Numbered from the stretch's first letter, positions 1-56,770 are shown. The stretch is 56,770 nt of DNA from Planctomycetota bacterium (GCA_026981825.1 JALSID010000285.1:1-56770), one strand, 5' to 3'. The notes: generated from the letters alone by a model not told the origin. Made by a program: numbers and translations.

Positions 1-434
1 GAGAGGTGAAGACGGGGCTGGGGCTGAAGCATGCGCGGAACTGCAGCGAGCTGGGTTCGGTGAACATCGTGCGGTGGATCAGCTACGGGTACGCCACGGC
101 GGTGTTGGCGGCGTACCGAGCCTGGGGGTTAAAACCGCCAGGAGGTGCGACGGTGAAGTGGTGGCTGGGGGCGAAGCGTTGGACGATCCAGACGGTAATT
201 GACGCGTTCCGGCAGATTTTTCTGGGGCGGCTGGAATTTCAGCCCAGTTGTTCCTCGTCCGGGAACGACTTGGGGAAAATTCCCCAGTCCAAGCACGCCC
301 TGGACAACGTTGTGCTGGCTGCCGGGCACCTCTAACGCCTAACTGGAACGTCTGAGGCACCCTTCACGGGCAGTCCGACCGCCAACGACGGCCTTGAAAA
401 CCGGTTTTTCAAGGCCCGAAAGGCCAAAGTCCAG
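1..434 (+). mobile_element. 3' end of an insertion sequence: C-terminus of a DDE transposase (IS4/IS701-like; reading frame open from the window edge to the stop at 335) plus probable right end
   Basis: The frame reads EVKTGLGL...AYRAWGL...KWWLGAKRWT, which resembles the tail after the catalytic Glu of IS4/IS701-like transposases. It is followed by a near-perfect palindrome at 390-416 (ggccttgaaaa-ccggt-ttttcaaggcc). An abrupt junction at ...ggccaaagtccag|agctccggtccc runs into the middle of a local repeat unit. Confidence 0.65.
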
Positions 435-1205
435 AGCTCCGGTCCCGCCAGGCGGCGGGCTCGAGGCCGCTTCGGGCCAGCGGCCGAAGCGGCCCGAGAG
501 GGCGCGCCGCATTGGCCATCCCGCGAGGGGCGGGCTGTTTTTCCCTCGGCGCGAGTCATTTTCGCCATCGCTTCGTTCGCCCCAGCGCTTTGGGGCGGAC
601 CCGGGCCGGGTCGCGCTACCACTGCTCCGCGGTCGCAGCGGCGGAGCTCCGGTCCCGCCTGGCGGCGGGCTCGAGGCCGCTTCGGCCAGCGGGCGAAGCG
701 GCGAGAGACGGCGCGCGTCCTTGCCAAATGAAGCCACGGCTGGGCTTCTCTTCCGCCCACAGGGGGCATTTGTGCGAACGCTTGCTTGGCGCCCATAGCT
801 CTGGGGCGGACCCGAGGCCTGGTCGCGCTACCACTGCTCCGCCGTCGCAGCGGCAGAGCTCCGGTCCCGCCGGGCGGCGGGCTCGGGGCCGGGTCGCGCC
901 ACCACTGCTCCGCGGTCGCCGGGGCGGAGGTCCGGTCCCGCCGGGCGGCGGGCCCGGGGCCGCTTCGGCCCGGGCGGGCCGAAGCGGCGAGAGACGGCGC
1001 GCGTCCTTGCCAAATGAAGCCACGGCTGGGCTTCTCTTCCGCCCACGGGGGTCATTTGTGCGAGCGCTTGCTTGGCGCCCATAGCTCTGGGGCGGACCCG
1101 AGGCCGGGTCGCGCTACCACTGCTCCGCCGTCGCCGCGGCGGAGCTCCGGTCCCGCCTGGCGGCGGGCCGGGGCCGGGGCGCGCTACCAATGCTCCGCGG
1201 TCGCG
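435..1205. repeat. Mosaic of GC-rich REP-like palindromic repeats, including a ~180-bp direct duplication
   Basis: GGTCGCGCTACCACTGCTCCGC-like units at 609, 821, 892, 1107 and 1177. AGCTCCGGTCCCGCC units at 435, 645, 857, ~928 and 1143. Segment ~695-880 recurs at ~981-1165 (offset 286). On the minus strand the unit reads GTAG followed by an imperfect palindrome, the layout of GTAG-type REPs. Confidence 0.85.
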
Positions 1206-1219
1206 CCGGCGAGGGCCCA

Positions 1220-1350
1220 CTGCACCCCGAAGCGCATCGAGCCAGCAGGGTGAAAGTCGTTGCCGGGCTATGGTCTGAAGCCCCGTAACCGAAGGTAATT
1301 GCGTCTCCGTGAGGAGAGGTGGGAAGCAACCGGAGGTGAACGAGAAGTCC
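1220..1350 (+). mobile_element. Truncated 5' (domain I) remnant of a group II intron
   Basis: The stretch GCATCGAGCCAGCAGGGTGAAAGTC...GAAGCCCCGTAACCGAAGGTAATTGCGTCTCCGTGAGGAGAGGTGGGAAGCAACCGGAGGTGAAC resembles 5' ends of bacterial group II introns as I recall them. The 5' GTGCG is decayed, and no RT ORF or domain V follows. Confidence 0.55.
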
Positions 1351-1410
1351 TTTGGAGTGCGGCAGTCCTCTGCCACTTTTAGAAAAACCAAAGCGGCACA
1401 GGAGTGCCGC
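1351..1410. repeat. Inverted doublet of the GGAG-type REP hairpin (same family as the 31.1-32.4 kb array)
   Basis: TTTGGAGTGCGGCAGTCCTCTGCCACTTT (1351-1379) is followed by the inverted copy CCAAAGCGGCACAGGAGTGCCGC (1388-1410), just past the stop of the ABC gene. Confidence 0.85.
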
Positions 1411-1427
1411 GGTCGAAAAAAGGCGCA

Positions 1428-3254
1428 CTAGTCGCGCGGGGCGCTGGCCGCGAGGATGAGCTTGCGGCGCTGAGCCAGAGCGTACTGAAGATGACGGTAG
1501 AGTTCGCTGCGCTGCGTCAGCTCCGCGTGCGTGCCAATGTCCTCAACCACGCCGTTGTGCAATAGCACCACCTGGTCGGCCGACTTGAGCGTGCTCACTC
1601 GCCGCGCCAGAAAGATCACCGCTCGATTGGGACAGAAACGGTTCAACGTGTCTTCGACCAGTTGACGAGTGTCCTCGTCCAGGACCGTGTCCGGCTCTTC
1701 GATGATCGCGATCGCCGGGTCCTTGAGAATCAGCCGCGCCAGGGCGATGCGAAACTGCTCGCCGGTGGTCAATTGGACCCCGTGGGGGCCGATGACCGTG
1801 TCGTAGCCGTCCTTGAGTCGTTGGATGAATTGGTGGGCGTGGGCCATCTTCGCCGCCGCTACGATCCGTGTGAACGGTACCGTCTTGTCCCCGTCGGCGA
1901 TGTTGCCACGTACCGTGTCGAAGCTCACATAAGCGTCGGCTACGGCCAGTCCCACATGCGCACGGAGACTCTCCAGCGTGGCAGTGCGAATGTTGCGACC
2001 ATCAATCAGAACGACTCCCTCGTCAGGGTCGTACAACCTGGGCACCAGGTAGGCCAGGGCGCGGGCCGAAAGGGGATCGGTGGACAGTACGGCCACCCTG
2101 GCATCTTTGGGCACGACGAACGACACACTGTCCAGCAGAACCTGGCCTCCCCGCTCGACCTTCACATCTCGGAACCGCAACTCGTGTTCGAGAGGGGGCA
2201 TGAATCGAGCATCGGGGAGTTGATACACGGCCTCATCTACGTAAAGAAGCCCCAGGGCTTCCCCCACGGTCTTGTCCAGCGATTTGAGTTCTGCACGGAG
2301 CGCCCACGCGTTTTGCACACGGATCACACCGAGCGCAAGTGCGCCAACGACAAACGCTGCGTCACTTACCGCAAGCTTGTCCGCCAGCAGAGACCAGGCA
2401 AGCAGTAGTCCGATCAGGATCCCGGCGACCAGGAAGGGCAGCACGACCAGCGGCCACACCCACGCACCCAGCCGCTCTTCCCCCTTCTCGGCCCGTAGGC
2501 AGTGCTTCTGCAATTCGCTCAGCCGCTGGAGATCGTACTCTTCCTGCGCGTTCGCCCGCGACACATCACAAACCCGCAAGATCTCGCGGGTTGCCACCTC
2601 GCACTCCTGGCGAATCCGTGCCGCTCGCTTCATCAACCGGCGAAATGGGCCGACGAGCTGACTGCTGGCAAGAACCGCTGCCACGGCGGCCACAGCGATG
2701 CCCACGGCCTGGAGCGGGGCGATGACCAGCGCAGCTATTAAACAAAACACCGCCACGACGGGATCGCGTAGGACGGCCTCGTACCACGCTCGGAGACCCC
2801 GTCGCGCCGATGCCGCGCCCGAGCTGACCAGGCGGTCAATCTGGCTGACCCGATCGGGCAGCGAGGCGGAGAATGCCGGGATACGGTACGCCTGTCGGAC
2901 GAGTGCGTGCCGGAGTCGGTCTGCCCCCTCGACCGCCATCGCCCCCAGAACTATCCCCTCCAGGCCCCGCGCAATCGCCCACAGCACGACCAGACCGACG
3001 GAAGCGGCCGACAGCAGTGCAATGGCATGAAACTCTCCGTCAGGTAGTGGCACCGTGGCTCGAACCAGCGCGTTGATCCGTCCCGAGGATGCTACCCCCA
3101 AGGCGGCAAGCGTCTGCTCGGTGGCGCTAGCCATTAAGGCCACCACACAGAGTTGCACCGCGAGTCCGACCAGGGTAAGGGCGACCAGCAACCACCTGAG
3201 CGACGAGCGAGCCGTGTAGCGCGAAGCCAACTCTCGGATGGCCGATTGCCACAT
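1428..3254 (-). CDS. ABC exporter-type protein (transmembrane + nucleotide-binding domain) with degenerate ATPase motifs
   Basis: 608 aa. N-terminal hydrophobic helices precede an MsbA-like NBD scaffold (LVPRLYDPDEGVVLIDGRNI, AHAHQFIQRLKDGYDTVIG). Walker A, signature, Walker B and H-loop are all altered. Confidence 0.85.
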   Translation of the reverse strand: MWQSAIRELASRYTARSSLRWLLVALTLVGLAVQLCVVALMASATEQTLAALGVASSGRINALVRATVPLPDGEFHAIALLSAASVGLVVLWAIARGLEGIVLGAMAVEGADRLRHALVRQAYRIPAFSASLPDRVSQIDRLVSSGAASARRGLRAWYEAVLRDPVVAVFCLIAALVIAPLQAVGIAVAAVAAVLASSQLVGPFRRLMKRAARIRQECEVATREILRVCDVSRANAQEEYDLQRLSELQKHCLRAEKGEERLGAWVWPLVVLPFLVAGILIGLLLAWSLLADKLAVSDAAFVVGALALGVIRVQNAWALRAELKSLDKTVGEALGLLYVDEAVYQLPDARFMPPLEHELRFRDVKVERGGQVLLDSVSFVVPKDARVAVLSTDPLSARALAYLVPRLYDPDEGVVLIDGRNIRTATLESLRAHVGLAVADAYVSFDTVRGNIADGDKTVPFTRIVAAAKMAHAHQFIQRLKDGYDTVIGPHGVQLTTGEQFRIALARLILKDPAIAIIEEPDTVLDEDTRQLVEDTLNRFCPNRAVIFLARRVSTLKSADQVVLLHNGVVEDIGTHAELTQRSELYRHLQYALAQRRKLILAASAPRD

Positions 3255-3505
3255 CTTTCCACCTACGTTGCTAGTGATGATGCCGCTACCAGGGGTACCG
3301 TCGCCCCCAATAGGAGATTCGGGACAGGGAGCGTACCCAGGCGCTCCACCATCTTAGTCGGCAGAATGGTAGCTCAACCACCGCCCCTTGCTCGCCCGGA
3401 GGATCCGATTCGTCCCCTCCTGGAGAATTTCGCTTTCGGCGGGGCGTGCCATGCTAATTCGCCGCACAGGTGAGGCAACAGGCCGATCGGCGCCCCGCCC
3501 GCCGC

Positions 3506-4357
3506 TCAGGCAAGGTCGCGATCCTGAAAGAGCAACAACGCCAGCAGCAGAGCTGCTCCGCTGTAGAAGCAGCAGTAGAGCACGGCGGCCCCCACGTATG
3601 CTAGCGGGATGTGCGAGCCCGTGGCAATGGCCGGCGTGACATTGAGGTACTCCAAGGGGGGCAGAACAACCATTAAGAATTGCGCCCAGAACAGGAAGGG
3701 CTCGAACATCTCCACCTGTTGTCCCCTGTAGACGATCACGGGCACCAGGTTTCCGAGGATGAAGACGGTCGCGACCACAATTGCCGTGACCACAAGGTGG
3801 AAGCGCGTCGCAAGGGCGACGGCGAGAGCGGTGAGGACCACGACCTCGAGGAATGCCAGGAATAGGCCGGGAAGGACCTGAGTGACCTCAGCGATTCGGT
3901 GCTGCGTGAGCTGCTGGCGGTCGATGTCGGTCATCATCCGCCCGTCCGGGCGGTAGTTGTTCTCCCGCACGTCGTAGCCGACCTTGTAGTAGACCGCCCC
4001 GACAAACACAATTCCCAGGATGGCACACACCAGCGCCACAGCGGCGACGATACCGATAAACTTGCCCACGATGAACTGGGTCCGCGTTACCGGCTTGCTG
4101 AGAACGGTGATCGCCGTGCGGTCCTCAATGTCCTCCGAAATGCTGTTGCTGGCGGCCAGAACCGCCAGCAGTGCACCGGCGGCCAGGATCACGGCCAGAC
4201 CGGTGTCCTTGAGCATCTTGATGTCCTCGCCAAACGTGAAGTAGGGGATCACGGTGAACAAGGCGAGCAAGACGGACCCTACGATGATGAGCAGCAGGTA
4301 CAGCGGTTGTCGGATTGTTTCTCGGAATGTCGTGATCGCGACCGTCAGCGTCCGCAT
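3506..4357 (-). CDS. ABC-2 type transporter permease
   Basis: 283 aa, about 6 TM segments. Motifs IAITTFRETIR-like N-terminus (VAITTFRETIRQP), EDIEDRTAITVLSKPVTRTQFIVGKF and C-terminal FQDRDL are typical of ABC-2 permeases. Confidence 0.85.
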   Translation of the reverse strand: MRTLTVAITTFRETIRQPLYLLLIIVGSVLLALFTVIPYFTFGEDIKMLKDTGLAVILAAGALLAVLAASNSISEDIEDRTAITVLSKPVTRTQFIVGKFIGIVAAVALVCAILGIVFVGAVYYKVGYDVRENNYRPDGRMMTDIDRQQLTQHRIAEVTQVLPGLFLAFLEVVVLTALAVALATRFHLVVTAIVVATVFILGNLVPVIVYRGQQVEMFEPFLFWAQFLMVVLPPLEYLNVTPAIATGSHIPLAYVGAAVLYCCFYSGAALLLALLLFQDRDLA

Positions 4358-4644
4358 TCGGCTACGCCTCGCAGCTCGTTCCCCTGCTGTGCCTCAACCC
4401 ACCCTCTCGCCTGGATCTGGACCAGGCCGCGACGCCACATTATCTATCTAACGCGGCACGCCTGTGCGGAGTTCGAGAAGAAAACCACCAAACGGTTGCC
4501 GGGCTTTGGCGAACCCGGCGCGCCGGACCGTTCTGCAGCCGGCAGCATTGCCCGACAAGCCAGCTCCGCACCTCCCGGCGGGGCCGATACCACAGGGGGT
4601 GTACCATTAGAACAAAGATCACCCGTCTTCCCAGAGGTGCACCG

Positions 4645-6087
4645 ATGAAACGGATTTGCTTAGCTCTTGCGCTCTTCTCCGTGCTGGCTGGCGGTGCCCG
4701 CGGCCAGTGCATGGTCGGTGCTGCCAAGCGAGAAATTACGCCGGAGGTGATGGAGGGAAGGGCGGTCTACCTGGCCGGCTTCGGCCAGAACCGCACGGCC
4801 ACAGGCGTGCACGATCCGATCTGGTCGCGAGCGTTCGCCCTAAGCGACGGTAAACGTACGGTGGCGATCGTCGTGGCCGACCTCATCGGCTTGTTCTACG
4901 AACCGGATGTTCTGGCGATTCGGGCGATTGTAGCCCGGGAATTGCCGGATGTGCACGTGATCGTGGCCAGCACGCACAACCACAACGGCCCGGACACCAT
5001 GGGCCTTTGGGGGCCTGTACCCCTGATCACTGGCATCAACCCCCAATACCAGGACTGGATGCGGAAGCAAACGGCCAAGGCGGTTGTAGAGGCGGTCCGT
5101 TCCTTGAGGCCGGCGAAGATTCGCGTCGGCAGCATCGTGAACCAACACCTGGCGGATCTGCAAGGCGACGGCCGAATTCCCATCGTGAAGGATCCACAGT
5201 TATTCGTGCTCCAAGCGACAGACACTGAGTCGGGGAAAACCATCGCAACGTTTGTTCAGTGGAGCAGCCACCCGGAGACGCTGGGTGGTTCGAACCGCTT
5301 GCTGACGGCCGACTACTGCGGTGTGCTTTGTGCCGATCTGGAGCGGCGCTACGGCGGCGTGGCCGTCTATGCGAACGGAGCCATTGGCGGCCTGCTGGGT
5401 CCGTTGGACATACGCATTCCCGTTCCCAATCCGCGCACGGGAAAACAGACTCCGCGCCGCTCGTTCGAACGCGTGGAGGCTCTGGGCCTGTGGCTGTCGA
5501 AGTACGCCACTGAAGCGCTCGAACGCGGCGAGCCCGTCACGGGGAACCCGCGCCTGGAACTGCGGGTCCGGCAGGTGTACGTGCCGCTGCAGAACGAGCG
5601 ATTCCGCGTCCTGGCCGCTGCCAGCATCATTGACCGTCCTCTTTACACGGACGGCCGCATCGATCGACGAACCCAACGGAGAAAGCTTCCGTTCCTGGGG
5701 GGCGTCGAACTACCCATCGCTCGGGGGCGCGACCTGCGCACCGAATTGAACGTCCTCCGGTTCGGTCCGGTGGAGATCGTGACGGTTCCCGGCGAGCTTT
5801 ACCCCGAGCTGGCCAACGGCGGCTACGTACGCTATCCGGGCGCGGACTACCCGGACGCGCCGTTTGAGCCCGTCATTCGGGAGCACATGACCGGAAAGTA
5901 CAAGGTCCTCATCGGGTTGGGCAACGACGAGTTGGGCTACATCATCCCCCGTTGCGAGTGGGACAACTCACCGCCGTGGTTGAACAACCAGGACCACGAA
6001 ACCTACGGTGAAGTGAACTCGTGCGGTGTCGAAGTTGCCCGGATCGTGACGGGAACGCTACGCGAGCTGCTCCGCAGCGAACGGTGA
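4645..6087 (+). CDS. Secreted neutral/alkaline ceramidase-like hydrolase
   Basis: Signal peptide MKRICLALALFSVLAGGARG; family motifs GVHDPIWSRA, STHNHNGPD, HPETL, TADY, PGELYPE and NDELGYII. Confidence 0.75.
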   Translation: MKRICLALALFSVLAGGARGQCMVGAAKREITPEVMEGRAVYLAGFGQNRTATGVHDPIWSRAFALSDGKRTVAIVVADLIGLFYEPDVLAIRAIVARELPDVHVIVASTHNHNGPDTMGLWGPVPLITGINPQYQDWMRKQTAKAVVEAVRSLRPAKIRVGSIVNQHLADLQGDGRIPIVKDPQLFVLQATDTESGKTIATFVQWSSHPETLGGSNRLLTADYCGVLCADLERRYGGVAVYANGAIGGLLGPLDIRIPVPNPRTGKQTPRRSFERVEALGLWLSKYATEALERGEPVTGNPRLELRVRQVYVPLQNERFRVLAAASIIDRPLYTDGRIDRRTQRRKLPFLGGVELPIARGRDLRTELNVLRFGPVEIVTVPGELYPELANGGYVRYPGADYPDAPFEPVIREHMTGKYKVLIGLGNDELGYIIPRCEWDNSPPWLNNQDHETYGEVNSCGVEVARIVTGTLRELLRSER

Positions 6088-6578
6088 CGGCCGCTCTGCG
6101 TGGCACCGCCGCGACGCCGGCCGTTACGCCCCGACGCGGCCACCTTCGCAACGTCCGGTTTGACCCGTGCCACCATGCAGGGGTAAGTCTGGAGCCGTCG
6201 GTCGGTGCCGTTCGGTATCGGGGGCGCTGAGGCCGATGCGCGGCGGGGGCATACGAACCTTCCGGCACGGGCTCCATCGAATTCTGGATGCCGCCTTGCC
6301 CGGCGACTCCCGATGAGGCGCCAAGCTTTGCCCAAGACCCAGCCGCGACCACGCTGGGGACGTTTCGTCGCAGGCTGCCGACGGTTTTGGGGGCCGTGTG
6401 CGCAGTCCGAGCGATGAGTCCGAGCAACGACGAGCCTCTTGTGGCTGTACCCCCGGTTCCTCGCGTACAGAGGGGGCGTGTGCTCTCAGCCGCTTTCGAA
6501 CTTGGGCGCGGGCGCCGACTCCGGCCCGTCGCGTACGTCTCCTGGCGTTCCCTGCCCACGGGCCAAGCAATGACCGGC

Positions 6579-6882
6579 CCAGCCTGTGTCTGAAAACGGT
6601 TGTGACAGGGCGCGCGGGGAGGAAGGATGCGTTCGAGGGGATCCGACCGATCCACGAAGCCGAGCTCTTAACGGACCTGAATCTCGGCGGATGGAAACCG
6701 GTCTGCTCACCACAAAGACACGGCGTACACAGCGAGAAAAAAGAACCCTGTGCCCTCTGGGTCTCTGTGGTTGGTCTGCGTCGAGACAACGCCGTATCCC
6801 TTCTGGGATGCTGAGGAGCCAATTCGCGGTCCGTTCCGAGCTGTCGCTGTCCAGGCTATTGGGGGGTTCAGACACAGCCTGG
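6579..6882. mobile_element. MITE-like non-autonomous element (~300 bp)
   Basis: Terminal inverted repeats CCAGCCTGTGTCTGAA (6579-6594) and TTCAGACACAGCCTGG (6867-6882) match at 15/16 positions. There is no credible ORF inside. An internal palindromic pair lies at 6709-6719 / 6761-6771. No clear target-site duplication. Confidence 0.5.
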
Positions 6883-7081
6883 CGCACGCCGGGTTTCTCC
6901 GGCGGTGCGGACACCCGGTTAACCTCGGAGGTCCCTCGCTTGGTGGAGCGGACGCGGTCGATCCAGGCGGCTCTACGGACGGCTTTCGGTCCGGCACGGC
7001 AGAAGCGAGACAGCGTGGCGGGTTGACGCTTACGCCGTCATTCGGCGCCAGACCGGTTGGCAGTGCGCGAGCGTGCCGGTG

Positions 7082-7109
7082 TGTCAGGAAAACCCGTCGG
7101 CGAGCGTAA
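7082..7109 (+). promoter_or_regulatory. ECF-sigma-type promoter
   Basis: TGTCAGG-N16-CGTAA, with the same spacing as the copy at 8176-8203. It resembles ECF41-type TGTCACA-N16-CGTC promoters. Confidence 0.55.
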
Positions 7110-7152
7110 GCGCCATGGAAAGGGTTCGGTGTAAGCGACGGGAGGCTGAGCT

Positions 7153-7392
7153 GTGGGAGAGCTGCTTGGGCTTATCGTTTTGGGTCTGATCGTTTACGGT
7201 GCCTTCGCGGCAGCGGCTTCGGCGTATGAGGAGGGATACCGTGCCGGCAAACGCGAAGGGTCGCGAAAGGCGTACGGAGTGGGGTACGAGCGGGGACGCC
7301 GTGAAGCACCGCCTTCTGAGGCAACCGGTTGCCTGATGCCTCTGGCCGCCCTACTCGCTGCCTTGCTCGCCGCAGGCATCGCCTTCTGCTGA
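7153..7392 (+). CDS. Small (79 aa) two-TM membrane protein, paralogue 1
   Basis: GGAGG RBS and GTG start; hydrophobic N- and C-termini. The core AGKREGSRK and the TGCL.PL.ALL.A..AAG.A.C end are shared with 8247-8486. Confidence 0.75.
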   Translation: MGELLGLIVLGLIVYGAFAAAASAYEEGYRAGKREGSRKAYGVGYERGRREAPPSEATGCLMPLAALLAALLAAGIAFC

Positions 7393-8175
7393 GCTAGCGT
7401 CCCATGGAGGGGACGCTTCGCGCGAGCGCCCGTTTTTGCAAGGTGTGGTCGGTGCGCCGACATCTGTAGCAGCGTTCTACGCCGTCGCAGGGGCTTTTCA
7501 GGCGTGCTCCTGTACTTTCCCGCTTTTCATAATCCTCGGCATGACCTCCGATGACGAACCAGAGTCTGCCGCGCCTGGGGAAACCGGTAAGCGGTTCCTC
7601 CGCGACGCGTTGCGTGCTGCGATCAGCCGGCCCGGACGCTCTGGGCGCCGGCAAGAACCGCAGCGCGGCCCGTGCTGGGTTCGGGCCAATGCTGCGTGGC
7701 CGGAGCTGGGCGACCCTGGTACGGCGAGCAGCTTACACACGGTGCCGTGGAGCAACGATGAGCAGCAGGATCAGGTGAGCCGTCCGACCGCCCCTGCTGC
7801 CGTTCACCGAAAGATTGCCGGTTCGGGAGGTGCGAGATGGGCCGGTCTTCTCCGCGCGGGCGCCGATGCTCGAACCCGCGCACAGGCGTCCCGACGCGCG
7901 GCCACGAGCAGCGCAGGCCAGTCAGTGGCCCAACGCCATCCGGCTCCACTACGTAGCGGCCAAGCGCGCCCCCGGTTGTACCGTCCGCGCGCTTTCGCGG
8001 TAACCGAGGCCGCGGAGCTCGGCCTGAGAAGCGGTGCGACCGGCCTCGCAGAACGACGGCGCTGATTGAGGCACCGTCGCTAGCACGTGTACAGGGCCGT
8101 GCGATTCGGTGCTCCGGCGACCTGTGCGGAGTGCCGTCGACCGGAGTGGCCCGTGGCCAGAGGCTGTTCGGTGGG

Positions 8176-8203
8176 TGTCAGAAATGCAGGGCGGCCGGCG
8201 TAA
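8176..8203 (+). promoter_or_regulatory. ECF-sigma-type promoter (second copy)
   Basis: TGTCAGA-N16-CGTAA upstream of paralogue 2. Confidence 0.55.
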
Positions 8204-8246
8204 CCACAGCGGAAAAGGATCGGCGTCACTGACGGAGGACCGACCT

Positions 8247-8486
8247 GTGCTAGTGCTGCTCGACCCAATTGGTTCGGTATTCATCGCTGCCGCAGCATTC
8301 GCGAGATGGGCTTTCGCACGCAGACCCGTATGCTTTGCCGGCAAACGGGAGGGATCGCGAAAGGAGTTCGGGCTCGGCACCGACAAGGGATGCCGAGTGG
8401 GGCCGCCGGCACGGGGAACCGGTTGCCTGCTGCCTCTGGTCGCCCTGTTGACCGCCTTCATCGCCGCAGGCGTTGCTCTTTGCTGA
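8247..8486 (+). CDS. Small (79 aa) membrane protein, paralogue 2
   Basis: GGAGG RBS and GTG at 8247 (in frame with listed ORF 8109-8486). Same length as paralogue 1, with AGKREGSRK and TGCLLPLVALLTAFIAAGVALC. Confidence 0.65.
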   Translation: MLVLLDPIGSVFIAAAAFARWAFARRPVCFAGKREGSRKEFGLGTDKGCRVGPPARGTGCLLPLVALLTAFIAAGVALC

Positions 8487-8604
8487 GCTCACGCTTGCGC
8501 GACAAAGGACTGCACTCACGCGCTCGCTTACTTCTCTACATGGACGGTTCCGTTGCTCGTGACGTGTTCGTCTCGTCCAACAAGGGTTCAGGTGGAGGTT
8601 GTCG

Positions 8605-8688
8605 TTGCTAGGTGACCTAGTGCTGTTCGTGATGTTTGCGTTGATGGTCTACCTCCTTAGCACGAGCGGCGAGGGATGCACGGCTTAA
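8605..8688 (+). CDS. Possible 27-aa hydrophobic peptide, or a truncated third paralogue
   Basis: GGAGG lies 6 nt before a TTG start; the frame reads MLGDLVLFVMFALMVYLLSTSGEGCTA*. The leader AAGGGTTC resembles that of paralogue 1. Confidence 0.3.
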   Translation: MLGDLVLFVMFALMVYLLSTSGEGCTA

Positions 8689-8881
8689 CCCGCTGCTCCC
8701 GCGCCGTTTGTCCTGTCCTAGCGAAAGGGATCGAGCCGCGTCCGCGGCTGTCACCGCAATTTGCCTTCCGATGCGCGAGCTCGGAAGCACTTGATCTTCG
8801 ATGAGCATGCAGAAGGGGCGTGATCGATCGGGGAGGTCGTCCGGAGTCACTGTTCTGGCCAGGTGGTCGGGGGATGCGAAC

Positions 8882-8930
8882 GGGGGCATCGATGGGACTT
8901 GTGCACGTCGACGGCCCCCTTTTGCTTTTG
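8882..8930 (+). terminator. Possible intrinsic terminator
   Basis: Imperfect stem gggggc-atcgatg / cgtcgac-ggccccc followed by ttttgctttt. Confidence 0.4.
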
Positions 8931-9086
8931 ATTGACTCCCGCGAGACCAGGTCCCGCCGTCGGGACCCTGGACCGGGAGTACTGCTGAAGGGTCCGACGG
9001 CGAGGAAGGGCGCCACGCGTCGTCGCTGCGGGGAAGGGGGGGAAGGGATGGCCCGTACGCCGCGTTCGCTGCCGTTCGATCCGCGT

Positions 9087-9377
9087 TCAATAGCGGATCT
9101 CGAATCCGATCAGATCGCCTCGGGCCGGTTCGCGGTACTCCTCAACGTCGCGTATGTAATGGCTCATCGCATCCTTGACTTCCGCCAGGAATCGTTCGAC
9201 TTCCTCCGGAGCGCCCTCCACGACAAGTTCTACTCGGCCATCAGGCAGGTTACGAACATAGCCGCTCACGTCATAGCGGCTGGCGATGGACCACGCCGTG
9301 GCTCGAAAGCCAACCCCCTGTACACGTCCGGAGAAGTAGACCGTGCGTCGCTCGTTCGTTCCTGCCGGTTCGGCCAT
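9087..9377 (-). CDS. acyP: Acylphosphatase
   Basis: Signature SGRVQGVGFR and GYVRNLPDGRVE; ATG at 9377 preceded by AGGAG. Confidence 0.95.
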   Translation of the reverse strand: MAEPAGTNERRTVYFSGRVQGVGFRATAWSIASRYDVSGYVRNLPDGRVELVVEGAPEEVERFLAEVKDAMSHYIRDVEEYREPARGDLIGFEIRY

Positions 9378-9515
9378 GGCGTTCACTCCTCAGCGAGGCT
9401 AACCTTTTCTCACAGGCAACTGCCTTGGGGGAATCGGTCGTCCCAATCGGGCCAGGGAGACTCGGGAACGGCCTGGCACAGGTCATGTGCCGCTGTTGGG
9501 CTTGGCCTTCGCTAC

Positions 9516-11249
9516 TCAGGCTCGGGAGCTGCGCCGCTGCCGGAGCAGCTTGAGCAGCTCCTTGAGCGGGCGCGTGTTGATGATGTGTTTCGCTTCGAGC
9601 GCCCCCCTTCGAGCCTGGTACACGCCGAACTCCATGAAGCGTAGCTCATCGATCGAATGAGCGTCCGTACCGATCGCGATCAGCACGCCGCGTTCGCGAG
9701 CGGCAAGGAGGGCGACGTCATCCAGGTCCAGCCGACTCGGTTGGGCGTTCACCTCCAGGAAACAGCCGTAATCCGCCGCCGCCTTCAGCACCGCGTCCAG
9801 ATCGACTTCGTAGGGTTTTCGCTTGCCGATCAGCCGACCGGTAGGATGTCCGATGCAGTGGACGTAGGGGTTTTTGATGGCGTTCAAGATGCGCCGGGTG
9901 ATTTGTTCTCGTGGCTGGTTCTGTCCATAGTGCACCGACGCCACGACCCAGTCCGCTTCTGCAACGACGTCGTCGGGGAGATCCATCGAGCCATCTTCGA
10001 GGATATCCATCTCGACCCCCTTGAGCACGGTGATGCCTGGGATCCGCCCGGCGATGCGGTCGATTTCCGCCCAGTGGGCGCGAAGAGCCTTGGCGTCCAG
10101 GCCGCCGGCAACGGTGACCCGTTTCGAGTGGTCGGTGATAGCCATGTATTGGTAGCCCATCTCCTTGCACGCCAGGATCATCTCCTCGATTGAAGCGCGC
10201 CCGTCGGTTGCGGTGGTATGCATGTGGAGATCGCCCCGGATGTCGTGCAGTTCCACAAGCTTTGGCAGTCGGCCCTGGAGTGCCCACTCGATTTCCCCGC
10301 GTGCTTCACGCAGCTCCGGCGGGATCCACGGCAGCCCCACCGCGGCGTAGACCTCCTCTTCGGTCTTGCCCGCGATCCGTTTGTCCCCGCGGAAGACGCC
10401 GTACTCGTTGACCTTCAGCCCCTTTTCCTGAGCCATGCGACGGATCTGGATGTTGTGCGCCTGCGAGCCGGTGAAGTACTGGAGCGCCGCCCCATAGGAC
10501 TCGTCCGGCACCACCCTCAAGTCGAGCTGCATGCCGTTCTTCAGTCGGATGCTCATCTTTGTGTCCCCCCGAGCCAGCACGTCCGCGAGGGCCGGATACT
10601 GAGCGAGCCGATCCATGACGGGGGCAGAGCGGTCGCAGGTTACGAGGACGTCCAGGTCGCCCACGGTTTCCTTGCGGCGACGATAGCTGCCGGCCACCTC
10701 GATCTGATGCAGTTCAGGCACCTCGCGCAGGTGTCGAACCACCGACTCGGCAAAGACCTTCGCCTCCGCCAGGTAGACCCGCCTCTGGACCTGTTCGAGG
10801 TGTTCGAGGGCTTCTAAGATTGCCCGTTCCGTCTTCGCTCCGAACCCGCGGAGCCGCTGGATCCGATGTTCTTGGGCCGCTTTCTTCAGGTCCTCGATCG
10901 ATTTGACGCCGAGCTTCTCATACAGCGCCCACGCCCGCTTTGGCCCGAGCCCGGGCACGTCGAGCAGTTCGCGCAGCCCTGGTGGAACCTTCTCGCGAAG
11001 CTCCTGCCGCATCGGATGATCGCCCGTCTGGACGATGATGCGGATCTTCTCGGCGAGGTCTTTTCCGATCCCGGGTAGGTCTTCCAGCTTGCGATTCGGG
11101 TTCCGCACAATCTCCTCGACCGGCTCTGGCAGTTCCCGAACGGTCCGGGCGGCATTCCGGTAGGCACGCACCCGGAACGGGTTTTCCCCCAGGATTTCGA
11201 GCAGGTCCGCGATCTCCTCGAAGACCATGGCCACTTCTGGGTTTTCCAT
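9516..11249 (-). CDS. polX: DNA polymerase X / PHP 3'-5' exonuclease
   Basis: Starts MENPEVAMVFEEIADLLEILGENPFRVRAY. PolX motifs GSYRRRKETVGDLD and FTGS; PHP motifs DLHMHT, TDHS, HPTGR and TDAH. Confidence 0.95.
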   Translation of the reverse strand: MENPEVAMVFEEIADLLEILGENPFRVRAYRNAARTVRELPEPVEEIVRNPNRKLEDLPGIGKDLAEKIRIIVQTGDHPMRQELREKVPPGLRELLDVPGLGPKRAWALYEKLGVKSIEDLKKAAQEHRIQRLRGFGAKTERAILEALEHLEQVQRRVYLAEAKVFAESVVRHLREVPELHQIEVAGSYRRRKETVGDLDVLVTCDRSAPVMDRLAQYPALADVLARGDTKMSIRLKNGMQLDLRVVPDESYGAALQYFTGSQAHNIQIRRMAQEKGLKVNEYGVFRGDKRIAGKTEEEVYAAVGLPWIPPELREARGEIEWALQGRLPKLVELHDIRGDLHMHTTATDGRASIEEMILACKEMGYQYMAITDHSKRVTVAGGLDAKALRAHWAEIDRIAGRIPGITVLKGVEMDILEDGSMDLPDDVVAEADWVVASVHYGQNQPREQITRRILNAIKNPYVHCIGHPTGRLIGKRKPYEVDLDAVLKAAADYGCFLEVNAQPSRLDLDDVALLAARERGVLIAIGTDAHSIDELRFMEFGVYQARRGALEAKHIINTRPLKELLKLLRQRRSSRA

Positions 11250-11472
11250 GGGGGCCTCCCCCTGGCGAGCAGAGCCAGACGCTACCAACCGCAACCGGCA
11301 GCCAACACTCAAAGAATGGTAACTTCGTCCGATACTCGGCGCCGCAGGCGCCCACCGGCCCTGCGGAGCAGCCATCCTTTGGCCGTCGGCGGACTGGGGC
11401 CATGCCGTTTCGGGACCGCGCGGGCTTGAGGGCGCATCGATGAGGCGAAAACGGACCGTGCGCGAAGCTGGC

Positions 11473-12867
11473 TCACGGTTGCGCGGCTGTCGTGTCTTCC
11501 GTCCAGCCGAACGCCCGCTTTGCCTCACCGACGGCAAACACCGAGCCGGCGATGACGAGCAGGCCACCGGATGCTTCGGCGAACCCCTGGAGCACGGCTT
11601 CGCGAATCGAGCCGGCGATGCGACAGGGGATCCCGGCTGCCAGGCACTCAGCCTGCACGGCTTCGGGTTCGGCCGATCGGTACCACTTGACCGGAGCGGC
11701 AATCACGAGATCGAACTCCGGTGCAAGAATCTGCGCGATTTGGTCCAGAGCTTTGTCCCGTAGGATGCCCAGGATCAGCACGTGTGGTCTTTTCTCCGCA
11801 AAATGCTCGCCCACGTACTCGCAGAGCGCGGAGACGCTTTCGGGCGTGTGAGCGACGTCCAGCAACATGTCCGTTTCCCCCCGGCGACGAAGCTCCAAAC
11901 GTCCCGGCCAGCGCGCCGCTGCCAGCCCCCTTCTTATCGCCGCTTCGTTCAGTTGCGAGGCGAACGCTGGGACTGCGCGCACTGCTGCTATCGCCAGCGC
12001 TGCATTGCGGCACTGGAAGGTGCCGGCCAGGGGGAGCCGGAGGTCACGGTACGACTCGAACGAGCCATCGGCACTGCAGACGAAGTCGAAGCGTTGCTCA
12101 GTCCGGCCCGGAGCACGCACGATCGCATCGAAGTGGCGGCCCAGTTCGTAACATTTGACCCGCTGTTCTCCGGCGCGCTGTAGAACTACCTCGCGGGCCG
12201 GATCGGCGGTCACACCGGTGACGACGGGCGCCGGAGCCTTCACAATGCCGGCCTTCTCGGCAGCGATGTGTTCCAGCGAATCCCCTAGGATCGCGGTGTG
12301 TTCGAGTTCGACCGTGGTGATCACGCTGACGGCCGGCCGCACAACGTTGGTCGCGTCGCGGCGGCCGCCCACGCCGACCTCCACAACGGCCACGTCCACC
12401 TCTTGCCGCGCGAAATGCACGAACGCCACGGCCGTCGCTGCCTCGAAGAACCGCGGACGCGGCAAGCCGTGCCTATCCAGGGTTTGGAGCAGCTCCCGGA
12501 CGTGGCGGTCCAGTTCCTCGTCGGTCACCGGCACGGCGTCGACCTGGATCCGTTCGTTGAACGAGGTCAGTGACGGTGATGTGTACAGGCCGACGCGGTA
12601 TCCGGCTGCTTTCAGGAGCGACGCGGCAATGGCGGCCGTGGAGCCCTTACCTTTACTGCCGGTGATGTGGATCACGGGATATCTCAGGTGCGGGTTGCCG
12701 AGGGCCTCGACGACAGGGCGCATCAGGTCCAGGCCGTGCCGTTTCCTTTGGGTCTCGAGGCCGAACTCCCGTTCCACCACACTGATCGGTTGTTGTTCGC
12801 CGTCGTCGGCGCGGTACCGCCGCGCCCACAGTCCTGGGGACAGGCGAGTGGATCCGCGGAGCGTCAC
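11473..12867 (-). CDS. folC: Bifunctional folylpolyglutamate/dihydrofolate synthase
   Basis: Motifs IHITGSKGKGST, GLYTSP, EVGVGGRRDATNV, EKAGIVK, WPGRLE and LDVAH. Start position uncertain. Confidence 0.92.
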   Translation of the reverse strand: MTLRGSTRLSPGLWARRYRADDGEQQPISVVEREFGLETQRKRHGLDLMRPVVEALGNPHLRYPVIHITGSKGKGSTAAIAASLLKAAGYRVGLYTSPSLTSFNERIQVDAVPVTDEELDRHVRELLQTLDRHGLPRPRFFEAATAVAFVHFARQEVDVAVVEVGVGGRRDATNVVRPAVSVITTVELEHTAILGDSLEHIAAEKAGIVKAPAPVVTGVTADPAREVVLQRAGEQRVKCYELGRHFDAIVRAPGRTEQRFDFVCSADGSFESYRDLRLPLAGTFQCRNAALAIAAVRAVPAFASQLNEAAIRRGLAAARWPGRLELRRRGETDMLLDVAHTPESVSALCEYVGEHFAEKRPHVLILGILRDKALDQIAQILAPEFDLVIAAPVKWYRSAEPEAVQAECLAAGIPCRIAGSIREAVLQGFAEASGGLLVIAGSVFAVGEAKRAFGWTEDTTAAQP

Positions 12868-13154
12868 TCAAACTTCTCCTCTACTTGCTCGGTAACGGAG
12901 CGCGGCTGGGACGCCACGCGCCCGCAGCACTCCAACCAGCCGACCGGCCGGTTCGGCCGGCCGGCGTGCGGCCCTGAATCGGCAGGCGGGAACAGGGGCA
13001 AACGACGCGCATCGCTGCAACCACGCCCTCCCGCAGCCGTGCGCGATTATAGTGCCCGTGGGTTGCCACCGGCCTGGGCCCCCCGTAGAGACTATTCTCG
13101 TGTGGGGTCAGGAGGGCGGCGGGTGGGCTAAGCTCGGCGGGATTCCGCCGTATC

Positions 13155-13655
13155 ATGAGCACACGGGGCGCAAGCGATCGGAGTTGCGGTCTGGACCTGG
13201 GGAGGTTCGAGGTGAGCGCCATCGTTTCGTGGTTGATCGTGTGGGCCATCGTTGCCGTTGGACTCTATCTGGCGGTGACCGTGTCGGCCGGCGCGCTGTT
13301 CGATATCCCGGTGGAGTTGGTTCCCTGGCGCGTCGTGGCGGTCTCGCCGTTTCTCGCTCTGGCCATGGTACGCTGGCCCCTTGTGTTTCCGGACATGTTC
13401 TACAACCTGGGACCACTCGTCGGCCACGCGCTGCTTTGGGTGCTGACCTTCATCCTGGCGTTCCGTTTCCCCCTTGGCTATGGGGTCGGCGTCGCGCTGA
13501 TCTCGTTGCTCCTGATCGGCCCCGTGGCCTCCTACACCGTCGTATCTTTGAGCCAGGCTCCGGGGGCGGGCCTGGCCGGAGCGGCAAGCGCCGCGCTGGA
13601 TGGCGCGGCGCCGGGAACCGCTATAATCGAACTCTGCATGGTGATCGTTAGCTGA
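13155..13655 (+). CDS. Hypothetical multi-pass membrane protein
   Basis: About four hydrophobic segments, directly upstream of dapA. Start uncertain. Confidence 0.55.
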
Positions 13656-13687
13656 CCGGAGGTGCGTGCGAAACTTCGGGTAGCTCC

Positions 13688-14611
13688 ATGTTTGAACGGC
13701 CGTCTCCCAGGAAAGGGGAAAAATTCGCCGGCGTTACGGTGGCCCTGATCACGCCGTTTCGAAACGGTGAGGTGGACTACGACGCTTTGCGCCGCCTTGT
13801 CGACTGGCACGTGGAACAGGGCACCGACTGCATCGCCCCTGTGGGAACCACGGGCGAATCACCGACGCTGAGCCACGAGGAGCACGAGCGTGTGATTGCC
13901 GCCGTGGTGGAGCATGCCGCGGGGCGGATCACGGTAATGGCGGGCACCGGATCGAACAGCACCAGTGAAGCGCTCCGCTTGACCACGTTCGCCGCTCGTG
14001 CGGGGGCCGACGGTGCGCTGATGGTCAGCCCATACTACAACAAGCCGAACCAGGAGGGGATCTACCGGCACTTTGCGGCAATAGCCGAGGCGGTGGATCT
14101 TCCCATCGTGGTCTACAACATCCCGGGACGAACCGGCCGAAACATCGAGCCGGAAACCCTGCGGAGGCTGGCGGAGATCCCCAATATCGTGGCGGTCAAA
14201 GAGGCGAGCGGTTCGCTTGATCAGGTGTCGCGGCTTGCGATCGAGACCAACCTCACCATCCTCTCGGGTGACGACACGCTGACACTACCGATGCTTGCAG
14301 TGGGTGGTTCGGGTGTTATCTCGGTACTGGCGAACATTGCCCCTCAGCAGTTGCAGCGGATGATCGAGGCGTACCAGGATGGTCGGGTCGACGAAGCGAA
14401 AGCAATCCACCAGCGGCTCTTTCCGCTCGCGTATGATCTGCTTAACCTCTCGGTGAACCCGGTACCCATCAAGGCGGCCATGCAGCTTCTGGGCCGGGAT
14501 ACGGGTGAGCTGCGCTTGCCTCTTGTCCCCCTGGAGGGGCCGGCGCTGGAGCGGTTGCGGCGCCGCCTGGAAGAGGTTGGTCTCCTGGAGGCCCAGGCGG
14601 CCGGGCGCTAG
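13688..14611 (+). CDS. dapA: 4-hydroxy-tetrahydrodipicolinate synthase
   Basis: Motifs [36 protein letters not shown] and LSGDD. Confidence 0.96.
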
Positions 14612-14810
14612 CAACAGCCGCGGGCACCGACCATCAAACGGGCCACACGGAGGTGTCTGTACTCTCCAGCGCCCCCGTGAGCAGGTGAGATCGCGACCGC
14701 TTCCCACCCGTCCCGGCGGGCCAAAAGTAACCTTGTCGCCTTCTACCGCATAGGTCACACTCTGCCCGAGGTCACCTGGAGTATGTTTTGGAACTGCCGC
14801 AGACCGCGGA

Positions 14811-16004
14811 GTGCGCGTGTTGTCGCACGTTACCACCGAGCGCGATACCAAAGCCACCGGGGATTCGGCCAGACGCTCGCGCCTGGCGACCGCGCTGATC
14901 CTGGGCATCGTGCTCACTGTGGTCGGCTGCACCGGGCCCCGACCTATCCGGCTGAAGTGGCCGTGGGCGCGGAGCAGGGACGCTGAGCAGTCCGTTGCCG
15001 AGCAGACCAGGCCGCGGGCGAAATCTCCTCCGGTGGTGCTGCAGCCGATCGTGCCTGCCGAAGCAAGATCCGAGGACACGGAAGTCATCTCCACCGTGGT
15101 CGCTCGGGTGAACGGGGAGCCCATTCTGGCCGAGGATCTGCTTGCGCCACTCCGCGACCGCCTGGCCAAGGCGAGGGAGTCGCTCACGGAGCCGGAATTC
15201 ATCGCTTTACGCAACCAGTTGCTCAAGAAGCAGCTCGACGCTCTGATCGAACGCCAGCTCATCGTGCAGGAAGCACGCAGGCGGTTCCCCGAGCCGGTTC
15301 AGCGGCGGATCGAGGCTGTGGCGGACAAGGAGTTCGAGAAGCAGTTGGAGGCGGAGGCGAAGCGGTTGAACCTGCGGAGCGTCAGTGCGCTCCGCCAGCA
15401 GCTTGAGCAGTCCGGCCAGTCTGTCGAGCGGATGCGGCAGGTCTTTCGGGACACATTCCTGGCACAGCAGTTCATCCGCTCCCAGATTGCCGACAAGGTC
15501 AAGGTGACGCGACGCGAAATGCTGGAGTGGTACCGCCAGCACCGCCACGAGTTCGAGTCCTCGCCGATGGTTCGGTGGCGCGAGATCCTGGTCAGCGAGA
15601 AGCGACACGGTTCCCGCGCGGCGGCTCGTGCTCATGCCGAGCGGCTCGTGCAGGCGCTCCGCAACGGAGCGGAGTTTGCTGAGCTGGCTCGAAAGGAGAG
15701 CGATGGGGCCACCGCGCCGAAGGGGGGCCAGTGGCCGTGGACTCCCCCGGGCAGCTATGCCGTCGATGCTGTGGACCACGCTCTGTTCTCGCTCCCCGTC
15801 GGCGCAATCAGCGATCCGATCGAAGGGCCGGAGGGGTACCATATCGTCCAGGTCCAGGAACGGCGGGAAGGGGGAGTGCCGCCGTTCGAGGAGGTGCAGG
15901 ACGAAATCGAGCGACGGCTGCGCCAGGAGAAGACTGAGCAGGAGCTGTCGCGGCTCATCCAGAAGCTCAAAGAGCGGGCGTATATCGTTTCGGTGCTTGA
16001 CTGA
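14811..16004 (+). CDS. SurA/PrsA-like parvulin peptidyl-prolyl isomerase (probable lipoprotein)
   Basis: Lipobox-like LTVVGC; SurA N-domain VVARVNGEPI; parvulin motifs FAELARKESDG, GG.W and ISDPIEGPEGYHIV. Confidence 0.85.
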   Translation: MRVLSHVTTERDTKATGDSARRSRLATALILGIVLTVVGCTGPRPIRLKWPWARSRDAEQSVAEQTRPRAKSPPVVLQPIVPAEARSEDTEVISTVVARVNGEPILAEDLLAPLRDRLAKARESLTEPEFIALRNQLLKKQLDALIERQLIVQEARRRFPEPVQRRIEAVADKEFEKQLEAEAKRLNLRSVSALRQQLEQSGQSVERMRQVFRDTFLAQQFIRSQIADKVKVTRREMLEWYRQHRHEFESSPMVRWREILVSEKRHGSRAAARAHAERLVQALRNGAEFAELARKESDGATAPKGGQWPWTPPGSYAVDAVDHALFSLPVGAISDPIEGPEGYHIVQVQERREGGVPPFEEVQDEIERRLRQEKTEQELSRLIQKLKERAYIVSVLD

Positions 16005-16378
16005 GCGAAGGGGAAAGTCGCTCGAGGCTATCCCTTGGGCACGGGCGGGGTGGGGCATGCTCTTTGTCACGTCCATCTGTTAGCGGTCCGCATGTCACGT
16101 TGGGGCCAGGTGGTCCTGTTGTGCGCATCGTTGCCCTGCGCAGGTGGTTCCGCAGGTCGCGGCAGCTTGCCCGAGCTGGGGCCGGCGGCGCGCCGCGTCA
16201 GCTCGTTCAGTTCGCCAGGGGGGCACGTCTGTTGCGGGCGGTGCCGGTGAAGGGGGGATTTTGATACCCGCCCTGTTGTTGTGCGCAGATCTGTGGGGTG
16301 CGCGCGAACGGGGGGCCGTTGGCTCATGCGTGGGTGCCGGGGGAGGGGATGGCGGAAAGGCTCGCGGCGACCGGGTGC

Positions 16379-16408
16379 TTGACGGGTGTGAGCGCACCGG
16401 GTTATACT
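16379..16408 (+). promoter_or_regulatory. Sigma70-like promoter for the kinase gene
   Basis: TTGACG-N18-TATACT in the gap upstream of 16562. Confidence 0.5.
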
Positions 16409-16561
16409 CTGGTTGACTGGGGGCGCGTGTTCGCTGTGTCTGGTCGTCCGGTGCAGCAAGCATCAAGTCACGTGGTCCGGTAGGTCGGGGACTCGATTAA
16501 CGGACGATGGCACGGCGCCGGACAGGAAGGATCCGTAGTGCCGGAGATCGGGATACTCTAG

Positions 16562-19500
16562 ATGTCACAGTCTCGCGATCATGTCTCAGAGCCTGAGAGC
16601 CCGTCGTCTGCGGCGACCGCCCGGCCGGACGGGGAGCAGTTCGACGTCGAGTCTGCGCCGACGGTGGTGCGGGGGGTTCAGCGGCCACCCTCGGGCGGCT
16701 CCGCCGATCGCGTCCGCTTGCAGACCATCGACGCGCTCGTAGGCGCCCAGCTTGGGCCGTACCGGATCGAGGCGCACATCGGCAGCGGCGGTATGGGGAC
16801 GGTGTTCCGCGCTCTGGATGTGCGCCTGAACCGGCTGGTGGCGCTGAAGGTGTTGCCACCCGAGTTCGCCGACGATTCGAACTCCGTGCGGCGGTTCCTG
16901 TACGAGGCTCAGTGGGCGGCCCGTCTGGACCATGAGAACATCGCGCGCGTCTACGACATCGGCTCCGACAAGGGCTATCACTACATCGCGTTCGAGTACG
17001 TGGATGGCCGGTCCGTACGGGACCTCCTCGCCGAGAAAGGAGCTCTGGACCAGGTCGAGGTGGTGCGCATCGCTCTGCAGGTGGTCGGTGCTCTGTGCCA
17101 CGCAGCGGCGCGGGGAGTGGTTCACCGGGACATCAAGCCGTCGAATCTGATCATTACCCGGTCGGGACGGGTCAAACTCGTGGACATGGGGCTGGCACGC
17201 ACGTTCGAACGCCGCGGGCTGGCCAGTCTTACAGAGACCGGCATGACGCTGGGCACGTTCGACTACATCGCCCCCGAGCAGGCTCGCGATCCGCGCTCGG
17301 CAGATATCCGCAGCGATATCTACTCTCTGGGCTGCACCATGTTCCACATGCTCAGCGGGCGGCCGCCCTATCTCGATCCAAACCCGGTCCAGAAGCTGCT
17401 CCGGCACCAAAACGATCCCCCTCCGGATATCCGCCAGTTCGTCCCGAACGTGAACCGCTCCCTCGCTCGGGTGCTGGACCGGATGCTCCAGAAAGACCCG
17501 GCTCAGCGGTACCAGACGCCCGAGGAGCTGATGAGCGACCTGATTGACGTCGCTACCGAGCTGAACCTGAAGCCGGTGACAAGCGAGACGGTGTTGTGGA
17601 TTCGCCGTCGCTGGTCAGACCGCACCACCGCGCTTCTCGTCGGCCTCTGGGCCACCGTCATCGTCGGGGTGCTCGTGTTGCTTTTCCTGATCCGATATCC
17701 GTTCGGCTGGGGCGAGTCGGCAGCGGCCCCCGCCGGCCTACCGGAATCTGCAACGCAGGTCCGCTCCGGCCAGCCGGCCCCATCGACGGCGGAGTTGGCC
17801 GGTGAAGCAGGCACGGAGCCGAGTCCTGCCGCCAGTGAAACGGAAGGGGGGAAGCAAGAGTCGCAGGCAGAGCCCGCCGTTGCTCGGGAAGAGAAGCTGG
17901 TCCAGGTCCAGGATGGGGCAGAACTGCGGGAGGCGTTGGCTCGCTGTCCTGACGGAGCTGTTATCGAACTGGCAGTGCCTCCGGGTACCGTCATCGATAT
18001 TGACCCAGATGGGCGAGCAGCGCAGGAGGGGGTCGCTGGCCTACGGGTTCAGAACAAGACGGTGACGATCCGGCCGGGGAACGGTTGGTACGGCATCCTA
18101 CGGCTCACGGTCGATTCTGCAGCACCGGATGTGGCAGAATGGGCGTTCTTTGAGCTCGAAAACGCACGGCTTAACCTCCGGCACATCACGCTCGTGCTTC
18201 GCGGTACTGCTCCGAACAGCGGGCCGTTCTTCTTTGTGGCTTCCGCCAGCGACGTTAATCTCAGTGACGTTGTGCTCGTGGACGCCATACAGTGGGAGGA
18301 GGCCTCTTCGACGCCCTCCGGTCGCACATGGGTTTTCCTGGGCGAATCGCGCGTCATCGTCCCGGTCGACCAGCCTGCGGAAGTGGCTGGTACGGACGGA
18401 GAGCCGGAGTCCAACGGGGAAGCGGGCGCCGTTGTGGTCCGTCCCTCTCGGCTTCGGATGGAAAGATGCTTCGTCGGACCTGTCCATGGGTTGGCCCTGG
18501 CCAGCGGCCAATTCGAGCTCCGGCTGGAGGACACAACCGTGGCCTGGGCGGACCGGGTGCTGGTCGCCGGTGCTAGCGGGTACCTCGACCAGGATCTTCC
18601 CGTCCTGAGTGCCACGATTCGGCACAGTGCGTTGCACTTCGGGCGGGGGCCGTGTTTCGAGCTTCTGCAATTTTTCGAAGAGCAGGGGGGGCGTTCGTCC
18701 GCGGTCCTGCATGTCGAGTCGTCGGTTGTGGCGACGCTCTCCGACGAGCCCGGCGCCCTGGTAGCTTTAGACGGGGGCGACAATTGGTTCTGGCAGGGGC
18801 AGAACAACCATTACTATCGCCTCGCCCGTTTTCTGGTGCGGCACGGTGATGCCGAAGGCGACGACGGCTACGCGACTGTCGCCGACACCCTTTGGGCATG
18901 GCGTGAGCAGGATGCCGTGGAGGATGTGGATTCCGCCGCTGTTACCGAGGCACCGTGGACGGTCCGCAGATTCCGCTCCGACCAGGGGGCTCCGCACGCC
19001 GCCGAGCTACTTAGCAGCAAATCGCCGTCCGAAACGCAGGGGGCCGTTCACGTTGGGCCGCGATTCATGCCTCCGTGGCAGAATGAGTTCAACCAGCCCA
19101 TCGTGGAGCTCCTCGCGGCGGCCGTGGCAGGAAAGGTGCGGCTGAACCTGAGCCCTACCGCTCGCAGCGAGGTCGCAGGCGAACAGCCCGAAGAGCGGAA
19201 TACTCCCCCCGAGGCGGAACGCAGCTCCCCGATGCCAGAGTCCGCGGGGACTGCGAGCACGGCCAGTCAGCTTATCGTCGATCCGACCGACGACACGGCC
19301 TACCACTCACTGGCCGACGCTCTGGCTGTCGCACCCGATGACGCGGTGATCGTGCTTAATGCAGAGGGGGAATTCAAGGTGCCCCCTCTGACCATAAAGG
19401 GGAAAACGGTCAGGGTTCAAGCGGCTGCCAATCGTAGGCCCGTCTTGCGCCTCGATCCCCTGGCCGTCACGGACATCTCACCGCGCGCGGCGCTCTTTTC

Positions 19501-20380
19501 CCTCCGCGACGCCCGGCTCGTCCTCTCCGGAGTCGATATCGTGCTCGACAGCGCCCCGGCCGGTACGCCCTCCGGTCCCGTGGCGTTCTCCCTGCTGGAC
19601 TCCGAAGCGCAGCTAACGGACTGTCGTGTGGTGGTTTCCGCACCGCAAGGTGCGATCGCGGAGGTGACGGCGACGGCAAGCTCGTCCATGGCGGCTATGC
19701 AGGAGTCGAATTCGGGGACAACGACGAGCTCCACGGACAGCGCTAGCGTTCTCCGCGTGCAAAACAGCATTCTGTTGGCCAGAAACACCGTGGTCCGCGC
19801 CCCGCGAACGGCTCGGGTCACGATCGAGATGGACAACGTGGGGGTGCTCAGCCTGGGCTCGGTCCTGACCGTGGCGCCTGCCGACGGTTCTGCCGGCCAG
19901 TTGGACCTCGTCCTGCGCAACAGTACATGGCGGGCTCGCACGGGACTTATCCGTCCCAGCACGAACGACGGGGCAACGCCGACGCCCCCTGTGCGGGTCA
20001 GAGCGGAAGAGTGCCTGATCCAGCTTACAGCGGAGGAACCGGCAATCGTACTGACAATGAATGCGAACACCAGCGGGCAACTCTCCACATCGGTCATCGA
20101 ATGGACGGGCAGGGGCAACGTTTATGACTTAAGGGGGCCGTGGCTTGAGGTCCGTAACGCCGAGGATGCGCGAATGGTGGACACCATCGGCGCAGGCGAT
20201 TTCATGAGGCCCCCCTATCGCCGCGAGTCGGACTCGCGGATCAACTCGATCGCATTTCGGGCGCCGCTGCCGGCTGCGGAGGAGAGCGTCGACGCCGTGC
20301 CGTCGCTGTTCGTTGTAGAGCAAACCGACACGGCCAAAGTGCCCGGGGTACGCCCAGAGGAGTTGCCCTCCGGCGAATGA
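16562..20380 (+). CDS. Membrane Hanks-type Ser/Thr protein kinase with a large extracytoplasmic region
   Basis: Kinase motifs GSGGMGTV, VALKVL, HRDIKPSN, DMGLA, GTFDYIAPEQ and DIYSLG. One TM helix, then two similar beta-rich modules. Confidence 0.93.
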   Translation: MSQSRDHVSEPESPSSAATARPDGEQFDVESAPTVVRGVQRPPSGGSADRVRLQTIDALVGAQLGPYRIEAHIGSGGMGTVFRALDVRLNRLVALKVLPPEFADDSNSVRRFLYEAQWAARLDHENIARVYDIGSDKGYHYIAFEYVDGRSVRDLLAEKGALDQVEVVRIALQVVGALCHAAARGVVHRDIKPSNLIITRSGRVKLVDMGLARTFERRGLASLTETGMTLGTFDYIAPEQARDPRSADIRSDIYSLGCTMFHMLSGRPPYLDPNPVQKLLRHQNDPPPDIRQFVPNVNRSLARVLDRMLQKDPAQRYQTPEELMSDLIDVATELNLKPVTSETVLWIRRRWSDRTTALLVGLWATVIVGVLVLLFLIRYPFGWGESAAAPAGLPESATQVRSGQPAPSTAELAGEAGTEPSPAASETEGGKQESQAEPAVAREEKLVQVQDGAELREALARCPDGAVIELAVPPGTVIDIDPDGRAAQEGVAGLRVQNKTVTIRPGNGWYGILRLTVDSAAPDVAEWAFFELENARLNLRHITLVLRGTAPNSGPFFFVASASDVNLSDVVLVDAIQWEEASSTPSGRTWVFLGESRVIVPVDQPAEVAGTDGEPESNGEAGAVVVRPSRLRMERCFVGPVHGLALASGQFELRLEDTTVAWADRVLVAGASGYLDQDLPVLSATIRHSALHFGRGPCFELLQFFEEQGGRSSAVLHVESSVVATLSDEPGALVALDGGDNWFWQGQNNHYYRLARFLVRHGDAEGDDGYATVADTLWAWREQDAVEDVDSAAVTEAPWTVRRFRSDQGAPHAAELLSSKSPSETQGAVHVGPRFMPPWQNEFNQPIVELLAAAVAGKVRLNLSPTARSEVAGEQPEERNTPPEAERSSPMPESAGTASTASQLIVDPTDDTAYHSLADALAVAPDDAVIVLNAEGEFKVPPLTIKGKTVRVQAAANRRPVLRLDPLAVTDISPRAALFSLRDARLVLSGVDIVLDSAPAGTPSGPVAFSLLDSEAQLTDCRVVVSAPQGAIAEVTATASSSMAAMQESNSGTTTSSTDSASVLRVQNSILLARNTVVRAPRTARVTIEMDNVGVLSLGSVLTVAPADGSAGQLDLVLRNSTWRARTGLIRPSTNDGATPTPPVRVRAEECLIQLTAEEPAIVLTMNANTSGQLSTSVIEWTGRGNVYDLRGPWLEVRNAEDARMVDTIGAGDFMRPPYRRESDSRINSIAFRAPLPAAEESVDAVPSLFVVEQTDTAKVPGVRPEELPSGE

Positions 20381-20726
20381 TCGCCGCCGGATGCGAGACA
20401 ACCGAACCTGGCCGCAGGGCAAGTGGCGAGGGGCAGGGAGCGGTCGAGCACTCCTTTGCTGGGCCTGGCTGCCGCTCAGACGTACGCGGGAATTGGAAGC
20501 AGAGCCGATCGGGGGGAACAAAGCCGAACTGCTCGTCCCATGTCGGCCGCGGAGCTGGTGGTGGGCTTGATCGTGGTCATTCCTCTTCACCGCTACACTT
20601 CGTCGGATGTTAGGTACCTACAGGTGGTTGGGCAGCGGGCGTGTCGACGCGGGGCGTCGCTTTAGAATCAGAGTGATAGCCCAGGGGTGGGCGACTTCTG
20701 AAGTGCAGCTTGTGCGGAGCACGGCG

Positions 20727-23570
20727 ATGAGCCGAACGATCCTCAGGTCTCTGGCGTTGTTATCCCTCGTAGCGAAGCTTGCATTGCTTCCAACCCCCCT
20801 TGCGGCTGCAGACGAAAAGCTCGACGACGCTTATCGCCTGATCCAGACCGGTCGCTACGAGGAAGGGCTGGATCTGTTGCAGAAGGCGGCCGATCAGGAG
20901 CTCACGGTCGATGTTCTGCGGCTCAGGGCTCGCGCTCTCCGGGAGATGGGTGACCCGGCGCGCGCCGCGGCGGAGCTGGAAAAGGCCCTCAAGCTGGAGG
21001 GATCAAAGGCGTCTACCGCTTTTGTTGAGGCCGATCTGGCCACGCTTGCTCTCGAGCGAGGGGACGTCAAGGATGCCGTCCGCCGCTCCGCACACGCCTA
21101 CGAACTCGATCCGGATTCCCCGCAGATCCTTTGGGTGCACTATCGCTGTTTGCGGGCGGCCGGGGACTACGATGGGGCACAGCGTGTGCTCAACGAAGCG
21201 TTTGTCCTGTGTACCCATCGAGCGTTCGAGGATCCGTGGGATCTCCTGGCCGCAGGCCGGCTGCTGCAGGAGTACGCGGGAAGGCACCTGAGGGATGCAG
21301 AGCAGGCCCAGCTCCTGAACAGCGTGCTGAACGATTTCTTTGACGGGGCCCTGGCGAAAGATTCCGTCCTCTGGCAGGCCCGCTATCTGTCCGGTCATCT
21401 CTTCGTCTCGAAATATCGCAGCGCAGACGCCGAACGTGACCTGCAGGCCGCTCTGGACATCAACCCCTCCGCCGCGTCTGTGTACGTCGCGTTGGGGCGC
21501 CTTGCGTTGAACGATTTTCAACTGGACCAGGCGATGCAACAGGCCGAGGCGGCACTGGAGTTGAATCCCCACCTGCCGGACGCTCTGGCGTTGAAGGCGG
21601 CCGTCCATCTGGCCCGGGCGCAGACGTCCGACGCCCGGCTCTGGGCCAAGAAGGCGGTGGAGGCCAATCCCGCCCATTGGGAAGCGCTGGCGATCCTGTG
21701 CACGGCGCACTATGTCGAGGGCGACCACGCGGCGTACGAAGCGGTCATCGCGTCGGCTCAGCGGATCAATCCCCGGCCTGTACGGTTCTACTACGCTCTG
21801 GGGCGTCACCTGGAAGACCAGCGCGTGTTTGACAGGGCAGAGTCCTGGTTGTGGCGGGCGCTGGAGGTCGATGCCGATTTCAACCCCCCGCGCGCCGCTC
21901 TGGGCATGCTGCTGATGCGCGTCGCCCGCGAAGACGATGCCCGTCCGGTCCTGGAAGAGGCATTCTCTCGCGACCCATTCAGCGTTCGTGTCAAAAACAC
22001 GCTCGAGGTGCTCGATCTGCTCGACCAGTACGCCGAGTTTGCCGGCCAACACGTGCGTATCAAGGTCGATGGGAGCAAGGACAAGGTCCTGGGCATGGTG
22101 GCCCGCTGGTACCTCGATCGCACCTGGCAGCAACTCACCGATCGGTTCGGTTACTCGCCCAAGGAGCCCGCGCTGGTCGAAGTCTTCAATCGGGCCAAAG
22201 GACACACAGGCCATCAGTGGTTTAGTGCGCGCACGATCGGCTTACCCTGGATCGGTACCGTGGGGGCATGCACGGGAAAAGTTGTGGCGATGGTATCCCC
22301 CCTCGCGCTGCGGAAGCCGTTCAATTGGGGGAGGGTTCTCAGACACGAGCTCACCCACGTTATCACTCTCCAGCAGACGAACTTCAACATCACCCACTGG
22401 TTCACCGAAGCCCTTGCCGTCGATTCGGAAGGGTTCCCACGACCGCGTCTGTGGGACGAGGTGTTAATCCAGGCGCATCGGTCGGGAGAGCTACTGGACC
22501 TTTCGACCATCAACGCAGCATTCATTCGTCCCGGTTCCCAGGCGCGGTGGGCGCTTGCCTACTGTCAGGCGAAGCTTTACCTGGACTACATGCGCGAACG
22601 GTTCGGCCCCAAGGCTGCGGCTGCTCTGTTGCGCGCCTATGCCGAAGGCCATCGGGACCCGAAATCGGTCGAGAAGGCGTTCAACGTTACGGTCGAGGAT
22701 TTCGAAACGGGCTACCGGCACTACATCGACCGGCTCATCCAATCGATTGTGGCCCAGCGGCCGGACCGGCCTGCGGGGTTCGCCGAGCTGGAGAGGGCTG
22801 CGGCCGCTAACCCGCAGGACGCCCGCCTTCAAGCGCGGCTTGCACTCGCCTATCTCCAGCGCAGGGGGTATCGCCGAGCACGCGATTTCGCGAGCAAGGC
22901 GCTCGATCTGGATCCAAACGAGCCGCTCGCCCTGTACGTCCTGGCGCGGCTCTACCTGCAGATCGGCGAAGACGAGCGAGCCGAGGCGCTGTTGGAGAAG
23001 GCTTTGGATGAGCAAAATCCGGAACCACACGTCCTGGCGTTGTTGGCGGACCGGGCCGTTCGGAGGCGGGACCTTGATCGGGCCGAGCGACTGTACAAGC
23101 TGGGCTACGAGCGGTTTCCCGCCGATCAACGCTGGCTCGCGGGGTTGGCGCGGGTCGCCCTGCTTAAGAAAGACCGCGACCGCCTGAAGTTCGCCCTGGA
23201 ACGGCTCGCGCTCGCCGACCCCGATGACCTTGCCACCCGGGTCAAGCTCGCCCAGCTTGCCGAAGAGGAGGCGGACTGGCGGGCGCTGGAGCGGTGGGCG
23301 TGGGAAGTGGTGCTGGTTCATCCCATGCAACGCCAGGGGTATCGATGGCTGAGGACCGCTGCCGAGCACCTCGGCAACCCTGCCGACGCGGCGGAGGCGT
23401 GCCGCGTGCTCGCGGAAGTGGACGAGGAGAACCGAGCCGAGCATCTGGCAGAGGCCGTGGAACTGTTCACTAGGGCCGGCCGGGTCGAACGGGCACAGGA
23501 GGCACTGGATACCCTTCGTAAGGCGGCCCCCGATCATCCTCTGCTGCAGAAGACAAAGAAAGGTAGATGA
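20727..23570 (+). CDS. Secreted TPR-repeat protein with a central HExxH (peptidase MA-like) domain
   Basis: Signal peptide from the ATG at 20727; many TPR-like helices; LRHELTHV...WFTEALA motif. Confidence 0.85.
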   Translation: MSRTILRSLALLSLVAKLALLPTPLAAADEKLDDAYRLIQTGRYEEGLDLLQKAADQELTVDVLRLRARALREMGDPARAAAELEKALKLEGSKASTAFVEADLATLALERGDVKDAVRRSAHAYELDPDSPQILWVHYRCLRAAGDYDGAQRVLNEAFVLCTHRAFEDPWDLLAAGRLLQEYAGRHLRDAEQAQLLNSVLNDFFDGALAKDSVLWQARYLSGHLFVSKYRSADAERDLQAALDINPSAASVYVALGRLALNDFQLDQAMQQAEAALELNPHLPDALALKAAVHLARAQTSDARLWAKKAVEANPAHWEALAILCTAHYVEGDHAAYEAVIASAQRINPRPVRFYYALGRHLEDQRVFDRAESWLWRALEVDADFNPPRAALGMLLMRVAREDDARPVLEEAFSRDPFSVRVKNTLEVLDLLDQYAEFAGQHVRIKVDGSKDKVLGMVARWYLDRTWQQLTDRFGYSPKEPALVEVFNRAKGHTGHQWFSARTIGLPWIGTVGACTGKVVAMVSPLALRKPFNWGRVLRHELTHVITLQQTNFNITHWFTEALAVDSEGFPRPRLWDEVLIQAHRSGELLDLSTINAAFIRPGSQARWALAYCQAKLYLDYMRERFGPKAAAALLRAYAEGHRDPKSVEKAFNVTVEDFETGYRHYIDRLIQSIVAQRPDRPAGFAELERAAAANPQDARLQARLALAYLQRRGYRRARDFASKALDLDPNEPLALYVLARLYLQIGEDERAEALLEKALDEQNPEPHVLALLADRAVRRRDLDRAERLYKLGYERFPADQRWLAGLARVALLKKDRDRLKFALERLALADPDDLATRVKLAQLAEEEADWRALERWAWEVVLVHPMQRQGYRWLRTAAEHLGNPADAAEACRVLAEVDEENRAEHLAEAVELFTRAGRVERAQEALDTLRKAAPDHPLLQKTKKGR

Positions 23571-23668
23571 ACGAGGCAGTGGCCGTCTCGAAGGGCCGCG
23601 GCCATGGTGGCCGCCCTGAACGCTCCAGCAACCGCTGTTGAGGGGCGTTCCAAAGGTCGCCACAGCAA

Positions 23669-23995
23669 GTGACGGAGGCGTGCGAGTTGTCCGACATCGG
23701 CCTACGCGAACTACAGGATTTGATGCGACGGATGTACCTTCCGCGGGATGTCGAGCGGGGGGTCGAAGGAACGTTCATGTGGCTGATGGAAGAAGTGGGC
23801 GAGCTGGCCGCATCTTTGCGCACGGGGGACATCGAGAACCTGCACGAGGAGTTCGCCGATGTCCTTGCGTGGTTAGCCACAATCGCCAACGTGATGAACG
23901 TGGACCTCGCCCGTGCTGTTCGAGAAAAGTACGGTCACGGGTGTCCCGGTTGCGGCACGATCCCGTGTACGTGCTCGGAAGATGAGAAGCCGTAG
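23669..23995 (+). CDS. MazG-like nucleotide pyrophosphohydrolase
   Basis: Motifs WLMEEVGELA and EEFADVLAWL; C-terminal CPGC...PCTC. Confidence 0.88.
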   Translation: MTEACELSDIGLRELQDLMRRMYLPRDVERGVEGTFMWLMEEVGELAASLRTGDIENLHEEFADVLAWLATIANVMNVDLARAVREKYGHGCPGCGTIPCTCSEDEKP

Positions 23996-24131
23996 GGGCT
24001 CGGGCCGACCCGGCGGCGGGGGCCAGCACCTACAATTCCTCGGGTTCAAACCACCCCTCCGGGCCGCACGTTCTATTACAAAGGACCGTTCGACGGCACA
24101 GTTACGTCGCGAATTCCGGCGGAAAAGGCGG

Positions 24132-26315
24132 ATGGTGTCTACTTCCTGGCATCGTTTCGGTCGTATTGGCCTGGCGTGTGGACTGGTCTTGCTTGGGGCT
24201 CTTTGCCGGTGCGCACTCGCCGGTGCGCGGATCGAGTCCGTAGTTCCAGGCTTCGGCGGCCTGTACAAGGTCGGCCACTGGTGCCCCGTCCATGTGACGG
24301 TCAAGGCTGACGAGCAGGGCTTCGGGGGCTACCTTACCGTCCGCTGTCCGGATGTGGACGACATTGTCGTCCGGTTCGGGGGGCCGATAAGCAAGGGGGG
24401 AGGTGTGCCGGTGAGCCTGGGGGCCAACGAGTCCCGCACGTGGACCATCTACGTGCGTCCCGGCAACCTCGGGGCCAGGATCGAGGGGGTGCTCCTGAAC
24501 GCTGACGGCAGAGAGGTGCAGAGCAGGTCGCCGGATCCTGCGGTGATTACTCCCGTGGCAGAGGAAACGTTCGTTTTGCTCGGCCTTGGCATGGAGGGGA
24601 TCCTGTCCAGTCGGGCGCTGGAGGAGATAGCCGGCCGATCTAACATGGCCAGGAGCGGGGCGGTGGACCTGCAGTTCGTCCAGGTTTCTCTTGACAGCCC
24701 TGAGGTGCCTGCAGCCTGGCTCGGCTACGACATGGTCGACGCCGTATTGCTGGCTCTCGATGATAACGTGTTGCTCACGCGGATGTCGCCGGCAAAGCAG
24801 CAGGCGATCGCAAACTGGGTGCGTTTAGGCGGTCACCTGGTTGTCTCGCTCGCTTCCGGGCTCCCGGCCCTGCGAGATACCCCCCTCGATCGCCTGCTAC
24901 CGGTGGAGGTCGAGGGCGTTGTGAAGCTGTCGGACGCGAGCGATTTCGAGTCGTTCGCAAAGACGCCGAAGGCTCTCCCTCTTCCCAAGGGGGGGCTGGA
25001 TGTGCCGGCGTTCCGAATCCGCCGCGGCAAAGCGCTCGTCTCCCACCGTGGACAGCCGTTGCTGGTCCGCGCCCCGTTCGGCTTTGGTACGGTCGATGTG
25101 GTCGCTTTGCCGTTCGGTAGCAACGCATTCTCGCAGTGGGAAGGGCGACATGACTTCGTCAGCGCGCTGTTACCGACGCACCTCTGGCGGCAGACCGGCG
25201 GCTCGGCCACCATGCGCTTCGTCGCCGAGACGGACCTCGCCTCAATTGTGAAGCAGTGGGTCGAGCGGTACCAGGGCGTCGTTCCCGTGTCGTTCCAGTG
25301 GATCGCCTTCGGGATTTTCGCGTACATCCTGCTCATCGGTCCGGTCGACTACTTCCTGGTGCGGCGGGTATTCGGGCGGCCCGAGCTCACGTGGCTTACG
25401 TTCTCCATCGGCGCCATCGGATTATGCGTCCTGGTCTGGGTGGCCATTCAGCTCTACCAGGGGAAAGAGATTTACGAACGGCGAGTCGAGCTGATCGACG
25501 TCCACCAGCCGACCCGGTTCGTCCGCGGCTTCGGCGTGGGTTCGGTCTTCACGCCGTTCGCTCAGACGCTCACCGTCACAGTCCGCCCGGACGTGCCGTT
25601 TGTCGAGGACCTGCCCGAGCTCCGTCCCCGATGCGTTCTGCACTGGGCCGCCGTGCCGGAGGATGCGTTGGGCGGTACATCACGGGCGGGCAGCTTGCCC
25701 CTTTCGGCGCGGGAGTACGGCTACGGCACGGACTACTGTCGATTGGAGGGCGTACCGATGTATACCCGGAGCGGGAAGACGTTCGCCTGGGTGTGGGGAG
25801 GGCGCTGCCGATCCGTCTTGCGCGGCAACCTCTCCGCAGCAGCAGGCTATCACCTCCGCGGCAGCCTGCAGAACCGCTCCGGCTACGACTTCAACTGGCT
25901 CGTCGTGGCCTACAGCAACCGCACCTACATCCTGCACGATGTGCAGGACCGGGCCGTTGTGCGTGTCGAAGATGCGGACACGTTGTCCCTGTCCGCATTC
26001 GTAACCCGATTCGATCGGCTCGGGAAACACGGCGACCTGGCGCGGGCGCTCCTCCAAGCCACCTTTTACCAGGCGGTCGGAGACACGCTGATGACCACCA
26101 ATTACACGCTGTCACGCCTGGACATGAGCCAGTTCGGAACCGACCCGGAATACGCAGTGGCGATCGGATGGGCAGAGGGCCAAGAGGGGGTAACCTGGCA
26201 CGCCGCTACAGCCGAGGCACCGCAGAGTGCCGAATCCGTGGTTATGCTCCGTGTTGTTCTCCCGGTGCAGGCAGAACGCATGGGGGTTGAAACTCTTCTG
26301 AGGGACCAGCAATGA
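24132..26315 (+). CDS. Membrane-anchored ABC-associated protein (glutamine-amidotransferase-like extracytoplasmic domain plus 2 TM)
   Basis: Signal peptide; motifs YKVGHWCPV, WLGYDMVD, WVRLGGHLVV and YILLIGPVDYFLVRR...PELTWLTF. Overlaps the start of the next ABC ATPase (ATGA). Confidence 0.75.
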   Translation: MVSTSWHRFGRIGLACGLVLLGALCRCALAGARIESVVPGFGGLYKVGHWCPVHVTVKADEQGFGGYLTVRCPDVDDIVVRFGGPISKGGGVPVSLGANESRTWTIYVRPGNLGARIEGVLLNADGREVQSRSPDPAVITPVAEETFVLLGLGMEGILSSRALEEIAGRSNMARSGAVDLQFVQVSLDSPEVPAAWLGYDMVDAVLLALDDNVLLTRMSPAKQQAIANWVRLGGHLVVSLASGLPALRDTPLDRLLPVEVEGVVKLSDASDFESFAKTPKALPLPKGGLDVPAFRIRRGKALVSHRGQPLLVRAPFGFGTVDVVALPFGSNAFSQWEGRHDFVSALLPTHLWRQTGGSATMRFVAETDLASIVKQWVERYQGVVPVSFQWIAFGIFAYILLIGPVDYFLVRRVFGRPELTWLTFSIGAIGLCVLVWVAIQLYQGKEIYERRVELIDVHQPTRFVRGFGVGSVFTPFAQTLTVTVRPDVPFVEDLPELRPRCVLHWAAVPEDALGGTSRAGSLPLSAREYGYGTDYCRLEGVPMYTRSGKTFAWVWGGRCRSVLRGNLSAAAGYHLRGSLQNRSGYDFNWLVVAYSNRTYILHDVQDRAVVRVEDADTLSLSAFVTRFDRLGKHGDLARALLQATFYQAVGDTLMTTNYTLSRLDMSQFGTDPEYAVAIGWAEGQEGVTWHAATAEAPQSAESVVMLRVVLPVQAERMGVETLLRDQQ

Positions 26316-27238
26316 TCGAAACGCGCGATTTGACCAAAATCTACGGCGATCTCTACGCCGTTAACCGGCTCAACCTGCGTCTGGAACGTGGGGATGTCTT
26401 TGGCTTTATCGGTCCCAACGGAGCCGGAAAAACCACAACGATGCGGATCCTGGCGACGTTGCTGAACCCCACGTTCGGCGAGGCCTATGTGTGCGGCTAT
26501 TCGATCTACAACGGCGCCCGTGAGATCCGCCGCCTCATCGGCTACATGCCCGATTTCTTCGGCGTTTACGACGACATGACCGTCATTGAGTACCTGGAGT
26601 TCTTTGCGGCAGCGTACAGGATTCGGCCGCCGAAACGTCGCCAAATCTGTGAATCGGTGCTGGAGCTGGTTGACCTGGCGTTTAAGCGGGATGCACTCGT
26701 GACCAATCTGTCCCGCGGAATGACGCAGCGGCTCGGCCTGGCTCGGGTGCTCTTGCACGATCCTCAGGTGCTGCTACTGGACGAGCCGGCCAGTGGGCTC
26801 GATCCACGAGCACGCATCGAGGTGCGCAACTTGCTCAAGCGCCTGCGGGAGATGGGAAAGACGATCCTCGTATCCAGCCACATCCTCCCCGAGCTAGCCG
26901 ATGTTTGCAATAAGATCGGGATCATCGAACGCGGGAACATGCTGGTCCAGGGGGACGTCCGCGAGGTCATGAAACAGGTGCGGGTCAATGTCGTGCTGGA
27001 GGTGAAAGTGCAGAACAACGCAGACGGAGCGGCAACTCTGCTGGCGGACCGACCGGAGGTCGAGTCGGTCGAGCGTCGTGGCGAACTGCTGGAAGTCACC
27101 CTGCGAGAGGACGTGACCGACTTCGCGTTCATTCCGGAACTACTCATCTACAACGGCTACCGGTTGGAACTGCTCCGCGAGAAAGAGATCAGCCTCGAGA
27201 CGGCCTTCATGGCGCTCACGAAAGGTGCCCTTCAGTAA
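26312..27238 (+). CDS. ABC transporter ATP-binding protein
   Basis: Motifs GPNGAGKTT, LSRGM, LLLDEP and SSH. Confidence 0.95.
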   Translation: MIETRDLTKIYGDLYAVNRLNLRLERGDVFGFIGPNGAGKTTTMRILATLLNPTFGEAYVCGYSIYNGAREIRRLIGYMPDFFGVYDDMTVIEYLEFFAAAYRIRPPKRRQICESVLELVDLAFKRDALVTNLSRGMTQRLGLARVLLHDPQVLLLDEPASGLDPRARIEVRNLLKRLREMGKTILVSSHILPELADVCNKIGIIERGNMLVQGDVREVMKQVRVNVVLEVKVQNNADGAATLLADRPEVESVERRGELLEVTLREDVTDFAFIPELLIYNGYRLELLREKEISLETAFMALTKGALQ

Positions 27239-27581
27239 GGGGCATGAGATCGGGGGCAATCGGCCCCGCCGTCCGTGGCCGCCGACCTGGGGCGGACCCC
27301 GGGGCCGGGGAAGGCGTGTCCGGGTTAGACTGCCACGTAGCGCCAAGACGCGGTAGAACCACCGCTGTCAAGGGCAGGGGATCGACGGATCGCGACCGGC
27401 TGGCCTACCAACGAGACGAGCGTTTGGCAGGTGGCACCTTCACTTTGGTGGCCGTGGCAGCGTTACTAAGTCCGAGCGGCTCCGGTCGACGGTCCCTGTA
27501 TCCGGCTGGTTGGCCCCCTGGGGGGACGTGAGTTGGACGAACGTTTGGGCGATGGGCGGCTTACCGGAACAACCAAATGCA

Positions 27582-27609
27582 AACAGCCCGGCCTGGGAGC
27601 CGGGCTGTT
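27582..27609. terminator. Hairpin terminator between convergent genes
   Basis: Perfect 11-bp stem aacagcccggc / gccgggctgtt with a 6-nt loop. Confidence 0.65.
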
Positions 27610-27629
27610 CGGGGCGTTGGGGGGGTAGG

Positions 27630-28478
27630 CTATGAGCGATGGCGGTTCCGTAGCCGTCGCGCGGCGATGGCTGCCGGGACACCCAACGCCATCAAGATCA
27701 GGCTGCCGGGTTCGGGATTGGGACGAGGGAGGTCGCCGTCCGAGGGGGGATCGCCGTTCCTCAGGTTACCCTTGTAGTAGCTAGGCAAGTAGTCCAGATC
27801 CGTGGTCATGAACACCACCGATGAGTAACCACCCGTGGGGATCGCACCGTCGCCGAACACGCCGAAGCCGGGAATGATCACCTGGTCCCAGGTGAAGCGA
27901 GCCATGCTGTCACCGGAATCCATCACTCCGGAAATCGGGTTGTAAGCCGAGCTATCGCTCGCAAAGCCCACCCCGGACACCCCGCTTTCGCTCGGTATAC
28001 CGTCCACCACGTCATCCCCCTTGTCGTCTCCGGGGGCCTCCGATCCGAGAAACCGGTTGCCGGCCGGACCAACGGGGGCTCCATCGGTGAACACGGTGTC
28101 CGCCAGGTAACCGATTGAGGTCAGAGCACTGGATGAATAGTTCGGCAGTTTGAGAACGTGCAAGTCGTGGTCTGGATCACCTGGAACGGCGTTGGGGTCG
28201 GTGTTCACCACCTGGTAGAAAAACACATACGCGGCATCAACGTCGATATAGTTACTGAGCAGCAGGGACGTTGCGACGCCGGAAAGGCCCAGCTCCGTAA
28301 CCCAGTTGTTCGTATCTGGCTTGTAAACAGCGAAGTTTACAATTCCGTCACTGCTGGGGTTGTCCGACATCTGCGTGTTGCCGGTCAACGACGTGAGCCA
28401 ACCGGCCGAAGCGGGATGGCTTAAGGCTGACAATACGGCCAGAGTAACCGCCGTGCGCAGGAGAGTCCGTGTGTGCAT
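27630..28478 (-). CDS. PEP-CTERM sorting-domain surface protein
   Basis: Signal peptide (…SHPASA); Gly/Ser/Asp-rich body; C-terminal NPEPGSLILMALGVPAAIAARRLRNRHRS (PEP, TM helix, basic tail). Confidence 0.9.
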   Translation of the reverse strand: MHTRTLLRTAVTLAVLSALSHPASAGWLTSLTGNTQMSDNPSSDGIVNFAVYKPDTNNWVTELGLSGVATSLLLSNYIDVDAAYVFFYQVVNTDPNAVPGDPDHDLHVLKLPNYSSSALTSIGYLADTVFTDGAPVGPAGNRFLGSEAPGDDKGDDVVDGIPSESGVSGVGFASDSSAYNPISGVMDSGDSMARFTWDQVIIPGFGVFGDGAIPTGGYSSVVFMTTDLDYLPSYYKGNLRNGDPPSDGDLPRPNPEPGSLILMALGVPAAIAARRLRNRHRS

Positions 28479-28901
28479 CTGCAGCTCCTCTTCCTCCTCC
28501 GATTTGGTCTGCCAACTTTACTTATGAGCGATTTCGTATCGTGGCTGTTCACCCACCTAGATACATTTCGAGCCCAGACGTGACCGGTGTTTGCACGCCG
28601 TCTGAGCCCGCACAACCCGTACAGCTTGTCCAGTTGCTCGGCGTCGTTACAGGTGGCCCATCCTCACGCTTGCGAAGTCGGCCGACGTCGTCGCATTCGA
28701 GCGAGCCCAGGGGGGGCCGCAACGAGGGCGTCGCTGCCGAAGGTTTACGGCTCGGTCCTTCTTGCGTCTTCCGATGACCCGCGGCCGTGGAGCCGGAGTC
28801 GCGTGGAGCCTGCATCTGAAAACCGTCCTGATGTGGCGGCCGAGGGGGAAAGGGATCTGGAGATAGGCTGATGCACAGCGGGCGAATGGCAGACGGCGCC
28901 A

Positions 28902-29060
28902 GTGACGGTTTTGAACGACGAGGATTGGACGATTATCCAAGAACGGCTTCCGCTCGAGAACCGGGCCGCTCGGCCCGGAAACGGATCATCATGGACGGGA
29001 ATCGTATGCGTTCGCGTCGTGCTCGGTCTCTCCGTGGTCCTACCCCTCCTTGCTTTGGGG
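28902..29060 (+). pseudogene. Possible decayed IS5-family transposase N-terminus
   Basis: LNDEDWTIIQERLP…RPG resembles the IS5 LTD.EW..I.PLLP…GRP start. A shifted frame gives RIIMDG…PPCFG. The resemblance is weak. Confidence 0.3.
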
Positions 29061-29393
29061 TCCTCGCGTCGCTCTGGGTTGGGACGGAGCGTTGTGGCCA
29101 AAGGTAAACTAAAGATTGTGGACGAGACACCCGGCCCGGACTGACTGCGCTAACGGGGCCAAACAGGGGCCGATCAGGGGGTTGCGTGCGCGGGCCCGTG
29201 AACTGGCGCCGAAGAGCTGTGGTGCGCACTGAGTTGTTCGGATGGGAGAACCACGTGGGGCAGTCGCGGGTGTGGAAAGGCCGGTTTGGAGCTGGAGGGG
29301 GGCTTTCGGCCACAGCCGCGTGACGGGAAGTGGGGGGGGCGTCTGGTCCGAGAAGCTGATGTCAGGGGGAAAATTGCACGAGGGCGAGAGCAT

Positions 29394-30080
29394 ATGTCAC
29401 CGAAGTTGGTATGGGCCTCGTCCGTGGGAGTGCTTGCGGTTGCGGTCGTCGTGTGGGAGCTGCAGCCGGCGCTCAGCAATCCTGACGTCGCATCTGCCGA
29501 TCAGCAGGTTGCCGCTGCACTCCGGTGGATGGAGCAGCATGAGGACTGGATGACCGTGCCACCGGAGCATGGCCGGTTTTTGTGGCAGATTGTCGAAGCG
29601 ACCAGGCCGCGGAGGATCCTGGAGGTGGGCAGCGCGTTTGGCTATGCGACCCTGTGGCTCGGCCGTGGGCTTCTAGGGCGCGAGGGGAACATCACATCGA
29701 TCGAGCTGCTTGAGGAGCGAGTCGAGATTGCGCGACAGGCGTTGGAGCGCGCCGGGCTATCGGCTCGCGTGCGCGTGATCACCGGGGACGCGTTCGAAGT
29801 GGTCCCGACGCTGAGCGGGCAATTCGACCTCATCTTTCTCGATGCGGCCAAGGCGGACTACCACCGTTTTTATGAGATGCTCTTGCCCAGGCTCCGGGAA
29901 GGCGGCGTTCTTCTTGCTCACAACGTCATTGCCCGTGCCCGGCAAGTGCGTCCTTTCCTGGATCGGATCGAAAGCGACAAGCGCGTGATCGCCTCGATCA
30001 TCCGGATCGGCGACGATGGCTTCGCCTTTTGCGTGCGGCGACGGGGAAAGGAATCGCAGGGGACGACCGACACGCCCTAG
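29394..30080 (+). CDS. SAM-dependent O-methyltransferase with an N-terminal hydrophobic/signal segment
   Basis: Motifs ILEVGSAFGYATLW, FDLIFLDAAKADY and GGVLLAHN (caffeoyl-CoA OMT-like). Confidence 0.88.
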   Translation: MSPKLVWASSVGVLAVAVVVWELQPALSNPDVASADQQVAAALRWMEQHEDWMTVPPEHGRFLWQIVEATRPRRILEVGSAFGYATLWLGRGLLGREGNITSIELLEERVEIARQALERAGLSARVRVITGDAFEVVPTLSGQFDLIFLDAAKADYHRFYEMLLPRLREGGVLLAHNVIARARQVRPFLDRIESDKRVIASIIRIGDDGFAFCVRRRGKESQGTTDTP

Positions 30081-30392
30081 CGACTGTGCGGACCGGCCCG
30101 GTGGTACGAACTGTATGCCGGGAATGGGCGTGACTGAGGCCGGATGCGGCGCCGGTGATCTTCTTTGAGCAAGCTGGAGCAGGGGGGCGGCAGATGGGCG
30201 TCCGCGCGGTCGACCGGGGACGCTGCCTGCTGCTGCGACATGCGGGCGTGCCTGCTCGAGGCACGGTGCGTTGAGTGAGCGCTTGGGGGGGCGCGTGTGC
30301 GAGCGGCAGTGCCGCGACCTTGAGGATTGACGGGAAGACGGCTTCCCGTCGTGCTGTGGACGCGGACTGGAGGCTGTGCTGGAGGTGACGCG

Positions 30393-31109
30393 ATGCGCAA
30401 GTGTGCATGTGGAGCGGTCAATCCGGACTGGGCTACGGAGTGCGCCAAATGTGGGGCTCCGCTGGGGGCTGCCTCCTCAGGAAGTGAGATCCAGGGCAGT
30501 GAGATGCAGGAACCGGCGCAGTCGCCCGAGCGGGGTGACGGCGGGGAAGGAACGAGCGCGGGTCGGCCGGATGTCCCGGCTTTTGGGGGACAAACTGGCG
30601 CAGCGAGCTCATCGGCCGCCGAGGGGCCGGCCGGCGCTGCGCCCTCGTGGGGGCAGCCCAGGTCGCCGACGTCGCCCCCAGCAAGGGGGCAGCTTGGTCC
30701 ACCCCCATGGCCTGCTTCCGGCGCAGGGGCTGATGTCCCGGGTGCGCCGCCGGCCTGGGGCGGGCCGGGCTCGACCGGCGGCACCACGACCGGGGCGGAC
30801 TACGTACAGGGCCCTGCGGTGGTGTTGCCTGCGGCGCCGGCGTGGGAGCAGCGAGGACCAGAGCAGCCTCGGAAAGCGAGGAAAGAGATCTCGCCTGTTG
30901 CGCTGGGTATCGTCGGGCTGTTTGCCGCGTGCGTCCCGATCGCGGGAGCACCGCTCAATGCGATCGCCATCTGGAGGGGCACGCGCGCGATCCGACAGGG
31001 GGAAACAGTAGCCGGGGTGATCGGATTGGTCTTGGGTGTGGTGGGCTTTATCCTTACGCTGCTGAATGCGGCGTTTGGCGTGTATCTGGCCTTACGGGGT
31101 GGACCGTAG
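30393..31109 (+). CDS. Zinc-ribbon + Pro/Gly-rich linker + DUF4190-like membrane protein
   Basis: GGAGGT RBS; N-terminus MRKCACGAVNPDWATECAKCGAPL; low-complexity middle; C-terminal ALGIVGLF…AIAIWRG…AGVIGLVLG. Confidence 0.75.
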   Translation: MRKCACGAVNPDWATECAKCGAPLGAASSGSEIQGSEMQEPAQSPERGDGGEGTSAGRPDVPAFGGQTGAASSSAAEGPAGAAPSWGQPRSPTSPPARGQLGPPPWPASGAGADVPGAPPAWGGPGSTGGTTTGADYVQGPAVVLPAAPAWEQRGPEQPRKARKEISPVALGIVGLFAACVPIAGAPLNAIAIWRGTRAIRQGETVAGVIGLVLGVVGFILTLLNAAFGVYLALRGGP

Positions 31110-31127
31110 GCGCATGCGCCCGCCGCC

Positions 31128-32358
31128 TTTGGCTTTTTGGAGTGCGGCACTCCGGTGCCGCTTTGGCTCTTTGGAGTGCGGCACTCCGGTGCCGCTTTGG
31201 CTTTTTGGAGTGCGGCACTCCTGTGCCGTTTTGGCTCTTTGGAGTGCGGCACTCCTGTGCCGCTTTGGCTCTTTGGAGTGCGGCACCCCCGTGCCGCTTT
31301 GGCTTTTTGGAGTGCGGCACCCCTGTGCCGCTTTGGCTCTTTGGAGTGCGGCACTCCGGTGCCGCTTTGGCTCTTTGGAGTGCGGCACTCCGGTGCCGCT
31401 TTGGCTCTTTGGAGTGCGGCACTCCCGTGCCGCTTTGGTTTTTTGGAGTGCGGCACCCCGGTGCCGCTTTGGCTTTTTGGAGTGCGGCACTCCCGTGCCG
31501 CTTTGGTTTTTTGGAGTGCGGCACCCCCGTGCCGCTTTGGCTTTTTGGAGTGCGGCACCCCCGTGCCGCTTTGGCTTTTTGGAGTGCGGCACTCCCGTGC
31601 CGCTTTGGCTCTTTGGAGTGCGGCACCCCCGTGCCGCTTTGGCTCTTTGGAGTGCGGCAGTCCCCTGCCGCTTTGGCTCTTTGGAGTGCGGCACTCCCGT
31701 GCCGCTTTGGCTCTTTGGAGTGCGGCACTCCCGTGCCGCTTTGATTCTTTTGGAGTGCGGCCCTCCTGTGCCGCTTTGGCTCTTTGGAGTGCGGCACTCC
31801 CGTGCCGCTTTGGCTCTTTGGAGTGCGGCAGTCCTCTGCCGCTTTGGCTTTTTGGAGTGCGGCACTCCGGTGCAGGTTTGGCTCTTTGGAGTGCGGCAGT
31901 CCTCTGCCGCTTTGGCTCTTTGGAGTGCGGCACCCCCGTGCCGCTTTGGCTCTTTGGAGTGCGGCACCCCCGTGCCGCTTTGGCTCTTTGGAGTGCGGCA
32001 CTCCCGTGCCGCTTTGGCTCTTTGGAGTGCGGCACTCCCGTGCCGCTTTGATTCTTTTGGAGTGCGGCCCTCCTGTGCCGCTTTGGCTCTTTGGAGTGCG
32101 GCACTCCTGTGCCGCTTTGGTTCTTTGGAGTGCGGCACTCCGGTGCCGCTTTGGCTCTTTGGAGTGCGGCACCCCGGTGCCGCTTTGGCTTTTTGGAGTG
32201 CGGCAGTCCTCTGCCGCTTTGGCTCTTTGGAGTGCGGCACTCCCGTGCCGCTTTGGCTCTTTTGGAGTGCGGCACTCCCGTGCCGCTTTGGCTCTTTGGA
32301 GTGCGGCACTCCCGTGCCGCTTTGGCTCTTTGGAGCGCGGCACCCCCGTGCCGCTTTG
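31128..32358. repeat. Tandem head-to-tail array of 36 copies of a 34-bp REP-type hairpin
   Basis: Unit GGAGT-GCGGCAC-NNNN-GTGCCGC-TTTGGCT(C/T)TTT. First GGAG at 31139, last at 32332; three units are 35 bp. No unique spacers. Confidence 0.95.
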
Positions 32359-32441
32359 CTTCCACAGACGAGTATCTACCCCCTTCATTTCGAGGGCTAT
32401 CTCCCCCCACCCTTTAGAGCAGTATCTCCTCCCATCACCGC
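32357..32441. repeat. Three degenerate 25-bp direct repeats after a TG dinucleotide; possible IS21/Mu-like transposon end
   Basis: GACGAGTATCTACCCCC (32367), GAGGGCTATCTCCCCCC (32392) and GAGCAGTATCTCCTCCC (32417); the TATCT cores are exactly 25 bp apart. Confidence 0.5.
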
Positions 32442-33673
32442 CGCGGCAGTACCGGCAGCCACGTTTGCAGATTCTGCCCCTCGCCGATTTCGAGCACAGC
32501 AGGCTCGTCCGCCTCGAGAGCGGCTTGAACCTCAGCTGCCGGGAATTCGATGAGGCCGTCCGGGCCTACAGAGGCGGCAACTCCGGCCAGTCGAGCAATC
32601 TGGCCATCGAAGTCGGCAGTCGGCTTTCCAGGAATTACCTGGCGGCCCACGCGGAGCGCGTAAGCGATCCGCACCGGAAGCTTGCCAGGATCTTTCAGAG
32701 TCGCCGGCGCCGAGGGCAGATCGACATACGCCCGATACCGATCGTCCGGGCTGGCCCAGCGCAGCTCAGATAAGTGCACGGCATCCGCAAGAGACGGGAC
32801 GTCCGCCGCCACCGCCACAGACTGCCTCGATTGCCACTCCCGCAGCCTGCTCAAAACCTTCAATAGACGTCGGTTTAGCCAGGCCGTCAGAGCAGTCGCC
32901 ATGAGCAGCCGAGAAACCCGGCTGTCCGGGACACTGCTCGCCTCCAGCTCCCCCCGCTCCGCCTTCTCAAAGCGTGCAACGTGCTCCAGCACCGGAATAG
33001 CATTCTGCACGGTGGCGACAAGCTCGTCATCCCCGTTCTCATAGTCGACAGCCCCCACGAATGCGAGGAGCCAGTTACGGGCCGGAATAAACGCGGCCGC
33101 ACGCTTTCGAAGCCCTTCACGGGCCACCAGCAACGCGTGGTGCTTCCGCGCCAGCACATCCTGCAACTTCCGCTCAAGAAGTTTGCACGCCACCCAATGG
33201 CCCACCTCCAGCATGTCCAGCTCATCCAGGAGCCCGGCCCACGTACCCTCGTCGTCGACGTCTTCCTCGTCCGCTCGCTCCACTTTCCGCAGCCAATCAA
33301 GCGGACGAATCGCTTCGGTGGCAACGCTCGCCAGATCCTCCTTGCTCGCCTGGAAACCCTGTTCCTCGACACGCGCCCGTGCGCCCAGATCAAGCCACTG
33401 ACTCCACAGCTCGTTCAACCCCACTGCAACTGGGGGCTCTTCCCGAGCAAGGCCTGCGAGGAGTCTCTTGTCAGCGCGATGTAAGCGAGCCCAGCTTGCA
33501 AGGAGTCGCAGAGCGGCATCCGGATCCTGCGTCTTGTGTTTCGGTAGGAGTTGAGCGTAATCCGAGACCCACCGGCGGACCAGTGCCTGCGATCCCTCGC
33601 CCGCCGGCGAGTCCTGTCCAATCTCTGCAAGCAACCAGTCCAGCCGATTCTTCAGCTCGTGTGCTTTCCCCAT
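32435..33673 (-). CDS. Hypothetical protein (412 aa); helical N-terminal part, beta-rich C-terminal domain
   Basis: ATG with GGAGGG RBS; plausible amino-acid composition; no family recognised. Confidence 0.8.
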   Translation of the reverse strand: MGKAHELKNRLDWLLAEIGQDSPAGEGSQALVRRWVSDYAQLLPKHKTQDPDAALRLLASWARLHRADKRLLAGLAREEPPVAVGLNELWSQWLDLGARARVEEQGFQASKEDLASVATEAIRPLDWLRKVERADEEDVDDEGTWAGLLDELDMLEVGHWVACKLLERKLQDVLARKHHALLVAREGLRKRAAAFIPARNWLLAFVGAVDYENGDDELVATVQNAIPVLEHVARFEKAERGELEASSVPDSRVSRLLMATALTAWLNRRLLKVLSRLREWQSRQSVAVAADVPSLADAVHLSELRWASPDDRYRAYVDLPSAPATLKDPGKLPVRIAYALRVGRQVIPGKPTADFDGQIARLAGVAASVGPDGLIEFPAAEVQAALEADEPAVLEIGEGQNLQTWLPVLPRR

Positions 33674-33694
33674 TGAAGCTACCCTCCACTTAGG

Positions 33695-33722
33695 ATTATG
33701 CGGTGCATGAAGTGCTTCGCAA
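33695..33722 (-). promoter_or_regulatory. Possible sigma70-like promoter of the 412-aa gene
   Basis: Minus strand TTGCGA-N16-CATAAT just upstream of the RBS. Confidence 0.35.
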
Positions 33723-34113
33723 CATCATCACGCCTTGCACCTGCCTCGCTTCGTCCACATGGTCTACGCCACCCGAACTGCTGGTCTGACACGGGCCGCC
33801 TTGCCCGATGCCGACACAAGCGAGGCCGTGCGGCTACGCCAGCCCCCCGTGACACTGCCAATCGCGCCGCTTTGTTGCAAGATCTGATCACCGATCGCAC
33901 GGACATGCCCCCTGTGCTGGAGCCGTTCGGCTTGGAACAGCAGCCAGGGCAAGCGGACTGCAACCAATGGATTGGGGTGTAACAGGCTCGCAGACGGGCA
34001 GGCCGCAGGAGACATACTCTCGCCGAGTTCTGCGTTGAGGCTGGTTCGTTCGGCGCCCGGCGATCGCTAGCCGGTAGGTTCTCCGCCGCAGGGCACAGGG
34101 CACAAGTTCGATT

Positions 34114-34989
34114 TCACACGCCATAGATTGCTCGCCAAAGGGTGACGGCTTCCGGGTCGATCCCATCGAAAGCGCCATTGTCCAGCAATTCGGCGAGCTT
34201 TGCCCGGAGCCGTTCGCGCCACTTGTAATGAACCTGTGCACTTGCGCGGACGCGCGGTGCTAGCGCCTTGACCGCTTCGATCAAACGACCGCTCGTGATC
34301 GCCAGCCCCTCGGGGCCCACGCTTGCTGACACGGCGGCCCAGATATCCGCGATAGTCGGCCAGGAGGGGCGAACGCGCAGGGCTCGGTCCTGCGTGGACC
34401 ACGGCAAGTAAGCTTGCACGAGATGAATCCACGCGAAGCCAGGCTGGGCGGTATCGTCGTCGCAAGCTCTGAAAGAGTTATAAAGGCCGATGCGCCCCTC
34501 AAGGAGGTAGAGGGCGTACCATTCCACGCTGCCGCGTACTTGCGTTAAGTGGTGGAAAACGACCCTGTCAATCTCGCGAAGCATGCGGGCGATGCGTTTG
34601 AGTTTTTCGCGACTAAGCGATTCTTCGGCAGGACGGTTTGGTGCCGGCACGCCATCGAGGAACTCCTTGTCTGCAGCTTGAACACCGGGCGGGGAGAATG
34701 TGTCAAGGATGCGTCGCCTGGCCGTAACGCGAACCCACCTCCGCACCGCAGCAAGGCTGCGACTTCTGCTAGGGTGCCACTTGCCGCTCCAGATCTGAAA
34801 CAAGACGTGACTTGCGGCGTCATCCAGCCGATCGGGGTCCTCTTGCGCCAGTCTCACAAGCTCTCGAGAGGACGCGATCCAACGCTTGATTATCCCCCAG
34901 AGTAGTTCTGCCGCGGCCTGGTCACCTCGGCGCATGCGAACCACAAGGCGAACAAAAGCGTTCAGAGACAGGCTATACCCCGGCGGCAT
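34114..34989 (-). CDS. Divergent ECF/sigma70-like factor
   Basis: Region-2-like RMRRGDQAAAELLW…LDDAASHVLFQIW…RRWVRVTARRRILD; a long insert; then an HTH-like end ASAQVHYKWRERLRAKL. The start could extend to 35127. Confidence 0.6.
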   Translation of the reverse strand: MPPGYSLSLNAFVRLVVRMRRGDQAAAELLWGIIKRWIASSRELVRLAQEDPDRLDDAASHVLFQIWSGKWHPSRSRSLAAVRRWVRVTARRRILDTFSPPGVQAADKEFLDGVPAPNRPAEESLSREKLKRIARMLREIDRVVFHHLTQVRGSVEWYALYLLEGRIGLYNSFRACDDDTAQPGFAWIHLVQAYLPWSTQDRALRVRPSWPTIADIWAAVSASVGPEGLAITSGRLIEAVKALAPRVRASAQVHYKWRERLRAKLAELLDNGAFDGIDPEAVTLWRAIYGV

Positions 34990-35309
34990 CGACCCCGTTC
35001 CGAGAGAGTGGAACAGCCCTCGCCAACCTTGTCCGAACGAGCACGCGGAACCCCTCAGCACGGCTATACCTCCCCGATTACGAAACCCTACAACCAGTAA
35101 CCTTAGCAACCTCCATATACTACGCACGAGCTGAGCGCCGGTGAAGTCCCCAGTAAGCGGGCTTCAACGGGCGCTTCGGCGGGTCGACGAGGAGACGGGC
35201 TAACGAAATGTAAACATGCCAACGAGCCGTGCCGCAACTCCATGCAGCAGGGAGACCGGCGATGGATGTCGCGACGCCGGGAACTCGGGTTCCGGGGGGG
35301 CACGCCCGG

Positions 35310-36257
35310 TCAGAACGGACGATTGAGGCCACGGAGGTGGGGGTAACGTTGGAGCGCCTGGCGGAGAGCCCAGGCGCGTTTCAAGCGTTGAAGGGGGCCA
35401 CGATTGCCAAAGCGGAGCCGGCCGCGCACGTAGCGGCTAGTCCACCCGTCGAACTGTTGATAATACGGCGCCGGCCAGACACGCCCACGCCCTACCAGGA
35501 TTTTCACCCCCTCAATGGCAGCTACGCCCGCACAAAGCTGGCACGCCCCTCCGAAGCTCGGCGCCCGGTCCTGTTCCACATCAACCGCGTCCCGGTCGAA
35601 GTAAGCGAGGTGCAGCCCCCGGGGGGCAAGGCCAAGGGCAAAGGCGATCAGCGCCTCCAGATACGTGCCGCACGAGGAGAAATCGAAATACTCTTCGGCA
35701 CTCATGCCGTGGGGGCTAAAGACGAGCCACGCGACGCCAAAACCAACAGGGCCGGCCGTGATCGCCCAGATGCCCCGCTCATGGCACACCCGAAATAGCC
35801 ACCTCCGTAAACCCACCGCGAAGAAGTCGACTCCGTCCACGAACAGATCGGCCCCCTCAAGGAACTCGGCGATGTTCTCCTTCGAAACCCCCTCCGAGAA
35901 CACGCGGATCTCCGCCTCAGGATTGATCTCACGGATCACAGAGGCCATCGCATCGGCTTTGTTCCGCCCCAGGAACTCGGTCGTGGCGCCATACTGGCGG
36001 TTGAAGTTGGCCACCTCAAAGGTGTCGGGATCTGCGATGCGAAAGCGGCCCACCCCGGCCCGGGCAAAGGTCACCGCGTGGATACCCCCCACGCCCCCCA
36101 TGCCGGCGATCGCAACGCAAGCCTCCCGAAGAAGAGCTTGCTCCTCGCCCGTCACCAGCCCAATGTTGCGCGCAAACGCCTCCTCGTACGACCAGCCTGC
36201 CCGCCTGGCCTGAGCGGACACCTTCGCCGAGCGGCCAAACAGAGCCGAAAGCTGCAC
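35310..36257 (-). CDS. ThiF/E1-like adenylyltransferase (stand-alone)
   Basis: Motifs YEEAFARNIGL, IAGMGGVGG, ADPDTFEVANFNRQ and DGVDFF; GTG at 36257 with GGAGG. No CxxC zinc pairs and no fused nitroreductase domain. Confidence 0.9.
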   Translation of the reverse strand: MQLSALFGRSAKVSAQARRAGWSYEEAFARNIGLVTGEEQALLREACVAIAGMGGVGGIHAVTFARAGVGRFRIADPDTFEVANFNRQYGATTEFLGRNKADAMASVIREINPEAEIRVFSEGVSKENIAEFLEGADLFVDGVDFFAVGLRRWLFRVCHERGIWAITAGPVGFGVAWLVFSPHGMSAEEYFDFSSCGTYLEALIAFALGLAPRGLHLAYFDRDAVDVEQDRAPSFGGACQLCAGVAAIEGVKILVGRGRVWPAPYYQQFDGWTSRYVRGRLRFGNRGPLQRLKRAWALRQALQRYPHLRGLNRPF

Positions 36258-36297
36258 AACGTCCCTCCGCTTCGACCTTCCTCCGGTGGTGGCGCGG

Positions 36298-37359
36298 TCA
36301 AGGCCCTCGCGCGTCGGCGACCTCCGAAGACTCCGACGCTTCGATGACCACGTCCACACGCAGCCCCACCGGAAGCCGAACGCTTTCGTCCAGATCGATC
36401 CAGGCTTCTAGAACCCTCGTGTCGTATCGCTCTCCGGGCTCGAAGGAAAACAGGCTCTTCGAACGCACGATGCCCGAGACGGACGTCACGCGGCCCCGGA
36501 ACTGTCGGTCAGGGAGCCCGTCCACGGTCACCGTCGCCGGCGCCCCGATCCGAAGCCGCGGCACGTCGTATTCCTCAACAAAGGCACGCACGCGACTGCG
36601 CGAGTCGTCGACCACCACCACGGCAGCCTCAACCGTCGTCGGACCAATCACTTCCCCCACCCGGCAGTTCACATCCACGACGATTCCGTTCACGGGCGCC
36701 CGGATCGTAAGCTTCTCCAGCAGGGCCTCAAGCTGACGGACGCGCGACCGAGCTGCGTCCAGTTCCGCCTCGGCCGCCTGTCGCCGTTCGGTTCTTGCAC
36801 CGGCCTGGAGCAACTGCAATTCCGCCGCCGCAGCCGCCTGCTCGGCCGCCGCAGCCAGATAGCGTTTCTGCTCGTCTTCGACTTCCTCCCGGCGAGCCGC
36901 GTCGCGTTCCCACAGAGCAACCAGGCGGCGGTAGCGGCTTTCGTGCAGTTGGGCGCGTGCCCGGGCAGCCAGCCAGCGCTGGCGCGCCGCTTCCAGCTCC
37001 TGCGGCCGCGGCCCATTCACGATCTCGGCCAAACGCGCCATCGCCGCATCCGCCGCTGCCTTGGCCTCCTGCAAACGGGCTTGCAGCTCGCTGGCGTCCA
37101 GCTCAAGCAGCGTTGCCCCCTGCGTCACCACCTGGCCGGGAGCAACGTGCACCGCGGCAACCCGCCCGACGAGCTCGGGACGAAGCTCGTACGGTTCCGT
37201 AGCCCCCTCAATCCGCCCTACTGCGAAAATCGGTGCCTCCTCCTGTGGCCGTGGCGGAGCCCCTTCCAGGCGGACGGGACGGCTGCGTAAGTCCATCAGG
37301 TAAGCCAGGCCGCCTACCAGTACCACGGTGATGGTCAACAACGCAATCGGTCGAGTCAT
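36298..37359 (-). CDS. HlyD/DevB-like periplasmic adaptor (membrane fusion protein)
   Basis: N-terminal TM helix; lipoyl halves GRVAAVHVAPGQVVTQG and IRAPVNGIV; coiled coil with GPRPQEL/GARTE; LPVGLRVDV. Confidence 0.9.
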   Translation of the reverse strand: MTRPIALLTITVVLVGGLAYLMDLRSRPVRLEGAPPRPQEEAPIFAVGRIEGATEPYELRPELVGRVAAVHVAPGQVVTQGATLLELDASELQARLQEAKAAADAAMARLAEIVNGPRPQELEAARQRWLAARARAQLHESRYRRLVALWERDAARREEVEDEQKRYLAAAAEQAAAAAELQLLQAGARTERRQAAEAELDAARSRVRQLEALLEKLTIRAPVNGIVVDVNCRVGEVIGPTTVEAAVVVVDDSRSRVRAFVEEYDVPRLRIGAPATVTVDGLPDRQFRGRVTSVSGIVRSKSLFSFEPGERYDTRVLEAWIDLDESVRLPVGLRVDVVIEASESSEVADARGP

Positions 37360-37360
37360 C

Positions 37361-38098
37361 TCATGCCGCCGTCGATGCTTCGACGAGCCTGCCCGCCTCC
37401 AGTTCGAAGACCCGGTCGGCGTATTCCAGAATCCGCCGGTCGTGGGTGACAACGATAACCGTGTGCTGCCGCGTCTTTGCCAGTTCGCGAAGCAACCGCA
37501 TCACCTTCGCCCCCGTCTGGGCATCGAGCGACGCCGTGGGCTCATCGGCCAGCAGCAAGGGCGGATCGCACGCCAGTGCTCGGGCGATTGCCACACGCTG
37601 ACACTGCCCAACGCTCATGAGGCGGGGATCCTGGTCGGCGCGACCTTCCAGGCCCACGAGTTCCAGCAGTCGCCGAGCCTGCCGCCGAGCGGCCCGCCGG
37701 GAAACGCCGGCCAGAATCAGCGGCAGCATGACGTTCTCCTCGGCAGTTAAACCGCGGAGAAGATGGAACCGTTGAAACACGAAGCCGATCGTACTCCGAC
37801 GAAGCGCACTCCGCTCCGCCTCTGCCAGACCACCCACCTCGGTTCCAAACAACTCTACCTTGCCCGAGTCCGGCCGCAGAACGCAACCGATGATGGACAG
37901 CAAGGTTGTCTTGCCACAACCGGACGGACCGAGCAGGTAGACGCATTCGCCTCTGGCAACCGACAGGTCCACTCCACGCAGGACCTGCTCTACGTGTTCC
38001 CCCCGCCGGTAGCTCTTCGTCACGTGCTCCAACCGAACCGCATCTATCGCGGAGTTGGGGACTCTTTCCAGTGGTGCCGTCGAGCTAACGGTTGCCAT
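37361..38098 (-). CDS. ABC transporter ATP-binding subunit (LolD/DevA-like)
   Basis: Motifs GPSGCGKTT, IGFVFQRFHL, MSVGQCQRVAIARA, LADEPT and VTHD. Confidence 0.95.
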   Translation of the reverse strand: MATVSSTAPLERVPNSAIDAVRLEHVTKSYRRGEHVEQVLRGVDLSVARGECVYLLGPSGCGKTTLLSIIGCVLRPDSGKVELFGTEVGGLAEAERSALRRSTIGFVFQRFHLLRGLTAEENVMLPLILAGVSRRAARRQARRLLELVGLEGRADQDPRLMSVGQCQRVAIARALACDPPLLLADEPTASLDAQTGAKVMRLLRELAKTRQHTVIVVTHDRRILEYADRVFELEAGRLVEASTAA

Positions 38099-38112
38099 GA
38101 GTGTGCCGTCCG

Positions 38113-39234
38113 TTACTGCAGAGCGAGCATGGGATCCACCTGGCGCAGCTTCATGTAGGGGGGTATAGCCGAGGCAAGGGCCACGAGCACCACGGCCAAG
38201 CAACTACCCACCGACAACCACCAGGGGATCCAAATCGGCGCCCGTGGCGTGCTGAATGCCCACTGGATGCCACCGACAACGACCATTCCCACACAACACG
38301 CGATCAACGCCAGGAAGAGCGCCTGGGCCAGAAGCACAATCGCCAGATCGCGGTTGCGGATGCCCATCGCCTTGAGAGCGGCGAATTCGGGCATGCGGTC
38401 CAGTACGGAGGCATACATTGTCTGGGCAACGATGCTGAGCCCCACCAGCATTCCCAGCAGTGTGGCCGCGCCGAAGCTGATGCCCAGGCCGGTGCGCCTC
38501 ATCCAAAAATCGACCGACAGCCGGCTGTACTCTCCGCGGGTGTACACGTCCGCTTCGGGGATGCGCAGTCGGATCTGGTCGCACAAGGCGCGCAGATCCG
38601 CTCCCGGACGGGCGCGAACGAGGATGTAGGAGCACGCCCCCGGTGGTTTGCGGCAGAAGCGGGCCGCCCTGGAGAAGGTGGTGAAGACGTACGGAGCGAC
38701 CAGGAAGCCCATGACCCCCCTGGTGTACGCGACGATCCTGGCTCGTTTCCCGCCGATTTCGCGCACCTCTCCAATGCGGGGCCAGCCCAGCTTGGGCAGT
38801 TCGTAGACATCGACGGTGATCCCGTCTGGCCGGAGGACGTCGCGAGGGTTACCTCGGACGACGTTCCAGGCATTCCCCAGGAGCTCGGGAGGCTCGGCTC
38901 CCACCACGACCACCGCCTCGCGCCCCCCACCAGGCACCGTGATGCTCGACCAACCGATCAAATACGGTGCCGCCGTTTCCACGTCGGGCAGGGCGCGAAT
39001 ACGGTTCGCCCAGGCGGCAGGGATGTCTTCGGCAAAATCGACGTTATGCATGCGGCGGTGGCCCACCCAGATGTCGGCGTCCCCGTAGTCCACCATCAAA
39101 CTGACCTTGCGGATCAAGCCAATAAAAAGCCCCCCTTGGACGTTCATGAGCACGAGCGTGAACGTGAGGCCGAGAAGGGCCATCAAGCATTTCCAAGGGT
39201 CCGCCTTGAGTGTCTTGGTCGCGATGCCCCACAT
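38113..39234 (-). CDS. ABC permease, FtsX/MacB/DevC-like
   Basis: One N-terminal TM, a periplasmic domain with ADIWV, the motif EFAALKAMG, three C-terminal TMs, ending in VDP. Confidence 0.9.
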   Translation of the reverse strand: MWGIATKTLKADPWKCLMALLGLTFTLVLMNVQGGLFIGLIRKVSLMVDYGDADIWVGHRRMHNVDFAEDIPAAWANRIRALPDVETAAPYLIGWSSITVPGGGREAVVVVGAEPPELLGNAWNVVRGNPRDVLRPDGITVDVYELPKLGWPRIGEVREIGGKRARIVAYTRGVMGFLVAPYVFTTFSRAARFCRKPPGACSYILVRARPGADLRALCDQIRLRIPEADVYTRGEYSRLSVDFWMRRTGLGISFGAATLLGMLVGLSIVAQTMYASVLDRMPEFAALKAMGIRNRDLAIVLLAQALFLALIACCVGMVVVGGIQWAFSTPRAPIWIPWWLSVGSCLAVVLVALASAIPPYMKLRQVDPMLALQ

Positions 39235-39267
39235 GCCTTCGCCTGTATCAGCTTTACCCTCCCGGGA

Positions 39268-39978
39268 CTAGGCCGCGATCCTCTGGGGAGGTTCCCAAAT
39301 CTCCCCCTCCGCGTCCGGATCCAGACCGACAAGGTACGCGAAGTACAGGAAGTCGCTGCGGCTCATGGGGGGCACCTGCAGTCGACTGGCCGGAATCTTG
39401 GGATGGAGGTAGCGGCGACAGATCTCAGGCTTCAAGACGCGGTGCGCCCGGGTTAGATCGAGCCGCAGGCCCACCGCCGGCGCCCCCATCACGTACGGAT
39501 GGGGACGGCATCCCGTGAACGGTTCAAACGCAAAGACCTCCTCGTAGAACCGAGCCTGCTTCGGATGCACGGCGATCACGATGTCGTCGTACCGGGACCA
39601 GTAGCAGTACTGCACGAGTAGCCGCGTCAGCTCAAAGAACACCGATAGCGCGATCCGCTGGTGACCGGGTACAATGGCGAACCCGGTGGCCTCGGCAAGC
39701 CGCCGCCCCTCGCTGCGCAATTCGTTCAGCTCACTGCGGAAGAGAACGTCTGCCGGAATGCCACGGCCGGAATCCCCCACCACGCTCAGCGTCCCAAGTA
39801 CCCGCGTCGGGCCCTGCAAGTAAACCAGCGTGCGACTGGTCGGAAAGGCAAGGTGGGGACTGAAGCGGACCCGCGCCGGATGGGGAGGCGTGTAACCCTG
39901 GCGGCGATAAGTCTCGTACAGAACCCGCAGGGCGAGCAGATACTCTGTCCGGGTCTTCGCGATCCGTGCGTGCATCAT
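39268..39978 (-). CDS. FeeM-like N-acyl amino acid synthase (GNAT fold), copy 1
   Basis: Motifs YETYRRQGY, LGTLSVVGDSGRGIPAD.LF..EL..LRSEGRRLAE, IAVHPKQARFYE..F.F and GAPAVGLRLDL. Confidence 0.8.
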   Translation of the reverse strand: MMHARIAKTRTEYLLALRVLYETYRRQGYTPPHPARVRFSPHLAFPTSRTLVYLQGPTRVLGTLSVVGDSGRGIPADVLFRSELNELRSEGRRLAEATGFAIVPGHQRIALSVFFELTRLLVQYCYWSRYDDIVIAVHPKQARFYEEVFAFEPFTGCRPHPYVMGAPAVGLRLDLTRAHRVLKPEICRRYLHPKIPASRLQVPPMSRSDFLYFAYLVGLDPDAEGEIWEPPQRIAA

Positions 39979-40030
39979 GTCCGCCTGTCGATTAGTACCC
40001 CCGAAACGCTGCGCCCCAGCCGTGCGCCGC

Positions 40031-40080
40031 AGTATCGAAGAAACGTCCGCATTTGTCAAATGTAACGCGTTCGCTGTCAA
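40031..40080 (-). promoter_or_regulatory. Sigma70 promoter of the FeeM-ABC-ThiF operon, with a repeated TTGACA motif
   Basis: Minus strand TTGACA-N17-GATACT (40059-40031). A second TTGACA lies 21 bp upstream (40075-40080). The -35 sits inside the near-palindrome ATTTGTCAAAT. Confidence 0.6.
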
Positions 40081-40404
40081 TTTCGGGCCCAGTAGCCAGC
40101 CGGGCCTGGTTCGCACCTCGGAACAGTCGGAGGCACCGTTCCGTTTCGCACAACGAGGCTCCGACGGGTGCGGTCCTACACTTCTATCGGCATCGCAGCC
40201 GTTCGGTACGGGGAGGCGGGGCCGGGGCAAACTCGGGTAGTAGCGGTTGTCCGACCTGTGACCGCAGCGCGAACCCCTGCACGGTGGCTATACACGGTCC
40301 GCTTGCAAGGTAGAGTCCCTTAGAGAGTGTTGACCACGCAAGTCGCACGGGCACCTCACTGACCGGCGAAGAAAAGGCACTTTATACGAGCCGGGGAGGT
40401 GACC

Positions 40405-41199
40405 ATGGGAGCGAACATGTCGCTAGTAGATTCGAGGATTGCCCACACCTGTCAGCCGCCGACGGAACCTGGCCCCGCGTTTCTGGAGTCCGCTCGTCGG
40501 GAACCGGCTCAGCTCGGGCCTGCGTTACGTCTCGCGGAAACGCCCGAGCTACGGCATGCGGCTCTCGACCTCGTTCTCGAGTACTACAAGCGGCAAGGGT
40601 ACGTGCCGCCAGACGCCGTCGCCACCCACGTTCACCGCTACGCACTGGTACCAGGGGCAGAGACGATCGTGGCGTGCGATTCCGATGGGACCGTCCTCGC
40701 CACGCTGACGCTCGTGCCCGACGGCCCCTGGGGCCTACCGATGGATAGCCTCTACCGCGAGGAGCTCACCCGGCTTCGTAAAGAAGGGCGCGTTCTTGCC
40801 GAATGCATCGGGTTTGCCTCCCGGGTGCTGGAACGACACGCGACCCTTCGTTTGGTGGTCTCTCTGACACGAGCGGCGATGTGGTTCGCTTTGCGTTCCG
40901 GCAGAACAGATCTGGTCGTTACCGTCAACCCGCGGCACGTCCACTTCTACGCGCGGCTGTTGCCGTTCCAAATCATCGGAGCAGAGAAGCAGTACGCGGC
41001 CGTGCAAAACGCTCCCGCAGTTCCGCTCCGCTTGAACTTGCTGACCCTTGCCGAAGAGCGGGAGCGGAGGCGGGCGGCTTACCGCAACTACCTGGGCGAA
41101 CTCGACCTGCGTAACCTCCAGACCACCTCGACCTTCCGTCCACCATCACCGGGCGAGTCCGCAACCGATGCTGCAAGCGACCGACAGGAAGCAGACTAG
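40405..41199 (+). CDS. FeeM-like N-acyl amino acid synthase (GNAT fold), copy 2
   Basis: GGAGGT RBS; motifs YYKRQGY, ATLTLVPDGPWGLPMDSLYREELTRLRKEGRVLAE, TVNPRHVHFY..LL.F and NAPAVPLRLNL. Confidence 0.85.
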   Translation: MGANMSLVDSRIAHTCQPPTEPGPAFLESARREPAQLGPALRLAETPELRHAALDLVLEYYKRQGYVPPDAVATHVHRYALVPGAETIVACDSDGTVLATLTLVPDGPWGLPMDSLYREELTRLRKEGRVLAECIGFASRVLERHATLRLVVSLTRAAMWFALRSGRTDLVVTVNPRHVHFYARLLPFQIIGAEKQYAAVQNAPAVPLRLNLLTLAEERERRRAAYRNYLGELDLRNLQTTSTFRPPSPGESATDAASDRQEAD

Positions 41200-41333
41200 A
41201 GAACCGCACAGCGATCGGGCAGACGGAAGGTCACGGGACGCCGCCGCAGGATTGGTCTGCCGGGGCGCACCGCGGTATCGCATGCCCCCCCTGTGTCTCT
41301 CTCGTGCGGAGGTCAACCGGGCAAAGCAAGCTC

Positions 41334-42809
41334 CTACGCGAGCAGGTCGCGGATGACCTTGCCCCCTGTCTGGCTTAGCTGTTTGAATCGGCCCTCGTGG
41401 AAGAAGCGGAGCTTGTTGTCATCGAGGCCAAGGATGTGGAGCAAGGTTACGTGGAAGTCCTTGATCGGATGGACGCATTCCACCGCGCGGGCCCCGATCT
41501 CGTCCGTGGACCCGACGACTTCACCCGCGCGCACCCCGCCCCCGGCCAGCCAGACCACCATGGCGTCCTTGTTGTGATCGCGGCCGTATGCCACGCCGCC
41601 CCCTCGGATTCCGTTGTCGGGCGACCGGCCGAACTCACCGGCCCAGATCACGAGCGTTTCCTCCAGCAAGCCTCGTCGCTTGAGGTCCTTGATCAACGCC
41701 GCAATGGGCTTATCGACTGCTCGGATCCGGGCTGCGTGGGCCTTGGCGATGCGATCGTGAGAGTCCCAGCCCGACGAGTAAATCTGCACGAAGCGAACAC
41801 CTCGTTCTACCAGACGCCGGGCTAACAAGCAGCGACGGGCGAAGCTGTCCGTCTCCGGTTCCCCAACACCGTACATCTGCAGCGTCCGTGCGTCTTCGCT
41901 GCTGAGGTCGACGATATCAGGAACTTCCATCTGCATGCGGAACGCCAGCTCGTACGCCTCCAGGCGCGCCGTGAGCGCATCGTGGTGCGGATGCCGAGCC
42001 ATGTGCATGCGGTTGAGCTCGGCCAACAGGTCAAGGTTCTGCCGCTGATGCCATCGCGAAATCCCGGGCGGCGGTGCAATGTCCAGAAGGGGTGCCCCCT
42101 CTGGTCGGAACGCTGTGCCCTGGTAGTAGGCGGGCAAGAAACCGTTGGACCAGTTGGCCGCACCTCCTTGCGGGTAATTGACCTCCGGCAACACCACAAA
42201 GGCAGGGAGGTTCTGGTTCAACGTGCCCAGCCCATAGGTGACCCATGCCCCCACGGCAGGATCGCCACCGAAGCGGTTTCCGGTGTTCATGTGGTAACAG
42301 GCAGTGGGATGATTGATCGACTCCGCCACCAGGCCGCGGTAGATACAGAGCTCGTCGGCCACCTCCGCGAGATGTACCCAGTGTTCGCACATTTCGATGC
42401 CGCTTTGCCCGACCTTGCGGAACCGAAACGGGCTCTTCACGAAGTAGCGCTGTCCGCTGGCCATTGCGGAGGCAAACCGGTCTTTGCGAACGAACCTGGT
42501 CAGGTGTAGTTTGTCCAGTTCGGGTTTTGGATCAAAGGTGTCGATGTGGCTAGGCCCCCCTTCCATGAAGAGGAAGATGCACGCCCTGGCACGGGGACGA
42601 TGGTGGGGCGGCTTGGGGGCGAGGGGGGAACTCGCCGAGCGGCTCTCGTCTGCTGCGACGAGCGAGTTGAAGGCCACGGTGCCCAGGGTCATTCCGAGGC
42701 CATAGAGAAATTCACGGCGCTTCAGCGTAACCAACCGGTGCAGCGCCTTTGGATCGTGCCGCCTCTCACCTCGCATACCACACCTCGTCGCGTCCGTCAC
42801 CCTGTGCAC
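41334..42809 (-). CDS. DUF1501 family protein (Tat-exported, sulfatase-like)
   Basis: Tat motif KRREFL; IFLFMEGGPSHIDTFDPKP; CLLARRLVERGVRFVQI; WDSH; GEFGRSP; GRDH. Confidence 0.92.
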   Translation of the reverse strand: MHRVTDATRCGMRGERRHDPKALHRLVTLKRREFLYGLGMTLGTVAFNSLVAADESRSASSPLAPKPPHHRPRARACIFLFMEGGPSHIDTFDPKPELDKLHLTRFVRKDRFASAMASGQRYFVKSPFRFRKVGQSGIEMCEHWVHLAEVADELCIYRGLVAESINHPTACYHMNTGNRFGGDPAVGAWVTYGLGTLNQNLPAFVVLPEVNYPQGGAANWSNGFLPAYYQGTAFRPEGAPLLDIAPPPGISRWHQRQNLDLLAELNRMHMARHPHHDALTARLEAYELAFRMQMEVPDIVDLSSEDARTLQMYGVGEPETDSFARRCLLARRLVERGVRFVQIYSSGWDSHDRIAKAHAARIRAVDKPIAALIKDLKRRGLLEETLVIWAGEFGRSPDNGIRGGGVAYGRDHNKDAMVVWLAGGGVRAGEVVGSTDEIGARAVECVHPIKDFHVTLLHILGLDDNKLRFFHEGRFKQLSQTGGKVIRDLLA

Positions 42810-42818
42810 GCGCCACGG

Positions 42819-45248
42819 TCAGTAGACGTAGACGAACTCGTTCGAGTTCAAAAGCACGTGGCAGACGTCGGCCAGAGCGTTAACGTCTGGGGGCAGGTCG
42901 GCCGGAGAAAGATCCGGCTCATACTGCGCCATTTCGAACAATTCCTCACGCCACGTGTACTCAACCCCTTCAACTTCTTCGATCATCCGCCGTTCGACGC
43001 TGGTGGGGGCGTCCCAACGCGGCAACTCGACCTGCCGATAATGAGCGAGCATTTTCCGGTAATGGGCCAGGCAATAGCCGAGCTCGTGCGCGTTCGGGTC
43101 GCGCGCGAACGCTCGGCGGAACGCCTCGATGATCGCATCCTCGGGCCGTCGCGTGGTCCGAGCAATCCCAGCTGCCATGGCAAGCGCACGACAATAGGCC
43201 CATTTGCTGTTGAAAAGGGCAAAGACCTGCGGGGTTACCGTCGACTCTTCACGTACCGGACACGACACCGTGCCGTCAGGTTGGTTGAACACCTCCAGGA
43301 ATGGGTCACGGAGCGTGCGGATGCGGAACAGATAGATCGAGCGACGATGACGCTGATCACGCTTGGGGGAAGGTTGGTACGCCGGAGCCACCGTCCCCAT
43401 GATGTGCCGCGGCTGCAGGGCCACGTCCCAATTGATCTCTTCGAACACCCCGGGACCGCCCATCTCCAGGTTCAGCTCTCCGCTGGCGAACAAGAGCGCG
43501 TCTCGCAGCTCCTCCGCCTGCAGACGACGGGGCGGATAGTAGGCCAGCAGTTCGTTGGGCGGATCGACCCTGGCAACCTCCGGGTGTCGCGGATGGGTGG
43601 AGTCCCGGCGGTAGGTGACGGAGGTAAGGATGAGGCGATGCAACCGCTTCAGCGACCACCCGTGGCTCTTGAGGTAAGCGGCCAGGAAGTCGAGCAACTC
43701 GGGATGGGTCGGCTTGGCCCCCATTTTGCCGAAGTTGTTCGGAGTGCGCACGATCCCAAGGTTCGCAAAGTGGTGCTGCCAGACCCGGTTGGCAATGACA
43801 CGCGGCGTCAACGGGTTGTCCTCCGCGGTGATCCAGCGGGCCAGAGCCAGCCGTCGGCCCGACCAGCCCCGAGGGATTGGCACCGGTCGCATTCGACCGA
43901 AAGTCGCCACAACCCCCACCACGCCTGGTTCCACTTCCGGCCCTAGAGAGGCCAGATCTCCGCCCATAAGCACGCGAACCCGTGGAGGCCTGTCGTCTGC
44001 GGCCGGTTCTTTGGGCGGATTGTCCAGTCGCACGGAGCTGTAGTGATTGCTCGGCCCGTTGTACACGGAAAGCGCATACGGCTCAAACCTGCGCAACGCC
44101 CGCTGGTAATAGGCAATCCACTTGCGGAACATCCGCTGCAGACCGCGGTCCTTGACATCCAGCCCGAAGAGCCGCGTGGGACGTTTTTCGAGGGGGAGTT
44201 CCTTGAGACTGCGGAGTCCACGCTCGGCGAGGAAGCGGGCGACCGCCTCCCTGTGCTTGCGCTCGATCCGATCCAGTTGCTCCCTGCAGTACCGTAGTCG
44301 TTCCTGGAAAACTCGTCGAGCAGCGTCAAAACCAAGACGGTTTTCCTCTGCAAGAAACGGAACACGGTGTTCAACAAAGTGAGTCGTGGCAAAGCATGCT
44401 TGCACAGCGTAGTAGTCGCGGGTTGGGATCGGATCGAACTTGTGATCGTGGCACCGGGCGCAGCGTAGCGTCAGACCGAGGAACGTGACCCCTACAGCAT
44501 TCGTCACGTCGTCAAGCCACGCCTGTCGCGTAACGGCCTCGACGCTCATTCCGGTGTGTTCCCACGGGCCCATCCGTAGAAATCCCACGGCGATCTTCAT
44601 CTCCGGGTTGTCCGGCTCCAACTCGTCCCCCGCGATCTGCTCGAGCGCGAAACGATCGAACGGTTTGTCGGCGTTGAAAGAACGGATCACGTAGTCACGG
44701 TATCGCCAGGCGTTGGGGCGTTCGAAGTCGTTCGAATAACCCGCCGTGTCGGCATAGCGAACCACGTCCAGCCAGTGCCGCGCCCACTGCTCGCCGTAAC
44801 GCGGGCTGGCCAGCAACCGATCGATCAAGCGTTCCCAGCGATCGGGGCGGGGATCGGCCAGGAAACGCTCCACGGAGGCTCGATCGGGCGGGAGGCCAAG
44901 CAGGTCAAAATAGACCCGACGCAGCAACGTTGCCGGGTCGGCAGGCGGGGCCGGTGTGAGCCCGCGGTCGGCCAGCCGGCGGTTGACGAAAGCATCGACC
45001 GGGTTTGCGTGGACCCAGCCTGGCTGAAGCGCCGGTACACGAACCGGTTTCAGCGGGCGAAAGGCCCACAGGTCTTCGGGGGCGTAAGACCACGCAGGCT
45101 TTTCGTCGGGGCGAGCGACTGCCGTCACCACACCGACAACGATCGCGGTGACGAGCAACAGACGGCAACATACGCCGGTACCTGAGCTTGCTTTCGATGC
45201 CGTCGCCGGTAGCCCCATGGGACACGCGCTCTCCGGTGGTTGCGACAT
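42819..45248 (-). CDS. DUF1549/DUF1553 (PSD1) planctomycete protein
   Basis: Motifs WAFRP, LLRRVYFDLLGLPP, YGEQWARHWLDVVRYADT, CARCHDHKFDP, NPLTPRVIANRVWQHHF, PTHPELLD and C-terminal LLNSNEFVY. Start uncertain (45218-45269). Confidence 0.92.
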   Translation of the reverse strand: MSQPPESACPMGLPATASKASSGTGVCCRLLLVTAIVVGVVTAVARPDEKPAWSYAPEDLWAFRPLKPVRVPALQPGWVHANPVDAFVNRRLADRGLTPAPPADPATLLRRVYFDLLGLPPDRASVERFLADPRPDRWERLIDRLLASPRYGEQWARHWLDVVRYADTAGYSNDFERPNAWRYRDYVIRSFNADKPFDRFALEQIAGDELEPDNPEMKIAVGFLRMGPWEHTGMSVEAVTRQAWLDDVTNAVGVTFLGLTLRCARCHDHKFDPIPTRDYYAVQACFATTHFVEHRVPFLAEENRLGFDAARRVFQERLRYCREQLDRIERKHREAVARFLAERGLRSLKELPLEKRPTRLFGLDVKDRGLQRMFRKWIAYYQRALRRFEPYALSVYNGPSNHYSSVRLDNPPKEPAADDRPPRVRVLMGGDLASLGPEVEPGVVGVVATFGRMRPVPIPRGWSGRRLALARWITAEDNPLTPRVIANRVWQHHFANLGIVRTPNNFGKMGAKPTHPELLDFLAAYLKSHGWSLKRLHRLILTSVTYRRDSTHPRHPEVARVDPPNELLAYYPPRRLQAEELRDALLFASGELNLEMGGPGVFEEINWDVALQPRHIMGTVAPAYQPSPKRDQRHRRSIYLFRIRTLRDPFLEVFNQPDGTVSCPVREESTVTPQVFALFNSKWAYCRALAMAAGIARTTRRPEDAIIEAFRRAFARDPNAHELGYCLAHYRKMLAHYRQVELPRWDAPTSVERRMIEEVEGVEYTWREELFEMAQYEPDLSPADLPPDVNALADVCHVLLNSNEFVYVY

Positions 45249-45537
45249 CGGTGATCTAATCGCTTGCATTGTACCCGGTTGTCTCCTGACCGGGCGGCGG
45301 CTCGGCCGCGGCCGGGCCAAACCACCTTTCACCGACCGTGCGCGACGGTGCCGAGAGCATGCACGCGCACCGTGGGCCCCCGCTGATCCGTAAGAGGCGC
45401 CAGCGTGCGCGGCGCCTCTGCGGTACACCGGCCGCCGCGTTGGGTGCGCCGCGTCGATGAAAAACCGTTTAGGTGCAGGGCAGGGGGGGCGAGCCACGTC
45501 CGCTGCCGCAGGACACGACGTGCCACGAAAGTGGCTG

Positions 45538-46674
45538 TCATGGCGAGGTGGCTTCGATCGTTGGCAGGACGCGTCCCAGCCAGTTCGCGATTCGCCGCTG
45601 GGGAGTACTCATGGGCCAGCGGTTGATCGTTGCTACCTCCACCCAGGCTGCCTCGGTGTGCTCGTCGTCGGGAAGCCCGATCGGATGCCCCGAAATCCAC
45701 TTCCCCAGCCAGGGCACGGCAGTGATGCGGAACCGCGTCACCTGGTAACGGATCGGCTTGCCTGCCAGCAAGAAGCGAGCGCACAGGCCTTTTTCCTGCA
45801 GAGCGGCCACTACGGCGTCCTCTGCACCGCCGCTGTCGGGGCCGTTATCCCTCGCGTCTACCCTGAGGAACTCCCACAATCCGCCCCAGCGGCGGTGTTG
45901 TTGCCTGCGCCAGATCAGAGTCCGTCCGGCCTTGTCGAGCAAGACGGTACGCCATTCGTGTTCGTGCTGCACTTGTGTTCGGCCGTTCTTCACGGGAAGT
46001 TCGTGGACGCGTCCCTCGCGCGCCGCCGCGCAGAGGGGGCGGAGCGAACACGCATCACATCGGGGCGACCTGGCGGTGCAGATCAGGGCACCGTGGTCCA
46101 TCAAGGCGTGGACCAGGGTTTGAGGGGGGCCAAAGCGGAACAGCTCGCGCACAAAGCCCTCCAGTCGCGCACGCGCTTCCCTGGACTTGATGGGCCGATC
46201 CTCGCCGAGCAGCCGAGCGAGGACGCGTTCGAGATTGGCGTCAATAGGGACTTCCGGAAGATCGAACGCGAACAGGAGCACAGCCCGGGCGGTGTAGTCG
46301 CCCAGTCCCGGCAACGCGCGCAGTGCAGCCAGGTCGCGCGGGATGGTACCGTTGAAATGGCGAACGATCGCCTGGGCCGCCGCACGTAGGTTGAGCGCGC
46401 GGCGATAGTAGCCGAGCCCGGCCCAGAGCCCGAGGAGTTCGTCGTCGGAGGCTTCGGCCAGGCTCCGGACATCCGGGAAACGGTCAAGGAACCGGCGGAA
46501 GTAGCGCAGCACCGTCGCGACCTGCGTTTGCTGCAGCATCACTTCCGAGACGAGTACCTCGTAGGGAGTCGCTCCATCGCGCCACGGCAGAGGGCGAGCG
46601 TGTTCGGCGTACCAGGCGAGCACGCGAGTCGCAACCTCTCGCGGCGTGGCACGGCGGCGAGCTCGACTCGTCAT
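45538..46674 (-). CDS. mutY: A/G-specific adenine glycosylase
   Basis: Motifs RPLPWR, SEVMLQQTQV, WAGLGYYRRA, HhH LPGLGDYTA, Fe-S motif CTARSPRCDACSLRPLC and GGLWEF. Confidence 0.93.
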   Translation of the reverse strand: MTSRARRRATPREVATRVLAWYAEHARPLPWRDGATPYEVLVSEVMLQQTQVATVLRYFRRFLDRFPDVRSLAEASDDELLGLWAGLGYYRRALNLRAAAQAIVRHFNGTIPRDLAALRALPGLGDYTARAVLLFAFDLPEVPIDANLERVLARLLGEDRPIKSREARARLEGFVRELFRFGPPQTLVHALMDHGALICTARSPRCDACSLRPLCAAAREGRVHELPVKNGRTQVQHEHEWRTVLLDKAGRTLIWRRQQHRRWGGLWEFLRVDARDNGPDSGGAEDAVVAALQEKGLCARFLLAGKPIRYQVTRFRITAVPWLGKWISGHPIGLPDDEHTEAAWVEVATINRWPMSTPQRRIANWLGRVLPTIEATSP

Positions 46675-46827
46675 CGTCGCTCCCTTCTCCCACGGGCATA
46701 CGAGCAAGCGCGGCGTTGAGGGGGGCTGACCGGAAGCCTGCTATGGCAAGGGGGGCGATATCGACGCCGCGGCTCTTCTGAGTGTACCGTACGCGTGAAC
46801 GTGGCAGAGGGAAAGAGCGGAATAGGT

Positions 46828-47472
46828 TTAGCGTCGGCGTCGGGGGTCAAACAGCCGCTCGAGCAGCTCGTTGGCGACGTCTGCGGTCGATCGGCCTGTT
46901 TCCCGCGGCTTTGAGGACCGGTGCTCTTCCTCGTCAGAGGGAGGTTCCGAAGGTCGAGAGATCTCCGTGGCGGTGTCCTCGCTGGAGGGGGATCTCACGA
47001 TGGTGGTCGCCATGGAAGCGTCGGCGGGAGTCTCCTGGCCCCCCATGGCGCTGCTGTCCAGAACCCAGTCGAGGACACTCTCTTCCAGGTTTTCCTCACG
47101 CGGCCCTGTCTGGGGGCTCCTGGCGAGGGGGCTGGAGATTTCGAAGGCGAATGCCAGTGGACCGACGCGGAGGATATCGCCGGACTGCACCCGGACTTCA
47201 CCGGTGACGCGGCTTGAGTTGAGAAACGTGCCGTTCAGGCTGTTCAGGTCGCGGACGTAAACGCCGTCCTCGCGGGTGATGATCGCGCAATGCCATTTGC
47301 TGACCACGGGACTTCGCGGCCGGAGATGACAGCGTGCGTCGCGCCCGATCAGGAACTGCGGCTGGGTGATCGGAATCTTCGTGCCCGCCGACTGACCTTT
47401 TACCACGATCAGATGGACTGGCATCGGCACACTCCCGGGACGGTCGTCCCGCGCCGCTCGTACAGTCGCCAT
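46828..47472 (-). CDS. FHA-domain protein with an acidic Ser/Thr-rich tail
   Basis: FHA motifs IGRD, VSKWH, DLNSLNGTFLN and GDILRVG; GGAGGAG RBS. Confidence 0.9.
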   Translation of the reverse strand: MATVRAARDDRPGSVPMPVHLIVVKGQSAGTKIPITQPQFLIGRDARCHLRPRSPVVSKWHCAIITREDGVYVRDLNSLNGTFLNSSRVTGEVRVQSGDILRVGPLAFAFEISSPLARSPQTGPREENLEESVLDWVLDSSAMGGQETPADASMATTIVRSPSSEDTATEISRPSEPPSDEEEHRSSKPRETGRSTADVANELLERLFDPRRRR

Positions 47473-47766
47473 CAGGCTCCTCCGTGAGCTCCGCTGACAC
47501 TCCCACGGATCGCGAATTCGTGTTCCGAGCTAACGTGCTTTGCGTGGCGGGCTTCCTGACCAGTCCTTCCTATCAACTCTATTGTAAGCGATCCACGCCT
47601 GGTTCCTAGGAGAATCGTATGCTGCGACGTATGGTCCACGCAACAGGAGCTGGGGGAGGGGCGGATGCCTGGGCTGGGCTTTCGGGGCGGGAACGAGCCC
47701 GAGGCGGGCACCGGGCGCGTTCGACGCCGAATCGGCATGGCAGGCCGGAAGAGCAGGGGAGCTCGT

Positions 47767-50700
47767 TTATCCAGCCGCCTGCTTGTCGGTGAGTTGAGGA
47801 GTGGGATCTTCTTCGAGAAGCTCGCGCAACAGGTTGTTCTCGATCACTTTCGCGTCCTGGTCCTGGGCGCTTGCTTCTTCTGCACTCGGGTGAGGCACCA
47901 CTTTCCAGAACATGCCCATGGCCTCGTCCCAGTTTTCCAGCACCCATCGGGCTCGTTGGCTGCCCGTGCGGTCCAGGTGCCGTTCGACCAGTGCGCGAAG
48001 CAGTTGCGCGTCCACATCGTCCTGGACACGTTCCAGGCCAACCATGGCCGGATTGAACCGCTCCGGGAACCGGCCGTCCAGATCGAGCACGTAGGCGATC
48101 CCGCCACTCATGCCGGCGCCGAAGTTGCGGCCCGTTGGACCCAGGATCACCACGACGCCGTTCGTCATATACTCGCACCCATGGTCTCCACACCCCTCAA
48201 CAACCGCCTTGCCACCGGAGTTGCGGACGCAGAGCCGTTCGCCCGCGATTCCTGCTGCGTAAAGCGTGCCACCGGTGGCGCCGTACATCACGGTGTTGCC
48301 CATGATCACGGAGTCTTGGGGGGCATACCGTGCACCGGCTGGGGGCCTTATGACGATCTCGCCGCCGAACATTCCCTTGCCGACGTAGTCCTGGGCTTCC
48401 CCTTCGAGCACCAGCCGCATGCCACGGTTGCACCAGGCGCCGAAGCTCTGGCCCGCTTCGCCCCGGAAGAAGAGCTGGATCGTCCCCGGCGGCAGCCCTG
48501 CTTCTCCGTAGCGTTTGGCGATTTCGCCGGACAGTCGGGCTCCAACCGACCGGTCGCGGTTCGTGATCACGTAGTCGCGTCGCACGGGCCGGGCCGTGTG
48601 CACCGCCTGGGCGCAGTCGTGCCAGATCCGCTCATCTAGCGGCGGCTCCGGTTCTGGGCGGTCATTGCGCGGTTCGACCTGACGGTGGGGCTTGCGGAAC
48701 TCCGGGTCAGGGTTGTAAAGGATTGCGGACAGATCGATGTTGTCGGTCTTGGGCAGCTTGATGTCCTTTCTCGGTTCGAGCAGGTCGACGCGGCCAATGA
48801 TCTCCTCCAGCCGGCGGAAGCCCATCTCGGCCAGGATCATGCGGACCTGTTCGGCAACGAAGAGCATGTACTGGACGACATGCTCGGGCTTGCCCGGGAA
48901 CTTCTTTCTCAGGTCCACCCTCTGGCTCGCCACGCCGACCGGGCAGGTGTTCAGGTGGCATTGCCGGGCCATCACGCACCCGGCAGCGATCATGGCGGCC
49001 GTACCGAAACCGAACTCCTCCGCACCCATCAATGCTGCCATTACGACATCCCGACCGCTTTTGAGCCCCCCGTCAACACGGAGGCGTACGCGGCCCCGCA
49101 GGTCATTGTCGACCAGCACCTGTTGGGTCTCGCGCAGGCCCAGCTCCCACGGTATCCCGGCGTGCTTGATCGATCCGAGCGGAGAAGCTCCTGTGCCCCC
49201 GTCGGCGCCGGAAATCAGGATGTTGTCCGCGTATCCCTTGGCCACCCCGGCTGCAATCGTACCCACTCCGGAGACGGACACGAGCTTCACGCAGATGCGA
49301 GCGTCGGGATTGACGCGTTTGAGGTCGTAGATCAACTGGGCGAGGTCCTCAATCGAGTAGATGTCATGGTGTGGGGGCGGGGAGATCAGCGTCACGCCCG
49401 GCACAGAGCGGCGAATGCGGGCGATCTCTTCGGACACCTTGTGCCCCGGGATCTGACCGCCTTCGCCCGGCTTCGAGCCCTGAGCCATCTTGATCTCGAG
49501 CTCCCGGGCGCTTACCAGGTAGTAGGGGGTCACTCCGAACCGACCCGAGGCCACCTGCTTGATCGCACTGTTCGCCCAATCCCCCTTCTTCGGATGCCAC
49601 TCGGCATGGCTCAACTCGGGCATGTCACGATCGTACGGCTTGAAGCGGATCGGGTCTTCGCCCCCTTCACCAGAGTTGCTCTTGCCCCCCAGACGGTTCA
49701 TCGCAATCGCGATCAGCTCGTGACATTCGCGACTGAGCGCCCCGTGACTCATCGCCTGGGTGCAGAACCGCTTCACGATCTCCTCGGCAGGCTCGACTTC
49801 ACTGAGCGGCACCGGTTGCGGGGCTCGCTTCCAAGTGAGGAGATCGCGCAGGTTGCACGGCGGCCGGTTGTCAACTGCTGCGGCGAACCGACGGTACGCC
49901 TCCAGATTGCCCGTACGTACGGCTTCGTGCAGGTTCTTGAACACGTCCGGGTTGTAAGCGTGGTATTCGCCCCGCTTAGAGAACCGGTAGACGCCGCGGA
50001 GAAACAGCTTCGGCTTTTCGACGCCGTAGCCCTCCTCGTGGAACCGCAGGACGTCACGGCCGATGTCCGTCAGAGATGCCCCCTGAATCCGGCTGACGGT
50101 ACCCGTGAAGTAGCGGTCTACCACCTCCTGAGAAAGACCGATGACCTCGAAGATCTGGGCGCCACGGTAACTGCTGACCGTGGAAATACCCATCTTGGAC
50201 ATGATCTTTAAGATTCCCTTCTCAACTGCTGCCTTGTAGTTGCGCAGCGCCTGGACCGGCTCAAGATCGTACTTTGCCGCCAGATTTGCTACCGCAGCAA
50301 ACGCCAGGTAGGGGCAGATCAAGGAGGCGCCGTAACCGATCAGGCAGGCGTAGTGGTGATCTTCCCGCACCTCGCCTGTCTCGCAGATGATCGAGACCTG
50401 TAGCCGCTTGCCCCTCCGGATCAGATGGTGATGCACGGCACCAACGGCCAGGAGCATCGGGACGGGGGCATGTTCTCGATTTACCCCCCGGTCGGACAGG
50501 ACCAACAGGGTGCAGCCACGATCGACCGCCTGCTCCGCTTCCGAGCACAGCCGCCAAACGGCGCGTTCCAGCCCGTCTGGACCCTCCGCTACAGGGAAGG
50601 TGCAGTCGAGCGTGGCCGAGCGGAAGCGAGGATCGTCCAGAGATCGGAGCCAGTCGAGTTCAGCCTCGCTGATGATGGGGGAGGAGAACTTGACCATTTG

Positions 50701-52374
50701 CGCGACCGATTCGTCTTCCTCCAGGATGCACGCGCGCGGCCCGACGGCCGTGTTCAGCGACATGACCAGCCGCTCGCGCAGGGGGTCGATGGGCGGGTTC
50801 GTCACCTGGGCAAAGCGTTGCTTGAAATAGCGGTACAGAAGCTGAGGCTTATCGGAGAGGACGGCGAGGGGCGTATCGTCCCCCATCGATCCCACCGGTT
50901 CCTTCGCCGTGCGCAGCATCGGTACGAGGATGCGGTCGATATCCTCCGAGCCGTACCCAAACGCCAATTGCTTGCGAACGAACTCCTCATCAACGGGTTC
51001 GCGGCTCCAATCCTGCACCGTTCGCGGCTGAACCCCTCGCTCGTGAGGACGCACCAGGTGGCGGTCGATCCAGGCCCGGTACGGCCGTCGTGATGCCAGC
51101 CGCCCCTTGATCTCGGCGTCGTGCAGCAAGCGGCCTTCCGCCGTATCCACCGCCAGCATCATGCCGGGGCCCAGACGCCCTTTTTCCACCACGTCCGAAC
51201 GATCAATCTCCACAATGCCTGTTTCCGAACCGGCGATCACCAGGCCGCGGCCGGTCACCCAGTAGCGCATCGGCCGAAGACCATTCCGGTCCAGCGCGGC
51301 GCCAGCGAGCCGACCGTCCGTGAAGGCGATCGCAGCCGGTCCGTCCCAGGGTTCCGTGAGGAGAGCGTGGTACTCGTAGAAGCTGCGGATCTGATCGTCC
51401 ATGTGCCCCACAGCCTGCTGGTAGGCGGCCGGGATCAGCATCGCCAGCGCATGGAGCGGATCACGGCCGGAAAGGACCAGGAGCTCGAACACGTTGTCCA
51501 GCCGCAGCGAGTCCGACCCCTCCCGATCGACAACAGGTAAGAGCTCTTCGATCTTGTCCCCCCACACTGCTGAGCGTAGCTCCCGCTCGCGGGCAATCAT
51601 CCAGTTCGTGTTGCCGAGTAACGTGTTGATCTCGCCGTTGTGCCCCAACAGCCGAAACGGCTGGGCCAGGGGCCACTGGGGGAACGTGTTCGTGCTGTAC
51701 CGCTGGTGGAAAACCACGATGGACGCTTCAAAATCCGGGTCGGCAAGGTCCCGGTAGAAGTGGTCGAGCTGGGGCGCAACCATCAGCCCCTTGTACACGA
51801 TGGTGCGGTGAGAGAACGAGGGCACAAAAAACTCCCGGATGCCCGCCTCTCGCACCCCCCGTTCGATCCGCTTGCGGACAAGGTAGAGGAGACGTTCGTA
51901 ATCGAGCTCGTTCAGCGCCGAACGGGGACTAACCAACGCCTGTTCGATGTGCGGACGGGTCGCGCGCGCTGTTGCGCCAAGAGCACTGTCGTCAACCGGA
52001 ACCGCACGCCAGGCCAGCAACCTCAGCCCGGCACGATCGAGCTCTTGCTCAACAATTTCCCGAACGCGCCGCCGATCTCCCCCGTCGGTCGGCAGGAAGA
52101 ACTGACCGACGCCAAGCGATTGCGGAGTAACATCCAGTCCCCGTTCGCTGAGGAACTTTGCAAACAGCTTGTGGGGGACCTGAGTAAGGATGCCCGCGCC
52201 GTCGCCGGTCAAACGATCGGCACTTACCGCGCCGCGGTGCGTCAGGTTTGTCAGCGCCTGGACAGCATCCCTGAGCAGGTCGTGACTCTTCCGGCCGTGC
52301 AGGTCGGCGATAAATCCAACCCCGCACGCGTCCCGTACGTACTGCCTGCTTACAAGCTGTCGCCAGTGTGCCAT
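47767..52374 (-). CDS. gltB: Glutamate synthase large subunit
   Basis: Motifs DACGVGFIA, HQRYSTNTFP, HNGEINT, EPWDGPA, SNSGEGGE, KMAQGSKPGEGGQ, CVMARQCHLNTCPVG and GCEYMTNG. Confidence 0.97.
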   Translation of the reverse strand: MAHWRQLVSRQYVRDACGVGFIADLHGRKSHDLLRDAVQALTNLTHRGAVSADRLTGDGAGILTQVPHKLFAKFLSERGLDVTPQSLGVGQFFLPTDGGDRRRVREIVEQELDRAGLRLLAWRAVPVDDSALGATARATRPHIEQALVSPRSALNELDYERLLYLVRKRIERGVREAGIREFFVPSFSHRTIVYKGLMVAPQLDHFYRDLADPDFEASIVVFHQRYSTNTFPQWPLAQPFRLLGHNGEINTLLGNTNWMIARERELRSAVWGDKIEELLPVVDREGSDSLRLDNVFELLVLSGRDPLHALAMLIPAAYQQAVGHMDDQIRSFYEYHALLTEPWDGPAAIAFTDGRLAGAALDRNGLRPMRYWVTGRGLVIAGSETGIVEIDRSDVVEKGRLGPGMMLAVDTAEGRLLHDAEIKGRLASRRPYRAWIDRHLVRPHERGVQPRTVQDWSREPVDEEFVRKQLAFGYGSEDIDRILVPMLRTAKEPVGSMGDDTPLAVLSDKPQLLYRYFKQRFAQVTNPPIDPLRERLVMSLNTAVGPRACILEEDESVAQMVKFSSPIISEAELDWLRSLDDPRFRSATLDCTFPVAEGPDGLERAVWRLCSEAEQAVDRGCTLLVLSDRGVNREHAPVPMLLAVGAVHHHLIRRGKRLQVSIICETGEVREDHHYACLIGYGASLICPYLAFAAVANLAAKYDLEPVQALRNYKAAVEKGILKIMSKMGISTVSSYRGAQIFEVIGLSQEVVDRYFTGTVSRIQGASLTDIGRDVLRFHEEGYGVEKPKLFLRGVYRFSKRGEYHAYNPDVFKNLHEAVRTGNLEAYRRFAAAVDNRPPCNLRDLLTWKRAPQPVPLSEVEPAEEIVKRFCTQAMSHGALSRECHELIAIAMNRLGGKSNSGEGGEDPIRFKPYDRDMPELSHAEWHPKKGDWANSAIKQVASGRFGVTPYYLVSARELEIKMAQGSKPGEGGQIPGHKVSEEIARIRRSVPGVTLISPPPHHDIYSIEDLAQLIYDLKRVNPDARICVKLVSVSGVGTIAAGVAKGYADNILISGADGGTGASPLGSIKHAGIPWELGLRETQQVLVDNDLRGRVRLRVDGGLKSGRDVVMAALMGAEEFGFGTAAMIAAGCVMARQCHLNTCPVGVASQRVDLRKKFPGKPEHVVQYMLFVAEQVRMILAEMGFRRLEEIIGRVDLLEPRKDIKLPKTDNIDLSAILYNPDPEFRKPHRQVEPRNDRPEPEPPLDERIWHDCAQAVHTARPVRRDYVITNRDRSVGARLSGEIAKRYGEAGLPPGTIQLFFRGEAGQSFGAWCNRGMRLVLEGEAQDYVGKGMFGGEIVIRPPAGARYAPQDSVIMGNTVMYGATGGTLYAAGIAGERLCVRNSGGKAVVEGCGDHGCEYMTNGVVVILGPTGRNFGAGMSGGIAYVLDLDGRFPERFNPAMVGLERVQDDVDAQLLRALVERHLDRTGSQRARWVLENWDEAMGMFWKVVPHPSAEEASAQDQDAKVIENNLLRELLEEDPTPQLTDKQAAG

Positions 52375-52429
52375 CGTTCTCCACCAGCTCAACAGGGTTC
52401 TAACTCAGGGGGGATTGCAGAGCTAACTT

Positions 52430-53362
52430 CTAGCTCGCTCGGCCAGCCGTCGCAGCCACACGACGTTTCCTGACGGTCGACCAGGGTCTCTTCGTGAGCA
52501 ACTCAACAAAGCGGGTCAGGGCAGGGGAGTACTGGCGTTTTCGACGCAGGATCGCGCAGAGAGGGCGGACGAAATGCTGCCCCTTCAGTCGCACCGACCG
52601 CAGACTGCCCCGTTCAACCTCGCGTCGCAAGGTCGGTTCGGGCAGAATCGCCACGCCCAGACCTTCCTCGACCGCACGCTTGATCATCTCCACGTTGTCA
52701 AAGCCACCAACCGGTTCGTACTTCACCCGGTACTTCCTCAGGTAGCGGTCGATCGCGCGGCGGATGGCCAGTCCCTCCTCGAACGTCACGAGAGTCACGC
52801 CATCCAACTGCGACGGATGGACGGTGCTCAACCGTGCCCATCGGCTGTCCGGGCGACACACCAGCACCATCTCCTCCTCGCGCCAGGGAACGACCACAAG
52901 CTCCCTCTGGTGGGAAGGAAAGGAAAGCAAGCCCACGTCGGCTTCCCCGGAGAGAACACGCTCGTACACCCGATGGGGGTGTAGATAGTCAAACCGCACC
53001 TTTGCGTTCGGATACTCCTCCCGCAACGCCGCCTCGTACTTGCTCATGTCATGTAGCCCCACCGAGTAGATGGCAGCCACATCCACGTTGTAAGCCCCCT
53101 CCCGAGCCATCTGCCGAATCCTTGCTTCCACCTCCTCAAGCCCTTCCAGCAACTCGCGGCACCGCTCGTAATACAGCCGCCCCTCGGGGGTCACCACCCA
53201 GGGCCGACGACTACGGTCCACCAGCCGCACTCCGAGCCGCTCCTCGAGCTGCTGGATCGCCTGACTCACCGCCGACTGCGTCACTCCGTTCAGCTCCGCC
53301 GCACGCGAGAAACTGTGCAGCCGGACAGCGTCCACAAAGAACCTCAACGCCTCTAGTTGCAT
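52430..53362 (-). CDS. LysR-family transcriptional regulator
   Basis: HTH motif SFSRAAELNGVTQSAVSQAIQQLEERLG, followed by a substrate-binding domain. Confidence 0.95.
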   Translation of the reverse strand: MQLEALRFFVDAVRLHSFSRAAELNGVTQSAVSQAIQQLEERLGVRLVDRSRRPWVVTPEGRLYYERCRELLEGLEEVEARIRQMAREGAYNVDVAAIYSVGLHDMSKYEAALREEYPNAKVRFDYLHPHRVYERVLSGEADVGLLSFPSHQRELVVVPWREEEMVLVCRPDSRWARLSTVHPSQLDGVTLVTFEEGLAIRRAIDRYLRKYRVKYEPVGGFDNVEMIKRAVEEGLGVAILPEPTLRREVERGSLRSVRLKGQHFVRPLCAILRRKRQYSPALTRFVELLTKRPWSTVRKRRVAATAGRAS

Positions 53363-53377
53363 GACCCGGGACGCATC

Positions 53378-53450
53378 ATTAGCATAGCTAATCTTGTGTC
53401 TGTCCCCTATAAGCGTATCTGATCCTAAGCGAAAGTGGCTCGGCCGTCAA
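53378..53450 (-). promoter_or_regulatory. lysR promoter with two LysR-type T-N11-A boxes
   Basis: Palindrome ATTAGC-ATA-GCTAAT (53378-53392); second box ATAAG-N5-CTGAT (53409-53423); minus strand TTGACG-N17-TAGGAT (53450-53422). Confidence 0.65.
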
Positions 53451-53589
53451 GTCCACCGTTACCCTTGGGCGAGTCGGGCTTGAGAACGACTTGCCCGACC
53501 GCCCAACCGCTATAGCTCAGCCGCTAGATCGGCGCGCAGCCACATCCTCTACCGCGCAGGGACACCGCAAAAGCCGCTTCTTGCCGGGG

Positions 53590-53627
53590 AAAAAGGAAAG
53601 ACCGCCGCACCTCATGATGCGGCGGTC
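53590..53627 (-). terminator. Intrinsic terminator of the FG-GAP gene
   Basis: Perfect 10-bp stem gaccgccgca / tgcggcggtc, followed on the minus strand by tttccttttt. Confidence 0.75.
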
Positions 53628-53680
53628 CGAACCTTAGCTGGTGTGTCGATCGATCGGTGGGGGGCCGAGCGATCTGCGGC

Positions 53681-56600
53681 CTAGACGACGTTCAGTCCAA
53701 GCTCGACGAGCAGATCGATCAGCGTTTCCGGATTGGCCGGGTCGCTGCCGTCTCCATCGTCACCGCCAAGCTCCACATTCCAGGAGCCGTCGCTCAGATA
53801 GGCGTAACGGACGAGCAGGCCGCGGTCGTTCAAGGCGAGCAGCACACGATCCGCGCCGTCCGCTCCGGCCGATACGTGGAGGAGCTGCGCAATGCCTCCA
53901 TTGAGGGGATCGCCTGGCAGCACGGTCTGTTCCCAGCCCTCCGGTGTGGCGCGGAATTCGACAAGCTCTCCACTGCCCAGGGTGACATACACAACCAAGG
54001 TGCCCGGCGCACCTGCCACGATGCCTCGTTCGAGCAGAACGCCCACGTTACCAGTGGGGGGCGTGTAAATCGGATCCGCTACCCACGACGGTCCCTTGCG
54101 CTTCAGATGGACCAGGGCTCCCTCGGTCGTGACGGCGAACAGGTTCCGCCCGTACCCGTGGCCAAACACGGTGGCGATGCGCGGCTCATAGAGGGTGCCT
54201 GCGTCTACCGGGCGGATCCTGGCACGGTTGCCGATTAAGCGGGTTTCGATGAGCTGACCGTTCGGTTTCACGCCGTAGAGGAAGAACCAGGGGCGATTCG
54301 TAGCCGGTCGTGCCACCATGAGGGCGGGGTCGCTGACCAGTCTCGGTGCCCTGGGGCCGGAAGAGCCGTTCAAAATCGTGACGTTCCAGCCGCGCCCGGT
54401 CGTGTAGCGGAACAGCACGATCCCACCGTTTCGAGTGCGGGCCGCGACCACGAACCCGCCCTTGACACGAGCCACGTCGACACCTCCATAAAGACGCGGC
54501 GCACGCACCTGTTCGTGCACATCGGTCACAGTCCAACCACGCCGGCCCTTGCGGTACCAGGCGAGGTGGCCTTCAACGGTGACTCCGAATACGTGGGCAA
54601 TCCGCCCGGACCGATTGGTGAGAACGTCCGAAGTCCCGTTCAGACGGGGGCCGTTTACCTGAGCGGTAACGTTAACGGCCACCAGTTTATTGCCGCGACG
54701 CTCGACAATGGTCACGTTTCCGGTGCGGTCCACCAGAGCCGACGGTTTGTCCGGGTAGTAATTGGCTCCACCCAGCGCGTAAGGAGCGGAGAAGGGGCCA
54801 ACCAGCCCAAAGTTCAGCGGGAACTGGATGATCGTGCCTGCAGGGGGTAACTGGTCGCCGCCCGACCAATAGCCCCCCACGATAATCTGCGGACCGAACG
54901 GGCCCGGGTTGGGGAATCCTGCGGGCACCGTCTCGGTCAACACGCCGCCCACCACCGGGCTACCGAACAGGATCTCCACCTCACCGGCGTCTTCCACGGT
55001 CGAGCGGAGTCGGAGCGTGTCAGCCCCCGGTGAACCTACCCCGATGTCGGCACCAGCCCCGACCGCCGGGGAATCGAGCACGTTACCGATACCGGCTACC
55101 GAGGTGCCGAAGAACTGCCGTTCCATTCGGCCCTCGAAGACAACCCCTACGTTTCTCAGCGGAGAATTCAGCAGGGTTGCAAGGGGGAGTGTGGTTCCTG
55201 AGGCGATCTGATAGGCGTCGTTGCCGAAGATCAGGTAGACCCGACCGGCGTCGGGAAGGACCGGGCCGAATTCTGGCTTCACGTCGGCAAGGGGCACGCC
55301 GATGACAATATCGTCGGCGGTGCTCAGCGCCCCTTGGGGATCGCGCACATTGCCAGCGGGAGCGAGCGCGAGACCGGTGCGGTCGCCGCGTGCCGCTCCC
55401 TGGATCGTTACGCCAATCGGCTGCGATGAGCCCACGAACGTGCTGACCAGGATCGGTTGAACGTTCCCATTGATGTCGACGCGTTGGGTGAAGAAGCCGC
55501 TGGTCAGCTCTCGGCCGAAGACGATATAGACCTCACCCGCGTCACGAAGGGTCCGCTGTCCTTTGGGGGTAGGCACGGTGACTTCCGCGTTGGGAGCCGA
55601 GAACATGAAGTCGCTGATGCCATCGTTGTCCAGGTCACCGGCGGAAGCCACGACCTGGCCAAGTCGGTCGTTGTGGGCCTTGCCCTGGACCGGGATCGCA
55701 CCCAGGTTGAGCAGGTCCGCGTTGTTGTTCAGCTCGTAGATGCCCCGTGTTCCGGCCGTGGCGAGCAAGGTGCCGGGCAAGAAGTAGACTCGACCCGGAC
55801 GGACCGGCTGGATACCGGGGCACGCATCGTCGGCGCATGCACCGGGTGCGCCAACGATGAAGTCGGGCTCGGGCGAACCGTCCACGCTAAACGGGTCAGG
55901 TACAGGGCTGGGGAGGCCCGGATCGGCAACGCCCGACACGGAGGCCCCCAGACGGGCTCCCCGCGAAGGACCGTACACAATGCTGCCCCGGTTGACGGTG
56001 ACCACATCGTCCAGGTTCAAGATACCAGGAGAGACGGCACGTTCCGCACCGCCGATGACGTACACCGCCCCCCGATTCAGGTCATCCGGGTCCGATGGAC
56101 TTTCGCCTCTCGGTGCACCAATCACAATGAATTCACCGCCGATTCCCGCCACGGCATAGCCGGCGTTATCTCCCGGGCGAGCCCCCTCGTAAATCTGCCA
56201 GGAGCCAGGCTGGGTGGTGGCGGCGGGGTCGAGCTGGCTGAGGTCGATCGTGACGTCATCAAGAGTCAAGGGGATGCCGAGGTCGAGTTTCTCGCGGGCT
56301 TGCTGCCACACGTTGAGGATGAAATCACCGCCAATGAGGTAGGCTCGGCCGCGATTCACCGTGTTTGCCTCAGGGGCGATTTCGATCCGCTCCGCAAACG
56401 GAGCACCGATGAGCAAATCGGGCTCCGGTCCCCCGATCACGTCACCCACCGCAGCGACGCTGAAGCCCAGGTTGTCACCCGCTCGCGCACCCACGATTCG
56501 AATCGCTTGTGCCTGGGAAAGCAACCGCTCCATCGGCGAGGATCGCTGCTCGGGCGTCGGGTTGACCGCTCCCTCAATCCCGGGCGGATTCAGGTGTTCT

Positions 56601-56770
56601 CCGCCGAAGACCACATACACGGCACCGGCGTTTTCCCGGCCCAAGGGGTCAGCTAGGGGTTCGGCAACCACGAAGTCGTCGCCGACCATCCTGCGAGGCC
56701 CCGACACATCCACATCAACAAGGTTCCCGAGGGGACGCACAACGGCCCCCAGCGCGGCCTCGTGGTCTGA
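53681..56770 (-). CDS. Large extracellular FG-GAP (integrin-alpha-like) repeat protein, 5'-truncated by the window edge
   Basis: Repeated G.SVA.xGD…D(L/F)(L/I)xGAP…GxVY(V/I)(V/I)FG motifs and a second beta-propeller-like C-terminal domain. The frame stays open to the window end. Confidence 0.9.
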   Translation of the reverse strand, partial: SDHEAALGAVVRPLGNLVDVDVSGPRRMVGDDFVVAEPLADPLGRENAGAVYVVFGGEHLNPPGIEGAVNPTPEQRSSPMERLLSQAQAIRIVGARAGDNLGFSVAAVGDVIGGPEPDLLIGAPFAERIEIAPEANTVNRGRAYLIGGDFILNVWQQAREKLDLGIPLTLDDVTIDLSQLDPAATTQPGSWQIYEGARPGDNAGYAVAGIGGEFIVIGAPRGESPSDPDDLNRGAVYVIGGAERAVSPGILNLDDVVTVNRGSIVYGPSRGARLGASVSGVADPGLPSPVPDPFSVDGSPEPDFIVGAPGACADDACPGIQPVRPGRVYFLPGTLLATAGTRGIYELNNNADLLNLGAIPVQGKAHNDRLGQVVASAGDLDNDGISDFMFSAPNAEVTVPTPKGQRTLRDAGEVYIVFGRELTSGFFTQRVDINGNVQPILVSTFVGSSQPIGVTIQGAARGDRTGLALAPAGNVRDPQGALSTADDIVIGVPLADVKPEFGPVLPDAGRVYLIFGNDAYQIASGTTLPLATLLNSPLRNVGVVFEGRMERQFFGTSVAGIGNVLDSPAVGAGADIGVGSPGADTLRLRSTVEDAGEVEILFGSPVVGGVLTETVPAGFPNPGPFGPQIIVGGYWSGGDQLPPAGTIIQFPLNFGLVGPFSAPYALGGANYYPDKPSALVDRTGNVTIVERRGNKLVAVNVTAQVNGPRLNGTSDVLTNRSGRIAHVFGVTVEGHLAWYRKGRRGWTVTDVHEQVRAPRLYGGVDVARVKGGFVVAARTRNGGIVLFRYTTGRGWNVTILNGSSGPRAPRLVSDPALMVARPATNRPWFFLYGVKPNGQLIETRLIGNRARIRPVDAGTLYEPRIATVFGHGYGRNLFAVTTEGALVHLKRKGPSWVADPIYTPPTGNVGVLLERGIVAGAPGTLVVYVTLGSGELVEFRATPEGWEQTVLPGDPLNGGIAQLLHVSAGADGADRVLLALNDRGLLVRYAYLSDGSWNVELGGDDGDGSDPANPETLIDLLVELGLNVV

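What the first reader, a model, noticed from the sequence alone, without database searches (positions are those of the whole stretch)
32357..41199. Candidate lipo-amino-acid synthesis/activation/export system: twin FeeM synthases + stand-alone ThiF + DevBCA-like exporter
Seen in sequence: a tight minus-strand operon FeeM1 -> permease -> ATPase -> HlyD -> ThiF (gaps of 1-40 bp) under a near-consensus sigma70 promoter, with a second FeeM gene divergent from it. Established: FeeM-type enzymes make long-chain N-acyl amino acids from acyl-ACP. In OxzAB, a ThiF-nitroreductase fusion activates and cyclises such products to oxazolones. N-acyl amino acid synthases are also genomically linked to PEP-CTERM/exosortase systems, and DevBCA exports heterocyst glycolipids. 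Inference: here ThiF has no oxidase domain and is paired with two acyltransferases and its own exporter. The product could be a different adenylation-derived lipid (for example an N-acyl dipeptide, azlactone or ester), a signal molecule, or an envelope/anchor lipid. I do not know of this configuration being characterised in planctomycetes.
Basis: partly seen in the sequence, partly recalled or inferred. Interest (0 to 1): 0.8.

Follow-up and report, generated by a model that had tools for sequence, protein, structure and literature searches.

The report
N-acyl amino acid lipid cluster with exporter
This planctomycete gene cluster pairs two enzymes that attach fatty acids to amino acids with a ring-closing ThiF enzyme and its own export pump, a new arrangement of the known bacterial N-acyl amino acid and oxazolone lipid pathway.

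Summary
On the minus strand lie FeeM1, a MacB/DevC-like permease, an ABC ATPase, a HlyD adaptor and ThiF, with gaps of 33, 14, 1 and 40 bp. FeeM2 is divergent. The low end of the given range (32357-35309) holds an unrelated two-gene insertion.

The ThiF is not an orphan. It passes the curated cut-off of NCBIfam PRK08223. It is 48-58% identical to the ThiF halves of ThiF-nitroreductase fusions, the domain pairing described for OxzB and TrzS. Among 80 relatives' loci, 65 have the flavin oxidase fused or within 10 kb.

So this is the known NAS + ThiF cyclase (+ flavin desaturase) pathway: Oxz, Tyz/Trz and the candidate stieleriacine cluster. What differs here:
- A dedicated exporter is co-inherited. 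FeeM + ThiF + three-part exporter occurs in 10 loci of 9 planctomycete genomes, with shuffled gene order.
- The oxidase is not in the cluster. This genome has one on contig C75, beside another FtsX/ABC exporter.
- Two genomes with the cluster showed no such oxidase.

Verdict: a new variant of a known kind, of moderate interest.

The parts
40399..41199 (+). FeeM2, an N-acyl amino acid synthase (FeeM/NAS-type GNAT). It is divergently transcribed and is its own transcription unit. The true start may be 40405 or 40417.
   Evidence: PF21926, 123.2 bits. It matches positions 28-206 of the 989-position model NF011425. The G151 orthologue is 63% identical. It keeps 18 of 18 family columns conserved at 80% or more.
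39979..40398 (.). Divergent intergenic region between FeeM1 and FeeM2. It holds a sigma-70-like site, TTGACA-17-GATACT, at 40059-40031 (-).
   Evidence: One search found 2 sites against 1.2 +/- 1.4 expected, so the site is a consensus match only. The sequence was read.
39268..39978 (-). FeeM1, an N-acyl amino acid synthase and the first gene of the operon.
   Evidence: PF21926, 133.5 bits. It matches NF011425 positions 27-205. The G151 orthologue is 53% identical and aligns from residue 2. FeeM1 is 32% identical to FeeM2 and keeps 15 of 18 conserved columns.
38113..39234 (-). MacB/DevC-like ABC permease, with a periplasmic core domain and an FtsX four-helix domain.
   Evidence: PF12704 + PF02687. 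TIGR01185 devC scores 72.9 bits, below its 290 cut-off. It is the only G000 hit of the permeases from 10 other ThiF-linked exporters.
37361..38098 (-). ABC ATPase of the exporter (DevA/LolD/MacB-NBD-like).
   Evidence: PF00005, 116.5 bits. TIGR02982 DevA family scores 231.8 bits, below its 295.8 cut-off.
36298..37359 (-). HlyD-family membrane fusion (periplasmic adaptor) protein with an N-terminal membrane anchor.
   Evidence: PF16576 and PF13437. TIGR02971 DevB family scores 97.2 bits, below its 129 cut-off.
35310..36257 (-). Stand-alone ThiF-family adenylating enzyme of the PRK08223 family. It is the predicted ATP-dependent cyclase of N-acyl amino acids (TyzB/OxzB-ThiF type).
   Evidence: NF006077 scores 396.3 bits against a 266 cut-off. 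It is 48-58% identical to ThiF-nitroreductase fusions. The best solved relative of the family profile is TcdA, E = 2.4e-26. The AlphaFold2 model has pLDDT 86 and an E1/ThiF fold.

Best explanation
The locus is a planctomycete biosynthesis-and-export cluster for N-acyl amino acid lipids of the oxazolone pathway type.

Proposed steps:
1. The two deeply diverged FeeM-type synthases each join a fatty acyl group (from acyl-ACP or acyl-CoA) to an amino acid. They probably differ in amino acid or chain-length preference.
2. [quoted passage not shown] The amide oxygen then attacks, closing a 5(4H)-oxazolone ring. This is the reaction shown for TyzB and for the ThiF domains of OxzB and TrzS.
3. The permease, ATPase and HlyD adaptor form a MacAB/DevBCA-like pump. 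With an outer-membrane channel encoded elsewhere, it moves the lipid out of the cytoplasmic membrane or periplasm.
4. The flavin desaturase that normally completes the pathway is not in the cluster. If it takes part, it is the TyzC-like gene on contig C75.

Shown here: the gene content, family membership, conserved linkage and fusion relatives.
Inferred: the substrates, the ring closure, what is exported, and whether the unlinked oxidase takes part.
For: 1. Family calls: two FeeM domains, MacB_PCD/FtsX, ABC, HlyD and ThiF. The ThiF passes the curated PRK08223 cut-off.

2. Fusion evidence. FeeM1 and FeeM2 match positions 27-206 and the ThiF matches 313-586 of one 989-position NCBIfam model, NF011425. 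A ThiF-oxidase fusion in G020 matches positions 307-986 of the same model. The model therefore describes a synthase-ThiF-oxidase triple fusion.

3. There are 551 longer relatives at E <= 1e-20. By my count of the table, about 88 of the 120 listed carry nitroreductase + ThiF, at 48-58% identity to this ThiF.

4. Context of 80 loci chosen only by ThiF similarity:
- oxidase fused in 17, separate but within 500 bp in 39, at 0.5-10 kb in 9, none in 15;
- FeeM present in 32.

5. Phyletic pattern. The ThiF occurs in 8 of 151 sampled planctomycete genomes, and all 8 are among the 11 genomes with strong FeeM hits.

6. Ten loci in 9 genomes hold FeeM + ThiF + all three exporter parts, in at least four gene orders. 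Every one of their permeases finds the window's permease as its only match in G000.

7. The family profile's best solved relative is TcdA, the ThiF-family enzyme that cyclises an N-carbamoyl amino acid. E = 2.4e-26, against 2.4e-21 for ThiF and 4.7e-19 for MoeB.

8. The model shows the Rossmann fold starting at about residue 47, with no N-terminal peptide-clamp domain.

9. Literature:
- OxzA/OxzB (bioRxiv 10.1101/2020.06.11.147165, passages read).
- TyzA/B/C, with TyzB a stand-alone ThiF (PMC10404671, passages read).
- TrzS, whose ThiF domain makes the saturated ring when the oxidase is disabled (PMC12856293, abstract and passages read).
- NAS + ThiF + nitroreductase in Stieleria (PMC12479983, abstract, passages and section 6 read).
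Against: - No oxidase gene lies within the 56.8-kb window. Five of the ten exporter-type loci also lack one within 10 kb.
- G118 (99% complete) gave no TyzC-like match to an oxidase profile. G066 (94% complete) gave only 23-bit matches in short frames. The same profile scored 403 bits on the positive control G117. The canonical three-enzyme route therefore cannot be universal for this cluster type.
- The C75 oxidase sits with a different FtsX/ABC exporter in both G000 and G151. It may serve another pathway.
- I could not align TyzB, OxzB or the Stieleria proteins directly, because no tool gave me those sequences. The link to characterised enzymes rests on shared architecture and on the papers' descriptions.
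- FeeM1 has Q where 92% of the family has H in one conserved column.
- No product, substrate or expression data exist for this organism.
Confidence: 0.68

Rival explanations
1. Oxidase-free chemistry. In this exporter-linked lineage the ThiF works without any flavin desaturase. The cell would then make a saturated, chemically reactive 5(4H)-oxazolone (azlactone). It would either export it or use it as an activated acyl donor, for example to form an N-acyl dipeptide, ester or epimerised N-acyl amino acid. FeeM2 might supply or accept the second building block.
For: - Five of ten FeeM + ThiF + exporter loci have no oxidase within 10 kb.
- An oxidase profile gave no TyzC-like match in G118 (no hit at all) or in G066 (only 23-bit matches in short frames), although it scored 403 bits on the control G117.
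- The TrzS ThiF domain produces the cyclised saturated intermediate when its oxidase is inactive or oxygen is limiting (PMC12856293, passages read).
- The ThiF family also fuses to methyltransferase, AMP-binding and P450 domains, so its chemistry has been diversified.
Against: - The window's ThiF and its G151 orthologue sit among oxidase-linked ThiFs. The oxidase-less exporter loci are scattered on the tree: 8 rows need 7 changes. This points to repeated loss or unlinking, not to a distinct enzyme clade.
- G000 and G151 both keep a TyzC-like oxidase elsewhere.
- The Stieleria authors state that planctomycete pathways are often unclustered (PMC12479983, section 6).
- Saturated azlactones hydrolyse readily, which would make the ATP spent futile unless the ring is trapped.
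Confidence: 0.17
2. An envelope lipid rather than a secreted metabolite. The pump would place the N-acyl amino acid lipid into the outer membrane or cell surface, as DevBCA does for heterocyst glycolipids and LolCDE for lipoproteins. The product would then be structural.
For: - The ATPase scores highest against the DevA (231.8 bits) and LolD (209.9 bits) models, and the adaptor and permease resemble DevB and DevC.
- MacB-type pumps take substrates from the membrane or periplasm (review PMC5985334, listing and abstract only).
- C12-tyrazolones are suggested to sit in membranes (PMC12856293, discussion passage).
Against: - All Dev models score below their cut-offs.
- The cluster is patchy: the ThiF is in 8 of 151 sampled planctomycete genomes and 3 of 31 relatives. 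This fits an accessory metabolite better than a core envelope lipid.
- Stieleriacines are described as secreted (PMC12856293 introduction, citing Kallscheuer et al.).
Confidence: 0.1
3. The ThiF acts on a peptide or protein carboxylate, as in RiPP maturation (MccB, PaaA) or sulfur-carrier/ubiquitin-like activation. The FeeM enzymes would then lipidate that peptide, and the ABC/HlyD system would export it.
For: - Most characterised ThiF-like enzymes act on peptides, proteins or tRNA (review PMC12596934, section 4 read).
- HlyD + ABC exporters are common in peptide clusters.
- Foldseek also lists PaaA, MccB and AclA among the matches.
Against: - The operon gaps of 1-40 bp leave no room for a precursor gene.
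- No conserved small ORF was seen across the loci. Only ORFs of 80 aa or more were compared there.
- The model has no N-terminal peptide-binding domain.
- ThiF/MoeB/MoeZ models score 55-85 bits against cut-offs of 150-650.
- A separate housekeeping ThiF/MoeB-like gene exists on contig C271.
- The close relatives are fused to the oxidase of the small-molecule pathway.
Confidence: 0.03

Closest known systems
TyzA/TyzB/TyzC tyrazolone pathway of Mycobacterium tuberculosis (PMC10404671)
   Same: It has an AHL-synthase-fold N-acyltransferase and a stand-alone ThiF cyclase of about 318 aa encoded as a separate gene. A lipid exporter gene (mmpL9) lies next to the cluster.
   Different: In Mtb the oxidase TyzC is in an operon with TyzB. 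Here no oxidase is in the cluster. This locus also has two synthases and an ABC/MacB-type exporter rather than an RND one.
OxzA/OxzB oxazolone synthetase (Pseudoalteromonas rubra) and TrzA/TrzS (Mtb)
   Same: The same two activities are present: an N-acyl amino acid synthase and a ThiF-type ATP-dependent cyclisation. The window's ThiF is 48-58% identical to ThiF-nitroreductase fusion proteins with the same domain pairing.
   Different: OxzB and TrzS are ThiF-oxidase fusions. Here the ThiF stands alone, the oxidase is unlinked, and a dedicated exporter is built into the operon.
Candidate stieleriacine clusters of Stieleria (Planctomycetota; PMC12479983)
   Same: Same phylum. One to four NAS genes are clustered with a ThiF-family gene. 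The authors call the role of the ThiF 'enigmatic'.
   Different: The Stieleria clusters, as described, include a nitroreductase and a methyltransferase, and no transporter is mentioned ('transporter' occurs 0 times in the main text). Their Figure 3 shows only the genes thought to be involved, and I could not see the supplements.
DevBCA / MacAB-TolC type tripartite ABC exporters
   Same: Three separate genes encode an FtsX/MacB-core permease, an ABC ATPase and a HlyD adaptor. A role in lipid export is plausible.
   Different: The DevA, DevB and DevC models all score below their cut-offs. No TolC-like gene lies in the window, although 18 OEP matches occur elsewhere in the genome. In the relative L009 an OEP gene lies 722 bp downstream of the adaptor, after a 136-aa ORF.

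Membership tests
Oxz/Tyz/Trz-type N-acyl amino acid to oxazolone pathway | FeeM/NAS-type N-acyltransferase encoded with the ThiF | tested here: met
   Two PF21926 genes are present, one in the ThiF operon and one divergent. Linkage is conserved: FeeM occurs in 32 of 80 ThiF loci and in all 10 exporter-type loci.
Oxz/Tyz/Trz-type N-acyl amino acid to oxazolone pathway | ThiF-family adenylating cyclase homologous to the ThiF part of ThiF-oxidase fusions, with an intact nucleotide-binding motif | tested here: met
   NF006077 scores 396.3 bits against a 266 cut-off. The ThiF is 48-58% identical to nitroreductase + ThiF fusions. The glycine-rich loop, the NRQ motif, the lysine and the D141/D144 motif are invariant in 18 family members. 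Mapping onto TrzS D217 is by analogy, not by alignment.
Oxz/Tyz/Trz-type N-acyl amino acid to oxazolone pathway | Flavin-dependent oxidase (nitroreductase superfamily) fused to or next to the ThiF | tested here: not met
   None is in the window. A TyzC-like gene lies on contig C75:2386-3624. It scores 370.8 bits to the oxidase profile and sits beside another FtsX/ABC exporter.
Oxz/Tyz/Trz-type N-acyl amino acid to oxazolone pathway | An oxazolone or N-acyl (dehydro)amino acid is produced | not testable with these tools
   This needs expression and LC-MS. No RNA run holds the locus.
DevBCA heterocyst-glycolipid exporter family (NCBIfam TIGR02982, TIGR02971, TIGR01185) | Scores above the curated cut-offs of the DevA, DevB and DevC models | tested here: not met
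   DevA scores 231.8 against 295.8. DevB scores 97.2 against 129. DevC scores 72.9 against 290.35.
MacB-type (FtsX/MacB core domain) tripartite ABC efflux pump | Permease with MacB periplasmic core domain + FtsX domain, an ABC ATPase and a HlyD-family adaptor encoded together | tested here: met
   PF12704 + PF02687, PF00005, and PF16576/PF13437 lie in three adjacent genes. The ATPase is a separate polypeptide, unlike the MacB model NF007826, which it matches only over positions 6-226 of 648.
MacB-type (FtsX/MacB core domain) tripartite ABC efflux pump | Outer-membrane factor (TolC-like) partner | tested here: inconclusive
   No OEP gene lies in the window. There are 18 OEP matches on other contigs. 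An OEP gene lies 722 bp downstream of the adaptor in relative L009, after a 136-aa ORF.
RiPP-type ThiF enzymes (MccB, PaaA) | N-terminal peptide-binding domain and a precursor peptide gene | tested here: not met
   The Rossmann fold starts at about residue 47 of 315, and residues 1-22 are disordered. Operon gaps are 1-40 bp. No conserved ORF of 80 aa or more of this kind was seen across the loci, and shorter ORFs were not compared.
ThiF/MoeB sulfur-carrier adenylyltransferases | Score above the equivalog cut-offs, and a ThiS/MoaD partner | tested here: not met
   TIGR02356 scores 84.9 against 275. TIGR02355 scores 55.1 against 376. No small partner gene is in the cluster. No paired CxxC zinc motifs are conserved in the family alignment.
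PEP-CTERM/exosortase-associated acyltransferases | Match to the exosortase-associated acyltransferase model (I recall such an NCBIfam model; its name comes from no call) | tested here: not met
   The only NCBIfam hit of FeeM1 and of FeeM2 at E <= 0.01 was NF011425. Presence of an exosortase in the genome was not searched.

The most novel reading that the evidence does not exclude
The exporter-linked clusters may be an oxidase-independent branch of the pathway. The ThiF would turn N-acyl amino acids into saturated azlactones. These are activated lipids with an acyl-homoserine-lactone-like shape. A dedicated MacB-type pump would expel them, or something made from them, as a signal or a reactive antibiotic.

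Three observations are consistent with this but do not show it:
- Two genomes with the cluster showed no TyzC-like oxidase.
- FeeM-type enzymes share the AHL-synthase fold (PMC10404671, passage read).
- Paralogous FeeM/ThiF loci in other planctomycetes sit beside long ECF sigma factors and FecR-like proteins, which hints at a sensing circuit.
Probability: 0.15. Interest if true: 0.7.

Novelty: new variant of a known kind. Interest (0 to 1): 0.45.

Why it matters
[quoted passage not shown] The role of the ThiF gene in the planctomycete stieleriacine pathway is called enigmatic (PMC12479983).

This cluster type hard-wires the synthases and the cyclase to a specific export pump. That argues the cyclised or derived lipid is meant to leave the cell. 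It also gives a handle for experiments: exporter mutants, and comparison of supernatant with cell pellet.

The oxidase-less versions offer a natural test of what the ThiF step does on its own.

Nothing here suggests a new enzyme family. The value lies in pathway architecture and in genome mining of an under-explored phylum.

Tried and rejected
- orf337, orf412 and the methyltransferase at 29286-30080 as cluster members: rejected. They gave no tblastn hits in 18 related loci. In G151 the ThiF is followed directly by the orthologue of window gene 27630-28517. The orf337/orf412 pair has its own paralogues away from any FeeM or ThiF.
- orf337 as a sigma factor: remains a lead only. Atlas features score 0.96, with 182 shared, against Sigma70_r2 clusters. 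Pfam and NCBIfam give nothing. hhalign against long planctomycete sigma factors gives only 9% probability.
- orf412: no usable Atlas hit.
- Promoter: the consensus match is not above the chance expectation.
- Small nitroreductase on C404 as the missing oxidase: rejected. It scores only 26 bits to the oxidase profile.
- Expression: no RNA holder is listed for the locus, and read laying was not used.
- Earlier notes of this scan: nothing for this place.
- FeeM-ThiF two-domain fusions: none was seen among the 9 long relatives scanned, out of 120 listed. The fusion evidence is therefore the NF011425 model itself. No planctomycete in the 151 sampled passes its cut-off.
- Literature: two searches for a link between N-acyl amino acid or oxazolone pathways and MacB/DevBCA/ABC export found no such report. 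The library lacks most subscription journals, and supplements were closed.
- Complex prediction was not used, because the report does not claim that these proteins bind.

Full report
**What is there**

The window is high-GC planctomycete DNA. DUF1501 and PSCyt2/PSD1 genes flank the locus. On the minus strand five genes follow one another:
- FeeM1, 39268-39978.
- A permease with a MacB periplasmic core and an FtsX domain, 38113-39234.
- An ABC ATPase, 37361-38098.
- A HlyD-family adaptor, 36298-37359.
- A ThiF-family protein, 35310-36257.

The gaps are 33, 14, 1 and 40 bp. The starts are supported by database protein P0001 and by the G151 orthologues. FeeM2 (40399-41199) is divergent.

A TTGACA-17-GATACT site sits about 50 bp upstream of FeeM1. 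Such matches are not rarer than chance in this stretch.

**What does not belong**

Two ORFs lie there: orf337 (34114-35127) and orf412 (32435-33673).
- They form a separate gene pair, with a paralogous pair on contig C213 and another in G151 on contig C96. Neither is near a FeeM or a ThiF.
- In G151, the only same-family genome held, the order is FeeM2 ... FeeM1-permease-ATPase-HlyD-ThiF. The orthologue (78% identity) of window gene 27630-28517 follows directly.
- Relative to G151, orf337, orf412, the 34-bp tandem array (31122-32358) and the O-methyltransferase (29286-30080) are therefore an insertion.

**What the ThiF is**

- It passes the curated cut-off of NCBIfam NF006077/PRK08223 (396.3 against 266 bits). 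It scores far below the cut-offs of the ThiF, MoeB, MoeZ and TcdA models.
- The family is large: 1840 near-length relatives among 5962 candidates scored.
- There are 551 longer relatives at E <= 1e-20. By my count, about 88 of the 120 listed combine nitroreductase and ThiF domains, at 48-58% identity to the window's protein. About 15 carry a UbiE-like methyltransferase. Single examples carry an AMP-binding enzyme or a P450.
- A ThiF fused to a nitroreductase-family flavin oxidase is the domain pairing of OxzB and TrzS (bioRxiv 10.1101/2020.06.11.147165, passages; PMC12856293, abstract and passages).
- Both FeeM proteins match positions 27-206 and the ThiF matches 313-586 of one 989-position NCBIfam model, NF011425. 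A ThiF-oxidase fusion from G020 matches 307-986 of it. A synthase-ThiF-oxidase triple fusion therefore exists as a curated family.
- The best solved relative of the family profile is TcdA, which cyclises an N-carbamoyl amino acid. E = 2.4e-26, against 2.4e-21 for ThiF.
- The AlphaFold2 model (pLDDT 86.1, pTM 0.85) has the E1/ThiF fold and no N-terminal peptide-binding domain.

**Context in other genomes**

The ThiF is patchy in Planctomycetota: 8 of 151 sampled genomes, including G000, and 3 of 31 relatives. All 8 are among the 11 genomes whose best FeeM hit is below 1e-30. Kin are not independent, so I give no test.

In 80 loci taken only by ThiF similarity from named genomes:
- the oxidase is fused in 17, separate within 500 bp in 39, at 0.5-10 kb in 9, and not seen in 15 (some contigs are truncated);
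- FeeM is present in 32.

These include Massilia terrae (FeeM-ThiF-oxidase) and the pirellulacean Roseiconus nitratireducens (three FeeM, ThiF, oxidase). They mirror the Massilia kyonggiensis and Stieleria clusters described in PMC12479983 (section 6 read).

**The exporter is part of the module**

FeeM, ThiF and all three exporter parts occur together in 10 loci of 9 genomes, all Planctomycetota. They are the window, L032 (G151), L007 (G118), L009 (G066), L010 and L011 (G091), L036, L037, L040 and L098.

Gene order varies:
- FeeM-exporter-ThiF.
- FeeM-ThiF-exporter.
- Exporter-FeeM-FeeM-ThiF-oxidase.
- FeeM-FeeM-exporter-oxidase-ThiF.

This is the pattern expected of a functional unit. The permease of each of these loci, and of a Geobacter locus, has the window's permease as its only G000 match at E <= 1e-5. 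The pump is therefore a dedicated, co-inherited type. All DevA/B/C models score below their cut-offs, so 'DevBCA-like' describes architecture and not membership. No TolC-like gene lies in the window, although the genome has many.

**The missing oxidase**

- Five of the ten exporter-type loci have the oxidase within 10 kb (L010, L036, L037, L040, L098). Five do not (the window, L032, L007, L009, L011).
- On the ThiF tree the window pairs with L032 (support 99). Its next neighbours are oxidase-linked, and the oxidase-less exporter loci are scattered, with 7 changes for 8 rows. This indicates repeated unlinking or loss, not a distinct enzyme clade.
- G000 carries a TyzC-like oxidase on C75:2386-3624. 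It is 33% identical to the L010 oxidase and scores 370.8 bits to an oxidase profile. It lies in a run with a 1175-aa FtsX permease and an ABC ATPase.
- G151 keeps the same oxidase-FtsX-ABC neighbourhood on its contig C39.
- The same profile scored 403 bits on the control G117. It found nothing in G118 (99% complete) and only 23-bit matches in short frames in G066 (94% complete).

**The two synthases**

FeeM1 and FeeM2 are 32% identical (62 of 194 positions). Of the family columns conserved at 80% or more, FeeM1 keeps 15 of 18 and FeeM2 keeps 18 of 18. FeeM1 has Q for a 92%-conserved H. Each pairs with its own G151 orthologue at 100% support, and they are far apart on the tree. They are old paralogues, consistent with different substrate preferences. 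Which amino acids they use cannot be read from sequence.

**Mechanism proposed**

1. The synthases make N-acyl amino acids.
2. The ThiF adenylates the carboxylate, and the amide oxygen closes a 5(4H)-oxazolone ring.
3. A flavin oxidase, if it takes part, introduces the double bond.
4. The MacB-type pump, with an unlinked outer-membrane channel, expels the lipid.

The first three steps are established for Oxz, Tyz and Trz (papers cited above) and are inferred here by homology and linkage. The export step is inferred from conserved linkage only.

TrzS shows that the ThiF step can run on the saturated substrate when the oxidase is disabled (PMC12856293). An oxidase-free route is therefore chemically possible, and I keep it as the main rival and the novel reading.

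**Novelty**

The enzymology is a known kind. NAS + ThiF + nitroreductase clusters have already been pointed out in planctomycetes (PMC12479983). New, as far as two full-text searches show, are the conserved coupling to a dedicated ABC/HlyD exporter and the existence of oxidase-less versions. The Stieleria paper's main text never mentions a transporter. Its Figure 3 omits uninvolved genes, and I could not open its supplements.

I rate the finding a new variant of a known kind, with interest 0.45.

Noticed in passing
window 31122-32358 (also near 1388): There are 36.3 tandem copies of a 34-bp unit at 92% match. Each copy carries a 7-bp-stem hairpin, and the stem variants co-vary (GCAC..GTGC against GCAG..CTGC). 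The unit hits 55 contigs of the genome, often at contig ends. It creates fake ORFs of 300-536 aa on both strands at 30800-32773 and terminator-like hits. It looks like a genome-wide REP-like tandem element, and it probably fragments the assembly.
   Followed up: partly
window 34114-35127 (-) and 32435-33673 (-): orf337 + orf412 form a conserved two-gene pair with no Pfam or NCBIfam match. Paralogous pairs lie on G000:C213 and G151:C96. orf337 probably starts at its residue 47. It resembles Sigma70_r2-containing clusters by language-model features (0.96), but a profile comparison was weak. It may be a very divergent sigma-like regulator with a partner protein.
   Followed up: partly
Many lie beside long ECF-type sigma factors (508-762 aa), FecR-domain proteins (513-770 aa) or B12-binding radical SAM enzymes. 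Some sit in tandem arrays with several ThiF copies. This suggests a large, regulated family of acyl-amino-acid-derived molecules.
   Followed up: partly
G000 contig C75:2386-8028 (locus L035); G151:C39 (locus L116): A TyzC-like flavin oxidase (412-aa ORF) is encoded with a 1175-aa FtsX permease and an ABC ATPase. The linkage is kept, with rearrangement, in the same-family genome G151. This could be the unlinked desaturase of the pathway, or part of a second lipid-export system.
   Followed up: partly
window 29286-30080 (+): This is a class I O-methyltransferase (Methyltransf_3, 86.7 bits), 5 kb from the ThiF and beyond the insertion. It gave no tblastn hit in the related clusters. Methyltransferases are fused to or clustered with this ThiF family elsewhere (PMC12479983). 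A role here is unsupported.
   Followed up: partly
G000 contig C323 (locus L003:313-2094, -): A third, distant FeeM-like domain (34.6 bits) is fused to a class-V aminotransferase domain in a 593-aa ORF. ORFs of about 600 aa with similarly weak FeeM matches recur in other planctomycetes.
   Followed up: no
locus L008 (G117:C5): In this locus the ThiF-oxidase pair is divergent from a 1094-aa AcrB-type RND transporter instead of the ABC pump, with two FeeM genes nearby. This is a second, independent pairing of the pathway with an exporter, as with mmpL9 beside tyz in M. tuberculosis (PMC10404671).
   Followed up: no
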